Shown here: in pieces, positions 1 to 64,000 of the stretch
Position numbering within the stretch: position 1 is the first letter of the stretch
How the letters are laid out: each line of letters begins with the position of its first letter
From: a virus
Lineage: Duplodnaviria; Caudoviricetes
IMG/VR virus record: IMGVR_UViG_3300032307_000830
Span: 526-64,525 of that record
DNA: 64,000 nucleotides
Reading direction: 5' to 3' (one strand)
Translations under genes and position numbers: made by a program
The notes under the pieces: generated by a model
Seen by the model: only the letters and a program-made list of their open reading frames with translations
Told to the model about the DNA's origin: nothing
Database searches by the model: none

Positions 1-2
1 CA

Positions 3-2270
3 ACTGGTAACGCTGGTAACTCTGGTTTATCTAAAACTTCTGGTACTTCAGGATCTTCAGGATCAACTGGTACTGCTGGTACAGACGGTCAGTCAGGTTT
101 AAGTAAAGTATCCACAACTTCTGGTACTTCAGGGTCTTCAGGTTCTTCTGGATCAACTGGTACTGCTGGTAATGCTGGTAACAGCGGTTTATCAGCGGTA
201 AGTGGATCTTCAGGATCAACTGGTACTTCAGGTACTACTGGTGCTTCTGGTTTATCAAGATCTTCAGGTACTTCAGGTTCTTCTGGATCTACAGGTACAG
301 CTGGTGCTGATGGTGCCTCTAATCTATCTAAAACTTCTGGTACTTCAGGTTCTTCTGGATCTACAGGTAGTTCAGGTAACGCAGGTAATAGCGGTTTGAG
401 TGCTAATTCTGGTTCTTCAGGGTCTACAGGTACAAGTGGTACAAACGGAGCTGCTGGTAACATAGGTGCTTCAGCATTAAGTGGTTCTTCAGGATCAACT
501 GGTACAAATGGTAGCTCAGGTAACGCAGGTAATAACGGTTTAAGTGCTAATTCAGGTTCTTCAGGATCGACTGGTACAAATGGTACTGGTGGTGTAGCTG
601 GATTAAATGGTATAAGCGCGGTATCTGGATCTTCAGGTTCATCAGGTACGGCTGGTTTAAGTGGTGCTAACGGTTCTAACGGTACTTCAGGTGTTAGTGG
701 AAACAGCGGATCAACTGGTTCTAATGGTACTAGTGGTAACAATGGTAACTCTGGTAATTCTGGTCTAAGCGGTGCTTCTGGATCAACTGGTTCTAACGGT
801 ACAAACGGTAATAACGGAAACAATGGTGCTAATGGTCTAAGCGGTGCTTCTGGTTCTTCAGGATCAACTGGTACTGCTGGTACAAACGGTTTACCTGTAC
901 CTTCAGGAACATCAACAGTTTCTGGTTCTTCAGGATCTTCAGGTACAAACGGTACAAACGGAGCCGCTGGTAACATAGGTGCTTCAGCGTTAAGTGGGTC
1001 ATCTGGTTCTTCAGGAACAAATGGTTCTAACGGTGTTGCGGGTAACTCTGGAAACTCTGGCTTAAGCGGTGTATCTGGTTCTAACGGTACAAACGGTACA
1101 AACGGTAACAACGGTGCCGCTGGAAACTCTGGTTTAAGCGGTATATCTGGTTCTAACGGATCTAACGGTACAAATGGTGTTGCTGGTAACAACGGTAACT
1201 CTGGTTTAAGTGGTGTATCTGGATCTAATGGGTCAAACGGTACAAACGGTAATAACGGGGTTGCTGGAAACAGTGGTTTATCAGCGGTTAGTGGTTCAAG
1301 TGGATCAAATGGTTCAACTGGTACTTCAGGTGTGGCTGGTGGGTCTGGTTTATCTAGAACTTCAGGATTCTCTGGATCATCTGGATCTAACGGTACAAAT
1401 GGTACAAATGGTGTTGGTGGTAACAATGGTAATTCAGGTTTAAGTGGTGTATCTGGGTCTAACGGATCTAATGGTACTAACGGTGTTGCTGGTAACAACG
1501 GAGCAAGTGGTTTAAGCGGTATATCTGGGTCTAACGGATCTAACGGTACAAATGGTAATAACGGAAACAACGGAGTAAGTGGTTTAAGCGGTGTATCTGG
1601 TTCTAACGGATCTTCAGGTACAAACGGTAACAACGGTGCTGCTGGAAACTCTGGTTTGAGTGCTAATTCTGGTTCTTCGGGATCATCTGGTACAACTGGT
1701 ACAAGCGGCCAACCAGGTACGCCTGGTCAATCAAGGGGAGCTGCAACTTCTGGTTCATCTGGTACAAATGGTACTTCAGGTAACAATGGTGTATCAGGTA
1801 ACAGCGGTGGTTCTGGTGTATCAGGTGTATCTGGTTCTAACGGTACAAACGGTACAACTGGTAACAACGGTAACAACGGTGGTAATGGTGCCTCAGGTTT
1901 ATCAGGTTCTTCTGGTTCTAACGGTACTCAGGGTACTAACGGTGTATCAAGAATTTCTGGTTTATCTGGTTCATCTGGTTCAACAGGTACTTCGGGTACT
2001 AGTGGCCAAGGTACTAGTGGTATATCTGGTAACGGTACTTCGGGTGTTAACGGTACTTCGGGTACATCGGGTGTAGCTGGTAATAGTGGTTTGTCAAGAA
2101 CCTCTGGATCTAACGGTTCGAGTGGTACGTCAGGTAATAGTGGTAACGGTGGTTTATCTGGCCTTTCTAGAACATCTGGTACATCTGGTGCTAATGGATC
2201 TAATGGTACTTCAGGTGTGGCTGGTACAAGTGGTCAATCTGTTAATGGTACTTCTGGTATCAGCGGTGGA
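3..2270 (+). repeat. Degenerate 9-nt (Gly-X-Y) tandem repeat array with longer duplicated blocks
   Basis: Recurring ggt-tct-aac / ggt-aca-aac / gga-tct-tca units. The block ggtacaaacggagc(t/c)gctggtaacataggtgcttcagc occurs at ~438 and ~951. Confidence 0.9.
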
Positions 2271-2720
2271 TCGTTCACAAACCAACCTGACTTCTTAGTT
2301 AGGACGACAGGTACTGCGACAGTTCAAAGTGTAAGTTTCTTAAAAGCTGACATAACAAATACTAGACTTGGTATCAACAATAACTCACCTGCATACACAT
2401 TGGATGTTGGTGGTACTATCTACGCATCTGGTGATGTTATCGCATACTCAGATGAAAGAGTTAAGGAAAATGTTGTTACAATTAGTGACGCTTTAAATAA
2501 AGTAAGAAGTATGAGAGGTGTTAACTATACAAGAAACGACATTGAAGATAAATCATTGAAAATGGGTGTTATCGCGCAAGAAGTTCAAAGAGTTGTTCCA
2601 GAAGTTATCTCCATAAGAGAGTCTGATGGGCACTTAGCGGTTGCTTACGCAAACTTAGTCGGATTACTTATCGAAGCGATAAAAGATCTTGACAAAGAGA
2701 TCCAAGATTTAAAGAAATAA
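3..2720 (+). CDS. Tail fibre-like protein with Gly-X-Y (Ser/Thr/Asn-rich) repeats and C-terminal peptidase S74 intramolecular chaperone; 5' truncated by window edge
   Basis: Frame of ORF 396..2720 is open back to position 3 (ACT GGT AAC GCT GGT...). Gly occurs every third residue. The C-terminus has LGINNNSPAYTLDVGG and the S74 autocleavage motif DVIAY/SDERVKENV...GVIAQEV...YANLVGLLIEAIKDL. Confidence 0.88.
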   Translation, partial: TGNAGNSGLSKTSGTSGSSGSTGTAGTDGQSGLSKVSTTSGTSGSSGSSGSTGTAGNAGNSGLSAVSGSSGSTGTSGTTGASGLSRSSGTSGSSGSTGTAGADGASNLSKTSGTSGSSGSTGSSGNAGNSGLSANSGSSGSTGTSGTNGAAGNIGASALSGSSGSTGTNGSSGNAGNNGLSANSGSSGSTGTNGTGGVAGLNGISAVSGSSGSSGTAGLSGANGSNGTSGVSGNSGSTGSNGTSGNNGNSGNSGLSGASGSTGSNGTNGNNGNNGANGLSGASGSSGSTGTAGTNGLPVPSGTSTVSGSSGSSGTNGTNGAAGNIGASALSGSSGSSGTNGSNGVAGNSGNSGLSGVSGSNGTNGTNGNNGAAGNSGLSGISGSNGSNGTNGVAGNNGNSGLSGVSGSNGSNGTNGNNGVAGNSGLSAVSGSSGSNGSTGTSGVAGGSGLSRTSGFSGSSGSNGTNGTNGVGGNNGNSGLSGVSGSNGSNGTNGVAGNNGASGLSGISGSNGSNGTNGNNGNNGVSGLSGVSGSNGSSGTNGNNGAAGNSGLSANSGSSGSSGTTGTSGQPGTPGQSRGAATSGSSGTNGTSGNNGVSGNSGGSGVSGVSGSNGTNGTTGNNGNNGGNGASGLSGSSGSNGTQGTNGVSRISGLSGSSGSTGTSGTSGQGTSGISGNGTSGVNGTSGTSGVAGNSGLSRTSGSNGSSGTSGNSGNGGLSGLSRTSGTSGANGSNGTSGVAGTSGQSVNGTSGISGGSFTNQPDFLVRTTGTATVQSVSFLKADITNTRLGINNNSPAYTLDVGGTIYASGDVIAYSDERVKENVVTISDALNKVRSMRGVNYTRNDIEDKSLKMGVIAQEVQRVVPEVISIRESDGHLAVAYANLVGLLIEAIKDLDKEIQDLKK

Positions 2721-2728
2721 TAAATAAG

Positions 2729-2753
2729 AAAGGGGCCTAAGGCCCCTTTTTTT
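2729..2753. terminator. Bidirectional rho-independent terminator
   Basis: aaaggggcc-taa-ggcccctttttt hairpin between convergent genes. Confidence 0.85.
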
Positions 2754-3585
2754 ATTTTCTCAAACCGTTAAGAGATTTTAAAGCTCTTTCTCTAACCTTT
2801 TCTTTATCGATTTTGACGTTTTCATCAACAAATGGATACTTTATATTACCCAGGGATGAAATCATCTCTAAAGCGATATTTCGGGCTTGTTGTGCGTAGC
2901 TAATACTAACATATTCTCTGGATGAGTGCATGTTGTAGTAGCCAACGGAGTAATTTATACAAGAAAAATCATAAAAAGCCCCTAAAATACTAACATCGGT
3001 ATATGGGTGTCTACCTAATGTATAATCACCCATGTAATCTTCTAGTATTGGTTGGATTGTTTTATAAAAATCACCATTTTCGTCAAATAATTTAACTCCA
3101 TTACAGTAATGGGTTACCCAGTCGTTTTCAGGGGCGTCAAATTGCAGGGCATAACCAACATTTTCGAAGAAAACTTCATCGGCTAGTGTTGAACCAAAAC
3201 AACCATACTCCTCAGATACGAAAAAAACCGCTTTTAAGACCTCTACGCGCTCAAGTAACTCCAAACATACATAAACACCCGCCTTATTATCCCCACCGCA
3301 TCCAGTGGGCTTATTTGTACCCTTTTCAACGGCATATATAATATCTTCTTTATCTGGGTGATGTAAGATATCCATATCGACTATTCTATGCACAGAATCT
3401 GTATGCGCCACAACACATGGATAATACTCAGCGACACCTTTTGTTACATAGATATTACCGTGCTCATCTATAACATAATCTAAATTACATTCGTTAAGAT
3501 ATTTTGTTATTTTCGCTATAAGATACTGCTCTTGTCCACAATAAGTTGGTGTTGAGAGGATATCTTTTAATTTTTCTTTACTCAT
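2752..3585 (-). CDS. M20/M28-type zinc peptidase
   Basis: Metal-ligand motifs VAHTDSVH, GGDNKAG, SEEYG, QFD, YYNMHS. Confidence 0.8.
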   Translation of the reverse strand: MSKEKLKDILSTPTYCGQEQYLIAKITKYLNECNLDYVIDEHGNIYVTKGVAEYYPCVVAHTDSVHRIVDMDILHHPDKEDIIYAVEKGTNKPTGCGGDNKAGVYVCLELLERVEVLKAVFFVSEEYGCFGSTLADEVFFENVGYALQFDAPENDWVTHYCNGVKLFDENGDFYKTIQPILEDYMGDYTLGRHPYTDVSILGAFYDFSCINYSVGYYNMHSSREYVSISYAQQARNIALEMISSLGNIKYPFVDENVKIDKEKVRERALKSLNGLRK

Positions 3586-4153
3586 TAAAATATGATTTTA
3601 ATTTTTGTTTATCCACGATGTTTTTAATTGTTTGTGCGTAGGTGGGTGCTTCCGCGTAATGTGCTGAAAGAAACAAATAGTATTTTTCTTCAGTATTAAT
3701 GTTATTTAAATAAGTGGACTGGAAAAAACCCATGTCGACTATACAATCTTGCCACTTTTTATAATAGGCAAAGCTATTCTTTGAGCCTGAACACGTTGTC
3801 ATCCTACTTTTAGCTTCCCTCATCCCAAATAAATTATTATTTGATTTGAATAGACCACTCCTACCTAAACCGCTTTCAACAATAGCTTGCGCCATAACAA
3901 TGTGTGGGAATTTTATTCCGTTATTTTTAAGTTCGTCAACAAATTTATCTTTAGAAAACTTGTCTCTTTCCTTTTGTAGATTTATTATACGAACCTTACC
4001 CTCTATCGTGTCTAGAGTATCTGATTGAAAATACCTACCAATAAAAAAGGAACCAACCATTAGTAAAATGGTGGTTCCCAACGCTATTTTAACACTTAAT
4101 TTGTCTTTGACAAATTTTAGTTGATCGCTATCGTATCTGTAAAACATTACCAC
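3578..4153 (-). CDS. GH73 glucosaminidase/muramidase (endolysin-like) with N-terminal hydrophobic anchor
   Basis: AQAIVESG, NNLFGM and YAEAPTY motifs of the FlgJ/glucosaminidase family. Hydrophobic segment IALGTTILLMVGSFFIG. Confidence 0.85.
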   Translation of the reverse strand: MVMFYRYDSDQLKFVKDKLSVKIALGTTILLMVGSFFIGRYFQSDTLDTIEGKVRIINLQKERDKFSKDKFVDELKNNGIKFPHIVMAQAIVESGLGRSGLFKSNNNLFGMREAKSRMTTCSGSKNSFAYYKKWQDCIVDMGFFQSTYLNNINTEEKYYLFLSAHYAEAPTYAQTIKNIVDKQKLKSYFNE

Positions 4154-4171
4154 TACTTATTATCGTAGTGG

Positions 4172-4179
4172 CAAATATA
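4172..4179 (-). promoter_or_regulatory. Bacteroidota-type -7 promoter element (TAnnTTTG)
   Basis: TATATTTG on the minus strand ~20 nt upstream of the lysin start. Confidence 0.55.
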
Positions 4180-4180
4180 G

Positions 4181-5416
4181 TTAAAAATATTTACCGAAAA
4201 AAGTTTTTTTCTCTTTTTTACCGATAATCGATTCAATACCATCAATAACCATCTCTGGCGTTATGGTTTTTGTACATTCAAAATGTCTTGGTGTATCCTT
4301 GTGCTCTGGGCACCATTCCCAATCACCTGGGTTTAACCAATGTCTATTAAAACAACCATTACAAGTTTTATCTGGTTCTGGTGTGAATATTCTAACACAA
4401 TCCTCAAATTCAGATAATGGGTAGCTAAATCCTGAAATTAATACAGTTGGTGTACCAATCGCCCATGACATCCAACTCAAACCACTACCCAAACCAATAA
4501 ACATTTCAGCATTTTTGATGTCAATCATTCTATCAGTCAAAGCTATGTGGCCACCAGTTTTATCGATTACACCCTTAAGTGTACCACCAAGTTTTGAGTC
4601 GTGCCAATTATCACCTAATTTTTCCGATGTTATCATCACAACTTTATATCCACGATCATTTAAGTAATCCACAACTGTTTGCCAACCACCTGGATAGTTC
4701 CAGTATTTAGCGTGTGCAGATGCATGTGGTGCGATAATAACATATTTATCATCAAATCTACTTGGCTCATTAGGGACGTCCATTTTAGGTTTAACCTCAG
4801 AATGTTCTAACCCTAAAATCACGCTACTAGTTTTTTGTAGTGGATGTTCTTTAAAATCGATTGGTATTCTACTCTTAACGACTTCTTTATTATCATAAAA
4901 CCAACCAATGGTGTACATTGCGTATAGATCTGGTACGGGTGTACCTGGTTTAATAAACTCTAACTCTGGATACAAACCCTCAAACCATTCGTTATGGAAC
5001 GTTGATACCGCAACCTTACAATTATGTTTTTTTCTAAACTCTTCCGCAAATGGGAACCAAGCTAGCGTATCACCAACAGCACTACTGTCTAAATGAATGT
5101 AAACTTTTTTACCAGTCGCATCGTAATTGTGTTCAAAAACTAATTCATTACTTTCAACATCATAAACCTTAACCCCCCACTCAACAAAATATTGTATAGA
5201 GCTTTTGGTCCACATGTTATTTGTTATTTCAGTGATATGGTGCACATCACCAGTTTTATTATCCATGAACACCACACGGTATTTTTTAGATAAAGGCCCT
5301 TTTATCTCACAAAAAACGCCGTTAATGAAATGTACAATAAATGAATTAGAGGGTTCTTTATAATCCCTAGATAAAATTTCAGTGTTATTGTATTCGTTAA
5401 TTAATGTTTCCTTCAT
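4181..5416 (-). CDS. Autotransporter O-heptosyltransferase (Aah/TibC, BAHT family)-like protein glycosyltransferase
   Basis: SSAVGDTLAWFP, FIGLGSGLSWMSWAIG.PTVLISGFSYP..EF, and the four-Cys iron motif CNGCFN...WEWCPEHKDTPRHFECTKTIT, which closely follows the TibC/Aah C-terminus. Confidence 0.85.
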   Translation of the reverse strand: MKETLINEYNNTEILSRDYKEPSNSFIVHFINGVFCEIKGPLSKKYRVVFMDNKTGDVHHITEITNNMWTKSSIQYFVEWGVKVYDVESNELVFEHNYDATGKKVYIHLDSSAVGDTLAWFPFAEEFRKKHNCKVAVSTFHNEWFEGLYPELEFIKPGTPVPDLYAMYTIGWFYDNKEVVKSRIPIDFKEHPLQKTSSVILGLEHSEVKPKMDVPNEPSRFDDKYVIIAPHASAHAKYWNYPGGWQTVVDYLNDRGYKVVMITSEKLGDNWHDSKLGGTLKGVIDKTGGHIALTDRMIDIKNAEMFIGLGSGLSWMSWAIGTPTVLISGFSYPLSEFEDCVRIFTPEPDKTCNGCFNRHWLNPGDWEWCPEHKDTPRHFECTKTITPEMVIDGIESIIGKKEKKTFFGKYF

Positions 5417-7025
5417 ATTTCTTATATATAAAATTATTTATTATTAATAGATCAACAACATCGTTTTCTAGATGCGTAAACGCCTCGTCTGGGTGGCAAA
5501 CAATTGGTTCTTCATGTACGTTAAACGATGTGTTCAATAAAACAGGTACACCCGTTATTTTATTATATTCGTCCAATATCTTATGGAATGTTGGGTTTGA
5601 CTTTGGTGTAACTATTTGTATTCTAGCCGTTTTATCTTTAGGGTGCACAACCGTTGGTATCTTATCAGACCACTCTGGTCTTGTATCATACAACATGGTC
5701 ATAAATTGAGCTGTGTAAGCCGATTTATCAACTTTAAAGACTGTATTCGCGTGCTCTTCCATAACAGCTGGTGCAAATGGCATAAAGTCATTTCTTTGCA
5801 ATTTGTTATTGATTTTATCATATGTTTCTGGGTTAGTTACTTCACCGATAATACTTCTATTACCCAGAGCCCTTGGCCCGTGTTCGTATCTACCATTAAA
5901 TACACCGATAATCTTACCGTTAGCTAAGTACTTAGCAGCTTTTTCTGGTGTGAAAAGTTCTCTACTAAACTTATTAACATCCCAATATTGATCACCAACT
6001 TCATCATCGGTGTATGACGTACCCATAAAAACATCGTTTAGTTTAAACGGTTTAAATTCTGGGTTAAAAGTCTTGTGTACTACTAAAGCACAACCAAGTG
6101 CACAACCTTCATCACCCATTGGGGGTGTAACAAAGGCTTCGTTAACCCAGTATTGCTCATTAATTCGTTTATTTAACTTAACATTCGCGAAAACACCACC
6201 AGCTAAAGCTATTTTTTTAACATCTGGGTATTGGTTATGTAAGTTTGTTAACAACTGAACAATCTTCTCCTCAAAAACTAATTGACCGTTATACGCTAAA
6301 TCTTGTTTTGACCCAAGGTAAACCTTGGAGCCAATTCTTTTATAAAAAGAGGTGTAAAAATCTAAATAAACTTGCCCGAATAAAACACCCGAATCATCTT
6401 TATCGGTGTGAATACCCTCTATTTTTATAGCATCATTAAATGATTGGTATGCTACTAATTCATGCTTACCATGCCCAGCCATACCAACGACTTTACCCTC
6501 ATCTTTTAGTCGTTTAAAACCCAAGAATTCGGTTAACATCGCATAATAGTGACCAAATGATTTATTTTTAAGACCAAGACCGTCAATAAAACTTAAATTA
6601 CCGTTACTACCGATAAAATATTTTGCGCTATATTTACCACCACTAGCATCCATAGTCACGACTAAAGTATCTTCCTCAAAACCACTTAAATAATAAGCTG
6701 TTGCGGCGTGAGAATCATGGTGATCAACAAAAATAAATTTATGTTCTGGGAAAGGTAAACCAGTTTCTAATGTATCCCATATTATTTTAACCTCATTTTT
6801 GGGGTAATAACTAGTTATGTAATCAATATCATTGATATTAAACCCTAGTTTATCTGTGGCATCCCTTAAACTAAAATACGGGCATCTAAACACGTCTGAA
6901 TAAAAATCTTTATAAACTTTTATCCTATTATGTCTCTCTTCTTCCAAAGAGAAAATAATTTTACCGTTATCTATTAAAGTAATACCACAACAATGACCAC
7001 CAGCTGATATACCTAATATTTTCAT
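5397..7025 (-). CDS. O-carbamoyltransferase (NodU/CmcH/TobZ family)
   Basis: ILGIS, EEERHNR, HHDSHAA, EGKVVGMA, AGGVFANVKLN, GDEG, EHGPRALGNRS, PFAP, LNTSFNVHEEPIV. Confidence 0.95.
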   Translation of the reverse strand: MKILGISAGGHCCGITLIDNGKIIFSLEEERHNRIKVYKDFYSDVFRCPYFSLRDATDKLGFNINDIDYITSYYPKNEVKIIWDTLETGLPFPEHKFIFVDHHDSHAATAYYLSGFEEDTLVVTMDASGGKYSAKYFIGSNGNLSFIDGLGLKNKSFGHYYAMLTEFLGFKRLKDEGKVVGMAGHGKHELVAYQSFNDAIKIEGIHTDKDDSGVLFGQVYLDFYTSFYKRIGSKVYLGSKQDLAYNGQLVFEEKIVQLLTNLHNQYPDVKKIALAGGVFANVKLNKRINEQYWVNEAFVTPPMGDEGCALGCALVVHKTFNPEFKPFKLNDVFMGTSYTDDEVGDQYWDVNKFSRELFTPEKAAKYLANGKIIGVFNGRYEHGPRALGNRSIIGEVTNPETYDKINNKLQRNDFMPFAPAVMEEHANTVFKVDKSAYTAQFMTMLYDTRPEWSDKIPTVVHPKDKTARIQIVTPKSNPTFHKILDEYNKITGVPVLLNTSFNVHEEPIVCHPDEAFTHLENDVVDLLIINNFIYKKYEGNIN

Positions 7026-7969
7026 TTACTATATTCTTTGAATAATTCCGCTAATTCCGTTGATCTATTATACCACGATAAACTCTCAGCGTGGGCAATA
7101 GCTCTATTTCTATAAACTTCGTAATTATTTGTTATATCGTCTAAACCACGCACTAACTCAACGACATTTCTAGGCGCTCTCCACATACCATTAAAATCCG
7201 TCTCCATTTCAATCCAACCATTTACAGGTAAACCACAAGCCGCGGCCTCTAATATAGTTAAATTTGGGTGGCCAGCTTCTAGTTCAGATGGGTGCATAAA
7301 AATTGTGTGCCTATGATAAAGATTAACAAGTTCTTCTTGATTGGGTTCCCACTCCAAATTTAATTTTGGGTAACCAAAAACCCATGGGTTCTCGTTTAAG
7401 AAATTTTCATTATTTCTAGGCCCTGCTATTGTGATTGGTAAATTCCTAGCCATGGCAGCTTTAATTGCAAAACCAAAACCTTTTCTATCATAACCATTCA
7501 TACCAGCCAAACCGTTATTAGCTAAACACAATAACCTATGTTCTTTAGGCGGGTTTTTAGCTGGGGTGAAAAAATCCGTATTAACGCCATGCGAAAAATA
7601 TACCGCTTTGGGTGTATCGAAATACGGTACCAAAAATTTACCAGGCATCAGTGAAACCAATGAATTTTCAATAGCTTTTAGATTTTCTTTAAAAACAAAT
7701 GAGTTTTTACCGTAGTAAAAAGCATGGTGATCATGTAGCTGGTAAATGTAAGGTATATTCCTTTCGTGTAGGAAATGACACAGATTGGCCATGTGTACAT
7801 GTACGATATCATATTCACCTGGTTGGATCTCATTTGCGTACTTAATATCAACCTCGTGACCTAATAATCTTAAATTTTGTGTGAATTCCCACACGATTTT
7901 TTCGACAGCACCCCAATTAGGTGGTGGTACTGGTATCCCGCATCCAGGATGTACTTGACATATTTTCAT
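7022..7969 (-). CDS. GT-B glycosyltransferase (GT4-like)
   Basis: PPPNWGAVEKIVW, HGVNTDFF, RKG, HPSELEAGHPNLTILEAAACGLPV. Confidence 0.88.
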   Translation of the reverse strand: MKICQVHPGCGIPVPPPNWGAVEKIVWEFTQNLRLLGHEVDIKYANEIQPGEYDIVHVHMANLCHFLHERNIPYIYQLHDHHAFYYGKNSFVFKENLKAIENSLVSLMPGKFLVPYFDTPKAVYFSHGVNTDFFTPAKNPPKEHRLLCLANNGLAGMNGYDRKGFGFAIKAAMARNLPITIAGPRNNENFLNENPWVFGYPKLNLEWEPNQEELVNLYHRHTIFMHPSELEAGHPNLTILEAAACGLPVNGWIEMETDFNGMWRAPRNVVELVRGLDDITNNYEVYRNRAIAHAESLSWYNRSTELAELFKEYSK

Positions 7970-7978
7970 AATGAATTT

Positions 7979-10729
7979 TTAATTTGCGAATATGGCCGCA
8001 ACATCGTTATCTTTATTTTTATCTTTTTTATCGACAATTGAATAACCAGGTAGGTGTTTTGTATAAACTTTGGTTGACATCGCACCGTGTAATCCAGCTA
8101 CTTTAGTCATCCATAAATCAAACGCATCCCATTTACAAGTTTCAAACTTCTCAACAAAAGTAGGTAATTTTTCTCTATTAATCAAGTAAGATTGTGCTGG
8201 TGCGAAGATACTTAGGTTTAATAATAAATCTTCTCTTTGACCCTCATATCTTTCAGCAACATAGTTACCAAAACCAACCATATCAACATTTTCTTCCTTA
8301 GCCAATTGAGACCATCTGATCAAATTATCGTATAGTTCCTGATATGGACTATCAATGATAACGTCACCTTCAAAAACAAGTACAAAATCGTATTTATCAT
8401 TATCTGGTAATGTGATACCATTTTTATGTGCCAAGAAACAACCATAATGGCCTGGAGACAATTTAAAATATCCTGGTTCTGGCGCAACATCGTGAGGTCT
8501 GTTACAAGTATCAGCTGGTGGTAGATCTTTGTAGATTACGTTAACTTGCTCGTAGTACTCAACGTTATCAAAATTACTAGCGAAGTCTTTTAATGAAAAA
8601 GCTGATCTAAGTTCTTTTTGATTCGTTGTTGGTTCTGTTACCAAGTGAACAATTCTAATCTTAGGTTTACCATCATTTTCACCTTTTAATAAATCCACAG
8701 TATTAATATCACCATTATATGTGAACATACCGTTATTTGGTAATTTTGTTGTTAAATAATCATTATCAACTTCAATTGATTTATACTCAATAAATTGTTT
8801 GGTGTCTTTATCGAAAGAAGAGTACTCGATAAGATATTTAGCATCTTCACTCAAATCAAAATTAACAATGCGGTACCAAGCACCTTTACCTGTAACGGTT
8901 AATTGTTCTTCGTGTAATAAAGAATCGTTTTTGTTAATTTTTATATTAATAATACGGCTATCTATTGAATTTGAGACCTGGAAATACGTGACAAATGTAT
9001 TTGGTATGTTGCTAGGTAATAAAGTAAAATATTCTACCCTAGAATAGTCCCTATGGTGAAAATTTGTTGCGATTTCTGTCTTAAAAATCTCTTCACCAAC
9101 TAATTCGATCTCATTTAACTTATCTTTAAACGCGAAATACATTAAATTTTCATAACCATTGCTATGGGAACCCCATTTATGTCTTAAATTTTCATAATCA
9201 TCCGCGTTAAAAACTCGATCTACATTATTCAAGTAAAACTCTGGTTTAATACCCATAAAGAATGTTGTGACAGAATGGCCTTCAGCATTATTAGGCATAT
9301 CACCAAAATACGCTGATTTTTTATTCAACACACTTGAGATGTTATCTAAATACGCGTCATTTTTTAACACGTAATCGTAATTAAGGAAATAAACTTTTTC
9401 AAAACCCAGTTCATGAGCTAAAGCGGCACCGTTATAGTAGTTTGTATAGCAAGTTGGTCCGTGATAAACATCATTACCTTCACCCCTTAAATTAACAAAT
9501 GCGAAAAAATCGCCTTCACCGTATCTACTTTGGGAGTAAAAGGTGTGTTTTGTTAAAATATTGTTTTTATCGTAAATACAATAATCAACTAGATTTTGTA
9601 AATCTGGTGAAATAGGTAAATGTGATGTTAAAATAACTTTTCTACCTGTTTTTTTTGCAGCTAAAATACACTCAACAGTGGTATCAAAAGAACTTTTTGT
9701 TGTTGGGTAAGTTGATATGATCACAGCCTCATTCGATCTGTTAATATCCAATGCTGTATTTACTTCATAACCCGATTCAAGTGTATTTTTAATTATTTCA
9801 CAGTTTTTGTTAAAATCTGTGAAGTCCAAGTAATTAACATTATCGAATTTATCAAAATAGTTTAAATAAACATTTAAATTGTAAATTAAAATAGGTAAAT
9901 TCCATGAAATTGCTTCACGAATAACTAATGGCATTGTTTCTTTATCGTTATCCGTTCCTCTAGAAGTAAATAGGAATAAATCCATAGCCTGATAGAATCT
10001 ATCCACATCTTTTCTTTCACCGTGCCAAACAACATTACTTGGTTTATCAATCATGAGCGGTTCCCAGTAATGGGCGAAGTTACCCGCTTGATTTCCAACT
10101 GAATGGAAAACATATTCTGGTAAAGATTTAGCGTATTCGAAAAATTCTTTCTGATTTTTTCTTGGTGTGAATAAACCTACGTGTAAAACATGTTTCTTAC
10201 TAGGATCTAAACCAAGATCTTTCAAAGCATCTTCTCTATTTGGCCTTTGTTTATATTCAATAGGGTACTCAACTAAAACTTTTGGGATATCGATTGATTC
10301 GTATTGTTTGATTTGCCAATTTGACACAAACATGAATTTATCTGGGAAGAATTTTTTTTGTGTTGCATCGTATGATGAATCATGTGACGTTTCAACAATT
10401 ATATAACCCCTATCTTTTTTATAGAGTTCCTTTGCAACATCAAAATCCATAAAATACTCTGGGATTTCTTCTAAATGGACAATATCAGGAGAAATATTAT
10501 TAATAATATTAATTAATTCCATTTTATTTTCCTCTAGAGTAAAGAATTTATCTCTAGCAACCATAGAAGTTATTTTATCGCGCTGTACGACAAGAACACC
10601 ACCAGTGTGATTCGACCATTCAACTACGTAGATATCAAAAGTATCCCTAAGTAATTCAATTTTTTTGGTTAAATATTGTGGTAAGCCACCTGTGGATAAA
10701 TGCGGTGCTACATAAAGTAATTTTTTCAT
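7979..10729 (-). CDS. Multidomain glycosyltransferase (N-terminal GT4, central unknown GT-A-like region, C-terminal GT25-like domain)
   Basis: PHLSTGGLPQ, RKNQ and ETMPLVIREA (GT4). GHYGCFLAH...VFEGDV (GT25-like). Confidence 0.8.
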   Translation of the reverse strand: MKKLLYVAPHLSTGGLPQYLTKKIELLRDTFDIYVVEWSNHTGGVLVVQRDKITSMVARDKFFTLEENKMELINIINNISPDIVHLEEIPEYFMDFDVAKELYKKDRGYIIVETSHDSSYDATQKKFFPDKFMFVSNWQIKQYESIDIPKVLVEYPIEYKQRPNREDALKDLGLDPSKKHVLHVGLFTPRKNQKEFFEYAKSLPEYVFHSVGNQAGNFAHYWEPLMIDKPSNVVWHGERKDVDRFYQAMDLFLFTSRGTDNDKETMPLVIREAISWNLPILIYNLNVYLNYFDKFDNVNYLDFTDFNKNCEIIKNTLESGYEVNTALDINRSNEAVIISTYPTTKSSFDTTVECILAAKKTGRKVILTSHLPISPDLQNLVDYCIYDKNNILTKHTFYSQSRYGEGDFFAFVNLRGEGNDVYHGPTCYTNYYNGAALAHELGFEKVYFLNYDYVLKNDAYLDNISSVLNKKSAYFGDMPNNAEGHSVTTFFMGIKPEFYLNNVDRVFNADDYENLRHKWGSHSNGYENLMYFAFKDKLNEIELVGEEIFKTEIATNFHHRDYSRVEYFTLLPSNIPNTFVTYFQVSNSIDSRIINIKINKNDSLLHEEQLTVTGKGAWYRIVNFDLSEDAKYLIEYSSFDKDTKQFIEYKSIEVDNDYLTTKLPNNGMFTYNGDINTVDLLKGENDGKPKIRIVHLVTEPTTNQKELRSAFSLKDFASNFDNVEYYEQVNVIYKDLPPADTCNRPHDVAPEPGYFKLSPGHYGCFLAHKNGITLPDNDKYDFVLVFEGDVIIDSPYQELYDNLIRWSQLAKEENVDMVGFGNYVAERYEGQREDLLLNLSIFAPAQSYLINREKLPTFVEKFETCKWDAFDLWMTKVAGLHGAMSTKVYTKHLPGYSIVDKKDKNKDNDVAAIFAN

Positions 10730-10749
10730 AAATCTTTTTCTTAACTATA

Positions 10750-10757
10750 CAAATATA
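10750..10757 (-). promoter_or_regulatory. Bacteroidota-type -7 promoter element
   Basis: TATATTTG ~20 nt upstream of ORF 10729, the head of the GT operon. Confidence 0.55.
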
Positions 10758-10781
10758 GTAATAAAGGAAAGAAATATAAAC

Positions 10782-10810
10782 AAAAAAGGGTGGAAAAAAT
10801 CCACCCTTTT
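10782..10810 (-). terminator. Rho-independent terminator after major capsid gene
   Basis: aaaagggtgga-aaaa-tccaccctttt hairpin with U-tract on the minus strand. Confidence 0.85.
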
Positions 10811-10832
10811 CAGAATTAATGTAACCCTAAGA

Positions 10833-12413
10833 TTATCTTAAACCAGTGATACCGAAGCTAACGATATTTTTACACTTGATTACACCATAGAAACGGTTGT
10901 TAACCATTTTCTTAGCGTAACGAGTCATAATACCCTTAACTGGTGCAAAGGTGAATGGGTTGTACATTGTAGGAGTTAATTGCATTGGCACGTATGGTGC
11001 GTAGATGTAACCTGTATCCAACAAAGATGTACCTTTGTGACCCATCAAGATTGTATCAGCTGGGAAGTAAGGATCACGGTAAACTTGGTATCTTCCACCC
11101 AATGAACCGATTCTCTCGATACCCATGTTATATTTGTCTTGCTCAGGAGCAGCGTTAGATACGTGGAAGTATTCTAAGTCGTCCAAGATAGCAGAAACTT
11201 CAGCAGAAACTACGATCCAGTTAGCACCACCTCTTAAGGTAGCTTTGTGGATTTGTGCAGAAACTTGGTTGATCGCAGTGATCAAAGTTTGGTTCCATTC
11301 TTTTTGAGTATAGAAACCGTTTGTTGCAGATAAACCACCTGTGTTAACTCTTGAACCAGAGTAATCCCAAGTCATTCTCCATGCAGCACCTCTACGTAAG
11401 TCACGTAAAATTTCACGGTCAATCTCAGCAGCAACTTGCTCAGACAATAAAGCTGTCAATTCAGCTTCTGCATCAATGTTATGGAACGCTGATACGTCTT
11501 GAGCTAATTCTGGAGACCATTGAGCTCTTAACTTTCTTTCGATAACAGAAACTGTTACAGACTTAAGTTCGAAGCTAACTTCACCCATTTGATCATTGTA
11601 CTCTAAAGATTCGTATTCTTTAGCTGTTACTGTTAAACCAGTTAATGGTAATGCCACAGAAGAACTGTTGTTAACAACAGCGATGTAAACAACACCTTGT
11701 GAATCCATGATTGAGTTACCATATTTTTGAGCTGGTAAATAGAAATCGAAATCAGCGTTAGCTGTAGCTGAAGTGATTGCCAAAGTAGACATAACTTCTT
11801 CAGCATTTTCCCAGTTGCTAATAGTTGCAGCGAAGTCAACTTTAATGATTTCTGTTGAACCTGTTGGAATTGAAGTACCAGATTTAGTAGCGTAACCACT
11901 TGCTGCTGATGAACTAAACTGGAATAAGCTAGATGTAGTTGTTGAACCTGTTAATACAGCAGCTTCACCTTTAGAAGTGTCATAAAGACCGTTTTCGCCA
12001 TAGAAAGCGTCATAAAGGTTAGGGCTAACTGAAGTACCAGCTGGGTCAATACCAGCAGCTCCTGAAGCAAATGCTGAATTTTCCAATTTAGGTACGAAGT
12101 AGAACAATTTACCAATAGGTAAGTTCAACGCTTGTACTGAAACGATTTCGTTAGCTAATAATTTAGAGAATACTCTTCTCACGATTGGGAATACCACAGT
12201 TTCGAAAGAACCTTCGTTACCTAAAGCAACTGATTCATTAAGCATGTAAGATGCTTGGTTTTCGAATAATTGTGCGATATTCTCTTTTCTGTGACCACCT
12301 AAGCCTTCTAAAAGACCTAAGCTATCCCATCTGTTAATTACGTCAGTACGTACAGCTTTCAAGTGATTTAAGCTTACGTTACCAACTTTTCCTGATTCTA
12401 ATAATGCTCCCAT
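10833..12413 (-). CDS. Major capsid protein (T4 gp23-like)
   Basis: FPIVRRVF, VSVQAL, RKLRAQWSPELAQD..AFHNIDAEAELTALLSEQVAAEIDREI, YAPYVP, GIMTRY. Confidence 0.97.
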   Translation of the reverse strand: MGALLESGKVGNVSLNHLKAVRTDVINRWDSLGLLEGLGGHRKENIAQLFENQASYMLNESVALGNEGSFETVVFPIVRRVFSKLLANEIVSVQALNLPIGKLFYFVPKLENSAFASGAAGIDPAGTSVSPNLYDAFYGENGLYDTSKGEAAVLTGSTTTSSLFQFSSSAASGYATKSGTSIPTGSTEIIKVDFAATISNWENAEEVMSTLAITSATANADFDFYLPAQKYGNSIMDSQGVVYIAVVNNSSSVALPLTGLTVTAKEYESLEYNDQMGEVSFELKSVTVSVIERKLRAQWSPELAQDVSAFHNIDAEAELTALLSEQVAAEIDREILRDLRRGAAWRMTWDYSGSRVNTGGLSATNGFYTQKEWNQTLITAINQVSAQIHKATLRGGANWIVVSAEVSAILDDLEYFHVSNAAPEQDKYNMGIERIGSLGGRYQVYRDPYFPADTILMGHKGTSLLDTGYIYAPYVPMQLTPTMYNPFTFAPVKGIMTRYAKKMVNNRFYGVIKCKNIVSFGITGLR

Positions 12414-12459
12414 TTTAGTAATTTTTTTTTAAGTTTGTTTTATTAATTATTATTTAATT

Positions 12460-13698
12460 TTAGATTTTACCGATGATCTCACGAATTCTATCCAATTGTG
12501 GGTTCGTATAAGCAGTTGATTCATTTAATTTTGATGAACCGCTAGCTTTTGGAGTTTCCATAATTTTTTCTTCAACCATCTGTTTAGTTGCAGTTTTGTT
12601 CGAACTAAATTGTGACTGCATTGAATTAAAGATTTCTCTAGATTCGTTTAAGTTTTTAGCTCCATCGAATCTTTTAAGGATTTCTAATTTTTCATCCTTA
12701 GTTGTAGAGTTTTCAGTAATCAATTTAATCGCGTATGTTAAATTAGACGAAAACAAGGCAACCTCTTGTAACTGAGACTTAAGATTTTTAATAGCAGATT
12801 TATAATCAGCTTCAGAACCTTTAAATTCTTCGGCTAAAGTTTTAAAACCTTCTAACTCTTTAGTCTTTTTATTATTTTCAGCCACTATTTCTTGGTATTT
12901 TTTTCTCATGACAACCAAGCTTTCATGTAACTCTTTTTCTTTTGAATTTTCGTTGGTCTCTGTAGCTTCTTCAGCAACAGTTTCTTCAACTTTTTCAGCC
13001 TCGTTAGTTTTTTCTTCCTTTTCAGTGGACATCTCTGCTAATGCAGCTGCGTCTTCTTCACTGATTTCGATTTCAAAAACAGGCTCTTCTTCTTTGATCA
13101 TTTCATCGGCAGTCTCTTCGAGTTTCTCAACAGCATCTTTAGTAGCCATAGGGTGTTCATCACCGTATTCATCTACTTTACCTTCTTCTTCGAGTTTCTC
13201 AACAGCATCTTTAGTTGCCATAGGGTGTTCATCACCGTATTCAGCTAAATCCTCTGCTGGTAACGTCTCTTCAGAACCTTCTTTAGATTCTTCATCAGAA
13301 GCTGGGTTAATGTTGATCTGTAAACCACCCTCAGGTGTTTGCACGATTTCGATTTCGTCAGCGGGTTCCATGAGTTCGAAATGTTTAATAACTTCCTCAT
13401 CCGATTTGTCGGTTAAGTCGATAACTTCCTCACCTTCTTCACCAGAAAGATCGGTTGCGTCACCACCCATACCGCCATCGTTATTATCCGCTTGATCTAA
13501 ATCACCAGGTAGTTCAGCACCTGGCATGTCATTTGTAGACTCTTCGTCATCAATACCTTCTTGAAGGTTATTTTTGACAATTTCTTCTAGTTCCTCTTTA
13601 AGGGTACTCTTTAACGCATGGTTAGCATTTTTAGAGACAGCCTCTCTTAGTTCTTGAATTTCAGCGAGAGTCTCTGCTAAAATATTTGTTTTGCTCAT
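12460..13698 (-). CDS. Prohead core/scaffold protein (gp22-like)
   Basis: Acidic coiled-coil protein directly upstream of the capsid gene, with many (L/I)xE protease sites. Confidence 0.75.
   Translation of the reverse strand: MSKTNILAETLAEIQELREAVSKNANHALKSTLKEELEEIVKNNLQEGIDDEESTNDMPGAELPGDLDQADNNDGGMGGDATDLSGEEGEEVIDLTDKSDEEVIKHFELMEPADEIEIVQTPEGGLQININPASDEESKEGSEETLPAEDLAEYGDEHPMATKDAVEKLEEEGKVDEYGDEHPMATKDAVEKLEETADEMIKEEEPVFEIEISEEDAAALAEMSTEKEEKTNEAEKVEETVAEEATETNENSKEKELHESLVVMRKKYQEIVAENNKKTKELEGFKTLAEEFKGSEADYKSAIKNLKSQLQEVALFSSNLTYAIKLITENSTTKDEKLEILKRFDGAKNLNESREIFNSMQSQFSSNKTATKQMVEEKIMETPKASGSSKLNESTAYTNPQLDRIREIIGKI
13115..13243. repeat. 57-nt direct repeat, period 72 nt, one mismatch (encodes EYGDEHPMATKDAVEKLEE twice)
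   Basis: Copies at 13115-13171 and 13187-13243. Confidence 0.95.
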
Positions 13699-13741
13699 GT
13701 TTTAATTTATTAAAAAATTATTATGATAGATTATCTTAGTA

Positions 13742-13748
13742 ATAAATA
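13742..13748 (-). promoter_or_regulatory. Putative late promoter TATTTAT
   Basis: Motif recurs on the coding strand upstream of most structural genes. Confidence 0.6.
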
Positions 13749-13808
13749 CTATCAAAAAAGCAAAAAGACTAAAAAATTATAAAAAACCCCATAATTAAAG
13801 GTTATAAC

Positions 13809-13839
13809 AAAAAAAAAGTCACCCATAAAGAGTGACTTT
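13809..13839 (-). terminator. Rho-independent terminator
   Basis: aaagtcac-ccataaaga-gtgacttt hairpin with A-tract (U-tract on the minus strand). Confidence 0.7.
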
Positions 13840-13861
13840 CATATAATATTTTGTTATTTTT

Positions 13862-14101
13862 TTATTCGGCGTTGATGTCAACTCCTTCAGGAACAATAAC
13901 TCTAACGAATCTTGATTCATCGATTTTTAAGATTCTGTATTCACCCATAATACCCTCTAAATCCTTGATTACAGAGGCTTCCGCGTCTGTTACGGAAATC
14001 GCTTTAGTTAAATAGTTCTCTTTAACTTTCTTAATTTTACCCGTTTGCTCGTCTTCAACAAGAAACTGAATTGTAACTGTGTACCAATAATATGTTTTCA
14101 T
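13862..14101 (-). CDS. DUF4494-like small protein (Bacteroidota family)
   Basis: W...I....E..GK.KKV.E.YL..A.S.TDAEA pattern recalled for DUF4494. Confidence 0.7.
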   Translation of the reverse strand: MKTYYWYTVTIQFLVEDEQTGKIKKVKENYLTKAISVTDAEASVIKDLEGIMGEYRILKIDESRFVRVIVPEGVDINAE

Positions 14102-14155
14102 AAAAAAATTTTTTTAATTGCTACAATTCTAGGTATAATTAGGGTAAAAGTCAAA

Positions 14156-14902
14156 TTAAAACTTCAAAAATTTGTTTAACTTAGCAACTAAATCTTCTTT
14201 TGAATCGGTTCCGATGTATTTTTCACCAGTTGCACGGTTAACACCTTTAGTCTCTTCTATCTCTTTTGGTTGGTTTAAAACTTCATCATATTTGTTGAAG
14301 TCATTCGCATCTTTATAAAGATATGAGCCTGGTGTCGATGGTGATGATACGATATCCCAACAAATTAATTCAAAATCGTCTTGTACAACATTCTTACCAT
14401 TAATCTTTTTAAGGCTACCAACTCCTCTAGATGAGATACCTAAAGTCATACCATAACCTAAGTAATGTGCAACTAAATCACCATTACAAGATATAACACC
14501 ACTTCTTCTAAAACCTTCTGAAACTAATATCTCCAATTTACCAATAAGGACATTATCTTTCCAGAACATATCAACTATTCTATGTGGTGACCCACCTTTA
14601 AGTGATATAACCGATTCTTGTGGGTGATCCAATTCATGGAAGCTAGAGTTTCTAGCGATAACCTCTCTATATCTTTCAACTTCTCTTTTTAAGATATCTT
14701 CTGGATAAACTCTACCATTTCTGTTCTCAACGCCATATTTTTGTAATGTAGCGTAATAATATATTGGACCTGATAAATCTATGGCTCCGCTAAAATCTTC
14801 GTTTATAATCTGACTCTGTAAACCTTCAGATACGGACCCAGCATCGCCTTCAACTAAAATACCAAAACCCTCTTCGTTTTCTTTTAAAATTTTTATCCCC
14901 AT
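14156..14902 (-). CDS. Prohead protease (T4 gp21-like)
   Basis: NRNGRVYP, ELDHP, GISSRGVGSL, WDIVSSPSTPGS. Confidence 0.95.
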   Translation of the reverse strand: MGIKILKENEEGFGILVEGDAGSVSEGLQSQIINEDFSGAIDLSGPIYYYATLQKYGVENRNGRVYPEDILKREVERYREVIARNSSFHELDHPQESVISLKGGSPHRIVDMFWKDNVLIGKLEILVSEGFRRSGVISCNGDLVAHYLGYGMTLGISSRGVGSLKKINGKNVVQDDFELICWDIVSSPSTPGSYLYKDANDFNKYDEVLNQPKEIEETKGVNRATGEKYIGTDSKEDLVAKLNKFLKF

Positions 14903-14921
14903 TGCTATATGAATATATCTA

Positions 14922-14928
14922 ATAAATA
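14922..14928 (-). promoter_or_regulatory. Putative late promoter TATTTAT
   Basis: 19 nt upstream of the protease start. Confidence 0.6.
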
Positions 14929-14953
14929 TAGCGAAAACATGTTAAATACCATT

Positions 14954-15883
14954 TTAGTCCTCAGAAAGATCAAATCCGATTCTATCATCAGCTATTTTGG
15001 ATTTTTTGAGTCTTTTAATTGTGTCGGTATAATCGTTTTTAAGGATGTATAAAGAAATGAAAGTTTCTTTAAGGTGAGCCATTGTATATTTATCTGTATC
15101 TTTTACTAATTTATCGATATCGTATAATTTCTTATCCTCATCTGTTAGTATCGATTCAAAGTATAATTTTCTATCCTCAGCATTAGGTTTTTCGATTTTG
15201 TATTTCTTGTCGAATCTTGATGGTCTATCTTTAATTCTATCAGGTATTCTATCCAGATTGTTGGTTGTTGCGACATAAACCACATTATCGATCGAATTTA
15301 GGCCATCCAAGAAATTTAAAAACACCTCTTCACCAAACTTATCGATAACTAAATCTAAGTCTTCGATAATACATAACAAAGGTCTTTCTTTTTCGACCTT
15401 TCTAACCAATTTAGCCAACTCGACCCAGTTGAACGGATTATCAAAGTATATTGAGATGCCGTCATATTTTTTAAGTTCGTCAACTAGTAAATGTATTAGT
15501 GATGTTTTACCACAACCAGGGTCCCCATATAATATTATACCGCGTTTAGGTGTTAGATTATATGTCCTAAACCTTTCAATGTTATCCCAGAATATTTTTA
15601 AATCTGTTATGATCTGATTATGTGGTAAAGAAGGTAAATGAAAAAACTCATCACTTTTATAATTCAACTTAGAGATACCGAAACCGTTACCTTCATTATA
15701 TATCATGGTATAAAGGCCAGACTCTACAGTAGCAACCGTCTTGAAATTAAAATAGAAATCAGTGTTGTTTATTGTGTACCAAGATTCAATTGATGGTAGT
15801 ATTCTCTGTAAATGATCGTTCATGATCTCAATACCCTCTTCTAGAGGTATTTCTTCATATTCAAAGTCTTCGTGTTCTGGCAT
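14954..15883 (-). CDS. AAA+ ATPase
   Basis: Walker A GDPGCGKT, Walker B IIEDLD, FLNFLDG, ATTN, RPSRFD. Confidence 0.92.
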   Translation of the reverse strand: MPEHEDFEYEEIPLEEGIEIMNDHLQRILPSIESWYTINNTDFYFNFKTVATVESGLYTMIYNEGNGFGISKLNYKSDEFFHLPSLPHNQIITDLKIFWDNIERFRTYNLTPKRGIILYGDPGCGKTSLIHLLVDELKKYDGISIYFDNPFNWVELAKLVRKVEKERPLLCIIEDLDLVIDKFGEEVFLNFLDGLNSIDNVVYVATTNNLDRIPDRIKDRPSRFDKKYKIEKPNAEDRKLYFESILTDEDKKLYDIDKLVKDTDKYTMAHLKETFISLYILKNDYTDTIKRLKKSKIADDRIGFDLSED

Positions 15884-16307
15884 TTGATTTTTTTGAAAAG
15901 TAACTTAATTTATTTTGTTCTAAGGATTCAATTATAAGATTAGACAACTCACGCATTTTTTTAAACATTAAAGGTGAATTAAATTTAATTTTTTCTTCTG
16001 GATAAACGGTTAGCTCAATAAACATGAAGCTTTTTTTATCATCTGACATGCCAGAGGCCCTTAGATCTAAGTCAACGATAAAATTTTGTTTGAAATACAC
16101 CTTATCAATTTTATCTTTTACGTTAACTATTATTTGTTTACGCATTAATCTTATATAAGATTCGTAGTTCTCTATATCCTTTGGTTGAACCCACGATTCC
16201 ACGTTTATATAAACAGCGTTTAATTTTACAGCATCTATGGTGCCGTATTTAACTCGAAATCTCTCGTCTGTGAAGAGTTTCTTTTCTTTCCCGAATTTGC
16301 ATTGCAT
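15861..16307 (-). CDS. Hypothetical protein
   Basis: 148-aa ORF overlapping the next gene's start, typical codon usage. Confidence 0.7.
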   Translation of the reverse strand: MQCKFGKEKKLFTDERFRVKYGTIDAVKLNAVYINVESWVQPKDIENYESYIRLMRKQIIVNVKDKIDKVYFKQNFIVDLDLRASGMSDDKKSFMFIELTVYPEEKIKFNSPLMFKKMRELSNLIIESLEQNKLSYFSKKSNARTRRL

Positions 16308-16388
16308 TTGCTTTAATCATATTTTAAAATATATTTATTGTTAGGTGATAATAATAGTAAAAAAAAGTTACTAAAGCAAATTTTCAGA

Positions 16389-16395
16389 TATTTAT
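16389..16395 (+). promoter_or_regulatory. Putative late promoter TATTTAT
   Basis: gaTATTTATa upstream of the plus-strand membrane gene. Confidence 0.55.
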
Positions 16396-16428
16396 ATAAA
16401 AATAAAAACAAATCAAATAGTATTAATC

Positions 16429-16674
16429 ATGAAAAAATTTATTAACGACTTATTGTCAGGTCAAAGTGAGACATCTAGTAAAAGATTCGCAGCTTTATTT
16501 ACGCTATTGAACGTTATTATCCTAGCTTATGTTGCTACATTTAGAAACCCAGAAGGTACACCAGAGTATATGTACGATGCATTGTGCCTTATAGCTGGTG
16601 GTGGCTTAGGTTTAACGGTTATTGAAAAGATTTTCAGTAAAAAAGGTGGTTCTGATAACACACCTAAAGAATAA
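16429..16674 (+). CDS. Small two-TM membrane protein, possible holin
   Basis: SSKRF followed by two hydrophobic helices and a charged C-terminus; late-type promoter. Confidence 0.55.
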   Translation: MKKFINDLLSGQSETSSKRFAALFTLLNVIILAYVATFRNPEGTPEYMYDALCLIAGGGLGLTVIEKIFSKKGGSDNTPKE

Positions 16675-16725
16675 AATATTCCGCTATAAGCGGTGTTTTA
16701 GGACCGTTCCAGTTATGGGACAAAA

Positions 16726-16760
16726 AAAGCCAGGATTCGCTACCCTGGCTTTACTTTTTT
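16726..16760. terminator. Bidirectional terminator hairpin
   Basis: aaagccagg-attcgctac-cctggcttt flanked by A- and T-tracts, between convergent genes. Confidence 0.75.
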
Positions 16761-16772
16761 ATGTAGATTTTT

Positions 16773-17486
16773 TTATTCGAAACTTTTCTTAAGGTCGATA
16801 ATGTTATCGATGGTTTCGAGAGATGGTTTTTCATTTTTCATCTCATTTAGTTTTGTTCTAACCTCTAATAATTTTTTAACGATTATAATATCATCAGCGT
16901 TATTAATTGTTTGCTCAACAACATTTTGTGTACTTTCGATCAAATTACTGTAATAACTATTAATAGCTGACTCATCGTTTTCCGCGAATAAATTTAAAAC
17001 TTTAACTTGTTCCTCATTTAACTTGGAGATTTTATCTGTCAAACTATTATTGATTTTTTCAATTGATTCAGTTAATGACTCAGCCGATTTTTCAACTCTT
17101 GTTAGATGTTTGATTAGGTTTGTTTTGTGTTTAACTTTTTCAACCAAGGAAAGTTTTTTACCAAAAACAAGTTGGTCGATGCTTTCATTAACAGTACCTT
17201 CAATAGATATCTCTTCCTCTGTCAAACCTTTAAGCTTATCAACATCAGATAAATTGAATGATCTTAAGTGGCTTATTGATTCCTCAACAAATTCCTTAGC
17301 GATTGACTCATCCTCAAACCTCATAGTGTTTAATAAATCATATACCTCGGTAAACTCTCTTAACGTATTATTTTCTTTTAAAACTTTAACGTATTTGGCA
17401 AAAGATTCTTTAAAATCCTTTTCACCTTTATTCTGATAAGTCTTTTCTAAGTTTGAAAGTATGCTTTCTTTTAATTGTCCAAACAT
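16773..17486 (-). CDS. Hypothetical helical protein, possible head/core component
   Basis: Downstream of the portal gene. Own TATTTAT at 17503-17509. LKES/LKEN/LTEE/VNES/LTES/LIES motifs. Confidence 0.65.
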   Translation of the reverse strand: MFGQLKESILSNLEKTYQNKGEKDFKESFAKYVKVLKENNTLREFTEVYDLLNTMRFEDESIAKEFVEESISHLRSFNLSDVDKLKGLTEEEISIEGTVNESIDQLVFGKKLSLVEKVKHKTNLIKHLTRVEKSAESLTESIEKINNSLTDKISKLNEEQVKVLNLFAENDESAINSYYSNLIESTQNVVEQTINNADDIIIVKKLLEVRTKLNEMKNEKPSLETIDNIIDLKKSFE

Positions 17487-17515
17487 TTTTTTAATTTTAA
17501 TTATAAATAGTTTTA

Positions 17516-19345
17516 TTATAATAATTTATCGATTTCATCAATCGTTTTTTTAAGCGATTCGTTTATTAAATTATTTTTAGCTTCTAATTTTTTTCTAGTT
17601 GTTTCAGCTAAAGGTTCTTCTGGGGCCGCTGGTTCAGCAGCCGCTGGTTCAGCACCACCTTCGGCACCACCCTCAGCACCTGGTACTTCTAACGGTGCAG
17701 TAAAGTCGGTTCCAGCCGCGGTATCCATACCACCACCCATGTCTCCGCCACCACCGCCACCGCCAGATGACATATCTGATGCAGGTGCACTTCCATCAGC
17801 ACCCAAGGTCATATTATTAGGGTCAATTTTATAAAGTTTATAAATATCCCTGAATATACCAGTTTGTTTAATGGTTTCACCCAATGATTTAAGCTCTTCA
17901 CCACCAGCTTTTTCAACAGCTTGTCTTTGAATGTCGAGTTTAATCTCATCATCACTCATATTTAAGATTTCTTTCTTAGCATATGTCATAGACACAGCAC
18001 CGAATCCATTACCAGCATCTGAAACCGCATCACGATACAACTGAATTTTTTCTTTCCAGTTTTGTATTTTAAGCATTTCAGCTTGGGTGGACGGGCTAGT
18101 CAGCGTTATTGTGAAATTCTCTAGATCATCCGTAAAACCTTTAGTATAAAGGTGGATAATAGCCATTTTATTTAACTCCTGAATTAAAGCTTTCTGCACT
18201 CTGTGTACAGCTCTAGCAAAACGCACGTCAAGAATAGCCAGGTTTTTACCATCACCAGTAGCTTCCTCAAAACCAATAAAGGCTTTAGGAACTCTTAGCG
18301 CGGCCAACATTTTCTTTTGGATGTACTCAATATCAGCGATCTCGGAAAGGTTTTGCGCCCCAGGTAATGTCTCAATAGGCATCGCCAATGAAGGGTCTCT
18401 AACGGGGATGAAATAATCCTGATCAACTGCTAAAGCGTTATAGCGTGTATCTTGGTTACCATTGTTTTTATCAACCATGTTAACTCTTTTAAAGTTATTA
18501 GCAATCTTATCAACGTATGCATCAACATCTTTATCATCCATGTTACCAACAAAGACCTTATACACACGTCTTTCTGGTGCTCTAGTGACACGATACACTA
18601 ACATGGCATCCTCAGACAACAATAATTGTTTCCAAATCCTTCTTACCTTTTCTAACATTGAAGTACCGTAAGGTAATCTTCTATCGTCACCAAGTAATCT
18701 AAAGTGGGAGATCTCAAATGAATTAAATTCAACGTTTTTGTCTTTCCAGAAGAACTTGATATTTTGTTCTTTTTGTTGATCATCTAAACTAGTAACTTTT
18801 GAGAAACCTGGTTCAGACCTTGTCATTTCTATATTAGGTAATTGAGTCACACCAACAATACCTTGGTTAGGTACAATTTTGTTGTATATGAAATTATCAC
18901 CATATTTACAAACGTTTCTAGCCCATGAAGTTAGGTTAGCGTTGATGTCTAAAACGTTTTCAAATAAATGAGTTAACTCTTTTTTAATTCTGCTACTGTC
19001 AGAATATATTGTTAAAACTTTACCGTTTTCATTTGCCGTTGTAGCTTCTTCAGCGAAAATATCTAAAGCAACAGAAATTTCTGGTGTATACTCCATCGCT
19101 TCGTAATCGTAATAAGAAGCAATCCTTGTTGGTTCATAATAAACCGCTTTTTGATAAAGCTCGTTATCAATCTTTTTCCATTGGTTCTGTAAATAGAGTG
19201 TTTGTTGTGCCTCTAACTTTTTTTGATCTAGTTCGGACCCGCTAAGGCCATCAAAAGAACTAGGGTCGATGACATATTTAGGTCCATCAACCTCGTTACC
19301 CAGAACTTTATTTAGTTTTTGATATATTGTTAATTTATTAGCCAT
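17516..19345 (-). CDS. Portal protein (T4 gp20-like)
   Basis: YEAMEYTPEI, KYGD, HFRL, PYGTSMLE, EDAMLVYR..RAPERRVY, IETLPGAQNL, ALRVPK. Confidence 0.96.
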   Translation of the reverse strand: MANKLTIYQKLNKVLGNEVDGPKYVIDPSSFDGLSGSELDQKKLEAQQTLYLQNQWKKIDNELYQKAVYYEPTRIASYYDYEAMEYTPEISVALDIFAEEATTANENGKVLTIYSDSSRIKKELTHLFENVLDINANLTSWARNVCKYGDNFIYNKIVPNQGIVGVTQLPNIEMTRSEPGFSKVTSLDDQQKEQNIKFFWKDKNVEFNSFEISHFRLLGDDRRLPYGTSMLEKVRRIWKQLLLSEDAMLVYRVTRAPERRVYKVFVGNMDDKDVDAYVDKIANNFKRVNMVDKNNGNQDTRYNALAVDQDYFIPVRDPSLAMPIETLPGAQNLSEIADIEYIQKKMLAALRVPKAFIGFEEATGDGKNLAILDVRFARAVHRVQKALIQELNKMAIIHLYTKGFTDDLENFTITLTSPSTQAEMLKIQNWKEKIQLYRDAVSDAGNGFGAVSMTYAKKEILNMSDDEIKLDIQRQAVEKAGGEELKSLGETIKQTGIFRDIYKLYKIDPNNMTLGADGSAPASDMSSGGGGGGGDMGGGMDTAAGTDFTAPLEVPGAEGGAEGGAEPAAAEPAAPEEPLAETTRKKLEAKNNLINESLKKTIDEIDKLL

Positions 19346-19350
19346 ATTTT

Positions 19351-19590
19351 TTAATTTACGTATTCACAGTCAACATAAGGTGGAAATTTATAGTTTTCGG
19401 TAACACCATCCCACTCCTTTTTTTGTACATATGTTGTTGTACCATCAGATTCTGGTGAACATTTAATTGCGTCAACATTTCTTTGTAACGCTTTACCTTC
19501 TAATTTACCACTTTCCTTCTCTTTTGTTCTAATAATTGAAACCGAACCAGGTCCAGTGCTTCTTGCTTGTTTAATTAAGATATTTCCCAT
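19351..19590 (-). CDS. Hypothetical protein
   Basis: 79-aa ORF filling the gap between terminase and portal. Confidence 0.65.
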   Translation of the reverse strand: MGNILIKQARSTGPGSVSIIRTKEKESGKLEGKALQRNVDAIKCSPESDGTTTYVQKKEWDGVTENYKFPPYVDCEYVN

Positions 19591-19612
19591 TTTAAATTAG
19601 TTTAAAATTATT

Positions 19613-21412
19613 TTATTTTTTTTTAGTTACACCGAATAACCAACCGTATTCTTTGGTGTTTGACATAGTAGCGTTATTGTCATATTTATCCGCGTCATAA
19701 TACGATTTACTTGGGTCTGGTGAACTAGTTACATCTTTTAATAAATAGTCTGCATCCGTTTTTACGTTATTAGTTGTTATTTTCCAACTATCTAACATAG
19801 CCCTAGTCATATTATCAGATTCTTGTAATCTTTTAAATGAAGTATTTGCCACGAATAAGCACATACCAAGAGCCATAATAAGGTCATCATGCGACCCTTT
19901 CATGTGATCTGGTTTACCGTTCTTATAAACAAACTTTTTAAGTTCGGCTGTCAATCTCTCACTTCTGATTTTAAAATTACCTCTAGATACCGCTTCTTCT
20001 AAAGCGGCTACAATTTGACTTCTTCTATTTCTTGAGGCAAAGTTTATACCAGGTATAGCGTTTTCATCAGGTATATAGTACATACTGTTACTATCACCAT
20101 CTTTGTCGTAATGTAATAATTTTTTAGGGTAATTTAACTCTTTAAGTTTTTGTGTCGAGGCAACACCCATACCACCAGTAATATCAAATGTTGATAGGGC
20201 ATCATACATTCTACCGTATTGGTCTACCAACTGGGCCGCAATATCTGGTGGAACTTTACCGTGGTATTCTAAAACCTGCTCGAATGTGTCGTAATCAATA
20301 ATACACATACCAGTAGCATCCTCAGAATCACCTCTTGAAACGTCAAGGGCTAAAATATACCTATGACCTTTTTCAGGTAACTTCCATATCCATAAGTTAC
20401 TATCCCATGCTTTGTCCTTAATTTCTGGGTCTTTAACATTATCCTGTTCTTGTTTTCTAATAACATCACCCTCAATTACGTTATCACCAGACCCGATAAA
20501 CGCGCACTCCAACTCCTGATTAATCATTCGTTTATTGAAGTTCATGTCCCTACACATATTTTCATACCATGAAGAATGTGGTTTATAACCATCTTCCATG
20601 AATTTGGCTATAACGTCTGGGTGTAAATCTATAACAGAGTCAATAATATCTTCATCTTTTTCAGATGCGGGTTTTTGGAACCAGTCAACGATATCTTTTG
20701 TTTTAACTAAACGTAAATCTTTATTAAATCGAGGATCTTGCCACCATTTTAAGTGCGTAACACAGAAGCTGTTTTCACCTTTAATGGCGCCCTCATATGA
20801 AGCGTAATAGATTGGGTCTAATCCGTTAGGCGTTGAAATTAACACGGCTTTACCACCAGTACCAATAGAAGCCAAACAAGCTGTCCATAGTTCTTGGCCA
20901 CCTTCAACGAAGGCCGCTTCATCTATTAATAAAACTGTTGGTGTGTAACCACGCAAGGCATCTTGTGATGTTGCTACGGCTTTGATTTCGGAACCATTTG
21001 ATAATCTAACGTGTTTTTGTGAGGATTTATCAAATGTAACATTAACCCAACTAGGTAATTGTTTAATGAAGTTTATAATCTTATTCTGGAACTCGATTGC
21101 GGTTTCCTGTTTGTTAGCTAGGATCAAAACCTTTTCGGGTCTATCTGGGCTAGCAAAGGCTGTAAGTACGGCAGAATAGGCGGCGGTTACTGTTGAGATA
21201 CCAGCCTGGCGATACTTAAGAACTAAATTAAATCTATGTTTTCTGTAGTTGGAAACAAGTGTTTTTTGACCATCAAATAACTCAAAGGGTACATATCCTT
21301 CTCTCGTTTTATCGAAAGTTTCAAAATAACTTTCAATGACATAGCAAGGATCCTGAGAACATTTAGCGAACTCTAAAAGTAATTCTTTCTTATCTGTAAT
21401 TTGTTTTTTCAA
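19613..21412 (-). CDS. Terminase large subunit (T4 gp17-like)
   Basis: KYRQAGIST, LIDEAAF, ISTPNG, QELEC.F, LDVSRGDSED, HDDLIMA. Confidence 0.96.
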   Translation of the reverse strand: MKKQITDKKELLLEFAKCSQDPCYVIESYFETFDKTREGYVPFELFDGQKTLVSNYRKHRFNLVLKYRQAGISTVTAAYSAVLTAFASPDRPEKVLILANKQETAIEFQNKIINFIKQLPSWVNVTFDKSSQKHVRLSNGSEIKAVATSQDALRGYTPTVLLIDEAAFVEGGQELWTACLASIGTGGKAVLISTPNGLDPIYYASYEGAIKGENSFCVTHLKWWQDPRFNKDLRLVKTKDIVDWFQKPASEKDEDIIDSVIDLHPDVIAKFMEDGYKPHSSWYENMCRDMNFNKRMINQELECAFIGSGDNVIEGDVIRKQEQDNVKDPEIKDKAWDSNLWIWKLPEKGHRYILALDVSRGDSEDATGMCIIDYDTFEQVLEYHGKVPPDIAAQLVDQYGRMYDALSTFDITGGMGVASTQKLKELNYPKKLLHYDKDGDSNSMYYIPDENAIPGINFASRNRRSQIVAALEEAVSRGNFKIRSERLTAELKKFVYKNGKPDHMKGSHDDLIMALGMCLFVANTSFKRLQESDNMTRAMLDSWKITTNNVKTDADYLLKDVTSSPDPSKSYYDADKYDNNATMSNTKEYGWLFGVTKKK

Positions 21413-21428
21413 ACTTGTTTCTTTCCAT

Positions 21429-21435
21429 ATAAATA
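21429..21435 (-). promoter_or_regulatory. Putative late promoter TATTTAT
   Basis: 16 nt upstream of the terminase ORF start. Confidence 0.6.
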
Positions 21436-21440
21436 GTTTA

Positions 21441-22583
21441 TTATAGTCCTAAATCACTTAAACTAATACCATCAAGGTCATCGTTGTTAAAATTGTACTC
21501 CATAATTTCCATCCTTTTGGATCTAGCGATGGAATCAATTTCCTTTTTTGCGTAATCAGGTCGATGCTCAACTAATGACATAAATTCGATAAAATCATCA
21601 GCGTCTTTTTTAAAGAGCTCGATTAAAATCAATTTTTTAATGTCGTAGTCGTCAACATCGATCAAACCGTGTAAATTTCCCCACATGGTTGGGAACAACC
21701 TAATGTCCCATAATTCAGCGATGATTGTATCGGTATAATCAATAACCTTTTTAGCGTCTTTTTTGGGTAACCCAGCGACAGAAAAAAGGGAAATAATACC
21801 TTTTGTCATCTCCAGAATCAATATCGGGAAATTCATACCTTTAGCTATAATTTTAGGAATTTCTCCACTAAAGTCAAGGTCAACGTAACCAGCATTATTA
21901 GAATCATTTGATTGGATTTGTTGTTGGAAATCCTCATCGCTAATTAAGTAGTAAAATAAGTCATTAGCAATTAACGCTTTTTGATAAAAAGGTATCACAT
22001 CAGGAACGATTTTTTCAATATCGTCACGATAAAGGTGAAATATATAAAGTGCTCGTAACGATGCGCCCTGAGAGAAGGCGTTTATAGTTCTTCTTTTAAC
22101 AACTTCAGCAAGCAACTCCTCATCATTCTCAATCTCCTCTTTTTCTTCTTGTGTTAGAGGGGTTTCCATACTCATTTCCTCAGGTAATTTAATTGTACCT
22201 GGTTCCATTATCTCAAGATCGAAAATGACCTCATCATAACCTAGGTTCCACTCATCGCGTATGATTTTTTCAGCCAAATCACAAAGCGCAACTCTTTTGC
22301 CACTTTCCATGTTTGTTGCGCGAAACATCGCCCCACCAGCTGACATCATAACTTCCATTGGGCTTATAAGTTCTTTTGGTGTTTGGAACGTATTTGAGTA
22401 AGAATCGATTAATTCTTTGTATCTTTCAGAGGCAATCATTTCTTCGCGCCAAGACTCTGGGTGCGTACTTTGATCGTAGTAAGGTAACTTACCCAATGGG
22501 TGGGTTCTCTTTGAGAGTTTTTCAATCGTTGATTTAGCGATCAAATTTGGGTAATCACCCAATTGTAGTCCTGATTTTCTCAT
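21441..22583 (-). CDS. Hypothetical protein
   Basis: 380-aa ORF preceded by a host-type promoter. Confidence 0.75.
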   Translation of the reverse strand: MRKSGLQLGDYPNLIAKSTIEKLSKRTHPLGKLPYYDQSTHPESWREEMIASERYKELIDSYSNTFQTPKELISPMEVMMSAGGAMFRATNMESGKRVALCDLAEKIIRDEWNLGYDEVIFDLEIMEPGTIKLPEEMSMETPLTQEEKEEIENDEELLAEVVKRRTINAFSQGASLRALYIFHLYRDDIEKIVPDVIPFYQKALIANDLFYYLISDEDFQQQIQSNDSNNAGYVDLDFSGEIPKIIAKGMNFPILILEMTKGIISLFSVAGLPKKDAKKVIDYTDTIIAELWDIRLFPTMWGNLHGLIDVDDYDIKKLILIELFKKDADDFIEFMSLVEHRPDYAKKEIDSIARSKRMEIMEYNFNNDDLDGISLSDLGL

Positions 22584-22616
22584 AAAAAAAATGCCTTGTT
22601 TATTATTAACAAGGCA
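22584..22616 (-). terminator. Rho-independent terminator
   Basis: tgccttgtt...aacaaggca hairpin with A-tract. Confidence 0.65.
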
Positions 22617-22646
22617 AATTTAGGTAAAAATTTTTAATTAACCAAA
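22615..22646 (-). promoter_or_regulatory. Bacteroidota-type promoter (TTTG -33 / TAAATTTG -7, 20-nt spacer)
   Basis: CAAATTTA at 22615-22622 and CAAA at 22643-22646 on the plus strand. Confidence 0.6.
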
Positions 22647-22650
22647 TTTT

Positions 22651-22788
22651 TTAAGCTTTTGGTTTCCCTTTTTCATCCTCATTAGGTTTTGGGATGTCGA
22701 TTTTTGAAGGGTTTTTTGTTGGTGACGGAGTTTTAACTGGCGTCTCAACAGGCGCTTTTGTTGGCATTTGGTATTGATCGTTTCTCAT
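22651..22788 (-). CDS. Unannotated 45-aa Pro/Lys/Thr-rich small protein
   Basis: MRNDQYQMPTKAPVETPVKTPSPTKNPSKIDIPKPNEDEKGKPKA*. ATG lies 4 nt after the upstream stop; below the ORF-track length cutoff. Confidence 0.7.
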   Translation of the reverse strand: MRNDQYQMPTKAPVETPVKTPSPTKNPSKIDIPKPNEDEKGKPKA

Positions 22789-22792
22789 ATTA

Positions 22793-23608
22793 TTATGAAT
22801 TTTTTTTACTTTTTATGTAATTTAAAATATCGGATTTGTTCAACTTTGGCTTTTCCGACTCTGCAATAATACGAAAGATATCCGAATTAACCAAATTTTC
22901 TTCAATTTTTTCAGTTTCTTCTTTTAGAACATCCAAAATTCTTCTCAACTCTTTATAAGCTTCTTGCTGTTTATCATCTTTTAGTAAATCAACAACTTTT
23001 TTAAGGATCCAAGATTTGTTACCCAATTTATCTAATAGACCTTCATAAGCTATCGCGTCCATCTTACTGATAACGGTGTCATAAGAAGGTTCTCTTGGTT
23101 CAGATTTTTTTGTTGGGAATAAACTTAATTGATTTGTGTCCTTTGTATTTATAACCTTAAAGTTACCTTCAGATTCTAAAGCTTCTTTTGCTTGTTCAAA
23201 TGTTTTAAACTCTTCCTCTTCATTATCTTGCATATCATAATGAAAAACCGTGTTAGCGTAATCAATTACACCATCTTTATCCGTTGTTTCAACAGTATCA
23301 CCATTCTCATCTTGGATGTTATACCTTTCATCATCAAATTTAACTGGGTGTCTTCTATCCCAAGGTAAATCATAATATGTGTACCCACCTGTTAATCTAG
23401 ATATAAGGGTGTCAATTGTATCATTGAACGACCAGTTAGCCGCATCATCCTCTTCAGATTCTGTTTGCATACTCGCCTCAGCTTCTTTTTTGGTATTCAT
23501 AAGCTGCTGAATAGCTTCCTTAGCTTTATCCAGTGATTGTATCGTAGCCTCTGGATCTGAAATAGCTTTGTTTATTATTTCGTCTGAGTTTTGTGTGTTG
23601 TCTTCCAT
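22793..23608 (-). CDS. Hypothetical acidic protein
   Basis: 271-aa ORF translationally coupled with its upstream gene. Confidence 0.7.
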   Translation of the reverse strand: MEDNTQNSDEIINKAISDPEATIQSLDKAKEAIQQLMNTKKEAEASMQTESEEDDAANWSFNDTIDTLISRLTGGYTYYDLPWDRRHPVKFDDERYNIQDENGDTVETTDKDGVIDYANTVFHYDMQDNEEEEFKTFEQAKEALESEGNFKVINTKDTNQLSLFPTKKSEPREPSYDTVISKMDAIAYEGLLDKLGNKSWILKKVVDLLKDDKQQEAYKELRRILDVLKEETEKIEENLVNSDIFRIIAESEKPKLNKSDILNYIKSKKNS

Positions 23609-24012
23609 TAGAATTTTTCTATTTCTTCTTTATTTATTATCGCAAGTAGTTTATCCCTACTGTAAATTTTTTCTTTAACTGATTCTATAGTTTCGCCATA
23701 TCTAAAAACTAACCTATCTTCAATTTCAGGTGATTCGGTTTCCCAACCCAAAGATATTATACCTTCAACACAATCATACATTGAGAATGTATCTGAATGC
23801 ATCGCCAAAGATAATTCAATATCCTCGGATTTCAATATACCGACAGTTTCAACCTGCTCAATGTTAGGTGGTGTTGGGTTACCGCTAGAAGCTGGTTGTA
23901 CATCCCAATCATCACCATACTCAACCCTGTCAAGTCTATTCGTGAAAATGAACTCGTATGTGTTCTGGCCTTTAAAATCCTTATTTAAGGGGTTTATATA
24001 AATTAAATACAT
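23608..24012 (-). CDS. Hypothetical protein
   Basis: 134-aa ORF in an operon. Confidence 0.7.
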   Translation of the reverse strand: MYLIYINPLNKDFKGQNTYEFIFTNRLDRVEYGDDWDVQPASSGNPTPPNIEQVETVGILKSEDIELSLAMHSDTFSMYDCVEGIISLGWETESPEIEDRLVFRYGETIESVKEKIYSRDKLLAIINKEEIEKF

Positions 24013-24014
24013 AA

Positions 24015-25403
24015 TTATTTTACTTTATTTACTATGTTAAAACTTAATTCGTTATCAAATATTAAAGTTTCACCACCAGTTTCAACCTTTATATCGATAA
24101 AATATTCTTGAGGGACTAACCACGTTGTATCTACCATAAAATAGTTGTTATTGAAAGATTTATTAGCGATCTGCCAGTCAACTATTATTATAACAGCTGG
24201 ACCTTGTTTCACATACATTCTATAATAAACCGTATTACTAACGTAATATTCGGAAACGGTATATGGTTTTCTAAGAAGAACGTTAACCTTTCTCTTTTCG
24301 CCTTGTGATAGCTTCTCCTCTCTTTTAATACCGCTCAAAGATAAACCGTATCTTGTGTCATCTAGCGCGTCTATATTGAAGTTATAGTACTTATCAGCAT
24401 CTATGGGTACAAATCTTAATTTTGTGTTTGGTCTGGTTTGTCCATTGTAGATAATATCAGACCAAATGTCATTATATTCCGTATAGCTTGTATAAACATC
24501 TTCATTACCAAAAACTTCAACATAATAAACACCTTTTGTTTTTTGTTTTACTGTGTAATTAACATTATTAATTTTACATGTAGGTAACTGGTCAAGATTT
24601 TGTAATTTACCATCTATAACTGAATAAAAGAACAGGTTATTAGTTTTACCCAGATAAAAAGTAACTCGGTCATCTTCTATGTGATCATTATATTGGGTTT
24701 CAATAAACGGTTCAAAAAATGTTTGCGTATGTCTTGTAAATAAACCAAGAGCAAAGTTTTTTTGCTCTACTGAGTAATCCAAAGCCTCTACAGCATCACT
24801 AAATTTTAAACAAAAACCATAATAAGTTGTGCCAGTTGTCACCCCAGTTGTTGTAATGTAATCGTTTACAAAATCAGTTATATCCATTTCAACATCCTCG
24901 TTACCCAAATCAAAATGTTGGCTTACTAAAGGGGTGCTACCGTTAGGGATGGCACCGTTTGGCGCGAAATTACTGGTGTTTGTTGCTTTAAACCAATTAG
25001 ATGGTTCTAGAGCAAAGTCCTTATTTTCTGGTATACTGGTAGCTGAAGGTGTAAAATCGTACCCACTGCCCTCGTCCCAAAATTGGTTAACGACATGTAA
25101 TTCTAGATCAAAAGATGTTGGTCTATAATTATCGTTAAACAATAAATTATTACTAGTACTTAAAAAATCTTTAATATCGAAACTAGAAGTGTTTTTAATT
25201 TTTAATATATGTCTGGTGTCGCCATCAACATTTATAACCTTTTCTGAAACCAGGTTTTTAATCTCATCAAAAGAACAATAAAATAGGAATCTACTATTTT
25301 TAACACCAAAATATAGTTCGGATATCTGGTTTCTACCAGTGTTAACATCACTATTTTTGACGATAGTGTTATTCTTATCAAAATATGTTCTGTATATGCC
25401 CAT
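24015..25403 (-). CDS. Hypothetical virion structural protein
   Basis: 462 aa, beta-rich (WDEGSGYD, HFDLGNED). TATTTAT at 25408-25414. Confidence 0.6.
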   Translation of the reverse strand: MGIYRTYFDKNNTIVKNSDVNTGRNQISELYFGVKNSRFLFYCSFDEIKNLVSEKVINVDGDTRHILKIKNTSSFDIKDFLSTSNNLLFNDNYRPTSFDLELHVVNQFWDEGSGYDFTPSATSIPENKDFALEPSNWFKATNTSNFAPNGAIPNGSTPLVSQHFDLGNEDVEMDITDFVNDYITTTGVTTGTTYYGFCLKFSDAVEALDYSVEQKNFALGLFTRHTQTFFEPFIETQYNDHIEDDRVTFYLGKTNNLFFYSVIDGKLQNLDQLPTCKINNVNYTVKQKTKGVYYVEVFGNEDVYTSYTEYNDIWSDIIYNGQTRPNTKLRFVPIDADKYYNFNIDALDDTRYGLSLSGIKREEKLSQGEKRKVNVLLRKPYTVSEYYVSNTVYYRMYVKQGPAVIIIVDWQIANKSFNNNYFMVDTTWLVPQEYFIDIKVETGGETLIFDNELSFNIVNKVK

Positions 25404-25416
25404 GATAATAAATATT

Positions 25417-27063
25417 TTAATTAATGCGTAAGTTATGGTTTATTATGCTTGTTGGTTGATTTAAATTGTTTCCGTTTATCTCCTGGGTTAATTCCCCTTG
25501 TAAATCCGTGAGTAATTTTCTAGCATCGTTATTGATAGAATCTTGTACTTGACCTATTGAATGTCCATGTGTTAGTACGATGTTAATCAATTTATTAATC
25601 ATCTCTAATAACTTTTCACCTCTAACCCATCCGTAGGTTTGGTAACTTTTTTTACCGTCATCAGATAATCCAGATAAAAACTTTGCAACTGTTTCCATTG
25701 ACATACCATCTTTAGGGTTCTCAAGATAATCTGGTGAATTAATACTACTTAAAAACAAAAATTTATCAGCGTACATAATTTGTGCTGTGATATCTTTATT
25801 TTCACTTTTTTCTTCAGTTGTCGTTTTTGTTTCAGTAACGGGTGCTTGTAGTTCTTGATTACCCATAAAACGATCAGTCGAATATTTTTTTATTTTACCA
25901 ATGAACTGGTTAAACTCATCAAATCTAACATAATCTAAGGAAGATGCGTCAGTTGGTTGGGTTCTTGGTATACCTAATTCATTTTGTAACTGTTGTGTTG
26001 GGTTAGTGTATTTATCTCTATTAGATGGAACAACTCTAACCACAAAATTCGTTAAGTTTGGGACAACATCGGTTGTTTCATTATTAGCCCCACCAGAATT
26101 TGGTTTTGTTGGGATTCTATTAACTAATGAAATAACGCTATTTTCACTTCTAATCTCTTGAGTACCCACCAAATCTGGGTTGTAATATTTTATCTTTTTC
26201 TCTTTATACGCTGAAATAATATCTTCGATAGCTTTTTCCATTAAAGGGACTGTATTGAACTGTAATGTGTGTCTAACCGTGTATTGATTTCTAACAACGC
26301 CAGCGCTATAATCTTTAAGGTTATTGTATTGTTTCCTTGTTAGACCCTTTTTACCTTTAGCGTCTTGTACCGTTTCTAAAGTATCGTAAAGGCTGATAGT
26401 ACATTTAATATTTTTATCATTCAAATTGTCTTTTCTCTGATACTCAAATATTAATTCAACAAAGAAATCTAAAAAAACATCTTTTTTTGTTGTTTTAGTC
26501 TCTTTTTTTTGTGTATACGTTAAAGATTTTTTATATTTTGATATTTGGAATATAGGGTATTGCGTTTTTCTAGCCTTGTTTGAGATGTGATCCAATCTAA
26601 TCAAAACTCGGTTATTACCTAGCGATATTTGTTCGTTATCAAAACCAGATAAAATAGTTTCATTAACACTATTTGCAACCTCTTCGGGTGTTGTTGACTT
26701 TTCTCTGTTATCTTGTTCCCTGTATGTACTATACAAAAAGATGGGATCATTGGTAATCGGCCCAACGTATAATTGACCCGCCTTTGTTTTAATCATCCTA
26801 ACTAATTGCCCTGGTTTAGGGATCATATTTAAATTGGATGGTAGGAAAGGTTGTGCCAAAAATTCATCAAATAATTTATCCTTTGCAACCGTATAAGACC
26901 ATTCCGTATAAGTGTTACCATTAGGGTTTTTATTCTTAATAGCGTTCTGTATATCGGTAACAGTTAAATAACTTTTATATGCTTCATATGGGGCCACGCG
27001 AATTCTACCGTGGTTTAACGGGTCTTGATTATCAAAGCAAATACCTAATTCAAAACTTTCCAT
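25417..27063 (-). CDS. Baseplate hub/central spike protein (gp5/VgrG-like)
   Basis: N-terminal DNQDPLNHGRIRV and P.PGQLV OB-fold pattern. C-terminal VRGEKL...THGH (HxH spike tip motif). Confidence 0.65.
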   Translation of the reverse strand: MESFELGICFDNQDPLNHGRIRVAPYEAYKSYLTVTDIQNAIKNKNPNGNTYTEWSYTVAKDKLFDEFLAQPFLPSNLNMIPKPGQLVRMIKTKAGQLYVGPITNDPIFLYSTYREQDNREKSTTPEEVANSVNETILSGFDNEQISLGNNRVLIRLDHISNKARKTQYPIFQISKYKKSLTYTQKKETKTTKKDVFLDFFVELIFEYQRKDNLNDKNIKCTISLYDTLETVQDAKGKKGLTRKQYNNLKDYSAGVVRNQYTVRHTLQFNTVPLMEKAIEDIISAYKEKKIKYYNPDLVGTQEIRSENSVISLVNRIPTKPNSGGANNETTDVVPNLTNFVVRVVPSNRDKYTNPTQQLQNELGIPRTQPTDASSLDYVRFDEFNQFIGKIKKYSTDRFMGNQELQAPVTETKTTTEEKSENKDITAQIMYADKFLFLSSINSPDYLENPKDGMSMETVAKFLSGLSDDGKKSYQTYGWVRGEKLLEMINKLINIVLTHGHSIGQVQDSINNDARKLLTDLQGELTQEINGNNLNQPTSIINHNLRIN

Positions 27064-27269
27064 TAATCTTTAAACTTTAATCTCTCTTTTAATTCATTGT
27101 AAACTTTATCATATGTGATTTCCACCTCTTCTAAAGTGGTGGTTAACTTTAACACATTATCTTTTAAAGCATCAAAATCATTCTTTAACCCGAGAAGGGT
27201 TTTAGCTAAATCCTTATTAGATTTCTTATCAACGTTATCGTATATTTCTTTTAACTTAGGATTATTCAT
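27063..27269 (-). CDS. Small coiled-coil hypothetical protein
   Basis: 68-aa ORF, coupled to its neighbours. Confidence 0.65.
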   Translation of the reverse strand: MNNPKLKEIYDNVDKKSNKDLAKTLLGLKNDFDALKDNVLKLTTTLEEVEITYDKVYNELKERLKFKD

Positions 27270-27271
27270 AG

Positions 27272-29179
27272 TTATTGTATTTGTCCGTACCCCATAGAAA
27301 AACCCACGCCAGTTGTTGTTACCTCAACTTTTGAGTTGGTTTTAATATGAGAAACCATTAATTTTACTGTCTCCTCTAAAGCTATCATTAAATGATTCGG
27401 TGTTCCGTCTGGGAAAGTCGCAGCTGTTTCAATACCTTTTTCACTTAAATTTGATTTAAGATCGTTGATCATCGCCACCTGATTTAACCCAGGTTTCAGG
27501 GCCCCGCCGATTAAAACTAAAGGTGGTGGCATGGGTGGCATAGGGACAAAGTTTAGTAACTTTAATAATCTTAAAATCTGTTCAATTATCGATTCACAAC
27601 CACTAACTTTAAGTCCTTTAAGTGCTTTTAACAACGCTAATAAACTTTTTAAAGCCGATATATAATCCAAACCTCTTTGTTTTAAAAAATCGGCAGATAT
27701 TTTTTTAGCTAAATTTATTAAATCTTTCTTAATTAGGTTAAATATGTTCTGTACCAATAGGTCTGTAATGTGATTACCTATTTTTGTGATTAACGGTTTA
27801 ATAAAACTAACCATGCTTTCAGGTGTTTTCTTACCAGTATCACCCTTTAGAACCAAAAATAATTTAGGTATAACCATTAACTTTGGTGTTACGATCATCT
27901 GCATTAATGCATAAGGTATCGCTTTTAATATATTTAATTGGATCTCTGCGTTTATATTGGGTAGGTTAAGTACCGCGTTTGTCTCACCATCATTAATAAC
28001 TTTATTTAAACCATTATTTAAACCATTTTCTAATATATTAGCTGCCTGGTCTAAATTTGGTACTTTTTGACTGTTATCGATATTTGCGTTATTTGTGTCT
28101 GGTGCAAGTTGGTTCGGGTTTTCCCCAGGAAAAATTAACTTATTCTCTTGACTATTATTAAACAATTCCTCTAACGAATTTAAAATATCATCAGGGTTTA
28201 TTGTTACATCTAAATTACCGCAGGATGAAAACCTTAGAAAATTACTAGCTCTTAGATTACCAGTGGTTTCAATATCGTCAAGCTCCTTAGTGTTAAAATT
28301 AAAGACGTTATCAAAATCCGAATCAGTATTTAATAAACCACTTTCTTCACCGTTTTTTTGTGTTTGGTTAGCCCCATACTGATCGTTTAGAAAAGCTTTG
28401 TTACTGGAATCGGGTTTTGTTGTGTCATTCTCCTCACCACAAAAACCAAACATCTTTTTTAAACCTTTGGTTAACCCACTTTGTTTAACAATGATAGCTT
28501 TATTCACGTTACCCTTAACAGATAAAGAACCTGTTAAAACATCCATGAGTATTGCCATGAAATTAGGAAAATTAAAAACTGGGGCTGTAACTGTTAAGTA
28601 ATCCTTTAAAAATTCACCAAACTGTTTTTTTGAGTAGTACTCACCAAACTTAAATAAGTAGGTCGAACTATCAATTGTACTAAGAGTAAATAAAGTTCTT
28701 TCACCTTTTTTAAGTATTAACGGATTATTAACATCAGCATTCTGTGCTTTACTAAAGAAGTAATTAACGTGTTTCGTAATATCGTTACCTTCATACATTA
28801 ATTTACCAACTCGACTATCTGGTGCAACATTTAATAACCCAAATGAATCGATTTCTTGTTTACTTATCTCAATACCTGTGACTGATAATGTTGTGTATTT
28901 TTCGGGTATAACTAAATTAGGATCACAACCAAAAACTTTATAGAAGTTATCAGTTATAACCTTATTGATTGAATCGAATTTTTTTAACTGTGATAGACTA
29001 CCTTTTAGTATCAAAGATTTAAATTCTTTTTGACCCCTCGTTGATTTAACCAACTCAACCAAAAAATCAATAAATTCAAGCTTGTCTAGTTTTTTTTGCG
29101 CATCAGTTACGTATGGTTTCTGTGTGTTAGAAACCACTAATGATCTATACCTTGAAAATATCTCGCTTTGTGAACTCAT
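27272..29179 (-). CDS. Hypothetical (likely virion) protein
   Basis: 635-aa ORF in a late operon. Confidence 0.7.
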   Translation of the reverse strand: MSSQSEIFSRYRSLVVSNTQKPYVTDAQKKLDKLEFIDFLVELVKSTRGQKEFKSLILKGSLSQLKKFDSINKVITDNFYKVFGCDPNLVIPEKYTTLSVTGIEISKQEIDSFGLLNVAPDSRVGKLMYEGNDITKHVNYFFSKAQNADVNNPLILKKGERTLFTLSTIDSSTYLFKFGEYYSKKQFGEFLKDYLTVTAPVFNFPNFMAILMDVLTGSLSVKGNVNKAIIVKQSGLTKGLKKMFGFCGEENDTTKPDSSNKAFLNDQYGANQTQKNGEESGLLNTDSDFDNVFNFNTKELDDIETTGNLRASNFLRFSSCGNLDVTINPDDILNSLEELFNNSQENKLIFPGENPNQLAPDTNNANIDNSQKVPNLDQAANILENGLNNGLNKVINDGETNAVLNLPNINAEIQLNILKAIPYALMQMIVTPKLMVIPKLFLVLKGDTGKKTPESMVSFIKPLITKIGNHITDLLVQNIFNLIKKDLINLAKKISADFLKQRGLDYISALKSLLALLKALKGLKVSGCESIIEQILRLLKLLNFVPMPPMPPPLVLIGGALKPGLNQVAMINDLKSNLSEKGIETAATFPDGTPNHLMIALEETVKLMVSHIKTNSKVEVTTTGVGFSMGYGQIQ

Positions 29180-29556
29180 TATTCATATTCTTTTTCATTT
29201 GTATCCGATGAAGCACCTTGTTTCTTAATGAACTCCTCAGCCCATTTTCTATCTTCATCAGTAATTGTCATGCTAACACCAGAACCTTCTGTTGGCTTAC
29301 CAGACTTATAAAGAATATCCCCTTGTATTTTGATTAACCTTAGTTTTTTTTCAATAGATGAGTCGATGATCTTAAGTAGATCATTTGTTATCTTACCAAC
29401 TAAGGCTATATCCGAATTTTCATTAATGTCTCTAGAGAATTTTTTATAGGCGGTTAAAGCTCTATTTCTCTCATCAACAATCTCATTGTATGTTTCTTGC
29501 ATGAGTTCCTTCATACTTTCTTCAGAAACATCAACTTTTTTCTTTTTAGGTACCAT
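29179..29556 (-). CDS. Helical protein, weakly resembling T4 gp16 small terminase
   Basis: ALVGKITNDLLKIIDSSIEKKLRLIKIQ helix pattern; late promoter at 29574-29580. The functional call is weak. Confidence 0.4.
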   Translation of the reverse strand: MVPKKKKVDVSEESMKELMQETYNEIVDERNRALTAYKKFSRDINENSDIALVGKITNDLLKIIDSSIEKKLRLIKIQGDILYKSGKPTEGSGVSMTITDEDRKWAEEFIKKQGASSDTNEKEYE

Positions 29557-29564
29557 AATAATGT

Positions 29565-29580
29565 TATTTATTAATAAATA
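29565..29580. promoter_or_regulatory. Palindromic late-promoter site TATTTAT-TA-ATAAATA
   Basis: Perfect 16-bp palindrome directly after the sigma-factor stop codon. Confidence 0.55.
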
Positions 29581-30294
29581 TCAGGCATCCAAATAATTGT
29601 CCTTAAAAATCTTATACAACGACTTAAATCTTTTCATACTATTCCTGATTTCCTTAGTATTTAAGCCCGTCATATTTCGTATATATAACAATATTAGATT
29701 TTTATTAAACTTCGGTGAGTTCTTACCCTCATTTACTTGTGAGAACAGCTCGCGCCATTCTTCTAAAATTTTAGCCAATGAATGACCAACCTTAAATTCG
29801 TTCTCACTTAAATCATCAGCCTCTAAGTCTTTTCTTATACTAGAGGCCAAAGATTCAATAAAAATTGTTAAATCGAGATCATCATTATCAATCCTATATA
29901 ATAAATCATCTCTTTTTAATACCTCACCTTCGTTTTGGTCAATGTCAACAAGTGACATATTTTTTTTATACTCTTTAACCATCTCGCCAAAGAGATAATT
30001 CTTACAGATAGTCCCGAAATATGAAAATGATCTCTTACCCTTTTCTGGTTTGAATTTATCAAATTTTGTCATTAAGAAGGATAGGGTGTCTGCATGTAAA
30101 TCGTTGAATTCGTAGGATTGTCTGTATAATTTATACGTTCTTATAATACTTTCTATCATTTTATTGATAGGTTCTTGTAAGTGTTCTCTATAAATTTTCT
30201 CTCTTTCCTCAACAGTTTTAGCATCCAGAAACATGATCACCGCTTTCTCCTGGTCTACACCATAATAATTGCGATCTTTTTTCTGTCTTGCCAT
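29581..30294 (-). CDS. Late-transcription sigma factor (T4 gp55-like)
   Basis: RNYY, DLHADTLSFLMTKFDKFKPEKGKRSFSYFGTICKNY (sigma region 2, similar to gp55 FDPEKS.NPFAYFT). Confidence 0.75.
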   Translation of the reverse strand: MARQKKDRNYYGVDQEKAVIMFLDAKTVEEREKIYREHLQEPINKMIESIIRTYKLYRQSYEFNDLHADTLSFLMTKFDKFKPEKGKRSFSYFGTICKNYLFGEMVKEYKKNMSLVDIDQNEGEVLKRDDLLYRIDNDDLDLTIFIESLASSIRKDLEADDLSENEFKVGHSLAKILEEWRELFSQVNEGKNSPKFNKNLILLYIRNMTGLNTKEIRNSMKRFKSLYKIFKDNYLDA

Positions 30295-31124
30295 TATTCA
30301 CCAACTTCATTTTCCTCATAAATTATATGCCTATCTTCGTTAAACATGTATTCTTTTTTGGCTGACTCCATCCAGAACAAAGCTTCTTTTGGATCGATTT
30401 TATATTCAACAGCCTCACTGTTTTTATAAAGCCAGAATAATGACCCGTTTCTCATATTTACGTGCTTATACCCTATCTTAGGAATAACCATTGATTTATA
30501 TCCGTTTTTATGAAAACGTAATAAGAACTCATAATTAAATGTTAATTTAATCTGTTTTAAACCATTTATTTCGTTATAAACAGATGTTTTGATCACCATA
30601 CCACACGGGTTGATATTTGGGTACTCTAACAAAGTCTCGAGGTCGATTGAACCTAAAGTCTCACTAAAGTTATAAGCCCAAACAGCCTCGTTTGATAAGC
30701 CAATAAACTTGTTATCTTCAGATACATCATTAATAATTGGTAGGAACATATCAACATCTGGATAAGCCGTAACATAATCATTAACATTTTTGTACCAAGT
30801 TTTTGAAACCTCATCATCAAACTCAAGAACGCTCATAAATTCTGTTGTAACTTCTTTAGCGGCGAAATTTATCTGACTTTGATAATCAGAATCACCATCG
30901 TTGGTTACCACATCGATGTTTAGGTCATATTTTTTAAAGTCAAAAGAGGCCATCTTAGTGATAACATCTAAACAGTTGCATGTTACAATTAATACTCTTT
31001 CTGGTTTAACATCGTTTCTGTCAATTGATGACAAAGCAACGTCAAATAAATCGTCAAAATTTTGCGTACCAATACTTTCAACGGAATGTACTGGTATTAT
31101 AACGGTTAAATTAGTTTTCTTCAT
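30294..31124 (-). CDS. GT-A glycosyltransferase (GT2-like)
   Basis: LTVIIPVH, QINFA, LEFDDE. Confidence 0.8.
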   Translation of the reverse strand: MKKTNLTVIIPVHSVESIGTQNFDDLFDVALSSIDRNDVKPERVLIVTCNCLDVITKMASFDFKKYDLNIDVVTNDGDSDYQSQINFAAKEVTTEFMSVLEFDDEVSKTWYKNVNDYVTAYPDVDMFLPIINDVSEDNKFIGLSNEAVWAYNFSETLGSIDLETLLEYPNINPCGMVIKTSVYNEINGLKQIKLTFNYEFLLRFHKNGYKSMVIPKIGYKHVNMRNGSLFWLYKNSEAVEYKIDPKEALFWMESAKKEYMFNEDRHIIYEENEVGE

Positions 31125-32190
31125 TTTCTTCTACGGTTTGATTAAAATTTTCTTTTATTTTTTCAAGCTTTGACATTTTTTTATTAAATAAATGTTCGAA
31201 AACTTCCATTGTGTTTTTCTCAAACACCTCTTTTGTATATTTTTCACCGATTGTTTGTGAAACGGTTAATAAGTTTTCAGGTAATGTATCATCTAACCAA
31301 TTTTTAATGTAACTAGATAAGATTTCTGGAATCTGGTTTTCATCGTAAACCCAAATACCATTGTCATCAGTCATCCACTCTGGGATAATATTAGGTACTT
31401 TACCGATTACGGGTACATTACACTTAATTGATTCAACTGGAAAACGACCAAAAGATGAGTCGTCATCAACCCAAATTGAAACAGCGCACTCTTTTAAGTT
31501 TTCAGCGAAATCTTTGTGGTTCATCGCGTGCATATCTTTAAAAGAAATAAATCGATAAATAGGGAATTTTAAGTAAAAAGCTTTAATGATTTTAGCTGCT
31601 TTTCTAGCCTCTCTACAATGAATCGCGATTATCGGTTTTTGTGGTTTTTCGCTAGCGGAAAAATTACCTTCAACCATCGGCTCGATGAATTGTACATCTT
31701 CAACAGGTACGGTATCCTCAACCATAGTCTTTAATGTGTTTGACGTTGTGATGCATTCCTCGGCACCAAGATCAACCCAAGATTTACCAGGTGAGAAAGC
31801 TTCCAACATGTAATCAAATGATTGTACGTAAATAATTTTTTCTAGTGGCATAGAGCTAATCTGTTCGAAAACGCTACCATATACTTCTGGTACAACGATA
31901 AAATCAGATGGGCCCACAACAAGATTGTTATCCTCGATTGACATGTGCTCTAATTCATCACACTCTGGCGTTAACCAAGAACCAACTTTAATGAAGTCAT
32001 TTTTCTCGTGTAGAATCGCCACATTGTAGCCGTTATTTTTAAGAACAAGCGCTTGACTATACAAGTGTATAACGCTAGATTTACCGTTACCCTTTGTGTC
32101 GGGAACCAAAAAAATGATCTTATGTTCTTTGTTTTTAATCTTAGCGATTGCGGATTCAAGATTGCTAACTATTTCTTTAGTTTTTTCCAT
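31111..32190 (-). CDS. GT-B glycosyltransferase-like protein
   Basis: DFIVVPE, SSFGRFPVESIKCNVPVIG (GT4-type EGFG.P..EA..G.PV). Confidence 0.7.
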   Translation of the reverse strand: MEKTKEIVSNLESAIAKIKNKEHKIIFLVPDTKGNGKSSVIHLYSQALVLKNNGYNVAILHEKNDFIKVGSWLTPECDELEHMSIEDNNLVVGPSDFIVVPEVYGSVFEQISSMPLEKIIYVQSFDYMLEAFSPGKSWVDLGAEECITTSNTLKTMVEDTVPVEDVQFIEPMVEGNFSASEKPQKPIIAIHCREARKAAKIIKAFYLKFPIYRFISFKDMHAMNHKDFAENLKECAVSIWVDDDSSFGRFPVESIKCNVPVIGKVPNIIPEWMTDDNGIWVYDENQIPEILSSYIKNWLDDTLPENLLTVSQTIGEKYTKEVFEKNTMEVFEHLFNKKMSKLEKIKENFNQTVEENEEN

Positions 32191-32812
32191 TTTCTTCTTT
32201 GTTTAGTTTTTTTAGGAGTTTAAATAATTCTTTAGTGTTAATTATAGTATAATCAGATTTAATGTCAACATTAAATTCATTTTGATACTTTATGGATGTT
32301 TTACCTTTGGGTTTTGCTTTTAAGATTTTTGGGTTATCTGTCACCAAAACATCACAATGTGACCAAAAGTCTTTCCATTTCTTTGGGAAGACTATTTGTT
32401 CTAGATTATAATAGTTTTTACTTAGAAAGAACAATGTGGCCGCTTTAGATCTTTGGCTCTCATTGTTTAACAATAAGATGTTAATCTTATTTTTGTTTGA
32501 GAAATCTGATATTTCTTTTATAATGCCAGGTTCAGTTTCATCTGTCCTACCAAAAACCTCAAAGCATGCATCATCGTACATAAATCTTTCCAGATTAAAC
32601 GATTCATCTTTCTTGTTTTCGGTAAATTCAACTTCCTCATCGGTCTTAAACTCTGGTGACTCAACGCTACCATCAATATCTGGGAAAGAAGCGGATAAAT
32701 TAAAAGGATTTATAGGTTCTATCGCTTCTTTTTCGAATTCGAACTCATATAAATCCTTTAATTTTGAAATGTGATCCCTTAAAATATTATTTATCGTAAT
32801 ACCTACTATCAT
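32177..32812 (-). CDS. 5'(3')-deoxyribonucleotidase (NT5C/HAD)-like protein with degenerate motif I
   Basis: MIVGITINNILRD aligns with IGIDxDGVLRD; DVLVTDNP matches motif IV. Confidence 0.55.
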   Translation of the reverse strand: MIVGITINNILRDHISKLKDLYEFEFEKEAIEPINPFNLSASFPDIDGSVESPEFKTDEEVEFTENKKDESFNLERFMYDDACFEVFGRTDETEPGIIKEISDFSNKNKINILLLNNESQRSKAATLFFLSKNYYNLEQIVFPKKWKDFWSHCDVLVTDNPKILKAKPKGKTSIKYQNEFNVDIKSDYTIINTKELFKLLKKLNKEENGKN

Positions 32813-32860
32813 ATAATTATTTTTAGCTAAAAATAATAAAGAAGTTAGGTAAAATAAACA

Positions 32861-33625
32861 CTACATTTTACTTTCGTTAAATATTTTTTCGATTTTTTTG
32901 ATTAACGGGTTTCTAACAACATCGTCTTCACCAAGCACTACCGTACCAACCTCGTCAAAATCACTAAACTTTTGGATGATGAAATTTAATGAACTTTCAC
33001 CTTTCCTTTTCATATCGATTTGGTTTTCGTCACCCAAGAATATCATCTTAGAGTTTTCACCAAGTCTAGTCATAATGGTTCTAATATTATCAATTGAGAT
33101 ATTTTGAGCCTCATCAATTATCGTAATTGAATTGTCGATGTTAATACCTCTCATGTATGCTATCGGCATCTCCTCGATCATGTTATTCGCTCTCAAAAGC
33201 TCAACATTATGTTTTCCAATAACCTTTTCAAAATTATGCATAAATGAGTACATAAACGGTTCCATTTTTTCTTTCATGGTACCCTTTAAGAAACCAATCT
33301 CTTCGTCTTTTAATGTTGTCACCGATTTAACGATAACAATTTTTCTATATCTAGGGTCGTTCTTAAGAAGTTCTAATGCCATAGCGCATGATAAGAACGT
33401 TTTACCAGTACCTGGTAACCCAGAACAAATAACCATCTCTTTGTTTTTTATCTCAGTGATTAATTTTTTTTGGTTTTGGGTTTTGCACTTAATATCCACC
33501 CTCATTTTATCAAGGACGTTACCACTATGTGCGCGGGTAATCTCCTCAAGAGCCTCAAACTCTTCTTCAGGGGTTAATTTTTTTCTTGTTCTTCTTGTTG
33601 TTGGTTTTGTTTGTCTGTTACCCAT
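32861..33625 (-). CDS. phoH: PhoH-family ATPase
   Basis: GLPGTGKT, EIGFLKG...EKMEP, AYMRG, IIDEAQN, TRLGENSK, GDENQID, DVVRN. Confidence 0.95.
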   Translation of the reverse strand: MGNRQTKPTTRRTRKKLTPEEEFEALEEITRAHSGNVLDKMRVDIKCKTQNQKKLITEIKNKEMVICSGLPGTGKTFLSCAMALELLKNDPRYRKIVIVKSVTTLKDEEIGFLKGTMKEKMEPFMYSFMHNFEKVIGKHNVELLRANNMIEEMPIAYMRGINIDNSITIIDEAQNISIDNIRTIMTRLGENSKMIFLGDENQIDMKRKGESSLNFIIQKFSDFDEVGTVVLGEDDVVRNPLIKKIEKIFNESKM

Positions 33626-33626
33626 A

Positions 33627-33917
33627 TTAAAAGTAATTTTCGCTGTTTATGTTTTTATCATCAATAAATAAATCATAAGGTGGCTTACCGAATTTTAATT
33701 CGTGATATTTTACACCCCACTCTTTAAATTGTTTTTTTGTTAACTCAGAATGGTCAATACCAGTTACTGAACCTCTCGCGGTCCAATAAACAATTGTATT
33801 ACCCTCATCGTATAGATTATTTATTTTTTGTATTCTATCGAGCATCGGTTCTGAGGTAGCATAATCCGTACCACTCGTATTACAGATTGTATGATCAATA
33901 TCAACGTATATTAACAT
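33627..33917 (-). CDS. Small capless HAD phosphatase (capsule-biosynthesis type)
   Basis: YVDIDHTIC, WTARG, FGKPPYDLFIDDK. Confidence 0.85.
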   Translation of the reverse strand: MLIYVDIDHTICNTSGTDYATSEPMLDRIQKINNLYDEGNTIVYWTARGSVTGIDHSELTKKQFKEWGVKYHELKFGKPPYDLFIDDKNINSENYF

Positions 33918-34561
33918 ACTTTCTCAAAGAATAAAAACTCGTAATTAGATTTACCCTCTAATCGCTTACTAGCGACTAAGTTGTAATTTGTTAAATAACC
34001 CAGAATATAATCGGAATTTGTTTGACAAGCTAACCTAACATTCTCTCTTTGGCTATAATCACCTCTAAACATAGTCTTTTTATTATATCTTATCTGTAAC
34101 ATTACTTCATTAATATTTGAATCATTTACATTTTTTAAGAAATTAATCAGGTATTTCTCATCTGGGAAATGTTGTATAACAGCCTGTGATATAAAAATGT
34201 CAGCGCTTAGGTCATTAAACGTTTCTTTATCATCAACATTATAAAGATCAACATTTAAACCGTTTAAATTATTACTGGCTTCGGCCAACTGTCTAACGGA
34301 TATATCAAAACCGATATATTTTTTTATGTTTTTAGCTGAGAAAAGATATTGACCCAAAAAGCCACCACCTATGCCGTAATCAACCACAACTTTATCATTA
34401 AAATCGTATTTAGCGATAAAATTATTTTCCCAACTTTTTGTTAGGGTGTCGAAATCACCTAGATAATCGTTTATTTCTATGTGCGAAAAAACTGGGTCAC
34501 ACGTTTCCCAAAAATTTATTAACTCTTTTTTTTCCATAACTATTTTCTTATAAATAGGCAA
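33911..34561 (-). CDS. Class I SAM-dependent methyltransferase
   Basis: VVDYGIGGG, GFDIS, SQAVIQHFP. Confidence 0.85.
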   Translation of the reverse strand: MPIYKKIVMEKKELINFWETCDPVFSHIEINDYLGDFDTLTKSWENNFIAKYDFNDKVVVDYGIGGGFLGQYLFSAKNIKKYIGFDISVRQLAEASNNLNGLNVDLYNVDDKETFNDLSADIFISQAVIQHFPDEKYLINFLKNVNDSNINEVMLQIRYNKKTMFRGDYSQRENVRLACQTNSDYILGYLTNYNLVASKRLEGKSNYEFLFFEKVC

Positions 34562-35190
34562 TCCATGTAATCTGTGCCGAACCTACCCGTCCATTTTGAT
34601 GAAAAATGTAGGTTATATCCAAGATCAATTATTTTTTGTACGTATTCATCTGTTTTATCTTTTAGATCTGGGTCAATGAAATCATGAAACTCTATAGATA
34701 TTTGATTTATTTTATCGCAAATTTCTGGTGTCAAGCTATCTATTAGAAAATACTCAGAACCCTCAATATCAATTTTTAAATAATCAATATAGTCAACACC
34801 AACATCGTTCATTAAATCTGAAATTGTGATAGTATTAACCATGTATTTTTTTGGTTCTTCCTCACCCCATTTAAAATACTTGTTGTTTTCAGCTAAAATG
34901 TTACCAGCTTCGTGATTTTTTACCTCAGTAAAAAATAATTCAACATTACTTTCATTATATATGGCTTTATTTACCATAATAACTTTATCATTACATAATG
35001 GTAGTAGATTGTTTTTAAATAACTCGATATTAGGTTCAACACCGATATATTTTTTAATCGAGTCTAAACCAAAAAACTCAATAAATTTTTCATAGAATCT
35101 ACCATCATTAGTGCCTAAATCAAAAATAACGATATCATTTTTTTTATTAACTAATATTGTGTGATCTAATAGTGTTTCTGTTCTTATCAT
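34540..35190 (-). CDS. FkbM-family methyltransferase
   Basis: IFDLGTNDG, GVEPN, IDYLKIDIEGSE, QISIEFH. Confidence 0.9.
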   Translation of the reverse strand: MIRTETLLDHTILVNKKNDIVIFDLGTNDGRFYEKFIEFFGLDSIKKYIGVEPNIELFKNNLLPLCNDKVIMVNKAIYNESNVELFFTEVKNHEAGNILAENNKYFKWGEEEPKKYMVNTITISDLMNDVGVDYIDYLKIDIEGSEYFLIDSLTPEICDKINQISIEFHDFIDPDLKDKTDEYVQKIIDLGYNLHFSSKWTGRFGTDYMDCLFIRK

Positions 35191-36032
35191 TTTCTAAGTG
35201 TTTTCATCTTAGCCAACTCACCGCCAAAAAGTTCTCTAGCTTTTATCGGAATATTTAAACCAGCTTCTATATCACGAATACCTTTAACTAGTTTAAATAA
35301 ACCAGATGGTTCAATAGACGCTGAATGGTCGGAGCCCCACATAGTCCTATCCAAAGTAATATGACGCTCAATCCAGGTAACACCCATAGGTACCGTTGCA
35401 AATGTTGTAACAAGACCATATTCGTGCCCACTGTAACCAATTTCTTTATCAGTCCATTTTCTTTTTAACCAGGAGATGTAGTTTAAATTTAACTCCTCTA
35501 CTGGGCATGGGTAAGTTGAATTTGTGTGCATGATAACATCTGGTTGACAACTCAAAACACACTCATCGATTTGACATTCATCGCTCATTCCAGTTGATAT
35601 CATCAAATAATCTGATTTTTGTCTAGCGTATTGGCACAAGTTAATGTCAGTTATTAAAGCTGATGGTATTTTCATAACAACACCCAAATCAGTTTTATAT
35701 CTCATCATAAAATCAACCGAATCCATATCCCAAACTGAGGCAAACCACCCTATATTTAACTGCTTACAAAATCTATCAATTTCATCATATTCTTTTTCAC
35801 CGAATTCAGTTTTCCATTTATATTCGAGGTACGTTATCTCACCCCAAGGTGTTTGACGCATTTTACTTTTTTGATCTTCTGGGACGCAAACATCTGGGTT
35901 TCTTTTTTGAAACTTTACGTAATCACACCCAGCGGCTTTAGCTACCATAATTAATTGTTTGGCTATTTCAATATCGCCGTTGTGGTTAATCCCTATTTCC
36001 GCGATTACCTTAACTTTGTTGTTCTTCTTCAT
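35187..36032 (-). CDS. neuB: N-acetylneuraminate/nonulosonate synthase (NeuB family, no C-terminal SAF domain)
   Basis: IAEIGINHNGD, VKFQKR, KIPSA, ISTGMS, HTNSTYP, GYSGHE, IERHITLDR.MWGSDH. Confidence 0.93.
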   Translation of the reverse strand: MKKNNKVKVIAEIGINHNGDIEIAKQLIMVAKAAGCDYVKFQKRNPDVCVPEDQKSKMRQTPWGEITYLEYKWKTEFGEKEYDEIDRFCKQLNIGWFASVWDMDSVDFMMRYKTDLGVVMKIPSALITDINLCQYARQKSDYLMISTGMSDECQIDECVLSCQPDVIMHTNSTYPCPVEELNLNYISWLKRKWTDKEIGYSGHEYGLVTTFATVPMGVTWIERHITLDRTMWGSDHSASIEPSGLFKLVKGIRDIEAGLNIPIKARELFGGELAKMKTLRK

Positions 36033-37857
36033 AATATTTTGCTTTTATTGTTGTTATAATTTCACCAGCATCAAAACCGTCTATCATCATATCGTAAATA
36101 TCTCTCACAATATCTGAGTCATAAAATCTAACCTTTACGTTTTTATTAATAAAATTACTTAAAGCAATAATAACAAAATTAAGATCAAAGTCAAGAGAGT
36201 GTGGTTTATTCTCATCAACATATGGGTTTATAAATTTTGAAACTCCGTGTTCTTTAAATGATCCATCCTCATTTATCCTACTATATAGGTTGTAACCGAT
36301 TATGTTAACGCGTTTACTGTTTAGTAAACTAAAGAACAACATCATACTAACCCCAGATGTTGGTAGAGGTAATTTTCTATTATGTTCCCTTCTTTTTGTT
36401 ATTGCGTAGTATGAATTAGATCTAGCGCACATAAAATTAAATGGGTCGACATTGTGCGTGTTTGTTGGGTGTTGTTTTTCTAAAGTTTTTCTAACATTAC
36501 CCGTTAGAAGCCACAATTTATCTGGGTTAAAGTTACCGTTAGTTATTTCGTTTAATAACACTATTTCATTTGTTGAGCAATAGTAATAATCAACGTCAAA
36601 CAGATGGGCTAATTTAAAACCCCAGTTTGTTGTTACAACCCTAGTTTGTAATATTTCGGGTAAAACCGAATACAACATTTCGTTACCAATACCAGATGAA
36701 ACCAAGCTAACACTACCTAAATCAACAGATAAAAACCTATATTTTTTAGAGTAATCCAACCAAAGCTTTTCTATTGCTTTGTAGTCTTTTTCAAATTCCT
36801 TTTGTTTAATGTTCCAAGGTTTTTCACCAACATAATGTATAACTTTTATGTCTTTTAAAGCACTAGCTAATTCATCTGATTTGGAGTCATCAAAACATCT
36901 TTTTAGTAGGTTATAATCTGACGACAAAAATAAAACATCAAAATTTTTCAAATACTCATTAAGTAAACTTTGATCCAGAAACTTGGGGTTAGTTAATTTT
37001 GGGAATAGGTTTAACATGTTTTTCACATGTTCATCTGAGCGCATAAAAGAACCGCTTAGTAGTAAAAAACCGCCATTTAATGAAACATCGTCTGAACCAG
37101 CTTTTTTGATAATAGGTTTTCTTATGTACTGGGATGTGTCCCTTGTTGCCGCGATATCGTGATCAATAAGATATAAATCTCTTAAAGAGTTAACAACTAA
37201 CATATCACTATCTAAATACAAAACCTTATCATAATCAGTAAAATTAAAGATCTCAATTGTTAACACCGATGGTATAAACCTATGAAAATTTTTACTTATT
37301 TTACTTTTGAAAAGAGTTATTACATCATTGTAATGACCCGTTGTATCAATTTTTTTAAAGATTGTTTTTCTATAGAATAACTTTAACTCATCAATCTTTT
37401 CATCAGATAATGGTGACAATTCATCACTATACATTATAATCAGATCCCCATTGAACCATGGGTTGTTTTCCAAAAATGAGTTTATAAAAACGTAAAAATG
37501 GTCAGCAAATGGGTTATTTAATATTGTGGTTAACGCGTATCTTTCAGGTAAAACCCTGTTCATCTTAATATTCGCCTTATCTTTTAAATCAGACTTCTCA
37601 ACATCAATTTTTTTAGCAAACGAGCTTAGGTTGATGTCGTCTTCCTTTTTTTCTTTAACTAATTTTACGGTTGTTTTATATACAGGTTCTTCCTGCGTAT
37701 GTGTTTTTCTCTTTATATCCTTTTTTTCTGGTATAACATTAACCTCTTCAACGATACTTTCTTGTATCGCCGTGTCAATATTAACCTCTTTATCAATAAC
37801 CTCTTGTTTGATTAATTTACTGGTTATAGCCCTATTTTTCTTTAAGAAATACCCCAT
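36010..37857 (-). CDS. GT8 glycosyltransferase fused to a C-terminal GT29/Maf-like domain
   Basis: YDKVLYLDSDMLV, NGG, DQSLLN, YN, IHYVGEKPW (GT8). C-terminal PTSG...VNIIGYNLY...HSLDFD. Confidence 0.75.
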   Translation of the reverse strand: MGYFLKKNRAITSKLIKQEVIDKEVNIDTAIQESIVEEVNVIPEKKDIKRKTHTQEEPVYKTTVKLVKEKKEDDINLSSFAKKIDVEKSDLKDKANIKMNRVLPERYALTTILNNPFADHFYVFINSFLENNPWFNGDLIIMYSDELSPLSDEKIDELKLFYRKTIFKKIDTTGHYNDVITLFKSKISKNFHRFIPSVLTIEIFNFTDYDKVLYLDSDMLVVNSLRDLYLIDHDIAATRDTSQYIRKPIIKKAGSDDVSLNGGFLLLSGSFMRSDEHVKNMLNLFPKLTNPKFLDQSLLNEYLKNFDVLFLSSDYNLLKRCFDDSKSDELASALKDIKVIHYVGEKPWNIKQKEFEKDYKAIEKLWLDYSKKYRFLSVDLGSVSLVSSGIGNEMLYSVLPEILQTRVVTTNWGFKLAHLFDVDYYYCSTNEIVLLNEITNGNFNPDKLWLLTGNVRKTLEKQHPTNTHNVDPFNFMCARSNSYYAITKRREHNRKLPLPTSGVSMMLFFSLLNSKRVNIIGYNLYSRINEDGSFKEHGVSKFINPYVDENKPHSLDFDLNFVIIALSNFINKNVKVRFYDSDIVRDIYDMMIDGFDAGEIITTIKAKYYEEEQQS

Positions 37858-38479
37858 CTAGATCGACTTTTGTGTCAACGTCTGTAACATCATTAATTTT
37901 TAAAAAAAATGTTTCATTGTTATATAAATTATTATTAAGTTCATTAAAGTAACTAACATTAAATATAGCTATATAGTGAGAAATTTCAAATAATAATGGA
38001 TAATCTTGCCTTCTATATAGATTATGTTCAATTAATTGCTTACCCATGTTATTTCCCAGATCAAACATATATAGATACGGGTGCGTACCCTTTATCTCTT
38101 TTTTACATAAAAGAGAATTACTGGAACTCTCAACAAAAGCGTTATAAGCTCTTTCAACGTCATTCCAAGTCCTCTCTGGATATGTGAGATAAAGCATTAT
38201 AACCAGAGACTTTTCATCAATATCACCATTATCGATATGGTACTGCACCACATCTTTTGTACTAGTTTCATCTTTAGCTAAATTATCTGGTCTAATGGAT
38301 ACACTCAACCCCATTAATTTAGCTTTTTCGATTAAAACCTCATCGTCTGTTGAAATCAAGACTTTGCTAAGTAATTCATTAGGGATGATGTTAATCGTAT
38401 TATCAAATAGGATTCTATTTTTAAACGGCAAACCTTTTGAGTTCCTTCTTGCTGGGATTAGTATGGTTAGATTATCCAT
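37832..38479 (-). CDS. neuA: CMP-nonulosonate (acylneuraminate) cytidylyltransferase
   Basis: IPARRNSKGLPFKN, ISTDDE, RPDNLAKD, RRQD, DVDT..D. Confidence 0.9.
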   Translation of the reverse strand: MDNLTILIPARRNSKGLPFKNRILFDNTINIIPNELLSKVLISTDDEVLIEKAKLMGLSVSIRPDNLAKDETSTKDVVQYHIDNGDIDEKSLVIMLYLTYPERTWNDVERAYNAFVESSSNSLLCKKEIKGTHPYLYMFDLGNNMGKQLIEHNLYRRQDYPLLFEISHYIAIFNVSYFNELNNNLYNNETFFLKINDVTDVDTKVDLDGVFLKEK

Positions 38480-39005
38480 TAACCAATAATTTAACTTTAC
38501 CGTCTCTTATTAATTCACTAACTAAGGATTCCTCAATATTGGGTGCATGACCTCTCATTACCGAGTCATCTTCATAGTAGTGCACACCGTTTTTAAAAAA
38601 ATCAAAACCATGTATCTTTACGGTATAACCCTCTTCAATAAAATAAAATATCATTACAAGACCAGTTGTGGCCCATGAATTGTTTTTATTAATGAGTTTA
38701 TTAATTTTATTATAAAAACTAAGTGGTATTATGGTATACCCATTTTCAATTAGTTCGTTAATTTTTTGGGTATTTGGTGCCGCTACACTAGGGTAAGCGA
38801 AAAATTTTTGATCAAACTTAACATTGTTATGTTTATTTGACATCACCGTTTTAACCCAGTAATTAGTTTTTTTACCCACAAATTTTTCAAAAGATTCGGT
38901 TTCAAAATTATTAAACCTAACAACAATATCATGTGAATCAATTAATTCACCGTATTCATTATTTAGACAAGAAGGTCCGTTACCGATTAATAAGATTTCC
39001 CTCAT
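38472..39005 (-). CDS. GT29-family sialyltransferase
   Basis: Sialylmotif L (IGNGPS...GELIDSHDIVVRFNN...VGKKT), S (ATTGL...IHGFDF), III (HYYE) and VS (HAPNIE). Confidence 0.85.
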   Translation of the reverse strand: MREILLIGNGPSCLNNEYGELIDSHDIVVRFNNFETESFEKFVGKKTNYWVKTVMSNKHNNVKFDQKFFAYPSVAAPNTQKINELIENGYTIIPLSFYNKINKLINKNNSWATTGLVMIFYFIEEGYTVKIHGFDFFKNGVHYYEDDSVMRGHAPNIEESLVSELIRDGKVKLLVNG

Positions 39006-40435
39006 AAAACTTTTTTAATTTTACCTAACTCGGAAATAAACATCTCCTCATGTTTTTCTGGTGAAAAGTCATATTGGTAACCCAAAGCTCTATCACGATT
39101 AAATTTACTTAACCTATTGTGGTAGGCTTTCATTTTCTCTAAAAAATAGTTTAATCCTATTTTTTTTAAGTGTAATAATTTAATCGGTTTATCATAAAAA
39201 ACCACATTACCTTGTGGTGCCGCAACATGACAACCAAAGTTATAGTTTATTTCATTAATCTCTTTTGGTTTGAACATACAAAACTTATTAAAGTGGTTGT
39301 GTTCGTAACCATGTGTTACATCACTAAGTATAGAACCAGATTTTGTTAAATCAAAATCCTTAATCATCATTTCAAAACCAGTTGGTTTTATAATGGTCGC
39401 GTTACTTTCCTTAAAATCTTTTAAATATTGACCCAGATTATCGGCGTAAAGAAATTCATCCATGTCACACACAATAACGATATCAGCGTTTTTAGATTGC
39501 TTCCAACCATTATTTTTGATTACTAAGTATGCGTCATCTCTAATTTCACCGTTTGTGTCATACGATATAATCTTTACTTTAGGGTGTTTTCTTAATATAC
39601 TAAGGCTACCATCAGTTGACTTATTATCGTAAACGACTATGTTGCTAACAAAATTCTCATAGTGTCTTAGGAAATGTGGTATTATTTTCTCCTCATTCCA
39701 ACATAAAACATGTATATCAACATTTGGTAAGGTTTGGTCAAAAATTATATGTTCATTCTCTTTATCAACACAAACTGGTAAGTATTCAGAGTAAAGCTCC
39801 TCAAATAAATTTTTATTAGACTCCCATTTTTCATTTGTTAAACCAACGGATTTATGTATTATTTCGATATTAGACATAACACCTATATCAACACCTTCTA
39901 AATAGTTTTCCACGCAAAAAGGTATGTCATAAAAATGGAACCCTTCGAATCTTTGATCGAACCCAAGAACAATCCTACGTCTGTCAACAGCCATAAACAC
40001 ACCGTCAACCGCAACGACTTGTTTTAGTTGGTTACCGTAGCTATCAGAATACTTATTTTCCCATATCCTGGTACCATCTGTATGTTTAACGCGTCCATGC
40101 ATCGCCTTTCTAATTCTCCACCACATACCGTCAACCATATGTGTTGTACCAGCGAGACCCAAAATACCGTATTCTTGGTGTCGATTAAAAGCTTTTATAA
40201 CCTTTTCACCCCAATTTTTAGTATTAAAAATAATATCGTCATGGCAGAAAACAATAATATCACTTTCAGCTTCCTTTAAACCTTTGTTATAGACTTCCGC
40301 TAGAGAATATTCGCCGTTATTTTCATACGGTAAAACCTCTACACCTTTATGTAGACAAGTTTTTTTTAAATGCTCAACAAAGTTGTCGTCTATTTTTCTG
40401 GTTGAAAAAACGATACTAATTTTAATATTACTCAT
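39002..40435 (-). CDS. Two-domain GT-A glycosyltransferase
   Basis: YNKGL..A..DIIVFCHDD, VDGVF and FHFYD in the first domain. WNEEKIIP, YDNKSTDGS and CDMDEF in the second. Confidence 0.85.
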   Translation of the reverse strand: MSNIKISIVFSTRKIDDNFVEHLKKTCLHKGVEVLPYENNGEYSLAEVYNKGLKEAESDIIVFCHDDIIFNTKNWGEKVIKAFNRHQEYGILGLAGTTHMVDGMWWRIRKAMHGRVKHTDGTRIWENKYSDSYGNQLKQVVAVDGVFMAVDRRRIVLGFDQRFEGFHFYDIPFCVENYLEGVDIGVMSNIEIIHKSVGLTNEKWESNKNLFEELYSEYLPVCVDKENEHIIFDQTLPNVDIHVLCWNEEKIIPHFLRHYENFVSNIVVYDNKSTDGSLSILRKHPKVKIISYDTNGEIRDDAYLVIKNNGWKQSKNADIVIVCDMDEFLYADNLGQYLKDFKESNATIIKPTGFEMMIKDFDLTKSGSILSDVTHGYEHNHFNKFCMFKPKEINEINYNFGCHVAAPQGNVVFYDKPIKLLHLKKIGLNYFLEKMKAYHNRLSKFNRDRALGYQYDFSPEKHEEMFISELGKIKKVL

Positions 40436-40733
40436 ACTCTTCTTCTACGATTAAAGGTCTTTCTAATGTATCACCTTTATATTTTAATACGGGTATTATA
40501 CCCTTTATCTTTTGAATGAAGGTGAATTCGTTACCCACTTCATTCAATTCGCGCTCAATAAACGTGGCTAGTTTATAATCTTCAGAATTCATGGGGTAGA
40601 CAAAGGCATATAAAACTTTATCCCCAACCTGTATTCTTTTCCCAGACCACACCGTTTTATATTCTATGCGATCAAGAACATCTGGTGTAATCGCATTGTA
40701 AGCCCTTATCTGATCCTTAAATTCTTCTACCAT
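40428..40733 (-). CDS. Hypothetical protein
   Basis: 101-aa ORF coupled to both neighbours. Confidence 0.65.
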   Translation of the reverse strand: MVEEFKDQIRAYNAITPDVLDRIEYKTVWSGKRIQVGDKVLYAFVYPMNSEDYKLATFIERELNEVGNEFTFIQKIKGIIPVLKYKGDTLERPLIVEEEYE

Positions 40734-41314
40734 TATTTAACACCTGTTGAACCAAAACCGCCTGAACCTCTGTCAGATGAGGAGAGCGAATCGGTTTTTA
40801 TAAATTTAGTTTTATTCATTGTTTGAACACCAGCGATTACACCTTGAGCGATTCTATCACCATTATGGATATAAAAAGGTGCCGCTTTATCTGTATTATA
40901 CAATATAACACCAACTTCACCCCTATAACCAGAATCAACAGTACCAGGGCTATTTAAAACCATGATACCGTTCTTTAAAGCCAACCCGCTTCTAGATCTA
41001 ACCTGTAGTTCATAACCAGCTGGTATTTCAAAATACAAACCAGTAGGTATTAGAGCCCTATTACCAGGTTCAATTTCAATAGTTTTATCAACAAAAGCTC
41101 TTATATCAAAACCACTATCACCTTCCTTTTCGTAAGTTGGGTCTTGGTTATTAGATTTGTTAATAAACTTAACTTTTAATTTAACAACCCCACTACTTTG
41201 ATCAAACTCCCATCCACCCATTAAATCACTTGTTTGTTTTAGAATTTCATCCAATTCATTCTTTGTTTCATCATCAAAGAATTCACTCATGTCCAAATTT
41301 TGTAAGTTATCCAT
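40733..41314 (-). CDS. dut: Trimeric dUTPase
   Basis: SGFDIRA, IPTGL, RSRSGLA, GTVDSGYRGE, GDRIAQ, RGSGGFGSTG. Confidence 0.96.
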   Translation of the reverse strand: MDNLQNLDMSEFFDDETKNELDEILKQTSDLMGGWEFDQSSGVVKLKVKFINKSNNQDPTYEKEGDSGFDIRAFVDKTIEIEPGNRALIPTGLYFEIPAGYELQVRSRSGLALKNGIMVLNSPGTVDSGYRGEVGVILYNTDKAAPFYIHNGDRIAQGVIAGVQTMNKTKFIKTDSLSSSDRGSGGFGSTGVK

Positions 41315-41317
41315 ATT

Positions 41318-42541
41318 TTATATCAATGTTTTGTAAATTTCAGCCCTATCCTTTGTTACGTTATTCAAATTATAGGTGTCTTTAACCGTCTCATACAATT
41401 TTTCACCAAGATCTTTAACCAGATTAGGGTTATCGACTAATCTTTTAACATGTTGGCTCCATTGTTTATGGTTCTTACTAGGATCCACCAACAAAGCATT
41501 ACCAGCATCATTAAAACCACCACCCTTTTCAATAGCTGAAATTAAATCGATCGTGTAAGGTCCATAATTTTGTGCAATAATAGCTTTTTTATGGAAACCA
41601 GCCTCAATAATTTTCAGTTGTGATTTATATTTGTTGAAAGAATTTTCAGCCAATGGCGCTAAAGCTACATCAAATTCATTATAACCCTTAGCATACGACT
41701 CGATACTTTTTGTCCATATTCTTTTATACGGCATATTACTATCATCGTAAGTTAATTGTTGATCAAACTTTAACAAGTACTTTAAATAATCTGGGTATTT
41801 TTCCAGTAATCTAAAATTATCGGTGATAAAGACTTCATACATAAACCAACTTGTCTCGATTGGTTGCATTTGTCTCTCCATCCATTGGTTAGTCTCTTTG
41901 TTAAACATCTTAACCTTACCTCTGGTATCATAACCACAAAGAACAAACTGTACTTTATCAGCATATTCTCTCGCTCTTTGTGGAACACCTTTCAGTAGTT
42001 CAATATCTTTTATATGCGATGAACCACCAAGCCAGCCAAATCTAAGTCTGTTCGATTCTTTAGCGTTTGGTTTAAATTGTGGTTCGTTTGGATTTAACGC
42101 GTTAGGTAAAATAACACAATTTTTGTTATACTTTAAAACCTCTTTTTGTAAAATACTAGTTGTTACGGTAATTAAATCAGATTGTTTAATGACATTTATT
42201 ATCGTACCAGCAAAATTAGAGCTTTTAGCTTGATTATACATGCCGTGTGATGGATCTAAATTCCAGTGGTCATCTAAATCTATGATAACTTTACCACCAA
42301 AAGACTGTATTTTTTTAATAACTTCAACTGGGTTGAAGAAATTATTACCTGGAACTCTGTGGAAGAAGAACAATTGGAATTTTTTCAAATAAGCCTCGTC
42401 ATCGAAATTAATATCATGGTTAATTTCGACAAAAAAATCGGATCCGTGGTTATTTTGTAAGGTAACATGTGGATCAACACATCTATATTTACCAGACCCA
42501 GCGCGATCGTTAGGGTTTACTAGGATATTTATCTTGCTCAT
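41318..42541 (-). CDS. GT-B glycosyltransferase
   Basis: GSGKYRC..P, DLDDHW, LPNA, GWLGGSSH..D, DVALAPL..N.FN..KSQLKIIEAG. Confidence 0.85.
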   Translation of the reverse strand: MSKINILVNPNDRAGSGKYRCVDPHVTLQNNHGSDFFVEINHDINFDDEAYLKKFQLFFFHRVPGNNFFNPVEVIKKIQSFGGKVIIDLDDHWNLDPSHGMYNQAKSSNFAGTIINVIKQSDLITVTTSILQKEVLKYNKNCVILPNALNPNEPQFKPNAKESNRLRFGWLGGSSHIKDIELLKGVPQRAREYADKVQFVLCGYDTRGKVKMFNKETNQWMERQMQPIETSWFMYEVFITDNFRLLEKYPDYLKYLLKFDQQLTYDDSNMPYKRIWTKSIESYAKGYNEFDVALAPLAENSFNKYKSQLKIIEAGFHKKAIIAQNYGPYTIDLISAIEKGGGFNDAGNALLVDPSKNHKQWSQHVKRLVDNPNLVKDLGEKLYETVKDTYNLNNVTKDRAEIYKTLI

Positions 42542-42601
42542 TAAATTATATTTCTATAATAATAAGAAAATTAAAGCAAAAATCAAAATATAATGTAAAA
42601 T

Positions 42602-43351
42602 TTATTTTGGAACAACGACCCCTCGCCTACTTACAACATCTGAAGCCATTAAATTACCAAAATCAATAGACTTTGCAATATCCGTAGTTTCGAAATATTT
42701 TAATATAAAGGCAGATGTGAATGTATCCCCAGCACCACTAACATCAATCGTGTCTCTAGGGTTTTTTGATGGATAAACAATGCCGTCAAACTCAGCCCCA
42801 TGTTTACCTAAAGTGGTGATTATGTTTAATCCCTCAATATCGGATTTATTCTGTGAGTCTCGTTCACTTTTATTTAATTTAATAAAATCAAACTGCTTAA
42901 ATATGTTTGACATCTTTCTTTTACTATCCAAGATAGATATTTTGCTATAATAGGCTATTTTTGATATTACCTCATCACTCAAAAAACCTTTGTTATAGTC
43001 ACTAACAATGACAATATCGGATAAAAGTATCTTATTGATGATGGATTCTGTTAATACAAGCGGTGTTATGTAACCTTCACCCTCATCAACTCTAACAATC
43101 ATTTGATTACTTTTTTCATCAACAAATCTTGTTTTGGTTATTTCAGTTTCTTGTGTGATAAAATTTATTTCGCAAGTATTATTAATAGCTTTAAGGTTCT
43201 CAACAACATTACCAGCCATACCAGGATTTTCAACAACCCTAAATGGGTTTAATACAGGTACGGGTGCTTCTGGACAAAGTCTTGTAACGTCACCATAAAT
43301 AAATTTGTCAGTACACATTTCACCGATAACGGTCACTAATATCTTATCCAT
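42602..43351 (-). CDS. PfkB-family heptose-7-phosphate kinase (RfaE/HldE domain I, HldA-like)
   Basis: VIGE...D, RLCPEAPVPV, GMAGNV..N, KTRFV, SDYNKG, DVSGAGDTF. Likely start is MDKIL at 43351. Confidence 0.88.
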   Translation of the reverse strand: MDKILVTVIGEMCTDKFIYGDVTRLCPEAPVPVLNPFRVVENPGMAGNVVENLKAINNTCEINFITQETEITKTRFVDEKSNQMIVRVDEGEGYITPLVLTESIINKILLSDIVIVSDYNKGFLSDEVISKIAYYSKISILDSKRKMSNIFKQFDFIKLNKSERDSQNKSDIEGLNIITTLGKHGAEFDGIVYPSKNPRDTIDVSGAGDTFTSAFILKYFETTDIAKSIDFGNLMASDVVSRRGVVVPK

Positions 43352-43355
43352 ATCA

Positions 43356-43386
43356 CAAATATACAAAAAAAATGAGGGTAAACAAA
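43356..43386 (-). promoter_or_regulatory. Bacteroidota-type promoter (TTTG / TATATTTG, 19-nt spacer)
   Basis: CAAATATA at 43356-43363 and CAAA at 43383-43386. Confidence 0.6.
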
Positions 43387-43394
43387 CCCTCATT
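43365..43394 (-). terminator. Rho-independent terminator
   Basis: aatgagggt-aaacaa-accctcatt hairpin with A-tract. Confidence 0.75.
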
Positions 43395-43420
43395 ATTAAA
43401 AAATTTTATAGTAGTTAGTA

Positions 43421-43615
43421 TTATTTTTCTACTTCATTAACGATTTCGTCAAATTTACCAGATTTAGCGGCCTCAACAAAATCAGCAAATTGATTTTTTG
43501 TCCAAGTTGTTATACCTTCTGGTCCGTTCTTATCACCTAAAACAATTGCGTCTGATTGAACCTCAATTACTGGACAGCACTTATTTTTACAAAATTTAAT
43601 TACGTTGTTTTCCAT
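43421..43615 (-). CDS. DUF397-like small protein
   Basis: C...CC..IEV....IVLGDK.GP.G...WT..QF..FVEAAK.G.FD matches the DUF397 pattern CVEV...V.VRDSK.P.GP.L.F...W.AF...K.G.F. Confidence 0.6.
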   Translation of the reverse strand: MENNVIKFCKNKCCPVIEVQSDAIVLGDKNGPEGITTWTKNQFADFVEAAKSGKFDEIVNEVEK

Positions 43616-43619
43616 TTTT

Positions 43620-44231
43620 TTATTTCTTTGTTGTTTTGTTATTATTTTCTTTTAAAACATTCAATTTACCACCAAATACTTTATCACCGATTTTTATTTG
43701 GAAATTCTCATCGATGCTAGTTTTCTTAGCTTGTTCCTCAAGAACTGCCTCAACAGTTTTTTTAATGATGTACTCAATTAATTGTACATCCATTACTGGT
43801 TGTTGTGTTGGCTCTTGTTGTCTCTGAGTTGGTTTATCATATTGTTGTACAACTTCTTGAATTTGTTTCATTTTAGGTTGTGCCTGGGCAACTTTCTCCA
43901 TCAAACTATCCATACCAACTGGGACCGTTGGATCCACAATTGGGTTTTCGATAAAGGATTGTAATATTTCCTTAGGCATTTTAGATGTGCTTAAATTTTT
44001 CATAGTATTTTTAGGTGCGTTACCGCCAGCTGCTCTAGTTCTAGCAACCATGTCAGCTTCACTAAGATATTCTGGTTCACGTTCTGGTGCATCATCAGAA
44101 TACATAGCTCTGTTTATTTGTGGTTGTTGACTCATACTAGTTCCACCAGTATTAGCTTCAACCTTTTGCATTACCTGTCTAGCTTTGGCGATACCTTGTG
44201 CCAATATACTTGCTTTGTCTTGGTTATCCAT
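43620..44231 (-). CDS. Hypothetical protein
   Basis: 203 aa, Gln-rich. Confidence 0.7.
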   Translation of the reverse strand: MDNQDKASILAQGIAKARQVMQKVEANTGGTSMSQQPQINRAMYSDDAPEREPEYLSEADMVARTRAAGGNAPKNTMKNLSTSKMPKEILQSFIENPIVDPTVPVGMDSLMEKVAQAQPKMKQIQEVVQQYDKPTQRQQEPTQQPVMDVQLIEYIIKKTVEAVLEEQAKKTSIDENFQIKIGDKVFGGKLNVLKENNNKTTKK

Positions 44232-44781
44232 ATATTTTATATATCCATTTTAAAAATCCAGAACTATGAGTTTCATTAATTTCAACGCTTTCCTCATCCT
44301 CTGGTTTATTTTCTGGGGTCGGTGCCTTATAATTAGGATCTTTAAAGTTTGGGTCTTTTGGTCCAGCTGGTTTGCTAACATTTACAAATGAAATGGCTTT
44401 ATCACCATCCATCTTTCTATCAGAACCATCTGTTCTATAACCTGATTGGGGATCAAAAGTTTTAAGCTCCTTACCAGTTGAATCAAATAATATATCCACA
44501 GTCCCATCTTTAATCTCATCCACAAGAAATGTTTTCCACTTTTGGTTTGCCGTGTTAGTTACCCCAACTGTTTGGTATGCTCTAAGCATCCATTTACCAG
44601 TAGCCTTACTTTTACCTAAAGCAACTGGCTGTACACGTCTATAGTTTTGTTTAGTGTACTTTTTTTCGTTTGGGTCGCTAACTTTGACACCCCTATACCA
44701 AAATACGATCTCATATTTATTTTCGATCGCGTATCTTAGCATATTAAGCTTATCATCACCCGCGTTTTCAATTATAAGCAT
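44224..44781 (-). CDS. Standalone WYL-like domain protein
   Basis: AIENKYEIVFWY, RRVQPVALG, WMLRAYQ, WKTFLVDEI. Confidence 0.65.
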   Translation of the reverse strand: MLIIENAGDDKLNMLRYAIENKYEIVFWYRGVKVSDPNEKKYTKQNYRRVQPVALGKSKATGKWMLRAYQTVGVTNTANQKWKTFLVDEIKDGTVDILFDSTGKELKTFDPQSGYRTDGSDRKMDGDKAISFVNVSKPAGPKDPNFKDPNYKAPTPENKPEDEESVEINETHSSGFLKWIYKIYG

Positions 44782-44793
44782 ATAATTTTAAAA

Positions 44794-45060
44794 TTAAACA
44801 ACAGATGAGTCTGGATAAGTATTATTTTCTTTGTAGTTGTTAACAGCGATTAATTTAGATCTTTCTTCAACATCAGTTTTATTACCGATACTATCTTTAC
44901 CCTTTTCATCACCATCAGATAACGCATTTGGGTTTGTTGCGCTATATTCAAATGAGTTCGGTTTATACTCGTTAATTGGAATTAACTTACCATCTCTTTC
45001 TTGTGTAGCAACTTGTCTTAATTGTTCAGACGCTGGTACTTTTAAAATATTGTCAGCCAT
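44794..45060 (-). CDS. Hypothetical protein
   Basis: 88-aa ORF in an operon. Confidence 0.65.
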   Translation of the reverse strand: MADNILKVPASEQLRQVATQERDGKLIPINEYKPNSFEYSATNPNALSDGDEKGKDSIGNKTDVEERSKLIAVNNYKENNTYPDSSVV

Positions 45061-45062
45061 AA

Positions 45063-45560
45063 TTACATTTTATTTATTAAATTTTTTATTTTATTAACAC
45101 TCTCTAATAACGCACTATTTGTCATTAGATCGGGTGTATCCATTATCCTGTCATCTAAACTAGTATCAAAATCATCACCTTCAGAATCTTTTCTAAATTG
45201 GTTATCCATACCAGCATTAGTTCTAGCTACTTTATTACCATTTACACGAGTTCTTTCATTTTTTATTAACTCCTGTACCCATTTATTCATAACCTCACCA
45301 CCGTTAAGTTCATATTCAACTGGGTTAACATTATCTCTGTCAACATTATCAAAATAAGATTTGATCATAACTAGATTAACAAATGGTTGGTTAGGGTTAT
45401 TTAACAAGTGGTTAGCTCTTTTGTAACCTTTAACTGTTTTTTGGTCACCAAACTTATTTAATACGTTTTTTATATGATGCAAAACTTCCTCTGGTATATC
45501 GTATCGATTACCAATTAATTTAGCGTTTTCCTCATATAAGAAATTAGGTTCGTTAAACAT
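45063..45560 (-). CDS. Hypothetical protein
   Basis: 165-aa ORF in an operon. Confidence 0.7.
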   Translation of the reverse strand: MFNEPNFLYEENAKLIGNRYDIPEEVLHHIKNVLNKFGDQKTVKGYKRANHLLNNPNQPFVNLVMIKSYFDNVDRDNVNPVEYELNGGEVMNKWVQELIKNERTRVNGNKVARTNAGMDNQFRKDSEGDDFDTSLDDRIMDTPDLMTNSALLESVNKIKNLINKM

Positions 45561-46122
45561 TGTTTAATGATTTTTCAAAATATGATAACAAAACCTTTTT
45601 TTCAGCCTCGTTCATGTTTTCGTTGAAAAACTCGATTAATTGGTCAAATTTGCCCAATATTAGGTTTTCTTTATCTTTAATTTCTTCGATTGTCGGTAAC
45701 TCTTTAGGCATTAACCTATCACCCTCGTTTTTTCTAGACAGAAGATCTTCTAACATTTTAAAAGCTCTTTCTTTAGCAACTTTTTTTAACTCTTCCTTAG
45801 GATTAGCTGGTTTTACATCTTTCATTCTAGGCTTTGCCTCTAGAAAATAATCTTCAAAAGTGTGTTCCATACCCTTTTCATAGAGATATTCATAAAACTT
45901 TTTAGGGTTATCCTTATGTTTATCAGCCTCTTTGTTAAAAGGTAGGGTTGCTTCACCGTAATATCTCCTATAATTCTGAAAAACAAATGGTTGTCTTGTT
46001 TTCAAAATAGTGGCATCGGTTGTATCGTGAGTTGTCGCGGTATAATCAATATATTTTTTGTCACCTTTGATTATATCACCGTCAGAATCAATAAACTCCT
46101 TAATATTTTTATTACTTTCCAT
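45553..46122 (-). CDS. Hypothetical protein
   Basis: 189-aa ORF; TATTTAT at 46137-46143. Confidence 0.7.
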   Translation of the reverse strand: MESNKNIKEFIDSDGDIIKGDKKYIDYTATTHDTTDATILKTRQPFVFQNYRRYYGEATLPFNKEADKHKDNPKKFYEYLYEKGMEHTFEDYFLEAKPRMKDVKPANPKEELKKVAKERAFKMLEDLLSRKNEGDRLMPKELPTIEEIKDKENLILGKFDQLIEFFNENMNEAEKKVLLSYFEKSLNNV

Positions 46123-46167
46123 TCGATATTTTATCTATAAATATCGGTGATTTAAGTAATATTTCAA

Positions 46168-49100
46168 TTAAACTGGAATTTCTTCATCAAACCCAGGTAA
46201 TTTAAAGACAATGTTATCTTCAAACCAATAATCTGGCTCATAATTTAATTTAACCCAGAACTCCCTCTCCATTTGTGATGGAGTATAGAATTCATATAAT
46301 GTATCTTGATCCGCTATATCATCTGGTTCATCATTAACCAAATCCAACTCAGATTTAAGAAACATTTTTTTATCCTCTGGTTTTGTTATTAAGATATCAT
46401 ATCTATGTACTTTTGGGAAGGCTACAAGTAGAGGTTCAACCTTTTTATTGAATGAGTCTAGGTATTTCGGTACATTATACTCACCAATATAATCAGGTTG
46501 GTTCTCTATAATGTCATTTGGTACCAATGAAGCGTACATATTACCATTTTTGTCTTCCTGAGCATCGCCGTGCGATTTAACCTTACCGTTATTCACATAG
46601 TATATAGTATCACCAAGGTTCACATTTAAATTATGTTGTATAGCTAATTCCATGTGAGCTTGTTTAGCCAACTGCTTACCGTTTTTATCACCACCGCGAT
46701 TTATGTAATCATTTATCGACTTCTTGACTCTTGCTTTTGTTGCAATTTTAGCTAACGGTATTTGTCTGTTGTAGATTTTTTCAGCATACTCATGGTAATA
46801 TTGCACGAATTCATAACCTTGTCCGTTCAATAACATCTTCATACCTTTACCCAAAAACTCCTCAATGTATAAAGGCATGGCTTTAGACTTGATACTGTTA
46901 CCTGTTAAACTCACGGAACCATCATCTTCTAATAAAGCGTAGTTTTTTCTGGATAAATTAATAGTTGCTGGCCAAATACCGTCTAAACCAAGACCCATCT
47001 CACCTCGCATGTAGGTGTCATTAAATTCCGCAACAACAGCTTTAACACCAGTGTACTCTTTACCAGCTTCAACCTCATCATTTAAACCCTTTCCGATGTA
47101 TTTGAATGGTTCGCCATCTTTAGGGGCCATGAAGTTAACACCGTCCGTATCTAACACCAGCGGTTCGTAACCCCTTTTTGTGTAGAATTTAACCATTAAC
47201 CTCAAATATTGTCTTGCCGTACATGTAATTCGCTCACTGACATCGATTTCAGCCCATTGAAAGGCCATAGGAGCTCCAAGGGCACCGAACATCGAGTTGA
47301 TAAAGATCTTAAGCGGTAACTGCTTACGTTTATATTTATCGGCCAATTGGTAGTTACCTTCTTTTTTATATTTGTCAGATAATTTCTTAGCCTTGAAACG
47401 TTCGGTGTGGAAATATTTCAACATCGATTTCATCGCACCGTTAATATCAACGCTTGGGAACACATCGTGGGCCAACTGAATAGCTGGGTAAAGTGAGTTG
47501 TAGTCCATCTTTCTTAAAGTGGTTGAGTAACCAACTTTGAATAGTCTTGATAAACCACCTGTATAATCTCTTTTTGTGTCGGAAATAGGTATGGCTAAGT
47601 TGTTTTCAAAAGAATAAGCCATCATAAGTAACTTCCAAAGACCAGCAGTACCCATTGTTGAGACTCTTTGATATGTGGTTGGTACTAGTTTAGCCAACAA
47701 AAAGGAAGATTGGTTATATACCGCATCGACTTCCATTGTTTCCCATAAGTCATCAATAAGATATCGCTCAACAATATATTTACCATCAACCTCTTGAATG
47801 GAATTTACATAAGCTCTTAATGCTCTATAAGTGTCCATTAAAAAACTAAATGTTTTTGGAGCTCTCATCTTTAATTGAGATAACCCACTACCAGGAACAT
47901 TCGTTGGGAATACGACAGTTTTACCGTTTTTTAGGTGTTGGATTATTTCTTTAACACCCTCATTAATTTTAACCTTATTACTATCAAACTCATTGTCGTT
48001 AAAGAACGAATCATCGGTCATATAAGGTTTTTTCTTTGTTACGATACCAACAGTGTTTGGTTCACCGCGCATTTCTTTAGCCTGACCACCATAACCCTCT
48101 CTTAACTCATTGTCTCCGTAAACAAATACCTTATCTGGGTTTTGTTGGACGTGTTCTCTGGTTATATTATCCATGAACTCGATTGTTGGTTTTGTTGTTG
48201 TGTATCCACCATCTCGATCGTCAAAATAATAAGGTTTTTCCGAGTACCAGGTGTTACCGATCTTATCACCAAGAATATAAACACGGTTTTTCTTAGCAAT
48301 CTTGTTGTATTTACAAACGTATTTCAAACCAACAGATTTCATACTAGAATCAATCGCTTGTGCACGTCTAGCTGAGTGCATAATATCAATGATACTATAA
48401 CCAAACATATTTGTTTGGGTGTAATCCTCAACCTCGTTACCTAATTTGAGCATTGATTGTTTGTTGTTTATTAACTCACCAACCTTAAGTGTAATCGCTA
48501 TTTCTTGTATATTTAAACCAAGGATTTCACATCTTTTAAAAAAGAATGGCCAGTCAAAGTTTGCGCTGTTATAACCCGCAATAATTGTTGGTTTAATATC
48601 GTTAATTCTCTCAAAGAATTTAATGATACCCTGTCTTTCAGATTCATCGTTATCCTCAATAGGTATGATTTCTTCAACACCCTTATTGGTGTATATACCA
48701 ATCAAGAAAATTCGGTTGGTTTGCGGGTCAAGTCCTGTTGTCTCTAAGTCGAATATGAATTTATGAATATCATCATACTCCTCAAACCCCTTAAATAGTC
48801 GTTTACCAGTATGTATAAAATACTGCTCGACTGGTGGTATCATTAAAAAATGTGATTTAATATCGTGTCTTGTGTCGTAAATATAGATACCACCTTCTCT
48901 AAAGAAAGCTTTCATTCTTTCATTACCTTGCGTACAGGTAACCAAATATTTATATCCCTCAACAAGTTTTGGGTGGTCACCGTGTTCAAGTACTTTAATA
49001 TCGATACCGTATCTTTGTCTAGCCGCTTTAATCTTTGAGTCGCTGTTTCCGTAGAAATTTGTTAATTCCTTAACCTTATTAAGGTTTTTTATCCACATAA

Positions 49101-49269
49101 AAGCCAATAAAGGTTCCGTTTCAGTATAATTACCTAGTTCTGGATCCTGTTTTATCTTATGGATTAAATTAGTTTCCGCGTCATATTCGACATTGACAAT
49201 ATATTTTTCATCGTCATGTCCATTAAGGAACTTTTCTATATTCTCAAGCGAAATCTTATACTCGGCCAT
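46168..49269 (-). CDS. Family B DNA polymerase with ~130-aa macrodomain-like insertion in the 3'-5' exonuclease domain
   Basis: ExoI FDLETT, ExoII YNSANFDW, ExoIII YLIDD. Polymerase motifs DYNSLYP, QLPLKIFINSMFG, LDTDG, RKNY. Confidence 0.95.
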   Translation of the reverse strand: MAEYKISLENIEKFLNGHDDEKYIVNVEYDAETNLIHKIKQDPELGNYTETEPLLAFMWIKNLNKVKELTNFYGNSDSKIKAARQRYGIDIKVLEHGDHPKLVEGYKYLVTCTQGNERMKAFFREGGIYIYDTRHDIKSHFLMIPPVEQYFIHTGKRLFKGFEEYDDIHKFIFDLETTGLDPQTNRIFLIGIYTNKGVEEIIPIEDNDESERQGIIKFFERINDIKPTIIAGYNSANFDWPFFFKRCEILGLNIQEIAITLKVGELINNKQSMLKLGNEVEDYTQTNMFGYSIIDIMHSARRAQAIDSSMKSVGLKYVCKYNKIAKKNRVYILGDKIGNTWYSEKPYYFDDRDGGYTTTKPTIEFMDNITREHVQQNPDKVFVYGDNELREGYGGQAKEMRGEPNTVGIVTKKKPYMTDDSFFNDNEFDSNKVKINEGVKEIIQHLKNGKTVVFPTNVPGSGLSQLKMRAPKTFSFLMDTYRALRAYVNSIQEVDGKYIVERYLIDDLWETMEVDAVYNQSSFLLAKLVPTTYQRVSTMGTAGLWKLLMMAYSFENNLAIPISDTKRDYTGGLSRLFKVGYSTTLRKMDYNSLYPAIQLAHDVFPSVDINGAMKSMLKYFHTERFKAKKLSDKYKKEGNYQLADKYKRKQLPLKIFINSMFGALGAPMAFQWAEIDVSERITCTARQYLRLMVKFYTKRGYEPLVLDTDGVNFMAPKDGEPFKYIGKGLNDEVEAGKEYTGVKAVVAEFNDTYMRGEMGLGLDGIWPATINLSRKNYALLEDDGSVSLTGNSIKSKAMPLYIEEFLGKGMKMLLNGQGYEFVQYYHEYAEKIYNRQIPLAKIATKARVKKSINDYINRGGDKNGKQLAKQAHMELAIQHNLNVNLGDTIYYVNNGKVKSHGDAQEDKNGNMYASLVPNDIIENQPDYIGEYNVPKYLDSFNKKVEPLLVAFPKVHRYDILITKPEDKKMFLKSELDLVNDEPDDIADQDTLYEFYTPSQMEREFWVKLNYEPDYWFEDNIVFKLPGFDEEIPV

Positions 49270-49286
49270 AATTTATTATTTTGGCA

Positions 49287-49294
49287 CAAATATA
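49287..49294 (-). promoter_or_regulatory. Bacteroidota-type -7 promoter element
   Basis: TATATTTG 17 nt upstream of the polymerase start. Confidence 0.55.
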
Positions 49295-49349
49295 GTAATA
49301 AATGTATTAATAGTGAAATTTTCTACAAAAAAAACTTAAAATATTGATT

Positions 49350-49751
49350 TTAAACAATATCTGTTTTAATAAACGAGTCCAAAATATGGATGTACAATTC
49401 TTCTTGTATTGGTGCGATTAGTTCACCATAGACAGATGTTGGGTCCGCTAAATCAAAAAGAGTTAATTTAAACTCACCCAAAAAAATACCTGGTTTGTCA
49501 GTGTCGTCTTTTGTAAATTGGTAGGTTACAATGTAATGTTTATTACCATCCTCATCACACGGATTCTCTAAAACAATCTTAGCTTCTTTATTAGCGACTT
49601 TATAGATCCCAGTTTTTTCGTCTTTCATTGCGAAAGTTGCCACGCAATTTTCTATTAATTCTTCGAAACGTCTAAAATCATTACGCCCATCTCTGAAAAC
49701 TTTCATTTTCAAAATCGGTAATGTTGAATTTTGTCTTATACTGAATACCAT
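49350..49751 (-). CDS. BppU N-terminal-like (Ig-fold) structural protein
   Basis: F.IRQNSTLPILK...YQF...DTD.PG.F.GEF pattern. Confidence 0.5.
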   Translation of the reverse strand: MVFSIRQNSTLPILKMKVFRDGRNDFRRFEELIENCVATFAMKDEKTGIYKVANKEAKIVLENPCDEDGNKHYIVTYQFTKDDTDKPGIFLGEFKLTLFDLADPTSVYGELIAPIQEELYIHILDSFIKTDIV

Positions 49752-51271
49752 TAGAATAATTTATTAATAAATATCTTTCTACCCCCTTTTATTGTTCTTA
49801 GGTCATAAATATTGGCCATAGTATTAACTATTTTTTTAACCTCAACGCTATACAAAGGTACACAATACATTTGAAAATCTTTAACCCCACCTAAAAAGGT
49901 TCCAGCAAAAAACTTCTCAAGGACTGTGTTTATTCTTTTTGTCTCATCCAGGTAAAGGGCGTCTACTAGGTTTTGGGTACCGCCACCAAATGAGATATTA
50001 AATGGAACACCCTCTTGGTAGATAGTGTCAACATCTAATTCATGTGGAGTTACCTCAACAAAATCATAATGTCTTAAAACCAAAAACCCGTTAAGGTATA
50101 TTGATAACGTACCTCTCCTGTATTTTCCATATAACAGTTCACACGCGTCATTATAACCAAAATCCCTTTCAAAAACAGCACTTACGTGTAAGAATTTTTT
50201 TTCATTTACATCTATGACTGGTTTTTTGGTGTAACCCTCTTCTATTGTGAAATATTTTGTTACAATTAAAGATACGGTGTGGTTTACACATGGATCATCT
50301 GGTTGTAATATGAAAGAGTTTGTTGTTATACCACTAACTTCTTGTGTCTGACCAGTATAGCATATATCGGTTGGGTATATTGTTCGATACCCTATTCTAC
50401 CGTCATTAGTTATCCTGATACCAAATGCGTTGTAGTATAAATCGGAATATTCTTGGTGGTATTGTAAGACCTGTGATTGTGGTGTGTATCGTCTACCCGT
50501 ATACATTAACCCATTATAGTAGTTAAAATACCCAATATACTTTGAGAACCCATTTAATGTCACCATACCATTGTATGTGTATATATTTTGTAGTTCTTTT
50601 GGTATTATTGAGTAATTGTCGTTTAGTTTTTTAACTTCGACAACTGTTTTATCCGCGTATTTGTTTTCGGCCCTAGTTCCGATATAAAATATAAAACCAG
50701 TATTACCAGTAAAAACATCATTTAGTGTTGTGCCAGTTGTGGTACCAGTGGTTATCCCAGTAGTAACACCTGTGGTATCACCAGTTGTCGCACCCGTTGT
50801 TATCATCGGAAAGTGTAGCAACATGTTAACACTAAAACCTTTTCTACCTCTAGTCGGGAACCATTCAACTGGTTGTTTATGTATTTTATAGAACCCCTGA
50901 TAGAACCCACCAAGTAACTGGTTATAGTATTTATCGCCATCTAATTTCATGCGATCAATTTCGTATGTGTACTGACCTGTATACCCAGATACCTCATGAA
51001 AACAGAAAGTGTCACCGCTTTCAACAACATATGTTATTTCTGGATCGATGGTTCCATTACCGTTTGGTATGAAGAAATTATCATAACCATTAAGACCAAT
51101 ATAATCTAACGAAACATTTGTAGCCTGTACAATACCTGGTCTAGAACATAAACCCTCAGTAACATCAATTTTAATTAAATGACATTCACTATAGTCACGA
51201 TAAAAATCTCTACAATCTTTTGTGACAGTTAAATCAAAATATTCACTCTTATCTAGTTCGGTATAAAACAT
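49751..51271 (-). CDS. Hypothetical virion protein (beta-rich, LamG-like C-terminus possible)
   Basis: 506 aa; GTLSIYLNG and F.G.VKDFQMY..PL; internal TTG repeat. Confidence 0.55.
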   Translation of the reverse strand: MFYTELDKSEYFDLTVTKDCRDFYRDYSECHLIKIDVTEGLCSRPGIVQATNVSLDYIGLNGYDNFFIPNGNGTIDPEITYVVESGDTFCFHEVSGYTGQYTYEIDRMKLDGDKYYNQLLGGFYQGFYKIHKQPVEWFPTRGRKGFSVNMLLHFPMITTGATTGDTTGVTTGITTGTTTGTTLNDVFTGNTGFIFYIGTRAENKYADKTVVEVKKLNDNYSIIPKELQNIYTYNGMVTLNGFSKYIGYFNYYNGLMYTGRRYTPQSQVLQYHQEYSDLYYNAFGIRITNDGRIGYRTIYPTDICYTGQTQEVSGITTNSFILQPDDPCVNHTVSLIVTKYFTIEEGYTKKPVIDVNEKKFLHVSAVFERDFGYNDACELLYGKYRRGTLSIYLNGFLVLRHYDFVEVTPHELDVDTIYQEGVPFNISFGGGTQNLVDALYLDETKRINTVLEKFFAGTFLGGVKDFQMYCVPLYSVEVKKIVNTMANIYDLRTIKGGRKIFINKLF

Positions 51272-52362
51272 TATATTACTCTAAAAGGTTTTTGGAACGC
51301 TCTGTATTTAAGCGCTTTGTTAATTTCTTCAGCTTCCATAGACATCCTTTTCAAGATTTCTAACGGATTCAATTTAATCATTCTATCTTCCAACTCTTTT
51401 TTAAGAGTTATCATTTCGTCTTTACCCTCAGCCAATAGTGATTGGTATTCAATTTCCATTGTCGCGTCTGGGACTGGTATTTTACCACCAAAAGTACCTC
51501 TAACTCTACCTAATGTTTCTTTACACAAAGCAACGAAATATCTTCTGATCCAAGTTTTTGCTGGGTCATTTAAATCATCGAAGTCAACATTATCAAGAGG
51601 TACATCCATTGGGGATCTGATGATGTCTTTATTTTTCGCTAAACAATCATCTTTTACCTCTGGATTAATATCGTAATACCAATACCATACTTTACCCTGG
51701 TCAACCATAGCACCTCTAAAATCAAACTTACCACCTGGCGTATTCATTAAGTGAACATATTTTTTACCATCAGGTGCATTTGTTATTTTATAGATTAATT
51801 CCGAACGAATCATTCTATTTTTAAGGTTTCTGTCTGTTGATCTCATCAAAATATCAAAAGCTGGTAGAATATAATAACTACCAAGACCCATATATTCAGC
51901 GCCAAACTGATTATTCCAAACACCTAAAAACGGGTCAATAACCGATTGGTCAAGAGCTGCTGGTGTAAACCAAAGAACTTCATTAATCTCCCTGTTAGCA
52001 GGTATTTCATACATTTGTTGTCCTTTAACAAGTTCTATGTAATCTTTTTTAAGAACATACCCACCTTCTCCAGCACCCAAACCAACTATTTTTGAGTATG
52101 AATATGTGTATTGTGTTACAAGATCAAAAGTTCTATATAAAAACGCCCTTGTTAAATCAGCTTCAGTAATATTCAAACCGATTAAACTAGGCCATTGGTG
52201 TTCAATTAACCAGTTGTGTATAAACTCAACGTAATCCTCAACAGCGATTTCAAGTAGGGAGTCCATTTGTTCTTCCTCTAATTGTATTTTCCTAATTGGT
52301 GCGCCAAGCCTATGTTTGGCCTGCTTGTAGATTTTTTGTTTTTCAGTTGGATTTATTCTCAT
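51271..52362 (-). CDS. Neck/head completion protein (T4 gp13-like)
   Basis: RLGAP...IQL, WIRRY..AL.KE.LG.VR..F. Likely start is MRINP at 52362. Confidence 0.8.
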   Translation of the reverse strand: MRINPTEKQKIYKQAKHRLGAPIRKIQLEEEQMDSLLEIAVEDYVEFIHNWLIEHQWPSLIGLNITEADLTRAFLYRTFDLVTQYTYSYSKIVGLGAGEGGYVLKKDYIELVKGQQMYEIPANREINEVLWFTPAALDQSVIDPFLGVWNNQFGAEYMGLGSYYILPAFDILMRSTDRNLKNRMIRSELIYKITNAPDGKKYVHLMNTPGGKFDFRGAMVDQGKVWYWYYDINPEVKDDCLAKNKDIIRSPMDVPLDNVDFDDLNDPAKTWIRRYFVALCKETLGRVRGTFGGKIPVPDATMEIEYQSLLAEGKDEMITLKKELEDRMIKLNPLEILKRMSMEAEEINKALKYRAFQKPFRVI

Positions 52363-52370
52363 CTTGTTAA

Positions 52371-52385
52371 TATTTATTATAAATA
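52371..52385. promoter_or_regulatory. Overlapping late promoters for divergent genes (TATTTAT on both strands)
   Basis: TATTTAT-T-ATAAATA between the gp13-like gene and the Gp88-like gene. Confidence 0.6.
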
Positions 52386-52405
52386 CTTTCAAATAAACAA
52401 ACAGT

Positions 52406-53578
52406 ATGATAAATGATAAATTTGGCGACTCTTTAGATAGATTTAAGGAGTTATATAACTATAGGATAAATGAATCGGCTTCTGTTAACGAGGTTGACTG
52501 GGACGAAGAATTTAGTGATGTTAAAAAAACTTGCTTAGCTCCAGAGATGGTTGTTAAAATGTTAAACGACCAATTAAGTCGATTAGATAAACCAAGTAAG
52601 GATAGAGAAAAAATAGACGCCAACACCCCAATAATTAGTAGGGGTAATTTACCATTAGCTGATGGTGATATTGATGTAAATCATTTTATAAAGGAAATAA
52701 CAGCCAGACCAAAACAAATATTTGACAGAAACCCTAAAATGGAGAAAAGTGATACTGGCGGTTTTCAATATACCGTTAACACTGGTATCCCAGCTTTAAG
52801 AGGTATCATCTATGACATTGATAATCAGAAGTTTTTTACGATAAACACCTGCCCAGGTGCTGGTACATGCGCGGTTAGTTGTTACGCTAGAAAGGGTTTT
52901 TACATAATGAATGATGGTAAAAACTTAAAATACATACAAAGATTAAATCTTTTATTAAACGATCCAGAGGAGTATGAAAATATTATTATGGATGAGCTAG
53001 ACCCTTTGGCTTATAAAATAAAAAGGGATTCTAGGAAAGAGGGTAAGGACATAAAATTGGTTATCAGATGGAACGATGCTGGTGATTTTTTCGCTAAAAG
53101 ATATTACGATATCGCGATTAGCGTTACAAACCAATTAGTTAAAGCTGGTTATAACATTGAATCGTATGCGTATACAAAGATGGGTGATGTCGCTAATATC
53201 GCTGATCCTAATTTCGTTATGAATTTTTCTGATGACGCAAATAAGAAAGAGACCGCTAAGGTTGATACAGAATCAGCTAAAATTTCCAAGATAGTACCAA
53301 AGGAATTGTTCAAAGACATTTTTCTTAAAGATGGCCCGTCTTACGTTAAAGATGAAAAAGGTAAAGCTATGTTTAAGGATGATGCTTCGAAAGAAAGATT
53401 AAAAAACTTAATAAGTGTTAAATATAACGTACCTTACGAGACACTAGCTTTTAATGATGAACTACCACCAGAACAAGGTACAGAATATCTTTACAATGTT
53501 ATAGTACTACCAACTGGTGATAGCGATATTGCTGCTCAAAGAAGAGACGTTAGGATTAGCTTTTTGCTACAACACTAA
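52406..53578 (+). CDS. Gp88-like protein with Cys cluster (radical-SAM-like fold)
   Basis: TCPGAGTCAVSCYARKG, IRWNDAGDFF, YAYTK. Confidence 0.7.
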   Translation: MINDKFGDSLDRFKELYNYRINESASVNEVDWDEEFSDVKKTCLAPEMVVKMLNDQLSRLDKPSKDREKIDANTPIISRGNLPLADGDIDVNHFIKEITARPKQIFDRNPKMEKSDTGGFQYTVNTGIPALRGIIYDIDNQKFFTINTCPGAGTCAVSCYARKGFYIMNDGKNLKYIQRLNLLLNDPEEYENIIMDELDPLAYKIKRDSRKEGKDIKLVIRWNDAGDFFAKRYYDIAISVTNQLVKAGYNIESYAYTKMGDVANIADPNFVMNFSDDANKKETAKVDTESAKISKIVPKELFKDIFLKDGPSYVKDEKGKAMFKDDASKERLKNLISVKYNVPYETLAFNDELPPEQGTEYLYNVIVLPTGDSDIAAQRRDVRISFLLQH

Positions 53579-55353
53579 CGCCTCAAACTACTAATAACCT
53601 CTTTACCAACAGAGATTTCTTCTTCTGATGGGTTATCACCCATTATAGTACCAATAACTTTCATTTTAGATTGTAGGGCTTTATACATTATCATATCCAA
53701 GGTTTCATCGAATAACGGATATATAATATGCACCTTATTTTGTTGGCCTATTCTGTGTGCTCTATCTTCAGCCTGCATATGATTAGCTGGGGTCCAGTCA
53801 AGATCGTTAAATATCACAACACTACCTTCGGTAAGTGTTAAACCAACACCAGCAGCCACAATATTACCGCAGAAAACGGTAATTTTTTCATCATTTTGAA
53901 ATAAGTCAACAGCTTGTTGGCGTTTTTCCTTAGAAACGGACCCATCAATCATAACAGCTTTTTTACCAAAATGGGCCATTAACTCTTTAATTGTGTTAGA
54001 GAAACAACTAAAAATAATAACCTTTTGGCCATTTTCAATAATCTCATCAGCCATTTCAATAGTGTGTTGGATCTTATCGTAAGATAACAATTGTCTAACT
54101 TTGATTAATTTTGTTAAGTGGTCAGTAACGGTTGGTTTTTCACCAGCAGCTTCCATTTCATCAATCCAAGCCTCATATTCCGCTATATAACTATTATAAC
54201 TGGTTGAGAACTCAAGAGGTAGATAAACTGGTTTTATTGTTTTTTGTGGTAAATCAATAGAATCATTTTTAGTTCTTCTTAAGATAACGTCTGACGAAAA
54301 TTCTCTAAGTTCATCTAAATTAGATGATCCTGAACAAACCCAGTATTTTTGTTTGGTTCCTTTACGGTTAAATTGTCTACCTGCACAATATCTTTTAACA
54401 TAACCAACCCAGTTAGCAGCAACTGGTGAGTCACACAAATACAATAAATTATAAAAGTCAATTGGTTTATTTGTGATCGGTGTACCAGTCAATAACCATC
54501 TAACGGGTATTTTTTTAGCAAAATCGTTAAATATTTTTGTTCTGTTTGATGCCGCGTTTTTTAGGTAATGAGCCTCATCAGCAATAACCAGATCAAATTT
54601 GTGGTAATCAATTGGTGAAACAGGTAGGTCACTAACTTTAACCCCTCTTCTAGGTAGGTGGTGGAAATTCTTTAAAATATCATAATTAACGATAGTCCAT
54701 TTCTTTACGGTTAAGTTACTTCCGTCAACAACAGAAATATTATCTGGTGAATCATAGTTTGATATTTCTATTTTCCAGTTTAGTTTTAATGACGCTGGAC
54801 AAACAACCAAGATTTTCTTGAAGTTACCTTCCATCGCGGCAATTATAGCTGAAGTGGTTTTACCTAAACCCATTTCATCCGCTAAGATGAACTTATCGTT
54901 CATTAACAATTTTTTTATCGCCGTTATTTGGTGTGGTTTTGGATCTCTCTCATATTTTGAGGGGTCGATAACTGGTTCCTCTTTTCTTTGTTTTATACAA
55001 TCTTTGAGAATATAAAAGGAGTAGTATCGGCCACAACCTTCTTCAAAGCAACCCCATATATGTAAAAAATCATCTTTTCGACTAAGAAGTTTATTTATGA
55101 AAATTTGTTCGGGTATAAAATCTAATTTTAATTGCTCGGCAACGAAAGCCCTGCAAGTCATACTTATATCAAAAAGTTTATTAACAACAATTGGGTCAAC
55201 GTTACCGTTTCTAACAATGTATTCGCTTTGCTTCTTTGTTGGGATGAAACTCTTACTAGTAAAGTACGTTTTTTGTATACCTAAAATATAGTCGTTAGCC
55301 CCTTTATAGACTTTTAATATATCTAAAGCACGTTTCTCTATTGGTAACTGCAT
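53575..55353 (-). CDS. SNF2-family helicase/annealing translocase (SMARCAL1/HARP-like)
   Basis: LADEMGLGKT, VVCPASLKLNW, DEAH, LTGTP, LRRTK, AGVGLTLT, WTP....QAEDRAHRIGQ. Confidence 0.93.
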   Translation of the reverse strand: MQLPIEKRALDILKVYKGANDYILGIQKTYFTSKSFIPTKKQSEYIVRNGNVDPIVVNKLFDISMTCRAFVAEQLKLDFIPEQIFINKLLSRKDDFLHIWGCFEEGCGRYYSFYILKDCIKQRKEEPVIDPSKYERDPKPHQITAIKKLLMNDKFILADEMGLGKTTSAIIAAMEGNFKKILVVCPASLKLNWKIEISNYDSPDNISVVDGSNLTVKKWTIVNYDILKNFHHLPRRGVKVSDLPVSPIDYHKFDLVIADEAHYLKNAASNRTKIFNDFAKKIPVRWLLTGTPITNKPIDFYNLLYLCDSPVAANWVGYVKRYCAGRQFNRKGTKQKYWVCSGSSNLDELREFSSDVILRRTKNDSIDLPQKTIKPVYLPLEFSTSYNSYIAEYEAWIDEMEAAGEKPTVTDHLTKLIKVRQLLSYDKIQHTIEMADEIIENGQKVIIFSCFSNTIKELMAHFGKKAVMIDGSVSKEKRQQAVDLFQNDEKITVFCGNIVAAGVGLTLTEGSVVIFNDLDWTPANHMQAEDRAHRIGQQNKVHIIYPLFDETLDMIMYKALQSKMKVIGTIMGDNPSEEEISVGKEVISSLRR

Positions 55354-55454
55354 TATATTACTTAATTCCTTGAATTTATTATTATTCAATAATAATAAAT
55401 TTTTATGACAAAGTCAATTCATTAATAAATGAATGTATTTATATAGAAAGAATA

Positions 55455-55976
55455 ATGGAAAGAAAAACTAGAATACCGAATACTAGGTTGAATAGATTCT
55501 ATGATGAAGAGGATTTTCGACTTGAATTAGATATGGCAACAGAACTAATTGAGGAAGATATGAACTTCACCGTTGTTTTATTTAGGATTGACAGAGTTAA
55601 TACACAAGTTGATGACGTATATTGGGAAAGTAACACAAGAGATGTTAGGTTTAAAGCCCCAGTTGAGTTAAAAGTAATATTAAACCTAGCAAATGGTGAA
55701 AATAAATCATACTCACCTAACGGTAATATGAGATATCAAGATTACGGTAATTTAGAATTCACCGTTTTACAAAAACAACTTGATGAGAAAAATACCGAAA
55801 TAAGCTACGGGGATATAGTTGGTTACGCTGATAAAGAAAACAACTTTAAATATTTCAGTGTGTTCGATGATGATACAATAAACAGTGATAACCCGAGCAC
55901 TCATTTTGGGTATAGGGGTTATTTCAGAAGGATTAAATGTACAAACGTTGACCCTAACCTATTTAATGGAATATAA
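55455..55976 (+). CDS. Head closure/neck protein (gp14-like)
   Basis: D.VYWES...F..PVEL pattern; position before the tail terminator and sheath; TATTTAT at 55436-55442. Confidence 0.55.
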   Translation: MERKTRIPNTRLNRFYDEEDFRLELDMATELIEEDMNFTVVLFRIDRVNTQVDDVYWESNTRDVRFKAPVELKVILNLANGENKSYSPNGNMRYQDYGNLEFTVLQKQLDEKNTEISYGDIVGYADKENNFKYFSVFDDDTINSDNPSTHFGYRGYFRRIKCTNVDPNLFNGI

Positions 55977-55978
55977 CT

Positions 55979-56746
55979 ATGGCGTTACCTGGATCATTTA
56001 AGAAGAATATTAATATCACGAGAGAACGTGCTAACATAGAGTACCCTTATTCTATGCAAAGTGGCGCGGCTGAGAATATGAAGGATATGATAACCGATAA
56101 GGATACATATCTTCCTAAGGGGGTTTTACATATTGATCTTGATCGTGGTTTTAAGGAATTTGTGAAAAACAATTTAAAATTGTCTGTTGACGGTGAAGAG
56201 GTTCCTGTTTTTATGATGGGTATCCAAACCTGGAATGAGTTTTCCCAAACTTGGAAATTTTCTGATGAATACAAGAATGTTAAAATACCTTTTGTGAATA
56301 TCGTTAGAAACCCAGACACAAAATATGGTACAAACCCTTCATTGATTTATAACATTCCAACTGGTAGACACTATACATATGCTGAGGTACCTACTTGGGA
56401 TGGTAATAGAAAAGGGGTTGATATTTACCAAATACCGCAACCGATACCAGTGGATATCATGTATTCTGTTAGGATATTTGCTTACAGACAACAAGAGCTT
56501 AACAAATTTAATACGTTAGTACTTAAGAATTTTCAGAGTAGACAGGCGTATACAATTGTTAACGGACATTATATACCTATAGTATTAGAAGATACTTCAG
56601 ACGAAAGTCAAGTGACCGATTTAACAAATAAAAGGTTCTATGTGCAACTCTATACATTTAATCTTCAAGGTTTTATTCTAGACCCAGAGGATTTTATCGT
56701 AACACCAGCAATAAGTAGAACATTCACAATAACCGAAAACACATAA
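55979..56746 (+). CDS. Tail terminator/sheath stabiliser (gp15-like)
   Basis: P.PVDI.Y.V.I pattern; position upstream of the sheath gene. Confidence 0.55.
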   Translation: MALPGSFKKNINITRERANIEYPYSMQSGAAENMKDMITDKDTYLPKGVLHIDLDRGFKEFVKNNLKLSVDGEEVPVFMMGIQTWNEFSQTWKFSDEYKNVKIPFVNIVRNPDTKYGTNPSLIYNIPTGRHYTYAEVPTWDGNRKGVDIYQIPQPIPVDIMYSVRIFAYRQQELNKFNTLVLKNFQSRQAYTIVNGHYIPIVLEDTSDESQVTDLTNKRFYVQLYTFNLQGFILDPEDFIVTPAISRTFTITENT

Positions 56747-56805
56747 AAATAATCAAACTTTTTTTAAAATGAACCCATCCTGCGGTTTTTTGGTAAAAAA
56801 TAAGA

Positions 56806-56812
56806 TATTTAT
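56806..56812 (+). promoter_or_regulatory. Putative late promoter TATTTAT
   Basis: gaTATTTAT upstream of the sheath gene. Confidence 0.6.
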
Positions 56813-56851
56813 CAATAAGTAAAATTAAATAATAAATAAAATTAACTAAAT

Positions 56852-59800
56852 ATGGCAAACAAAGTTTATGCATCTCCAGGTGTTTACACAACAGAGAAAG
56901 ATTTAACCTTCACAACCGAAACAGTGGGCGTTACTACTTTAGGTGTTGTCGGTGAAACCCTAAAAGGTCCAGCGTTCCAACCAATATTCATCAGAAATTT
57001 TGATGAGTTTAGAACAACTTTTGGTGGTACGAACCCAGAAAAATTTAAAAATACACAAATCGTTAAGTATGAATTACCATACATAGCAAAACAGTATTTA
57101 ACACAATCAAACCAATTGTACGTAACAAGATTATTAGGTTTATCAGGATATGAAGCTGGTATGGCCTGGGCGATCAAAACGTTAGGTGCTTGCGATGAGT
57201 CAACCTTATCACATACTGGTATTACCGAAACAGAATTTGAATTTAGATTTAACACATCTACAAATCAGTTCTACGTTGTTGATCCAGGTGGGAATATCGA
57301 CTTGATTGATTATGTTGCTAGTTTAACTGGTGTTGATGCTGGTGAGTTTGATACAGTCTTCAATAACTATTTCACAACGATAGGCGGTTACGTTGGTGCT
57401 GATTTCTATGACAAGAAACACGCGATGTACTGGGGTTTATTAACTAATGACCTAGAAACGGCTATCGATACTGACGCAACAACAACTAACATATTTGCAC
57501 CAGTATTTGTTGATGCTTATGAATTACCAGTTACTGTTCCAGCTGAAGATAGAGACGCTTATGTATTAAATAATGAGTTGGTTTACAATACTACGACTCA
57601 AACATACAGTGGACCTAGTTTTGGTTTATTCTGCCACACATTTAGTTCTGCTGGCGCTAGCACATTAAAAGGTAAGTTAAGATTATACACTATGACCTTA
57701 AATTGTGACCCTTATACTGAAGGTCATAATAAAACAATGGCTACTGTTAGAAGTAGAGGTAACTATGTTTCTGATGTATTAAAATACAAAGTTAATACTT
57801 TAGATATGGTTGCTCCAGCTGGTTTGGTTAACGACCCTTATTTAGCATTTGATTTGACTGGTACAACGGCTAACCCAACAGGTAGCACATTCTCTTATAC
57901 GGTTTCGTTAAAAGAGGGTAACGCAAACTACATTAAAAACGTTATCGGTACAACACCATCAAACAAAGATTCTTTAATCTATGTTGAGGAAGTTTATGAT
58001 AACTCATTAAAAATGGGTTGGTTACAAGGTAAAATTAAAGGTTTATTTACTGAAGCTGTTTCAGTTAATAACTGGGATCACTATAAATTCCAGTACCAAT
58101 CACCTGTTACACCTTTTATTGTTTCGGAATTAAGAGGTGGTTTACCACAAAGATTATTTAGATTGATTTCCATCTCTGATGGTACAAACGCTAACTTTGA
58201 AATTAAAACTTCTATTGCGAATATTGACTTGTCTAAAAAGACGTTCGATATCTACGTTAGATCATTTAGTGATTCAGATAGAACACCAGTTTTATTGGAG
58301 AGATTCACTGATTGTACAATGGATGAAAGTTTAGACAACTACGTTGGTAGAAAAATTGGTACTATAGATAACAAATACCCATTAAAGAGTAGTTATGTTG
58401 TTCTTGAGGTTGCTACTAACGCACCTGTTGACGGAGTTCCTGCTGGTTTTGAGGGGTATGAGTTCAGAACTAATGGTGAAAGTGATTACACAGCCGCTTT
58501 GGTACCTGAAATGCCTTACAAACTTAAATACTACGCTCCTGGTGATACAATTTATAACCCACCATTTGGTAATGCGGTTGTTTCAAGCGGAGATAGAATC
58601 CCTAAGAACTATTTAGGTTTCTCAAGCCAATTTGGTTTTGATAAAGACTTATTGTTGTTCAAAGGTAAAGTTAGTGTGTTAGGTGATAACGCTTATAACA
58701 ATGGTGATGATTACACAACAAAAACTAAAGGTTTCCACATGGACATCAACGCTCAGTCAATTGTTGACTCAGTTACTAACGAGCAAGTTTTTGCTACTGG
58801 TGTGGCTTCATTTACTGATCCTGTTGTTGTTGACGGTACCGCTACTCACCCATATAACAATATGAGAACAAGAAAATTCACAGTATTATTCTCAGGTGGT
58901 TTTGATGGTTGGGATGAGTACAGAGTTAACAGAACAAACACTGACGAATATAAAATAGGTAGAACTGGATTCGTTGCTGGTCAATTTGACACATTCACTA
59001 ACGTTGAATATGCTGAATTGTTCGGTACTTCTGACTACTATGCTACAATGTATGGTATTAGAACTTTCCAAAATCCTGAAGAAATCGCTATTAATATCTT
59101 AGCAACACCTGGTATTGACGTGTTAAACAACACTGACTTGGTTAGAGAGGCTATTGAAGTGGTTGAAGAAAAGAGATTGGATGCTATTTACTTACCAACA
59201 TTACCTGACATTAAATTATTAAACAATAATAACCCTTCAGATACTGAAAGTTGGTACTATGCGGAAGATATCGTTGATGAATTAGAAAATACTGATATTG
59301 ATTCTAACTACACAGCGGTTTACTACCCTTGGATCCAAATTACAGATACAGACAATAACGCAAACTTGTATATCCCACCTACTGCTGAAGTAGTAAGAAA
59401 TATGGCTTATACTGATAACGTAGCGTTCCCTTGGTTTGCAACTGCTGGTTACAATAGAGGTTTAGTTAAATGTAATAGAGCGCGTATCGTTCTTGATCAA
59501 GAAGCTAGAGACGTATTATATCCTGGTAGAATCAACCCATTGGCTACTTACTCAGACGTTGGTGTTGTTATCTGGGGTAACAGAAACTTACAAGTTAAAT
59601 CAAGTGCTCTTGATAGATTGAACATCAGAAGATTGTTGTTACAAGCAAGAAGATTGATTATGAGTGTATCTAAAAGATTGTTATTCGATCCAAACGATAC
59701 TACAGTTAGAAATCAATTCTTGTCTTTGGTTAACCCAATCTTGGATAATATCAGAAAAGAAAGAGGTTTGACAGACTTTAGAGTAAGTGTTGCTATGGAC

Positions 59801-59923
59801 ATTGAAGACAATGATAGAAATACGTTGAGAGGTAAGATATTCATCAAACCTACACCAACTTTGGAATTCATTGAACTTGAATTTACAGTGACACCACAAA
59901 ACGTTTCATTTGATAACATATAA
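56852..59923 (+). CDS. Contractile tail sheath protein (gp18-like)
   Basis: SPGVYTTEKD, GET.KGP, YYPW, PWFATAG..RG, INP, IWGNR, DRLNIRRLL, LFDPND, I.PT..LEFI. Confidence 0.96.
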   Translation: MANKVYASPGVYTTEKDLTFTTETVGVTTLGVVGETLKGPAFQPIFIRNFDEFRTTFGGTNPEKFKNTQIVKYELPYIAKQYLTQSNQLYVTRLLGLSGYEAGMAWAIKTLGACDESTLSHTGITETEFEFRFNTSTNQFYVVDPGGNIDLIDYVASLTGVDAGEFDTVFNNYFTTIGGYVGADFYDKKHAMYWGLLTNDLETAIDTDATTTNIFAPVFVDAYELPVTVPAEDRDAYVLNNELVYNTTTQTYSGPSFGLFCHTFSSAGASTLKGKLRLYTMTLNCDPYTEGHNKTMATVRSRGNYVSDVLKYKVNTLDMVAPAGLVNDPYLAFDLTGTTANPTGSTFSYTVSLKEGNANYIKNVIGTTPSNKDSLIYVEEVYDNSLKMGWLQGKIKGLFTEAVSVNNWDHYKFQYQSPVTPFIVSELRGGLPQRLFRLISISDGTNANFEIKTSIANIDLSKKTFDIYVRSFSDSDRTPVLLERFTDCTMDESLDNYVGRKIGTIDNKYPLKSSYVVLEVATNAPVDGVPAGFEGYEFRTNGESDYTAALVPEMPYKLKYYAPGDTIYNPPFGNAVVSSGDRIPKNYLGFSSQFGFDKDLLLFKGKVSVLGDNAYNNGDDYTTKTKGFHMDINAQSIVDSVTNEQVFATGVASFTDPVVVDGTATHPYNNMRTRKFTVLFSGGFDGWDEYRVNRTNTDEYKIGRTGFVAGQFDTFTNVEYAELFGTSDYYATMYGIRTFQNPEEIAINILATPGIDVLNNTDLVREAIEVVEEKRLDAIYLPTLPDIKLLNNNNPSDTESWYYAEDIVDELENTDIDSNYTAVYYPWIQITDTDNNANLYIPPTAEVVRNMAYTDNVAFPWFATAGYNRGLVKCNRARIVLDQEARDVLYPGRINPLATYSDVGVVIWGNRNLQVKSSALDRLNIRRLLLQARRLIMSVSKRLLFDPNDTTVRNQFLSLVNPILDNIRKERGLTDFRVSVAMDIEDNDRNTLRGKIFIKPTPTLEFIELEFTVTPQNVSFDNI

Positions 59924-59930
59924 TAAAATA

Positions 59931-59964
59931 AAAGGGGGTGCTTAACGGTGCCCCCCATATTTTT
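59931..59964 (+). terminator. Putative terminator after sheath gene
   Basis: gggggtgc-ttaacg-gtgccccc hairpin followed by atattttt. Confidence 0.55.
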
Positions 59965-60189
59965 ACCGCAAGCGGTTTTCCAACTACGGTAAAAAGAAAG
60001 TAACAAAGAAAAATATTATAATAGTACTATATATAATATCTTATATTAATATTTATATATAATCTATATAATAATATATAATAGATAGTACCATCGTTAA
60101 GACCCTTAACAAAAATAAGCATTAAAACGGGAAAAGTCAAGTTTTTCCAAAAATATTTTTAAAAAAGCGTACAAAACGAAAAACAAAGA

Positions 60190-60196
60190 TATTTAT
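60190..60196 (+). promoter_or_regulatory. Putative late promoter TATTTAT
   Basis: gaTATTTAT upstream of the tube gene. Confidence 0.6.
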
Positions 60197-60232
60197 TAAA
60201 AAGAATAAAACAAAACTAAATAAATAACAAAT

Positions 60233-60721
60233 ATGGCTAACTTATTAATGAAAATGCCTGTTCCTTACGAACCAAAGAAAAAGAACAGGTTTATCTTAAG
60301 ATTCCCAAGTTCATTAGGTATCAATGAATGGTTTGTGATCTCAACATCAAGACCAAAAGTAACAATAAATGAAGTTGAAATTCCATTCTTGAATACATCA
60401 ACATACGTTGCAGGTAGATTCAACTGGGAATCAATTGATGTTACCTTCAAAGATCCAATTGGACCTTCAGCAGCACAAGCGTTAATGGAGTGGGTTCGTC
60501 TACATGCTGAATCTGTAACAGGTCGTATGGGTTATGCCGCTGGTTATAAGAAAGACATTGAATTGGAAATGTTAGATCCGACTGGTGTTGTTGTTGAAAA
60601 ATGGATCCTTCAAGGAACATTCTTAACCAACGTTGACTTTGGATCATTAGAATACAGTGATGACGAAATCGCAGATATCTCCGCTACATTGAGAATGGAC
60701 CGTTGTATCTTGGTTTACTAA
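60233..60721 (+). CDS. Tail tube protein (T4 gp19-like)
   Basis: EPK..NRF, RP, YVAGR..W, EW, GYKKD, LDPTG.VVEKW.L.G.F, FG.L.Y. Confidence 0.92.
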   Translation: MANLLMKMPVPYEPKKKNRFILRFPSSLGINEWFVISTSRPKVTINEVEIPFLNTSTYVAGRFNWESIDVTFKDPIGPSAAQALMEWVRLHAESVTGRMGYAAGYKKDIELEMLDPTGVVVEKWILQGTFLTNVDFGSLEYSDDEIADISATLRMDRCILVY

Positions 60722-60744
60722 GAGAGAGATTGCAAAAGATTACA

Positions 60745-60775
60745 AGAGGGGACGCTATGCGACCCCTTTTTTTTT
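60745..60775. terminator. Terminator between convergent genes
   Basis: aggggacgc-tat-gcgaccctttttttt imperfect hairpin. Confidence 0.6.
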
Positions 60776-61175
60776 ACCCGTTTAGTAATTTACTATGTTT
60801 ACCAACAAACTTGTTGATTTTTTCTGTTAAAACTTTTTTATCAACCATCTCATGTTCCCAAATCACCATTAAGGTGTATGTTAGGTCGAATTTAACGATT
60901 TTAACTTTGTATTGATCATTCTTAAGGTTAGCCCTTTGAAAGGCGTATTTTGGCTCTGGATTATGTTTTTTACAACAGTGGTAAAAACAACCATGGGTCT
61001 CAACCAAAATTGAGTGTTCGGTTAATAAAAAATCAAATTCTCTTTTTTTAAAAACAAAATGTTGTTCAAATTTAACCCCTATTTCAGTGAGTAGTTCAGC
61101 AAATTTAACCTCAAGGTTTGAGGTACCATTCATTTTATTCAACATTTTTCTTGTTTTACCTTTCTTTTTTGCCAT
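60774..61175 (-). CDS. Vsr/DUF559-like PD-(D/E)xK endonuclease
   Basis: S.LE, FDF, VETHGCFYH, ND..K, IWEHE. Confidence 0.8.
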   Translation of the reverse strand: MAKKKGKTRKMLNKMNGTSNLEVKFAELLTEIGVKFEQHFVFKKREFDFLLTEHSILVETHGCFYHCCKKHNPEPKYAFQRANLKNDQYKVKIVKFDLTYTLMVIWEHEMVDKKVLTEKINKFVGKHSKLLNG

Positions 61176-61293
61176 ACGTTCGTATTATTACTTAGATAAG
61201 TACCGTCAAATTACGGGTAAATAGTAAATTTTAAAAAAAATACCGTTTACACTATTTAATAATATACTATAATTAATTAAAAAAGAAACGAAT

Positions 61294-62052
61294 ATGGATA
61301 ATTCACAACAAGTTTACTTTGAACCAGCGCATGACGTAATTAGTTTACCGTCTGGTGGAAGATTCTACAAGAATAAAAAAGATTCAGTTAAAGTTGCCTA
61401 TATGACAGCTTCTGATGAAAACATCTTAACTTCACCAAACCTACTTCAAAGCGGTAAAGTTCTTGATGTCTTATTGGAAAAGAAAATTTTGGATAAAGAT
61501 ATCAAAGCTGGTCAATTATTACCAGGTGATAGAAACGCGATTATTTTCTTCTTAAGAGCAACTGGTTACGGTGAAATGTACCCTGTTGAGTTGTCAGACC
61601 CTAAGACGGGTGAGAGATTTGTCGCTGATATTGATATTAGCGCTTTACCAACAAAAGAGATCTCAATTCAACCAGATGAAAATGGCGAGTGTTCTTTTGT
61701 TTTACCAAAATCCAAAAAAACGGTTAAATTTAAGTACCTGACAGCTGAAGAAGATGATAAGTTAGTTAAGGATGATTCAGCTAGAACTAAAAAATTAGGT
61801 TCCAACGCTATTAGTCAGATAATGACACTTAGATTACAAAACCAAATCACCGAAGTTGATGGTATTAGAGATAAGAACGCAATAATTCAATTTGTCGAAT
61901 CGATGTCACCAATGGATTCAGCGGAGTTCAGAAAACATCTATTTGATAACGAACCAGGACTTGATTTAAGTATTAATGTCGAAGCTCCGAGTGGAGAGTT
62001 TTTTTTTGGTGAACTTCCTATTACAGCCAAATTTCTTTGGCCTTACGTCTGA
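61294..62052 (+). CDS. Baseplate hub assembly/tail assembly chaperone (T4 gp26-like)
   Basis: LPSGG.FY, MTASDENIL, GDRNAI...LR..GYG..Y, LPKSKK.VKFK.LT, ending FLWP. Confidence 0.75.
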   Translation: MDNSQQVYFEPAHDVISLPSGGRFYKNKKDSVKVAYMTASDENILTSPNLLQSGKVLDVLLEKKILDKDIKAGQLLPGDRNAIIFFLRATGYGEMYPVELSDPKTGERFVADIDISALPTKEISIQPDENGECSFVLPKSKKTVKFKYLTAEEDDKLVKDDSARTKKLGSNAISQIMTLRLQNQITEVDGIRDKNAIIQFVESMSPMDSAEFRKHLFDNEPGLDLSINVEAPSGEFFFGELPITAKFLWPYV

Positions 62053-62239
62053 TTATAGACAGCAAATGATGTATGAATCGTACATCTTAGTAAAACACGC
62101 AAATTTTACTTACGCTGATGTAATTGGAATGCCAATCTTTGAGAGAAGAAAATTCATTGAGATATTGATGGAAGAAAATGCTAAAATCAAAGAAGCTAGA
62201 GATAGAGAGATGCAAAAAGCTAAATCTAAAAGAGGATAA
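61976..62239 (+). CDS. gp51-like small tail/baseplate chaperone; probable frameshift extension of the upstream gene
   Basis: LVKHANFTYADVIGMPIFERR resembles gp51 LM.H..YSL.E.E.M.PWER. Overlaps the upstream gene in the +1 frame. Confidence 0.65.
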   Translation: MSKLRVESFFLVNFLLQPNFFGLTSDYRQQMMYESYILVKHANFTYADVIGMPIFERRKFIEILMEENAKIKEARDREMQKAKSKRG

Positions 62240-62241
62240 AA

Positions 62242-62273
62242 GAAACCCACTATAAAAGGTGGGTTTTTTGTTT
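62242..62273 (+). terminator. Rho-independent terminator
   Basis: aaacccac-tataaaag-gtgggtttttt. Confidence 0.8.
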
Positions 62274-62301
62274 TATCTGATATTTATTAATAAAATGTTT
62301 T

Positions 62302-63072
62302 ATGAAAAAATATATTATAACGGAATCACAACTTAAAAGTATTGTAGAAAAATACGAACCAGTTCCACCAAATGTTGCAAAGGCGCCACCGATAAGTTTT
62401 GATGAATTTATGGACGCGATAAAAAAAGATAACGTCATAAACCAAACCGACTCAGATAATAAAGGTGATTTGAAAAGTTATGTTGCGGCTAAAATGAGTG
62501 GATCAAGGGCCGAAAAAAACATAGGTGATGCTAATAACTCTTTAGATAAAATAGCTGCTGATTATAGTAAATCTATGGATATGATACAAGTCCATAAATT
62601 TAGAGATGATAATGTTTTAGCAAAAACTGAGGACTTAAGTGTTATAGTATTGTCTTTACTATATTATTTCTATAAAGAGGGTCAGGTGGATCACAATGTA
62701 AAAAACAATAAAGATGTTAATATTGATTATAACACGGTTTATAACGGTATTAAAAAACATGGCGTTGATGATTTTAAATGGTTGACCAATGTAAAGTTTT
62801 TTGCGAATTGGTTTATTTGGACAAACCCAGATGATGAAACGGAAAGTGTTATCTCATCTGAAGGTGAAACTGTTCAGGTTCATATTGATAATGAAACCAA
62901 AAAAACAAAATTAGTTAGACTTAGCAATATTAGCTCAAAAACACTCACCAAATTTTATAGTGATGTATTGAGATCAAGTAACCCTAATTTTATGCAGTTG
63001 ATTTCGAAAGCAATTAAAAGTAATATTGTACCTAAAATCGACTCTGGTAGTTTAGAATTTATTTTCAGATAA
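62302..63072 (+). CDS. Hypothetical protein, possible head-internal protein
   Basis: N-terminal MKKYIITESQLKSIVE leader; TATTTAT at 62281-62287. Confidence 0.65.
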   Translation: MKKYIITESQLKSIVEKYEPVPPNVAKAPPISFDEFMDAIKKDNVINQTDSDNKGDLKSYVAAKMSGSRAEKNIGDANNSLDKIAADYSKSMDMIQVHKFRDDNVLAKTEDLSVIVLSLLYYFYKEGQVDHNVKNNKDVNIDYNTVYNGIKKHGVDDFKWLTNVKFFANWFIWTNPDDETESVISSEGETVQVHIDNETKKTKLVRLSNISSKTLTKFYSDVLRSSNPNFMQLISKAIKSNIVPKIDSGSLEFIFR

Positions 63073-63073
63073 A

Positions 63074-64000
63074 ATGGCTCAAGGGGATATAGTAGCAATC
63101 ATAGATAAATTAACTAAAGAATTAGATAACCTAAGTTCTTTGAATTCGTCTGTCAAAATTTCCCAATTTGAACAAGGTCTGATTGTAGATAAAATCTTAA
63201 AATCACACGAGAAAGCTTTAGAATCAAGGAAAGAAGCCTATCGTTACGATTTAACCCAAGATACAATATCCTCATATCTTAAAAAGATCCATAAACATAG
63301 CGAAAAGTATTTTGATGAGAAGGATAAAATTAAAAAAGAAAATGCTATACTTCAGTCTCAGATAAATGATTATAAAAAAATCGAAGAAAAAGCTGAGAAA
63401 GAAAGTAGGGATGAACTAAAAAAATATGTCTCAGAAAGAAGAGCCCAACTAGAGGTTGAAAAAGCTATTAATGAAGCCGCTGATGATGCCGCAAATACTG
63501 GTGAAATGGCTGCAAAATCTGGTAACCCTTATTTAGCGGCAATTATAGTTGTAGCGGGCGTTTTAATAACAACAGCAAAAGCCTTATACAACGGGGCTAA
63601 GATTTTATTTAATAAAATAACGGGTTCGTTAAAAGATGTTTTAGGTGCCGATTTTGGTATCGGGGCTGTTTATGAAACATTCCTAAGAATGCAAAAGATG
63701 AGCGGTGAATTCTCAGCTAATGCTGGGTTAATCGCGAGTGAGGCTAATAATTTCTTATGGAACATGCCAAGGATTATGAATGAAGTCCTTGATGTTGGTG
63801 GTACTATTGAGCAAGTTGGCGAGGTAATGGATAAATTATCTAACGTAACTGGTAAAAATAGAATGTTTACTGGTAAACAATTTAAAAGTATTATTGAATT
63901 AGGTTTAGGAACAGGTTTAGGGGTTGAAGAAGGTTCTGAATTAATAGGAAACTTTGATAATTTGGGTTATTCACTTGATAAAACTCTTGAGCTAACAGAA
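63074..64000 (+). CDS. Probable tape measure protein, N-terminal part (3' truncated; absent from the ORF track)
   Basis: Open frame MAQGDIVAIIDKL... runs to the window end. Coiled coil followed by Ala/Gly-rich hydrophobic helices (PYLAAIIVVAGVLITTAKAL); lies downstream of the tube and chaperone genes. Confidence 0.7.
   Translation, partial: MAQGDIVAIIDKLTKELDNLSSLNSSVKISQFEQGLIVDKILKSHEKALESRKEAYRYDLTQDTISSYLKKIHKHSEKYFDEKDKIKKENAILQSQINDYKKIEEKAEKESRDELKKYVSERRAQLEVEKAINEAADDAANTGEMAAKSGNPYLAAIIVVAGVLITTAKALYNGAKILFNKITGSLKDVLGADFGIGAVYETFLRMQKMSGEFSANAGLIASEANNFLWNMPRIMNEVLDVGGTIEQVGEVMDKLSNVTGKNRMFTGKQFKSIIELGLGTGLGVEEGSELIGNFDNLGYSLDKTLELTE

What the first reader, a model, noticed from the sequence alone, without database searches (positions are those of the whole stretch)
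47800..48190. Macrodomain-like module inserted inside the proofreading domain of the phage DNA polymerase: candidate built-in ADP-ribose eraser (anti-DarT)
Seen: between ExoII (YNSANFDW) and ExoIII (YLIDD) the PolB carries an in-frame ~130-aa segment ITREHVQQNPDKVFVYGDNELREGYGGQAKEMRGEPNTVGIVTKKKP...FFND...KTVVFPTNVPGSGLSQL...APKTF. It has no intein hallmarks. Knowledge: macrodomains have an N-x(5-6)-GGGxA diphosphate loop and a later hxFPx(n)GxG loop, and both are echoed here (GDNELREGYGGQA; VVFPTNVPGSGL). I recall similar sequences as small standalone phage proteins. DarT toxins ADP-ribosylate phage DNA and stall replication, the DarG antitoxin is a macrodomain, and polymerase mutations are a known route of DarTG escape. 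Inference: the polymerase may bind or remove ADP-ribose from the template at the fork, making it a replicase with a fused counter-defence domain.
Basis: partly seen in the sequence, partly recalled or inferred. Interest (0 to 1): 0.9.

Follow-up and report, generated by a model that had tools for sequence, protein, structure and literature searches.

The report
Macro-like DUF7831 domain inside phage polymerase
A large uncultured phage's DNA-copying enzyme carries, inside its proofreading part, an intact small domain of unknown function (DUF7831) whose predicted shape is closest to enzymes that strip ADP-ribose marks from DNA and proteins, so the polymerase may clear a bacterial defence mark itself, but this is untested.

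Summary
Window 46168-49269 (-) encodes a 1033-aa family B DNA polymerase. Residues 364-479 (window 47833-48180), between ExoII and ExoIII, are a full-length Pfam DUF7831 domain (E 3.5e-42).

- **An insertion, not a universal part.** Sister polymerases about 52% identical lack it cleanly. Others keep a decayed copy. This copy keeps all 21 family-invariant residues.
- **Motifs.** Three motifs line up in order and spacing with DarG/AdfM-type macrodomains. Candidate catalytic residues are N387 and K412.
- **Partners.** Elsewhere the domain stands alone or is fused to SF1 helicases, cpYpsA, NADAR and DUF488 domains, some in giant proteins; a DUF488 fusion lies beside a relaxase gene.
- **DarT link.** None was found.

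The macro-like fold and the patchy presence are supported. The anti-DarT eraser role is a reasonable but untested inference. This scan has found the same arrangement before on other DNA. My searches found no paper describing it.

The parts
46168..49269 (-). Family B DNA polymerase gene (1033 aa, P0001) with N-terminal, 3'-5' exonuclease and polymerase regions
   Evidence: ORF and translation. Pfam DNA_pol_B_exo1 aa 198-317 and DNA_pol_B aa 611-696. PHROG phrog_262 DNA polymerase, E 2.9e-46. Full-length AlphaFold model, pLDDT 89.4.
48733..48753 (-). ExoI motif FDLETTG (aa 173-179)
   Evidence: Located. D174, E176 and T177 are invariant in alignment A2.
48550..48573 (-). ExoII motif YNSANFDW (aa 233-240)
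   Evidence: Located. F238 and D239 are invariant in A2.
47833..48180 (-). DUF7831 (PF25176) domain, aa 364-479. Compared with insert-less relatives, the inserted stretch is about aa 360-477 (window 47839-48192).
   Evidence: Pfam E 3.5e-42. Alone, the segment scores E 7.8e-44. Alignment with insert-less polymerases. AlphaFold model of the segment, pLDDT 92.8.
48055..48117 (-). Motif 1, GDN-x4-G-x-GGQAKEMRGEPN (aa 385-405). N387 is the candidate equivalent of the DarG/AdfM active-site Asn.
   Evidence: These residues are invariant in 52 of 52 family members. Global profile alignment puts N387 on AdfM N23 and the A-K pair on A33-K34. The active-site residues of DarG2 and AdfM come from a figure-legend passage of PMC13309987.
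48025..48039 (-). Motif 2, TKKKP (aa 411-415). K412 is the candidate equivalent of the catalytic Lys of DarG (K80) and AdfM (K78).
   Evidence: K is invariant in 52 of 52 family members and in all 34 polymerase inserts that keep 15 or more of the 21 invariant residues. The half-domain global profile alignment puts T-K on T77-K78. Confidence in that alignment is low.
47872..47916 (-). Motif 3, VVFP-x4-G-x-G-L-x2-L (aa 452-466), the second glycine-rich loop
   Evidence: G460, G462 and L466 are invariant in the family. The motif aligns with the IPPLGCGxGGL loop of the AdfM/DarG-like family, P 0.0012-0.005.
47749..47763 (-). ExoIII motif YLIDD (aa 503-507), 24 residues after the end of the DUF7831 match
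   Evidence: Located. Y503, L504, D506 and D507 are invariant in A2.
47140..47505 (-). Polymerase motifs A (DYNSLYPA, aa 589-596), B (KIFINSMFGAL, aa 654-664) and C (DTDG, aa 707-710)
   Evidence: Located. Their key residues are invariant in A2.

Best explanation
The segment is an intact DUF7831 domain. It looks like a stripped-down, roughly 118-aa relative of the small TARG1/Poa1p/DarG-type macrodomains. It sits in a surface loop of the 3'-5' exonuclease domain, just before ExoIII, of the replicative family B polymerase of an uncultured phage that encodes a tail-sheath protein. CheckV's completeness estimate implies a genome near 290 kb.

The most likely mechanism is as follows. The two glycine-rich loops (aa 385-405 and 452-466) form a cleft for an ADP-ribose-type ligand. 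N387 and K412 act like the Asn/Lys pair of DarG and AdfM. Because the domain is tethered to an enzyme that tracks along single-stranded template, it finds and removes (or at least senses) an ADP-ribosyl-type adduct on DNA at the fork, such as the marks written by DarT toxins.

**Shown:** domain identity, the insertion, intact family signature, patchy distribution, closest fold, fusion partners.

**Inferred:** the ligand, catalysis, the DNA substrate and the defence system it counters.

My odds by layer:
- Macro-like fold, about 0.7.
- ADP-ribose- or NAD-derived ligand, about 0.55.
- Acts on DNA adducts at the fork, about 0.4.
- Specifically anti-DarT, about 0.3.
For: **Identity.** Pfam DUF7831 matches at E 3.5e-42. 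All 21 family-invariant and 9 nearly invariant residues are present in this copy.

**Insertion.** Eleven of the 52 aligned relatives have 55 residues where the window has 171 (aa 335-505). The flanks align on both sides.

**Selection on the signature.** Thirty-one of the 52 sampled polymerases keep 18 or more of the 21 invariants. This holds down to 50% identity in the rest of the protein.

**Fold.**
- The model has pLDDT 92.8.

**Motifs.**
- hhalign against a 67-sequence AdfM/DarG-like family gives P 0.0012. That is better than all 12 unrelated control profiles, whose best P was 0.023.
- Global alignments put N387 on AdfM N23, the A-K pair on A33-K34, T-K on T77-K78, and the P-x2-G-x3-G loop in register.
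- By my own count on the sequences, the Lys-to-Pro spacing is 43 residues in both families.

**Context.** Among 31 multidomain DUF7831 proteins scanned with Pfam, the partners are SF1 helicases (4), cpYpsA SLOG (5, one below cut-off), NADAR (2), DUF488-N3a (3), a MuF polyvalent protein (1) and MutL_C (1).
- Iyer et al. [quoted passage not shown] DUF7831 occupies that slot here.
- In Pyrinomonadaceae genomes a 1553-aa DUF7831-DUF488 protein lies directly downstream of a MobL/VirD2-type relaxase gene.

**Precedent.** Phage stand-alone macrodomain AdfM removes DarT2 marks from DNA (PMC13309987, passages).
Against: - Foldseek found no PDB match at E <= 1e-3. Its best TM-score, normalised to the query, was 0.45.
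- There is no sequence match to any PDB chain, by phmmer or by profile.
- hhalign probabilities are 1-19%.
- Pfam Macro matched 1 of 52 family members at E 0.12. NCBIfam DarG matched 1 of 52 at E 0.01. Neither matched the window's copy.
- The full-length global alignment put FPTK on FFND, not on TKK. The Lys equivalence therefore rests on the half-domain alignment and on spacing.
- The model shows only four strands of three or more residues. A macrodomain core has six (Iyer 2022).
- K398 of the QAKEM motif is replaced in several otherwise intact polymerase inserts.
- Ten of the 52 sampled relatives keep an eroded or degenerate insert. The scaffold can therefore persist without the signature.
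- No link to DarT was found in 10 scanned neighbours or in 15 bacterial genomes.
- Iyer et al. 2022 argue in their abstract that phage ADP-ribose-targeting domains more likely counter soluble derivatives.
Confidence: 0.4

Rival explanations
1. The domain acts on a soluble NAD- or ADP-ribose-derived molecule, for example a cyclic ADP-ribose-type immune signal or ADP-ribose-1''-phosphate. On this reading the fusion to the polymerase only secures early, stoichiometric expression at the site of replication. DNA is not the substrate.
For: - The most frequent Pfam-confirmed partner is the cpYpsA SLOG domain (5 of 31, one below cut-off), followed by NADAR.
- Iyer et al. 2022 predict that viral SLOG domains degrade cADPR-like signals (section 3.4.4). 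Their abstract says phage ADP-ribose-targeting domains more likely counter soluble derivatives.
Against: - The repeated, independent fusions are to enzymes that move on DNA: PolB here, SF1 helicases in 4 of 31, and a UvrB-interaction domain and MutL_C in one each. A soluble substrate does not explain these well.
- The closest solved relatives by Z include DarG, which acts on DNA.
Confidence: 0.2
2. The insert is now a non-catalytic module of this polymerase clade. It could be a docking surface for other replisome proteins, a DNA-binding flap, or a ligand sensor that regulates the switch between proofreading and synthesis. Any ancestral enzyme activity would be dispensable.
For: - Seven of the 52 sampled relatives keep an insert of 73-115 residues with only 2-7 of the 21 invariants. 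Three close relatives (79-84% identical outside the insert) have lost 5-6 invariants, including loop glycines.
- Their Pfam scores drop from 149-155 bits to 103-118 bits.
- The insert's C-terminal helix runs on toward the ExoIII helix in the full-length model.
- The insert diverges faster than the rest of the protein in some close relatives: 60-61% against 85-86% identity.
Against: - This copy keeps 21 of 21 invariants, and 31 of 52 keep 18 or more across deep divergence. The same signature is invariant in stand-alone proteins that have no polymerase to dock on.
- Eleven of the 52 relatives work without any insert.
Confidence: 0.2
3. DUF7831 is not a macrodomain relative. It would be another small Rossmann-like nucleotide-processing enzyme, for example a phosphatase, a nucleotide or nucleoside hydrolase, or an enzyme that handles a modified base or its precursor. 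On this reading the macrodomain resemblance is convergence of a common alpha/beta sandwich.
For: - Foldseek's top rows were protein tyrosine phosphatases and Get3 at E 0.05-0.1.
- Profile similarity to macrodomains is not significant by probability.
- A glycosyltransferase-like gene lies in the window at 41321-42541. DNA modification by this phage is therefore possible.
Against: - Macrodomains are a small share of PDB clusters (my own estimate), yet they fill 11-14 of the top 17 rows of an unbiased search and 10 of the top 11 of the second look.
- Three motifs agree in order and spacing.
- The fusion partners are those known for viral Macro domains.
Confidence: 0.12
4. The segment is a selfish insertion (intein-like or a recent mobile cassette) with no function for the phage.
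For: It is a clean in-frame insertion that sister polymerases lack. Another relative, P0173 (1392 aa), does carry intein and LAGLIDADG families (precomputed Pfam list).
Against: - No Hint, intein or endonuclease family matches P0001.
- No repeats flank the segment.
- Its G+C equals that of the gene.
- It is conserved at the same site across polymerases down to about 50% identity, with an invariant signature.
Confidence: 0.02

Closest known systems
Pfam DUF7831 (PF25176) / PHROG phrog_2072: stand-alone proteins of about 120-160 aa in phages, giant viruses and some bacteria
   Same: The match covers profile positions 2-117 of 118, and all invariant residues are present. BFVD models of DUF7831 proteins from Tupanvirus, Hyperionvirus, Caulobacter phage Seuss and Rhizobium phage RHph_N34 superpose at TM 0.88-0.91.
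   Different: Here the domain is not a separate protein. It is inserted inside the exonuclease domain of a polymerase. The family has no assigned function, and a full-text search for 'DUF7831' found 0 papers.
TARG1/C6orf130, yeast Poa1p and the DarG antitoxin macrodomain (PDB 2L8R, 4J5S, 6LFQ, 5M3E, 5M3I)
   Different: - DUF7831 is about 30 residues shorter between motifs 1 and 2 (my count), and fewer strands are predicted.
- Sequence and profile similarity are not significant.
- The DarT-binding C-terminal domain of DarG is absent.
- Activity is unknown.
AdfM (PhiKZ gp104), the phage anti-DarT factor with a macrodomain (PMC13309987)
   Same: It is a phage-encoded small macro-type domain placed where phage DNA is replicated. 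The paper shows that it removes DarT2 ADP-ribose marks from DNA and that N23 is needed (passages). The window's N387 and K412 align with its N23 and K78 in low-confidence profile alignments.
   Different: AdfM is a stand-alone, canonical PF01661 macrodomain of 162 aa. The window's domain is a DUF7831 fused into the polymerase. hhalign probability between the two families is 19% or less.
NADAR-type anti-DarT factor AdfN and DarG1 NADAR antitoxins
   Same: They play the same proposed role, a phage-borne eraser of DNA ADP-ribosylation (passage in PMC13309987; listing of PMC11825919). NADAR and DUF7831 occur together in two giant proteins, P0247 and P0252.
   Different: NADAR is a different Pfam family (PF08719) that does not match the insert. 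No NADAR over the Pfam cut-off was found in the window's record or in four related records, all of which are fragments.
Ordinary phage family B DNA polymerases (T4/RB69 gp43 type) and the insert-less sister clade
   Same: The Exo I-III and polymerase A-C motifs are present and conserved. Sister polymerases of about 940 aa are 50-55% identical outside the insert.
   Different: They have about 55 residues where this enzyme has 171, between aa 335 and 505. None of 50,697 deposited phage records holds a match covering 80% or more of this protein.

Membership tests
Pfam DUF7831 (PF25176) | Match to the family profile above the curated cut-off, over its full length | tested here: met
   143.4 bits against a cut-off of 27, E 3.5e-42, profile positions 2-117 of 118. 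The segment alone scores 148.8 bits.
Pfam DUF7831 (PF25176) | The family's invariant signature: GDN, G-x-GGQAKEMRGEPN, G, TK, P, G-x-G, L, P | tested here: met
   21 of 21 invariant and 9 of 9 nearly invariant positions of alignment A1 are present in the window's copy.
Macrodomain superfamily | Three-layer alpha/beta/alpha fold with a six-stranded sheet in the order 1-5-6-2-4-3 (Iyer et al. 2022, section 3.4.1) | tested here: inconclusive
Macrodomain superfamily | Conserved glycine-rich (GxG) loop after the second conserved strand, forming part of the ADP-ribose cleft | tested here: met
   G392-x-G394-G395 follows the second strand (model E22-29). It aligns with the G-x-M-G-x-G loop of the AdfM/DarG-like family. 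Whether it lines a cleft was not measured.
Macrodomain superfamily | Match to Pfam Macro (PF01661) or significant profile-profile similarity | tested here: not met
   The insert gives no Macro match at E <= 10, and 1 of 52 family members matches at E 0.12. hhalign probability is 19% at best, P 0.0012. That is better than the 12 control profiles, but not significant by probability.
Macrodomain superfamily | Binds ADP-ribose or a derivative | not testable with these tools
   This needs a binding assay or a structure with ligand.
DarG/TARG1-type DNA or protein ADP-ribosyl hydrolases | Active-site Asn and catalytic Lys (DarG2 N22/K80, AdfM N23/K78; figure-legend passage of PMC13309987) | tested here: inconclusive
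   N387 aligns with N23. K412 aligns with K78 only in the half-domain alignment, while the full-length alignment placed FPTK elsewhere. Both residues are invariant in the family.
DarG antitoxin (NCBIfam NF048014) | Match to the DarG model, a C-terminal DarT-binding domain, and a neighbouring DarT gene | tested here: not met
   The insert matches no NCBIfam family at E <= 10. The domain is only about 118 aa and lies inside a polymerase. No DarT match was found in 15 bacterial genomes carrying DUF7831, in a search with no positive control.
Family B DNA polymerase | Exo I, II, III motifs and polymerase motifs A, B, C | tested here: met
   All six motifs were located. Pfam DNA_pol_B_exo1 and DNA_pol_B match. 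PHROG DNA polymerase matches at E 2.9e-46.
Intein | Hint domain, splice-junction residues, often a homing endonuclease | tested here: not met
   No Hint, intein or LAGLIDADG family matches P0001 at E <= 1. The segment is instead a DUF7831 domain.

The most novel reading that the evidence does not exclude
This would be a replicative DNA polymerase with a built-in eraser of DNA ADP-ribosylation. A minimal macro-type hydrolase with an N387/K412 pair rides on the proofreading domain and clears DarT-type marks from the template as the fork advances.

On this reading DUF7831 is a new, widespread minimal macro clade. Mobile elements would attach it to whatever enzyme meets single-stranded DNA first: PolB, SF1 helicases, or relaxase-associated giant proteins.
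Probability: 0.3. Interest if true: 0.85.

Novelty: new variant of a known kind. Interest (0 to 1): 0.62.

Why it matters
Known phage answers to DarT toxins are separate proteins (AdfA, AdfB, AdfN, AdfM) or point mutations in the polymerase (passages of PMC13309987). A repair or eraser domain built into the replicase would be a third route. It would show that counter-defence can be wired directly into core replication enzymes.

It would also give a function to DUF7831. That family had 1984 representative clusters at E <= 1e-3 in a 1.84-billion-protein library. It occurs in phages, giant viruses, conjugative-element proteins and bacteria.

The idea is directly testable with a 130-aa domain and two point mutants. 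If the domain proves inactive or works on another ligand, the arrangement is still a clear case of domain gain, maintenance and decay inside an essential enzyme.

Tried and rejected
**Searches that found nothing useful**
- Megablast of the gene against 50,697 phage records gave no match.
- phmmer and profile searches against PDB sequences found nothing. The best was triosephosphate isomerase at E 0.31, which I take as chance.
- Foldseek against the PDB gave no match at E <= 1e-3.
- Single-sequence hhalign against PhiKZ gp104 gave probability 1%.
- A richer 342-sequence DUF7831 alignment did not improve the profile match (probability 7%).
- The protein atlas gave only leads below 0.9: A1S_2505 family at 0.87, and a cluster with Macro in 11% of members at 0.81.

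**Tests that did not settle the question**
- *Split versus fused.* I tested whether insert-less phages carry a separate DUF7831 gene. None of 30 insert-less records has any DUF7831, while 11 of 11 insert-bearing records have exactly one, inside the polymerase. I gave that of the 80 loci, namely those on contigs of 25 kb or more except L025, L030, L036, L044, L068 and L072. All records are fragments, 8-75% complete.
- *Domain tree.* In a tree of 342 sequences over 127 columns, the polymerase inserts are not resolved as one clade. Their common ancestor node holds 76 PolB tips and 55 others. I draw no conclusion about one or several insertions.
- *Partner counts.* My own jackhmmer counts were cpYpsA 17, SF1 helicase 7, NADAR 6 and DUF488 6, out of 65. 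Pfam did not confirm 6 of the 8 rechecked cpYpsA calls at E <= 0.1. I therefore rely only on Pfam-confirmed counts.
- *Other ADP-ribose enzymes.* No canonical Macro or NADAR over cut-off was found in the window's record or four related records, all fragments.
- *DarT.* The DarT search rang in no genome and no control, so it is uninformative.

**Literature.** Searches for 'DUF7831', for polyvalent proteins with macro, for DarT, phage, macrodomain and polymerase, and for macro domain, DNA polymerase B and jumbo phage found no description of this fusion. Term look-ups inside PMC9503650, PMC5512222 and PMC7824862 found none either. The domain tables of Iyer et al. 2022 may already list these proteins as Macro.
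Full report
**What is there**

The window is nearly all (64,000 of 64,525 bases) of an IMG/VR virus record that CheckV puts at 22% complete. This points to a phage genome near 290 kb. Nearby genes include an SNF2-type helicase, a 1023-aa tail sheath protein and a head-tail adaptor. On this evidence it is a phage with a contractile tail.

The ORF at 46168-49269 (-) encodes a 1033-aa family B DNA polymerase. All six classical motifs are present:
- ExoI at aa 173-179, ExoII at 233-240, ExoIII at 503-507.
- Motifs A, B and C at 589-596, 654-664 and 707-710.

Residues 364-479 lie between ExoII and ExoIII (window 47833-48180). They match Pfam DUF7831 over 116 of its 118 positions, with E 3.5e-42 and 143 bits against a cut-off of 27.

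There is no Hint or intein match, no flanking repeat and no shift in G+C (0.362 against 0.357).

**It is an insertion, and a patchy one**

Of the 120 best polymerase relatives listed, 76 carry the precomputed PF25176 label by my count of the table.

I aligned 52 of them, chosen to span the identity range. Between aa 335 and 505 the window has 171 residues. Eleven relatives have 55, and the flanks align cleanly on both sides. I then scored the 21 family-invariant positions in each:

| Class | Number of 52 | Invariants kept |
|---|---|---|
| Intact (includes the window, 21 of 21) | 31 | 18 or more |
| Eroded (close relatives, 79-84% identical outside the insert) | 3 | 15-16 |
| Degenerate insert of 73-115 residues | 7 | 2-7 |
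| No insert | 11 | not applicable |

In IMG/VR, 11 of 11 records with an insert-bearing polymerase have exactly one DUF7831 match, the one inside the polymerase. None of 30 records with an insert-less polymerase has any. I gave that search 41 of the 80 loci, and all records are fragments.

The domain is therefore an accessory gain. It is kept under constraint in most lineages, is decaying in some, and is absent in the sister clade. It is not a universal structural part. No deposited phage genome holds a comparable fused polymerase.

**What the domain looks like**

A model built from the insert plus 51 stand-alone homologues has pLDDT 92.8. The same fold appears inside the full-length model, which has pLDDT 89.4.

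- Foldseek found nothing significant in the PDB.
- In BFVD it found only other DUF7831 proteins, from giant viruses, Caulobacter and Rhizobium phages and crAss-like phages.

**Sequence-level test**

I took PhiKZ gp104 (AdfM) from its GenBank record. I collected its family and aligned 67 members.

- hhalign of the DUF7831 alignment against this family gave probability 19% and P 0.0012, on the segment holding the second glycine-rich loop.
- Twelve unrelated control profiles, cut from the polymerase alignment, gave a best P of 0.023.
- Global alignments put GDN-Asn on AdfM N23 and the following A-K on A33-K34.
- With the C-terminal halves alone, T-K falls on T77-K78. The full-length alignment placed that motif elsewhere, so confidence is low.

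By my own count on the two alignments, the Lys-to-Pro distance is 43 residues in both families. DUF7831 lacks about 30 residues between motifs 1 and 2.

The paper on AdfM names N22/K80 of DarG2 and N23/K78 of AdfM as active-site residues. It shows that AdfM removes DarT2 marks from DNA (passages). N387 and K412 of the window's polymerase are invariant in the family. They are kept even in the eroded polymerase copies.

**Company it keeps**

A search of 1.84 billion representatives found 1984 clusters at E <= 1e-3. They range from 120-aa stand-alone proteins to proteins of more than 6000 aa.

Pfam scans of 31 multidomain members gave these partners:

| Partner | Members of 31 |
|---|---|
| RecD/Pif1-type SF1 helicase | 4 |
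| cpYpsA SLOG | 5 (one below cut-off) |
| NADAR | 2 (both also have cpYpsA) |
| DUF488-N3a | 3 |
| Zeta-like kinase + UvrB-interaction domain + MuF | 1 |
| Sigma-70 regions 3/4 | 1 |
| MutL_C | 1 (marginal) |
| None found | 16 |

Iyer et al. [quoted passage not shown] DUF7831 sits in that position in P0247 and P0252.

In Pyrinomonadaceae genomes a 1553-aa DUF7831-DUF488 protein follows a MobL/VirD2-type relaxase gene. In Methylobacterium the stand-alone gene lies beside a cytosine methylase-containing protein and, in another locus, an R2K ATP-grasp gene.

None of the ten neighbours scanned is an ADP-ribosyltransferase. None of 15 such genomes gave a DarT match, in a search with no positive control.

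**Reading**

I hold with high confidence that this is an intact DUF7831 domain inserted in the proofreading domain. I hold with moderate confidence (about 0.7) that the family is a minimal relative of TARG1/DarG-type macrodomains.

The fusions to a polymerase and to helicases, and the relaxase-associated giant proteins, all concern enzymes that meet single-stranded DNA. That favours a DNA-borne adduct as substrate. The SLOG and NADAR partners place the domain in the NAD/ADP-ribose network.

The step to DarT is an inference from precedent, with no direct evidence here. Rivals that remain open:
- A soluble ADP-ribose-derived substrate.
- A now non-catalytic module. The decayed copies show that the scaffold can persist without the signature.
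- A non-macro Rossmann-like enzyme.

**Novelty**

My full-text searches found no paper on DUF7831 or on a macro-type insert in a phage polymerase. Look-ups inside three comparative-genomics papers found none either. Supplements were closed and may list these proteins.

The same arrangement was noted by this scan in several other genomes, with the same partial verdict, including one eroded copy. I reached the erosion and fold results independently. I took the lead to the AdfM paper from those notes and then checked the paper myself.

Noticed in passing
Relatives P0126, P0129, P0133; IMG/VR loci L006-L011: Polymerases 76-84% identical to the window's have a DUF7831 insert in which 5-6 family-invariant residues, mostly loop glycines, are replaced. 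Pfam scores fall to 103-118 bits, against 149-155 for the intact copies. The insert appears to be decaying in a sister lineage.
   Followed up: partly
Relatives P0184, P0185, P0186, P0202, P0206, P0210, P0235: These seven polymerases keep an insert of 73-115 residues at the same site but only 2-7 of the 21 invariant residues. They look like degenerate remnants, or possibly a replaced domain.
   Followed up: partly
Relative P0173: This polymerase is 1392 aa long. Besides PF25176 it carries the precomputed families PF14528 (LAGLIDADG_3) and PF14890, which I take to be an intein elsewhere in the same gene.
   Followed up: no
L084:3147-10569 and the matching loci L083, L086, L088, L092, L094, L096, L097, L101: In Pyrinomonadaceae (Acidobacteriota) assemblies, DUF7831 is the N-terminal domain of 1500-2000-aa proteins that also have DUF488. 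These lie directly downstream of a MobL/VirD2-type relaxase gene, in a gene order conserved across loci. They are probably polyvalent proteins of a conjugative element.
   Followed up: partly
Proteins P0309, P0313, P0330, P0361: In these proteins DUF7831 is fused to RecD/Pif1-type SF1 helicases. P0330 also has an intein with a homing endonuclease.
   Followed up: partly
Proteins P0242 and P0329: P0242 (300 aa) has two DUF7831 domains in tandem. P0329 (367 aa) joins sigma-70 regions 3 and 4 to a C-terminal DUF7831.
   Followed up: no
window 49751-51271 (-): This 506-aa ORF just upstream of the polymerase gene has no PHROG match. It contains a run of Thr-Thr-Gly-type repeats (TTGATTGDTTGVTTGITTGTTTGTT) in its middle.
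   Followed up: no
window 41321-42541 (-) and 53578-55389 (-): The first ORF is glycosyltransferase-like (phrog_7162, E 1.4e-43). The second is an SNF2-type DNA helicase (phrog_62, E 1.3e-108). Both lie near the polymerase gene.
   Followed up: no
Polymerase inserts in alignment A2: The Lys of the QAKEM motif is invariant in the 52 family sequences of A1 (51 stand-alone proteins and the window's insert). In 9 otherwise intact polymerase inserts it is replaced by A, G, L, Q or E. The Asn of GDN and the Lys of TK never change.
   Followed up: partly
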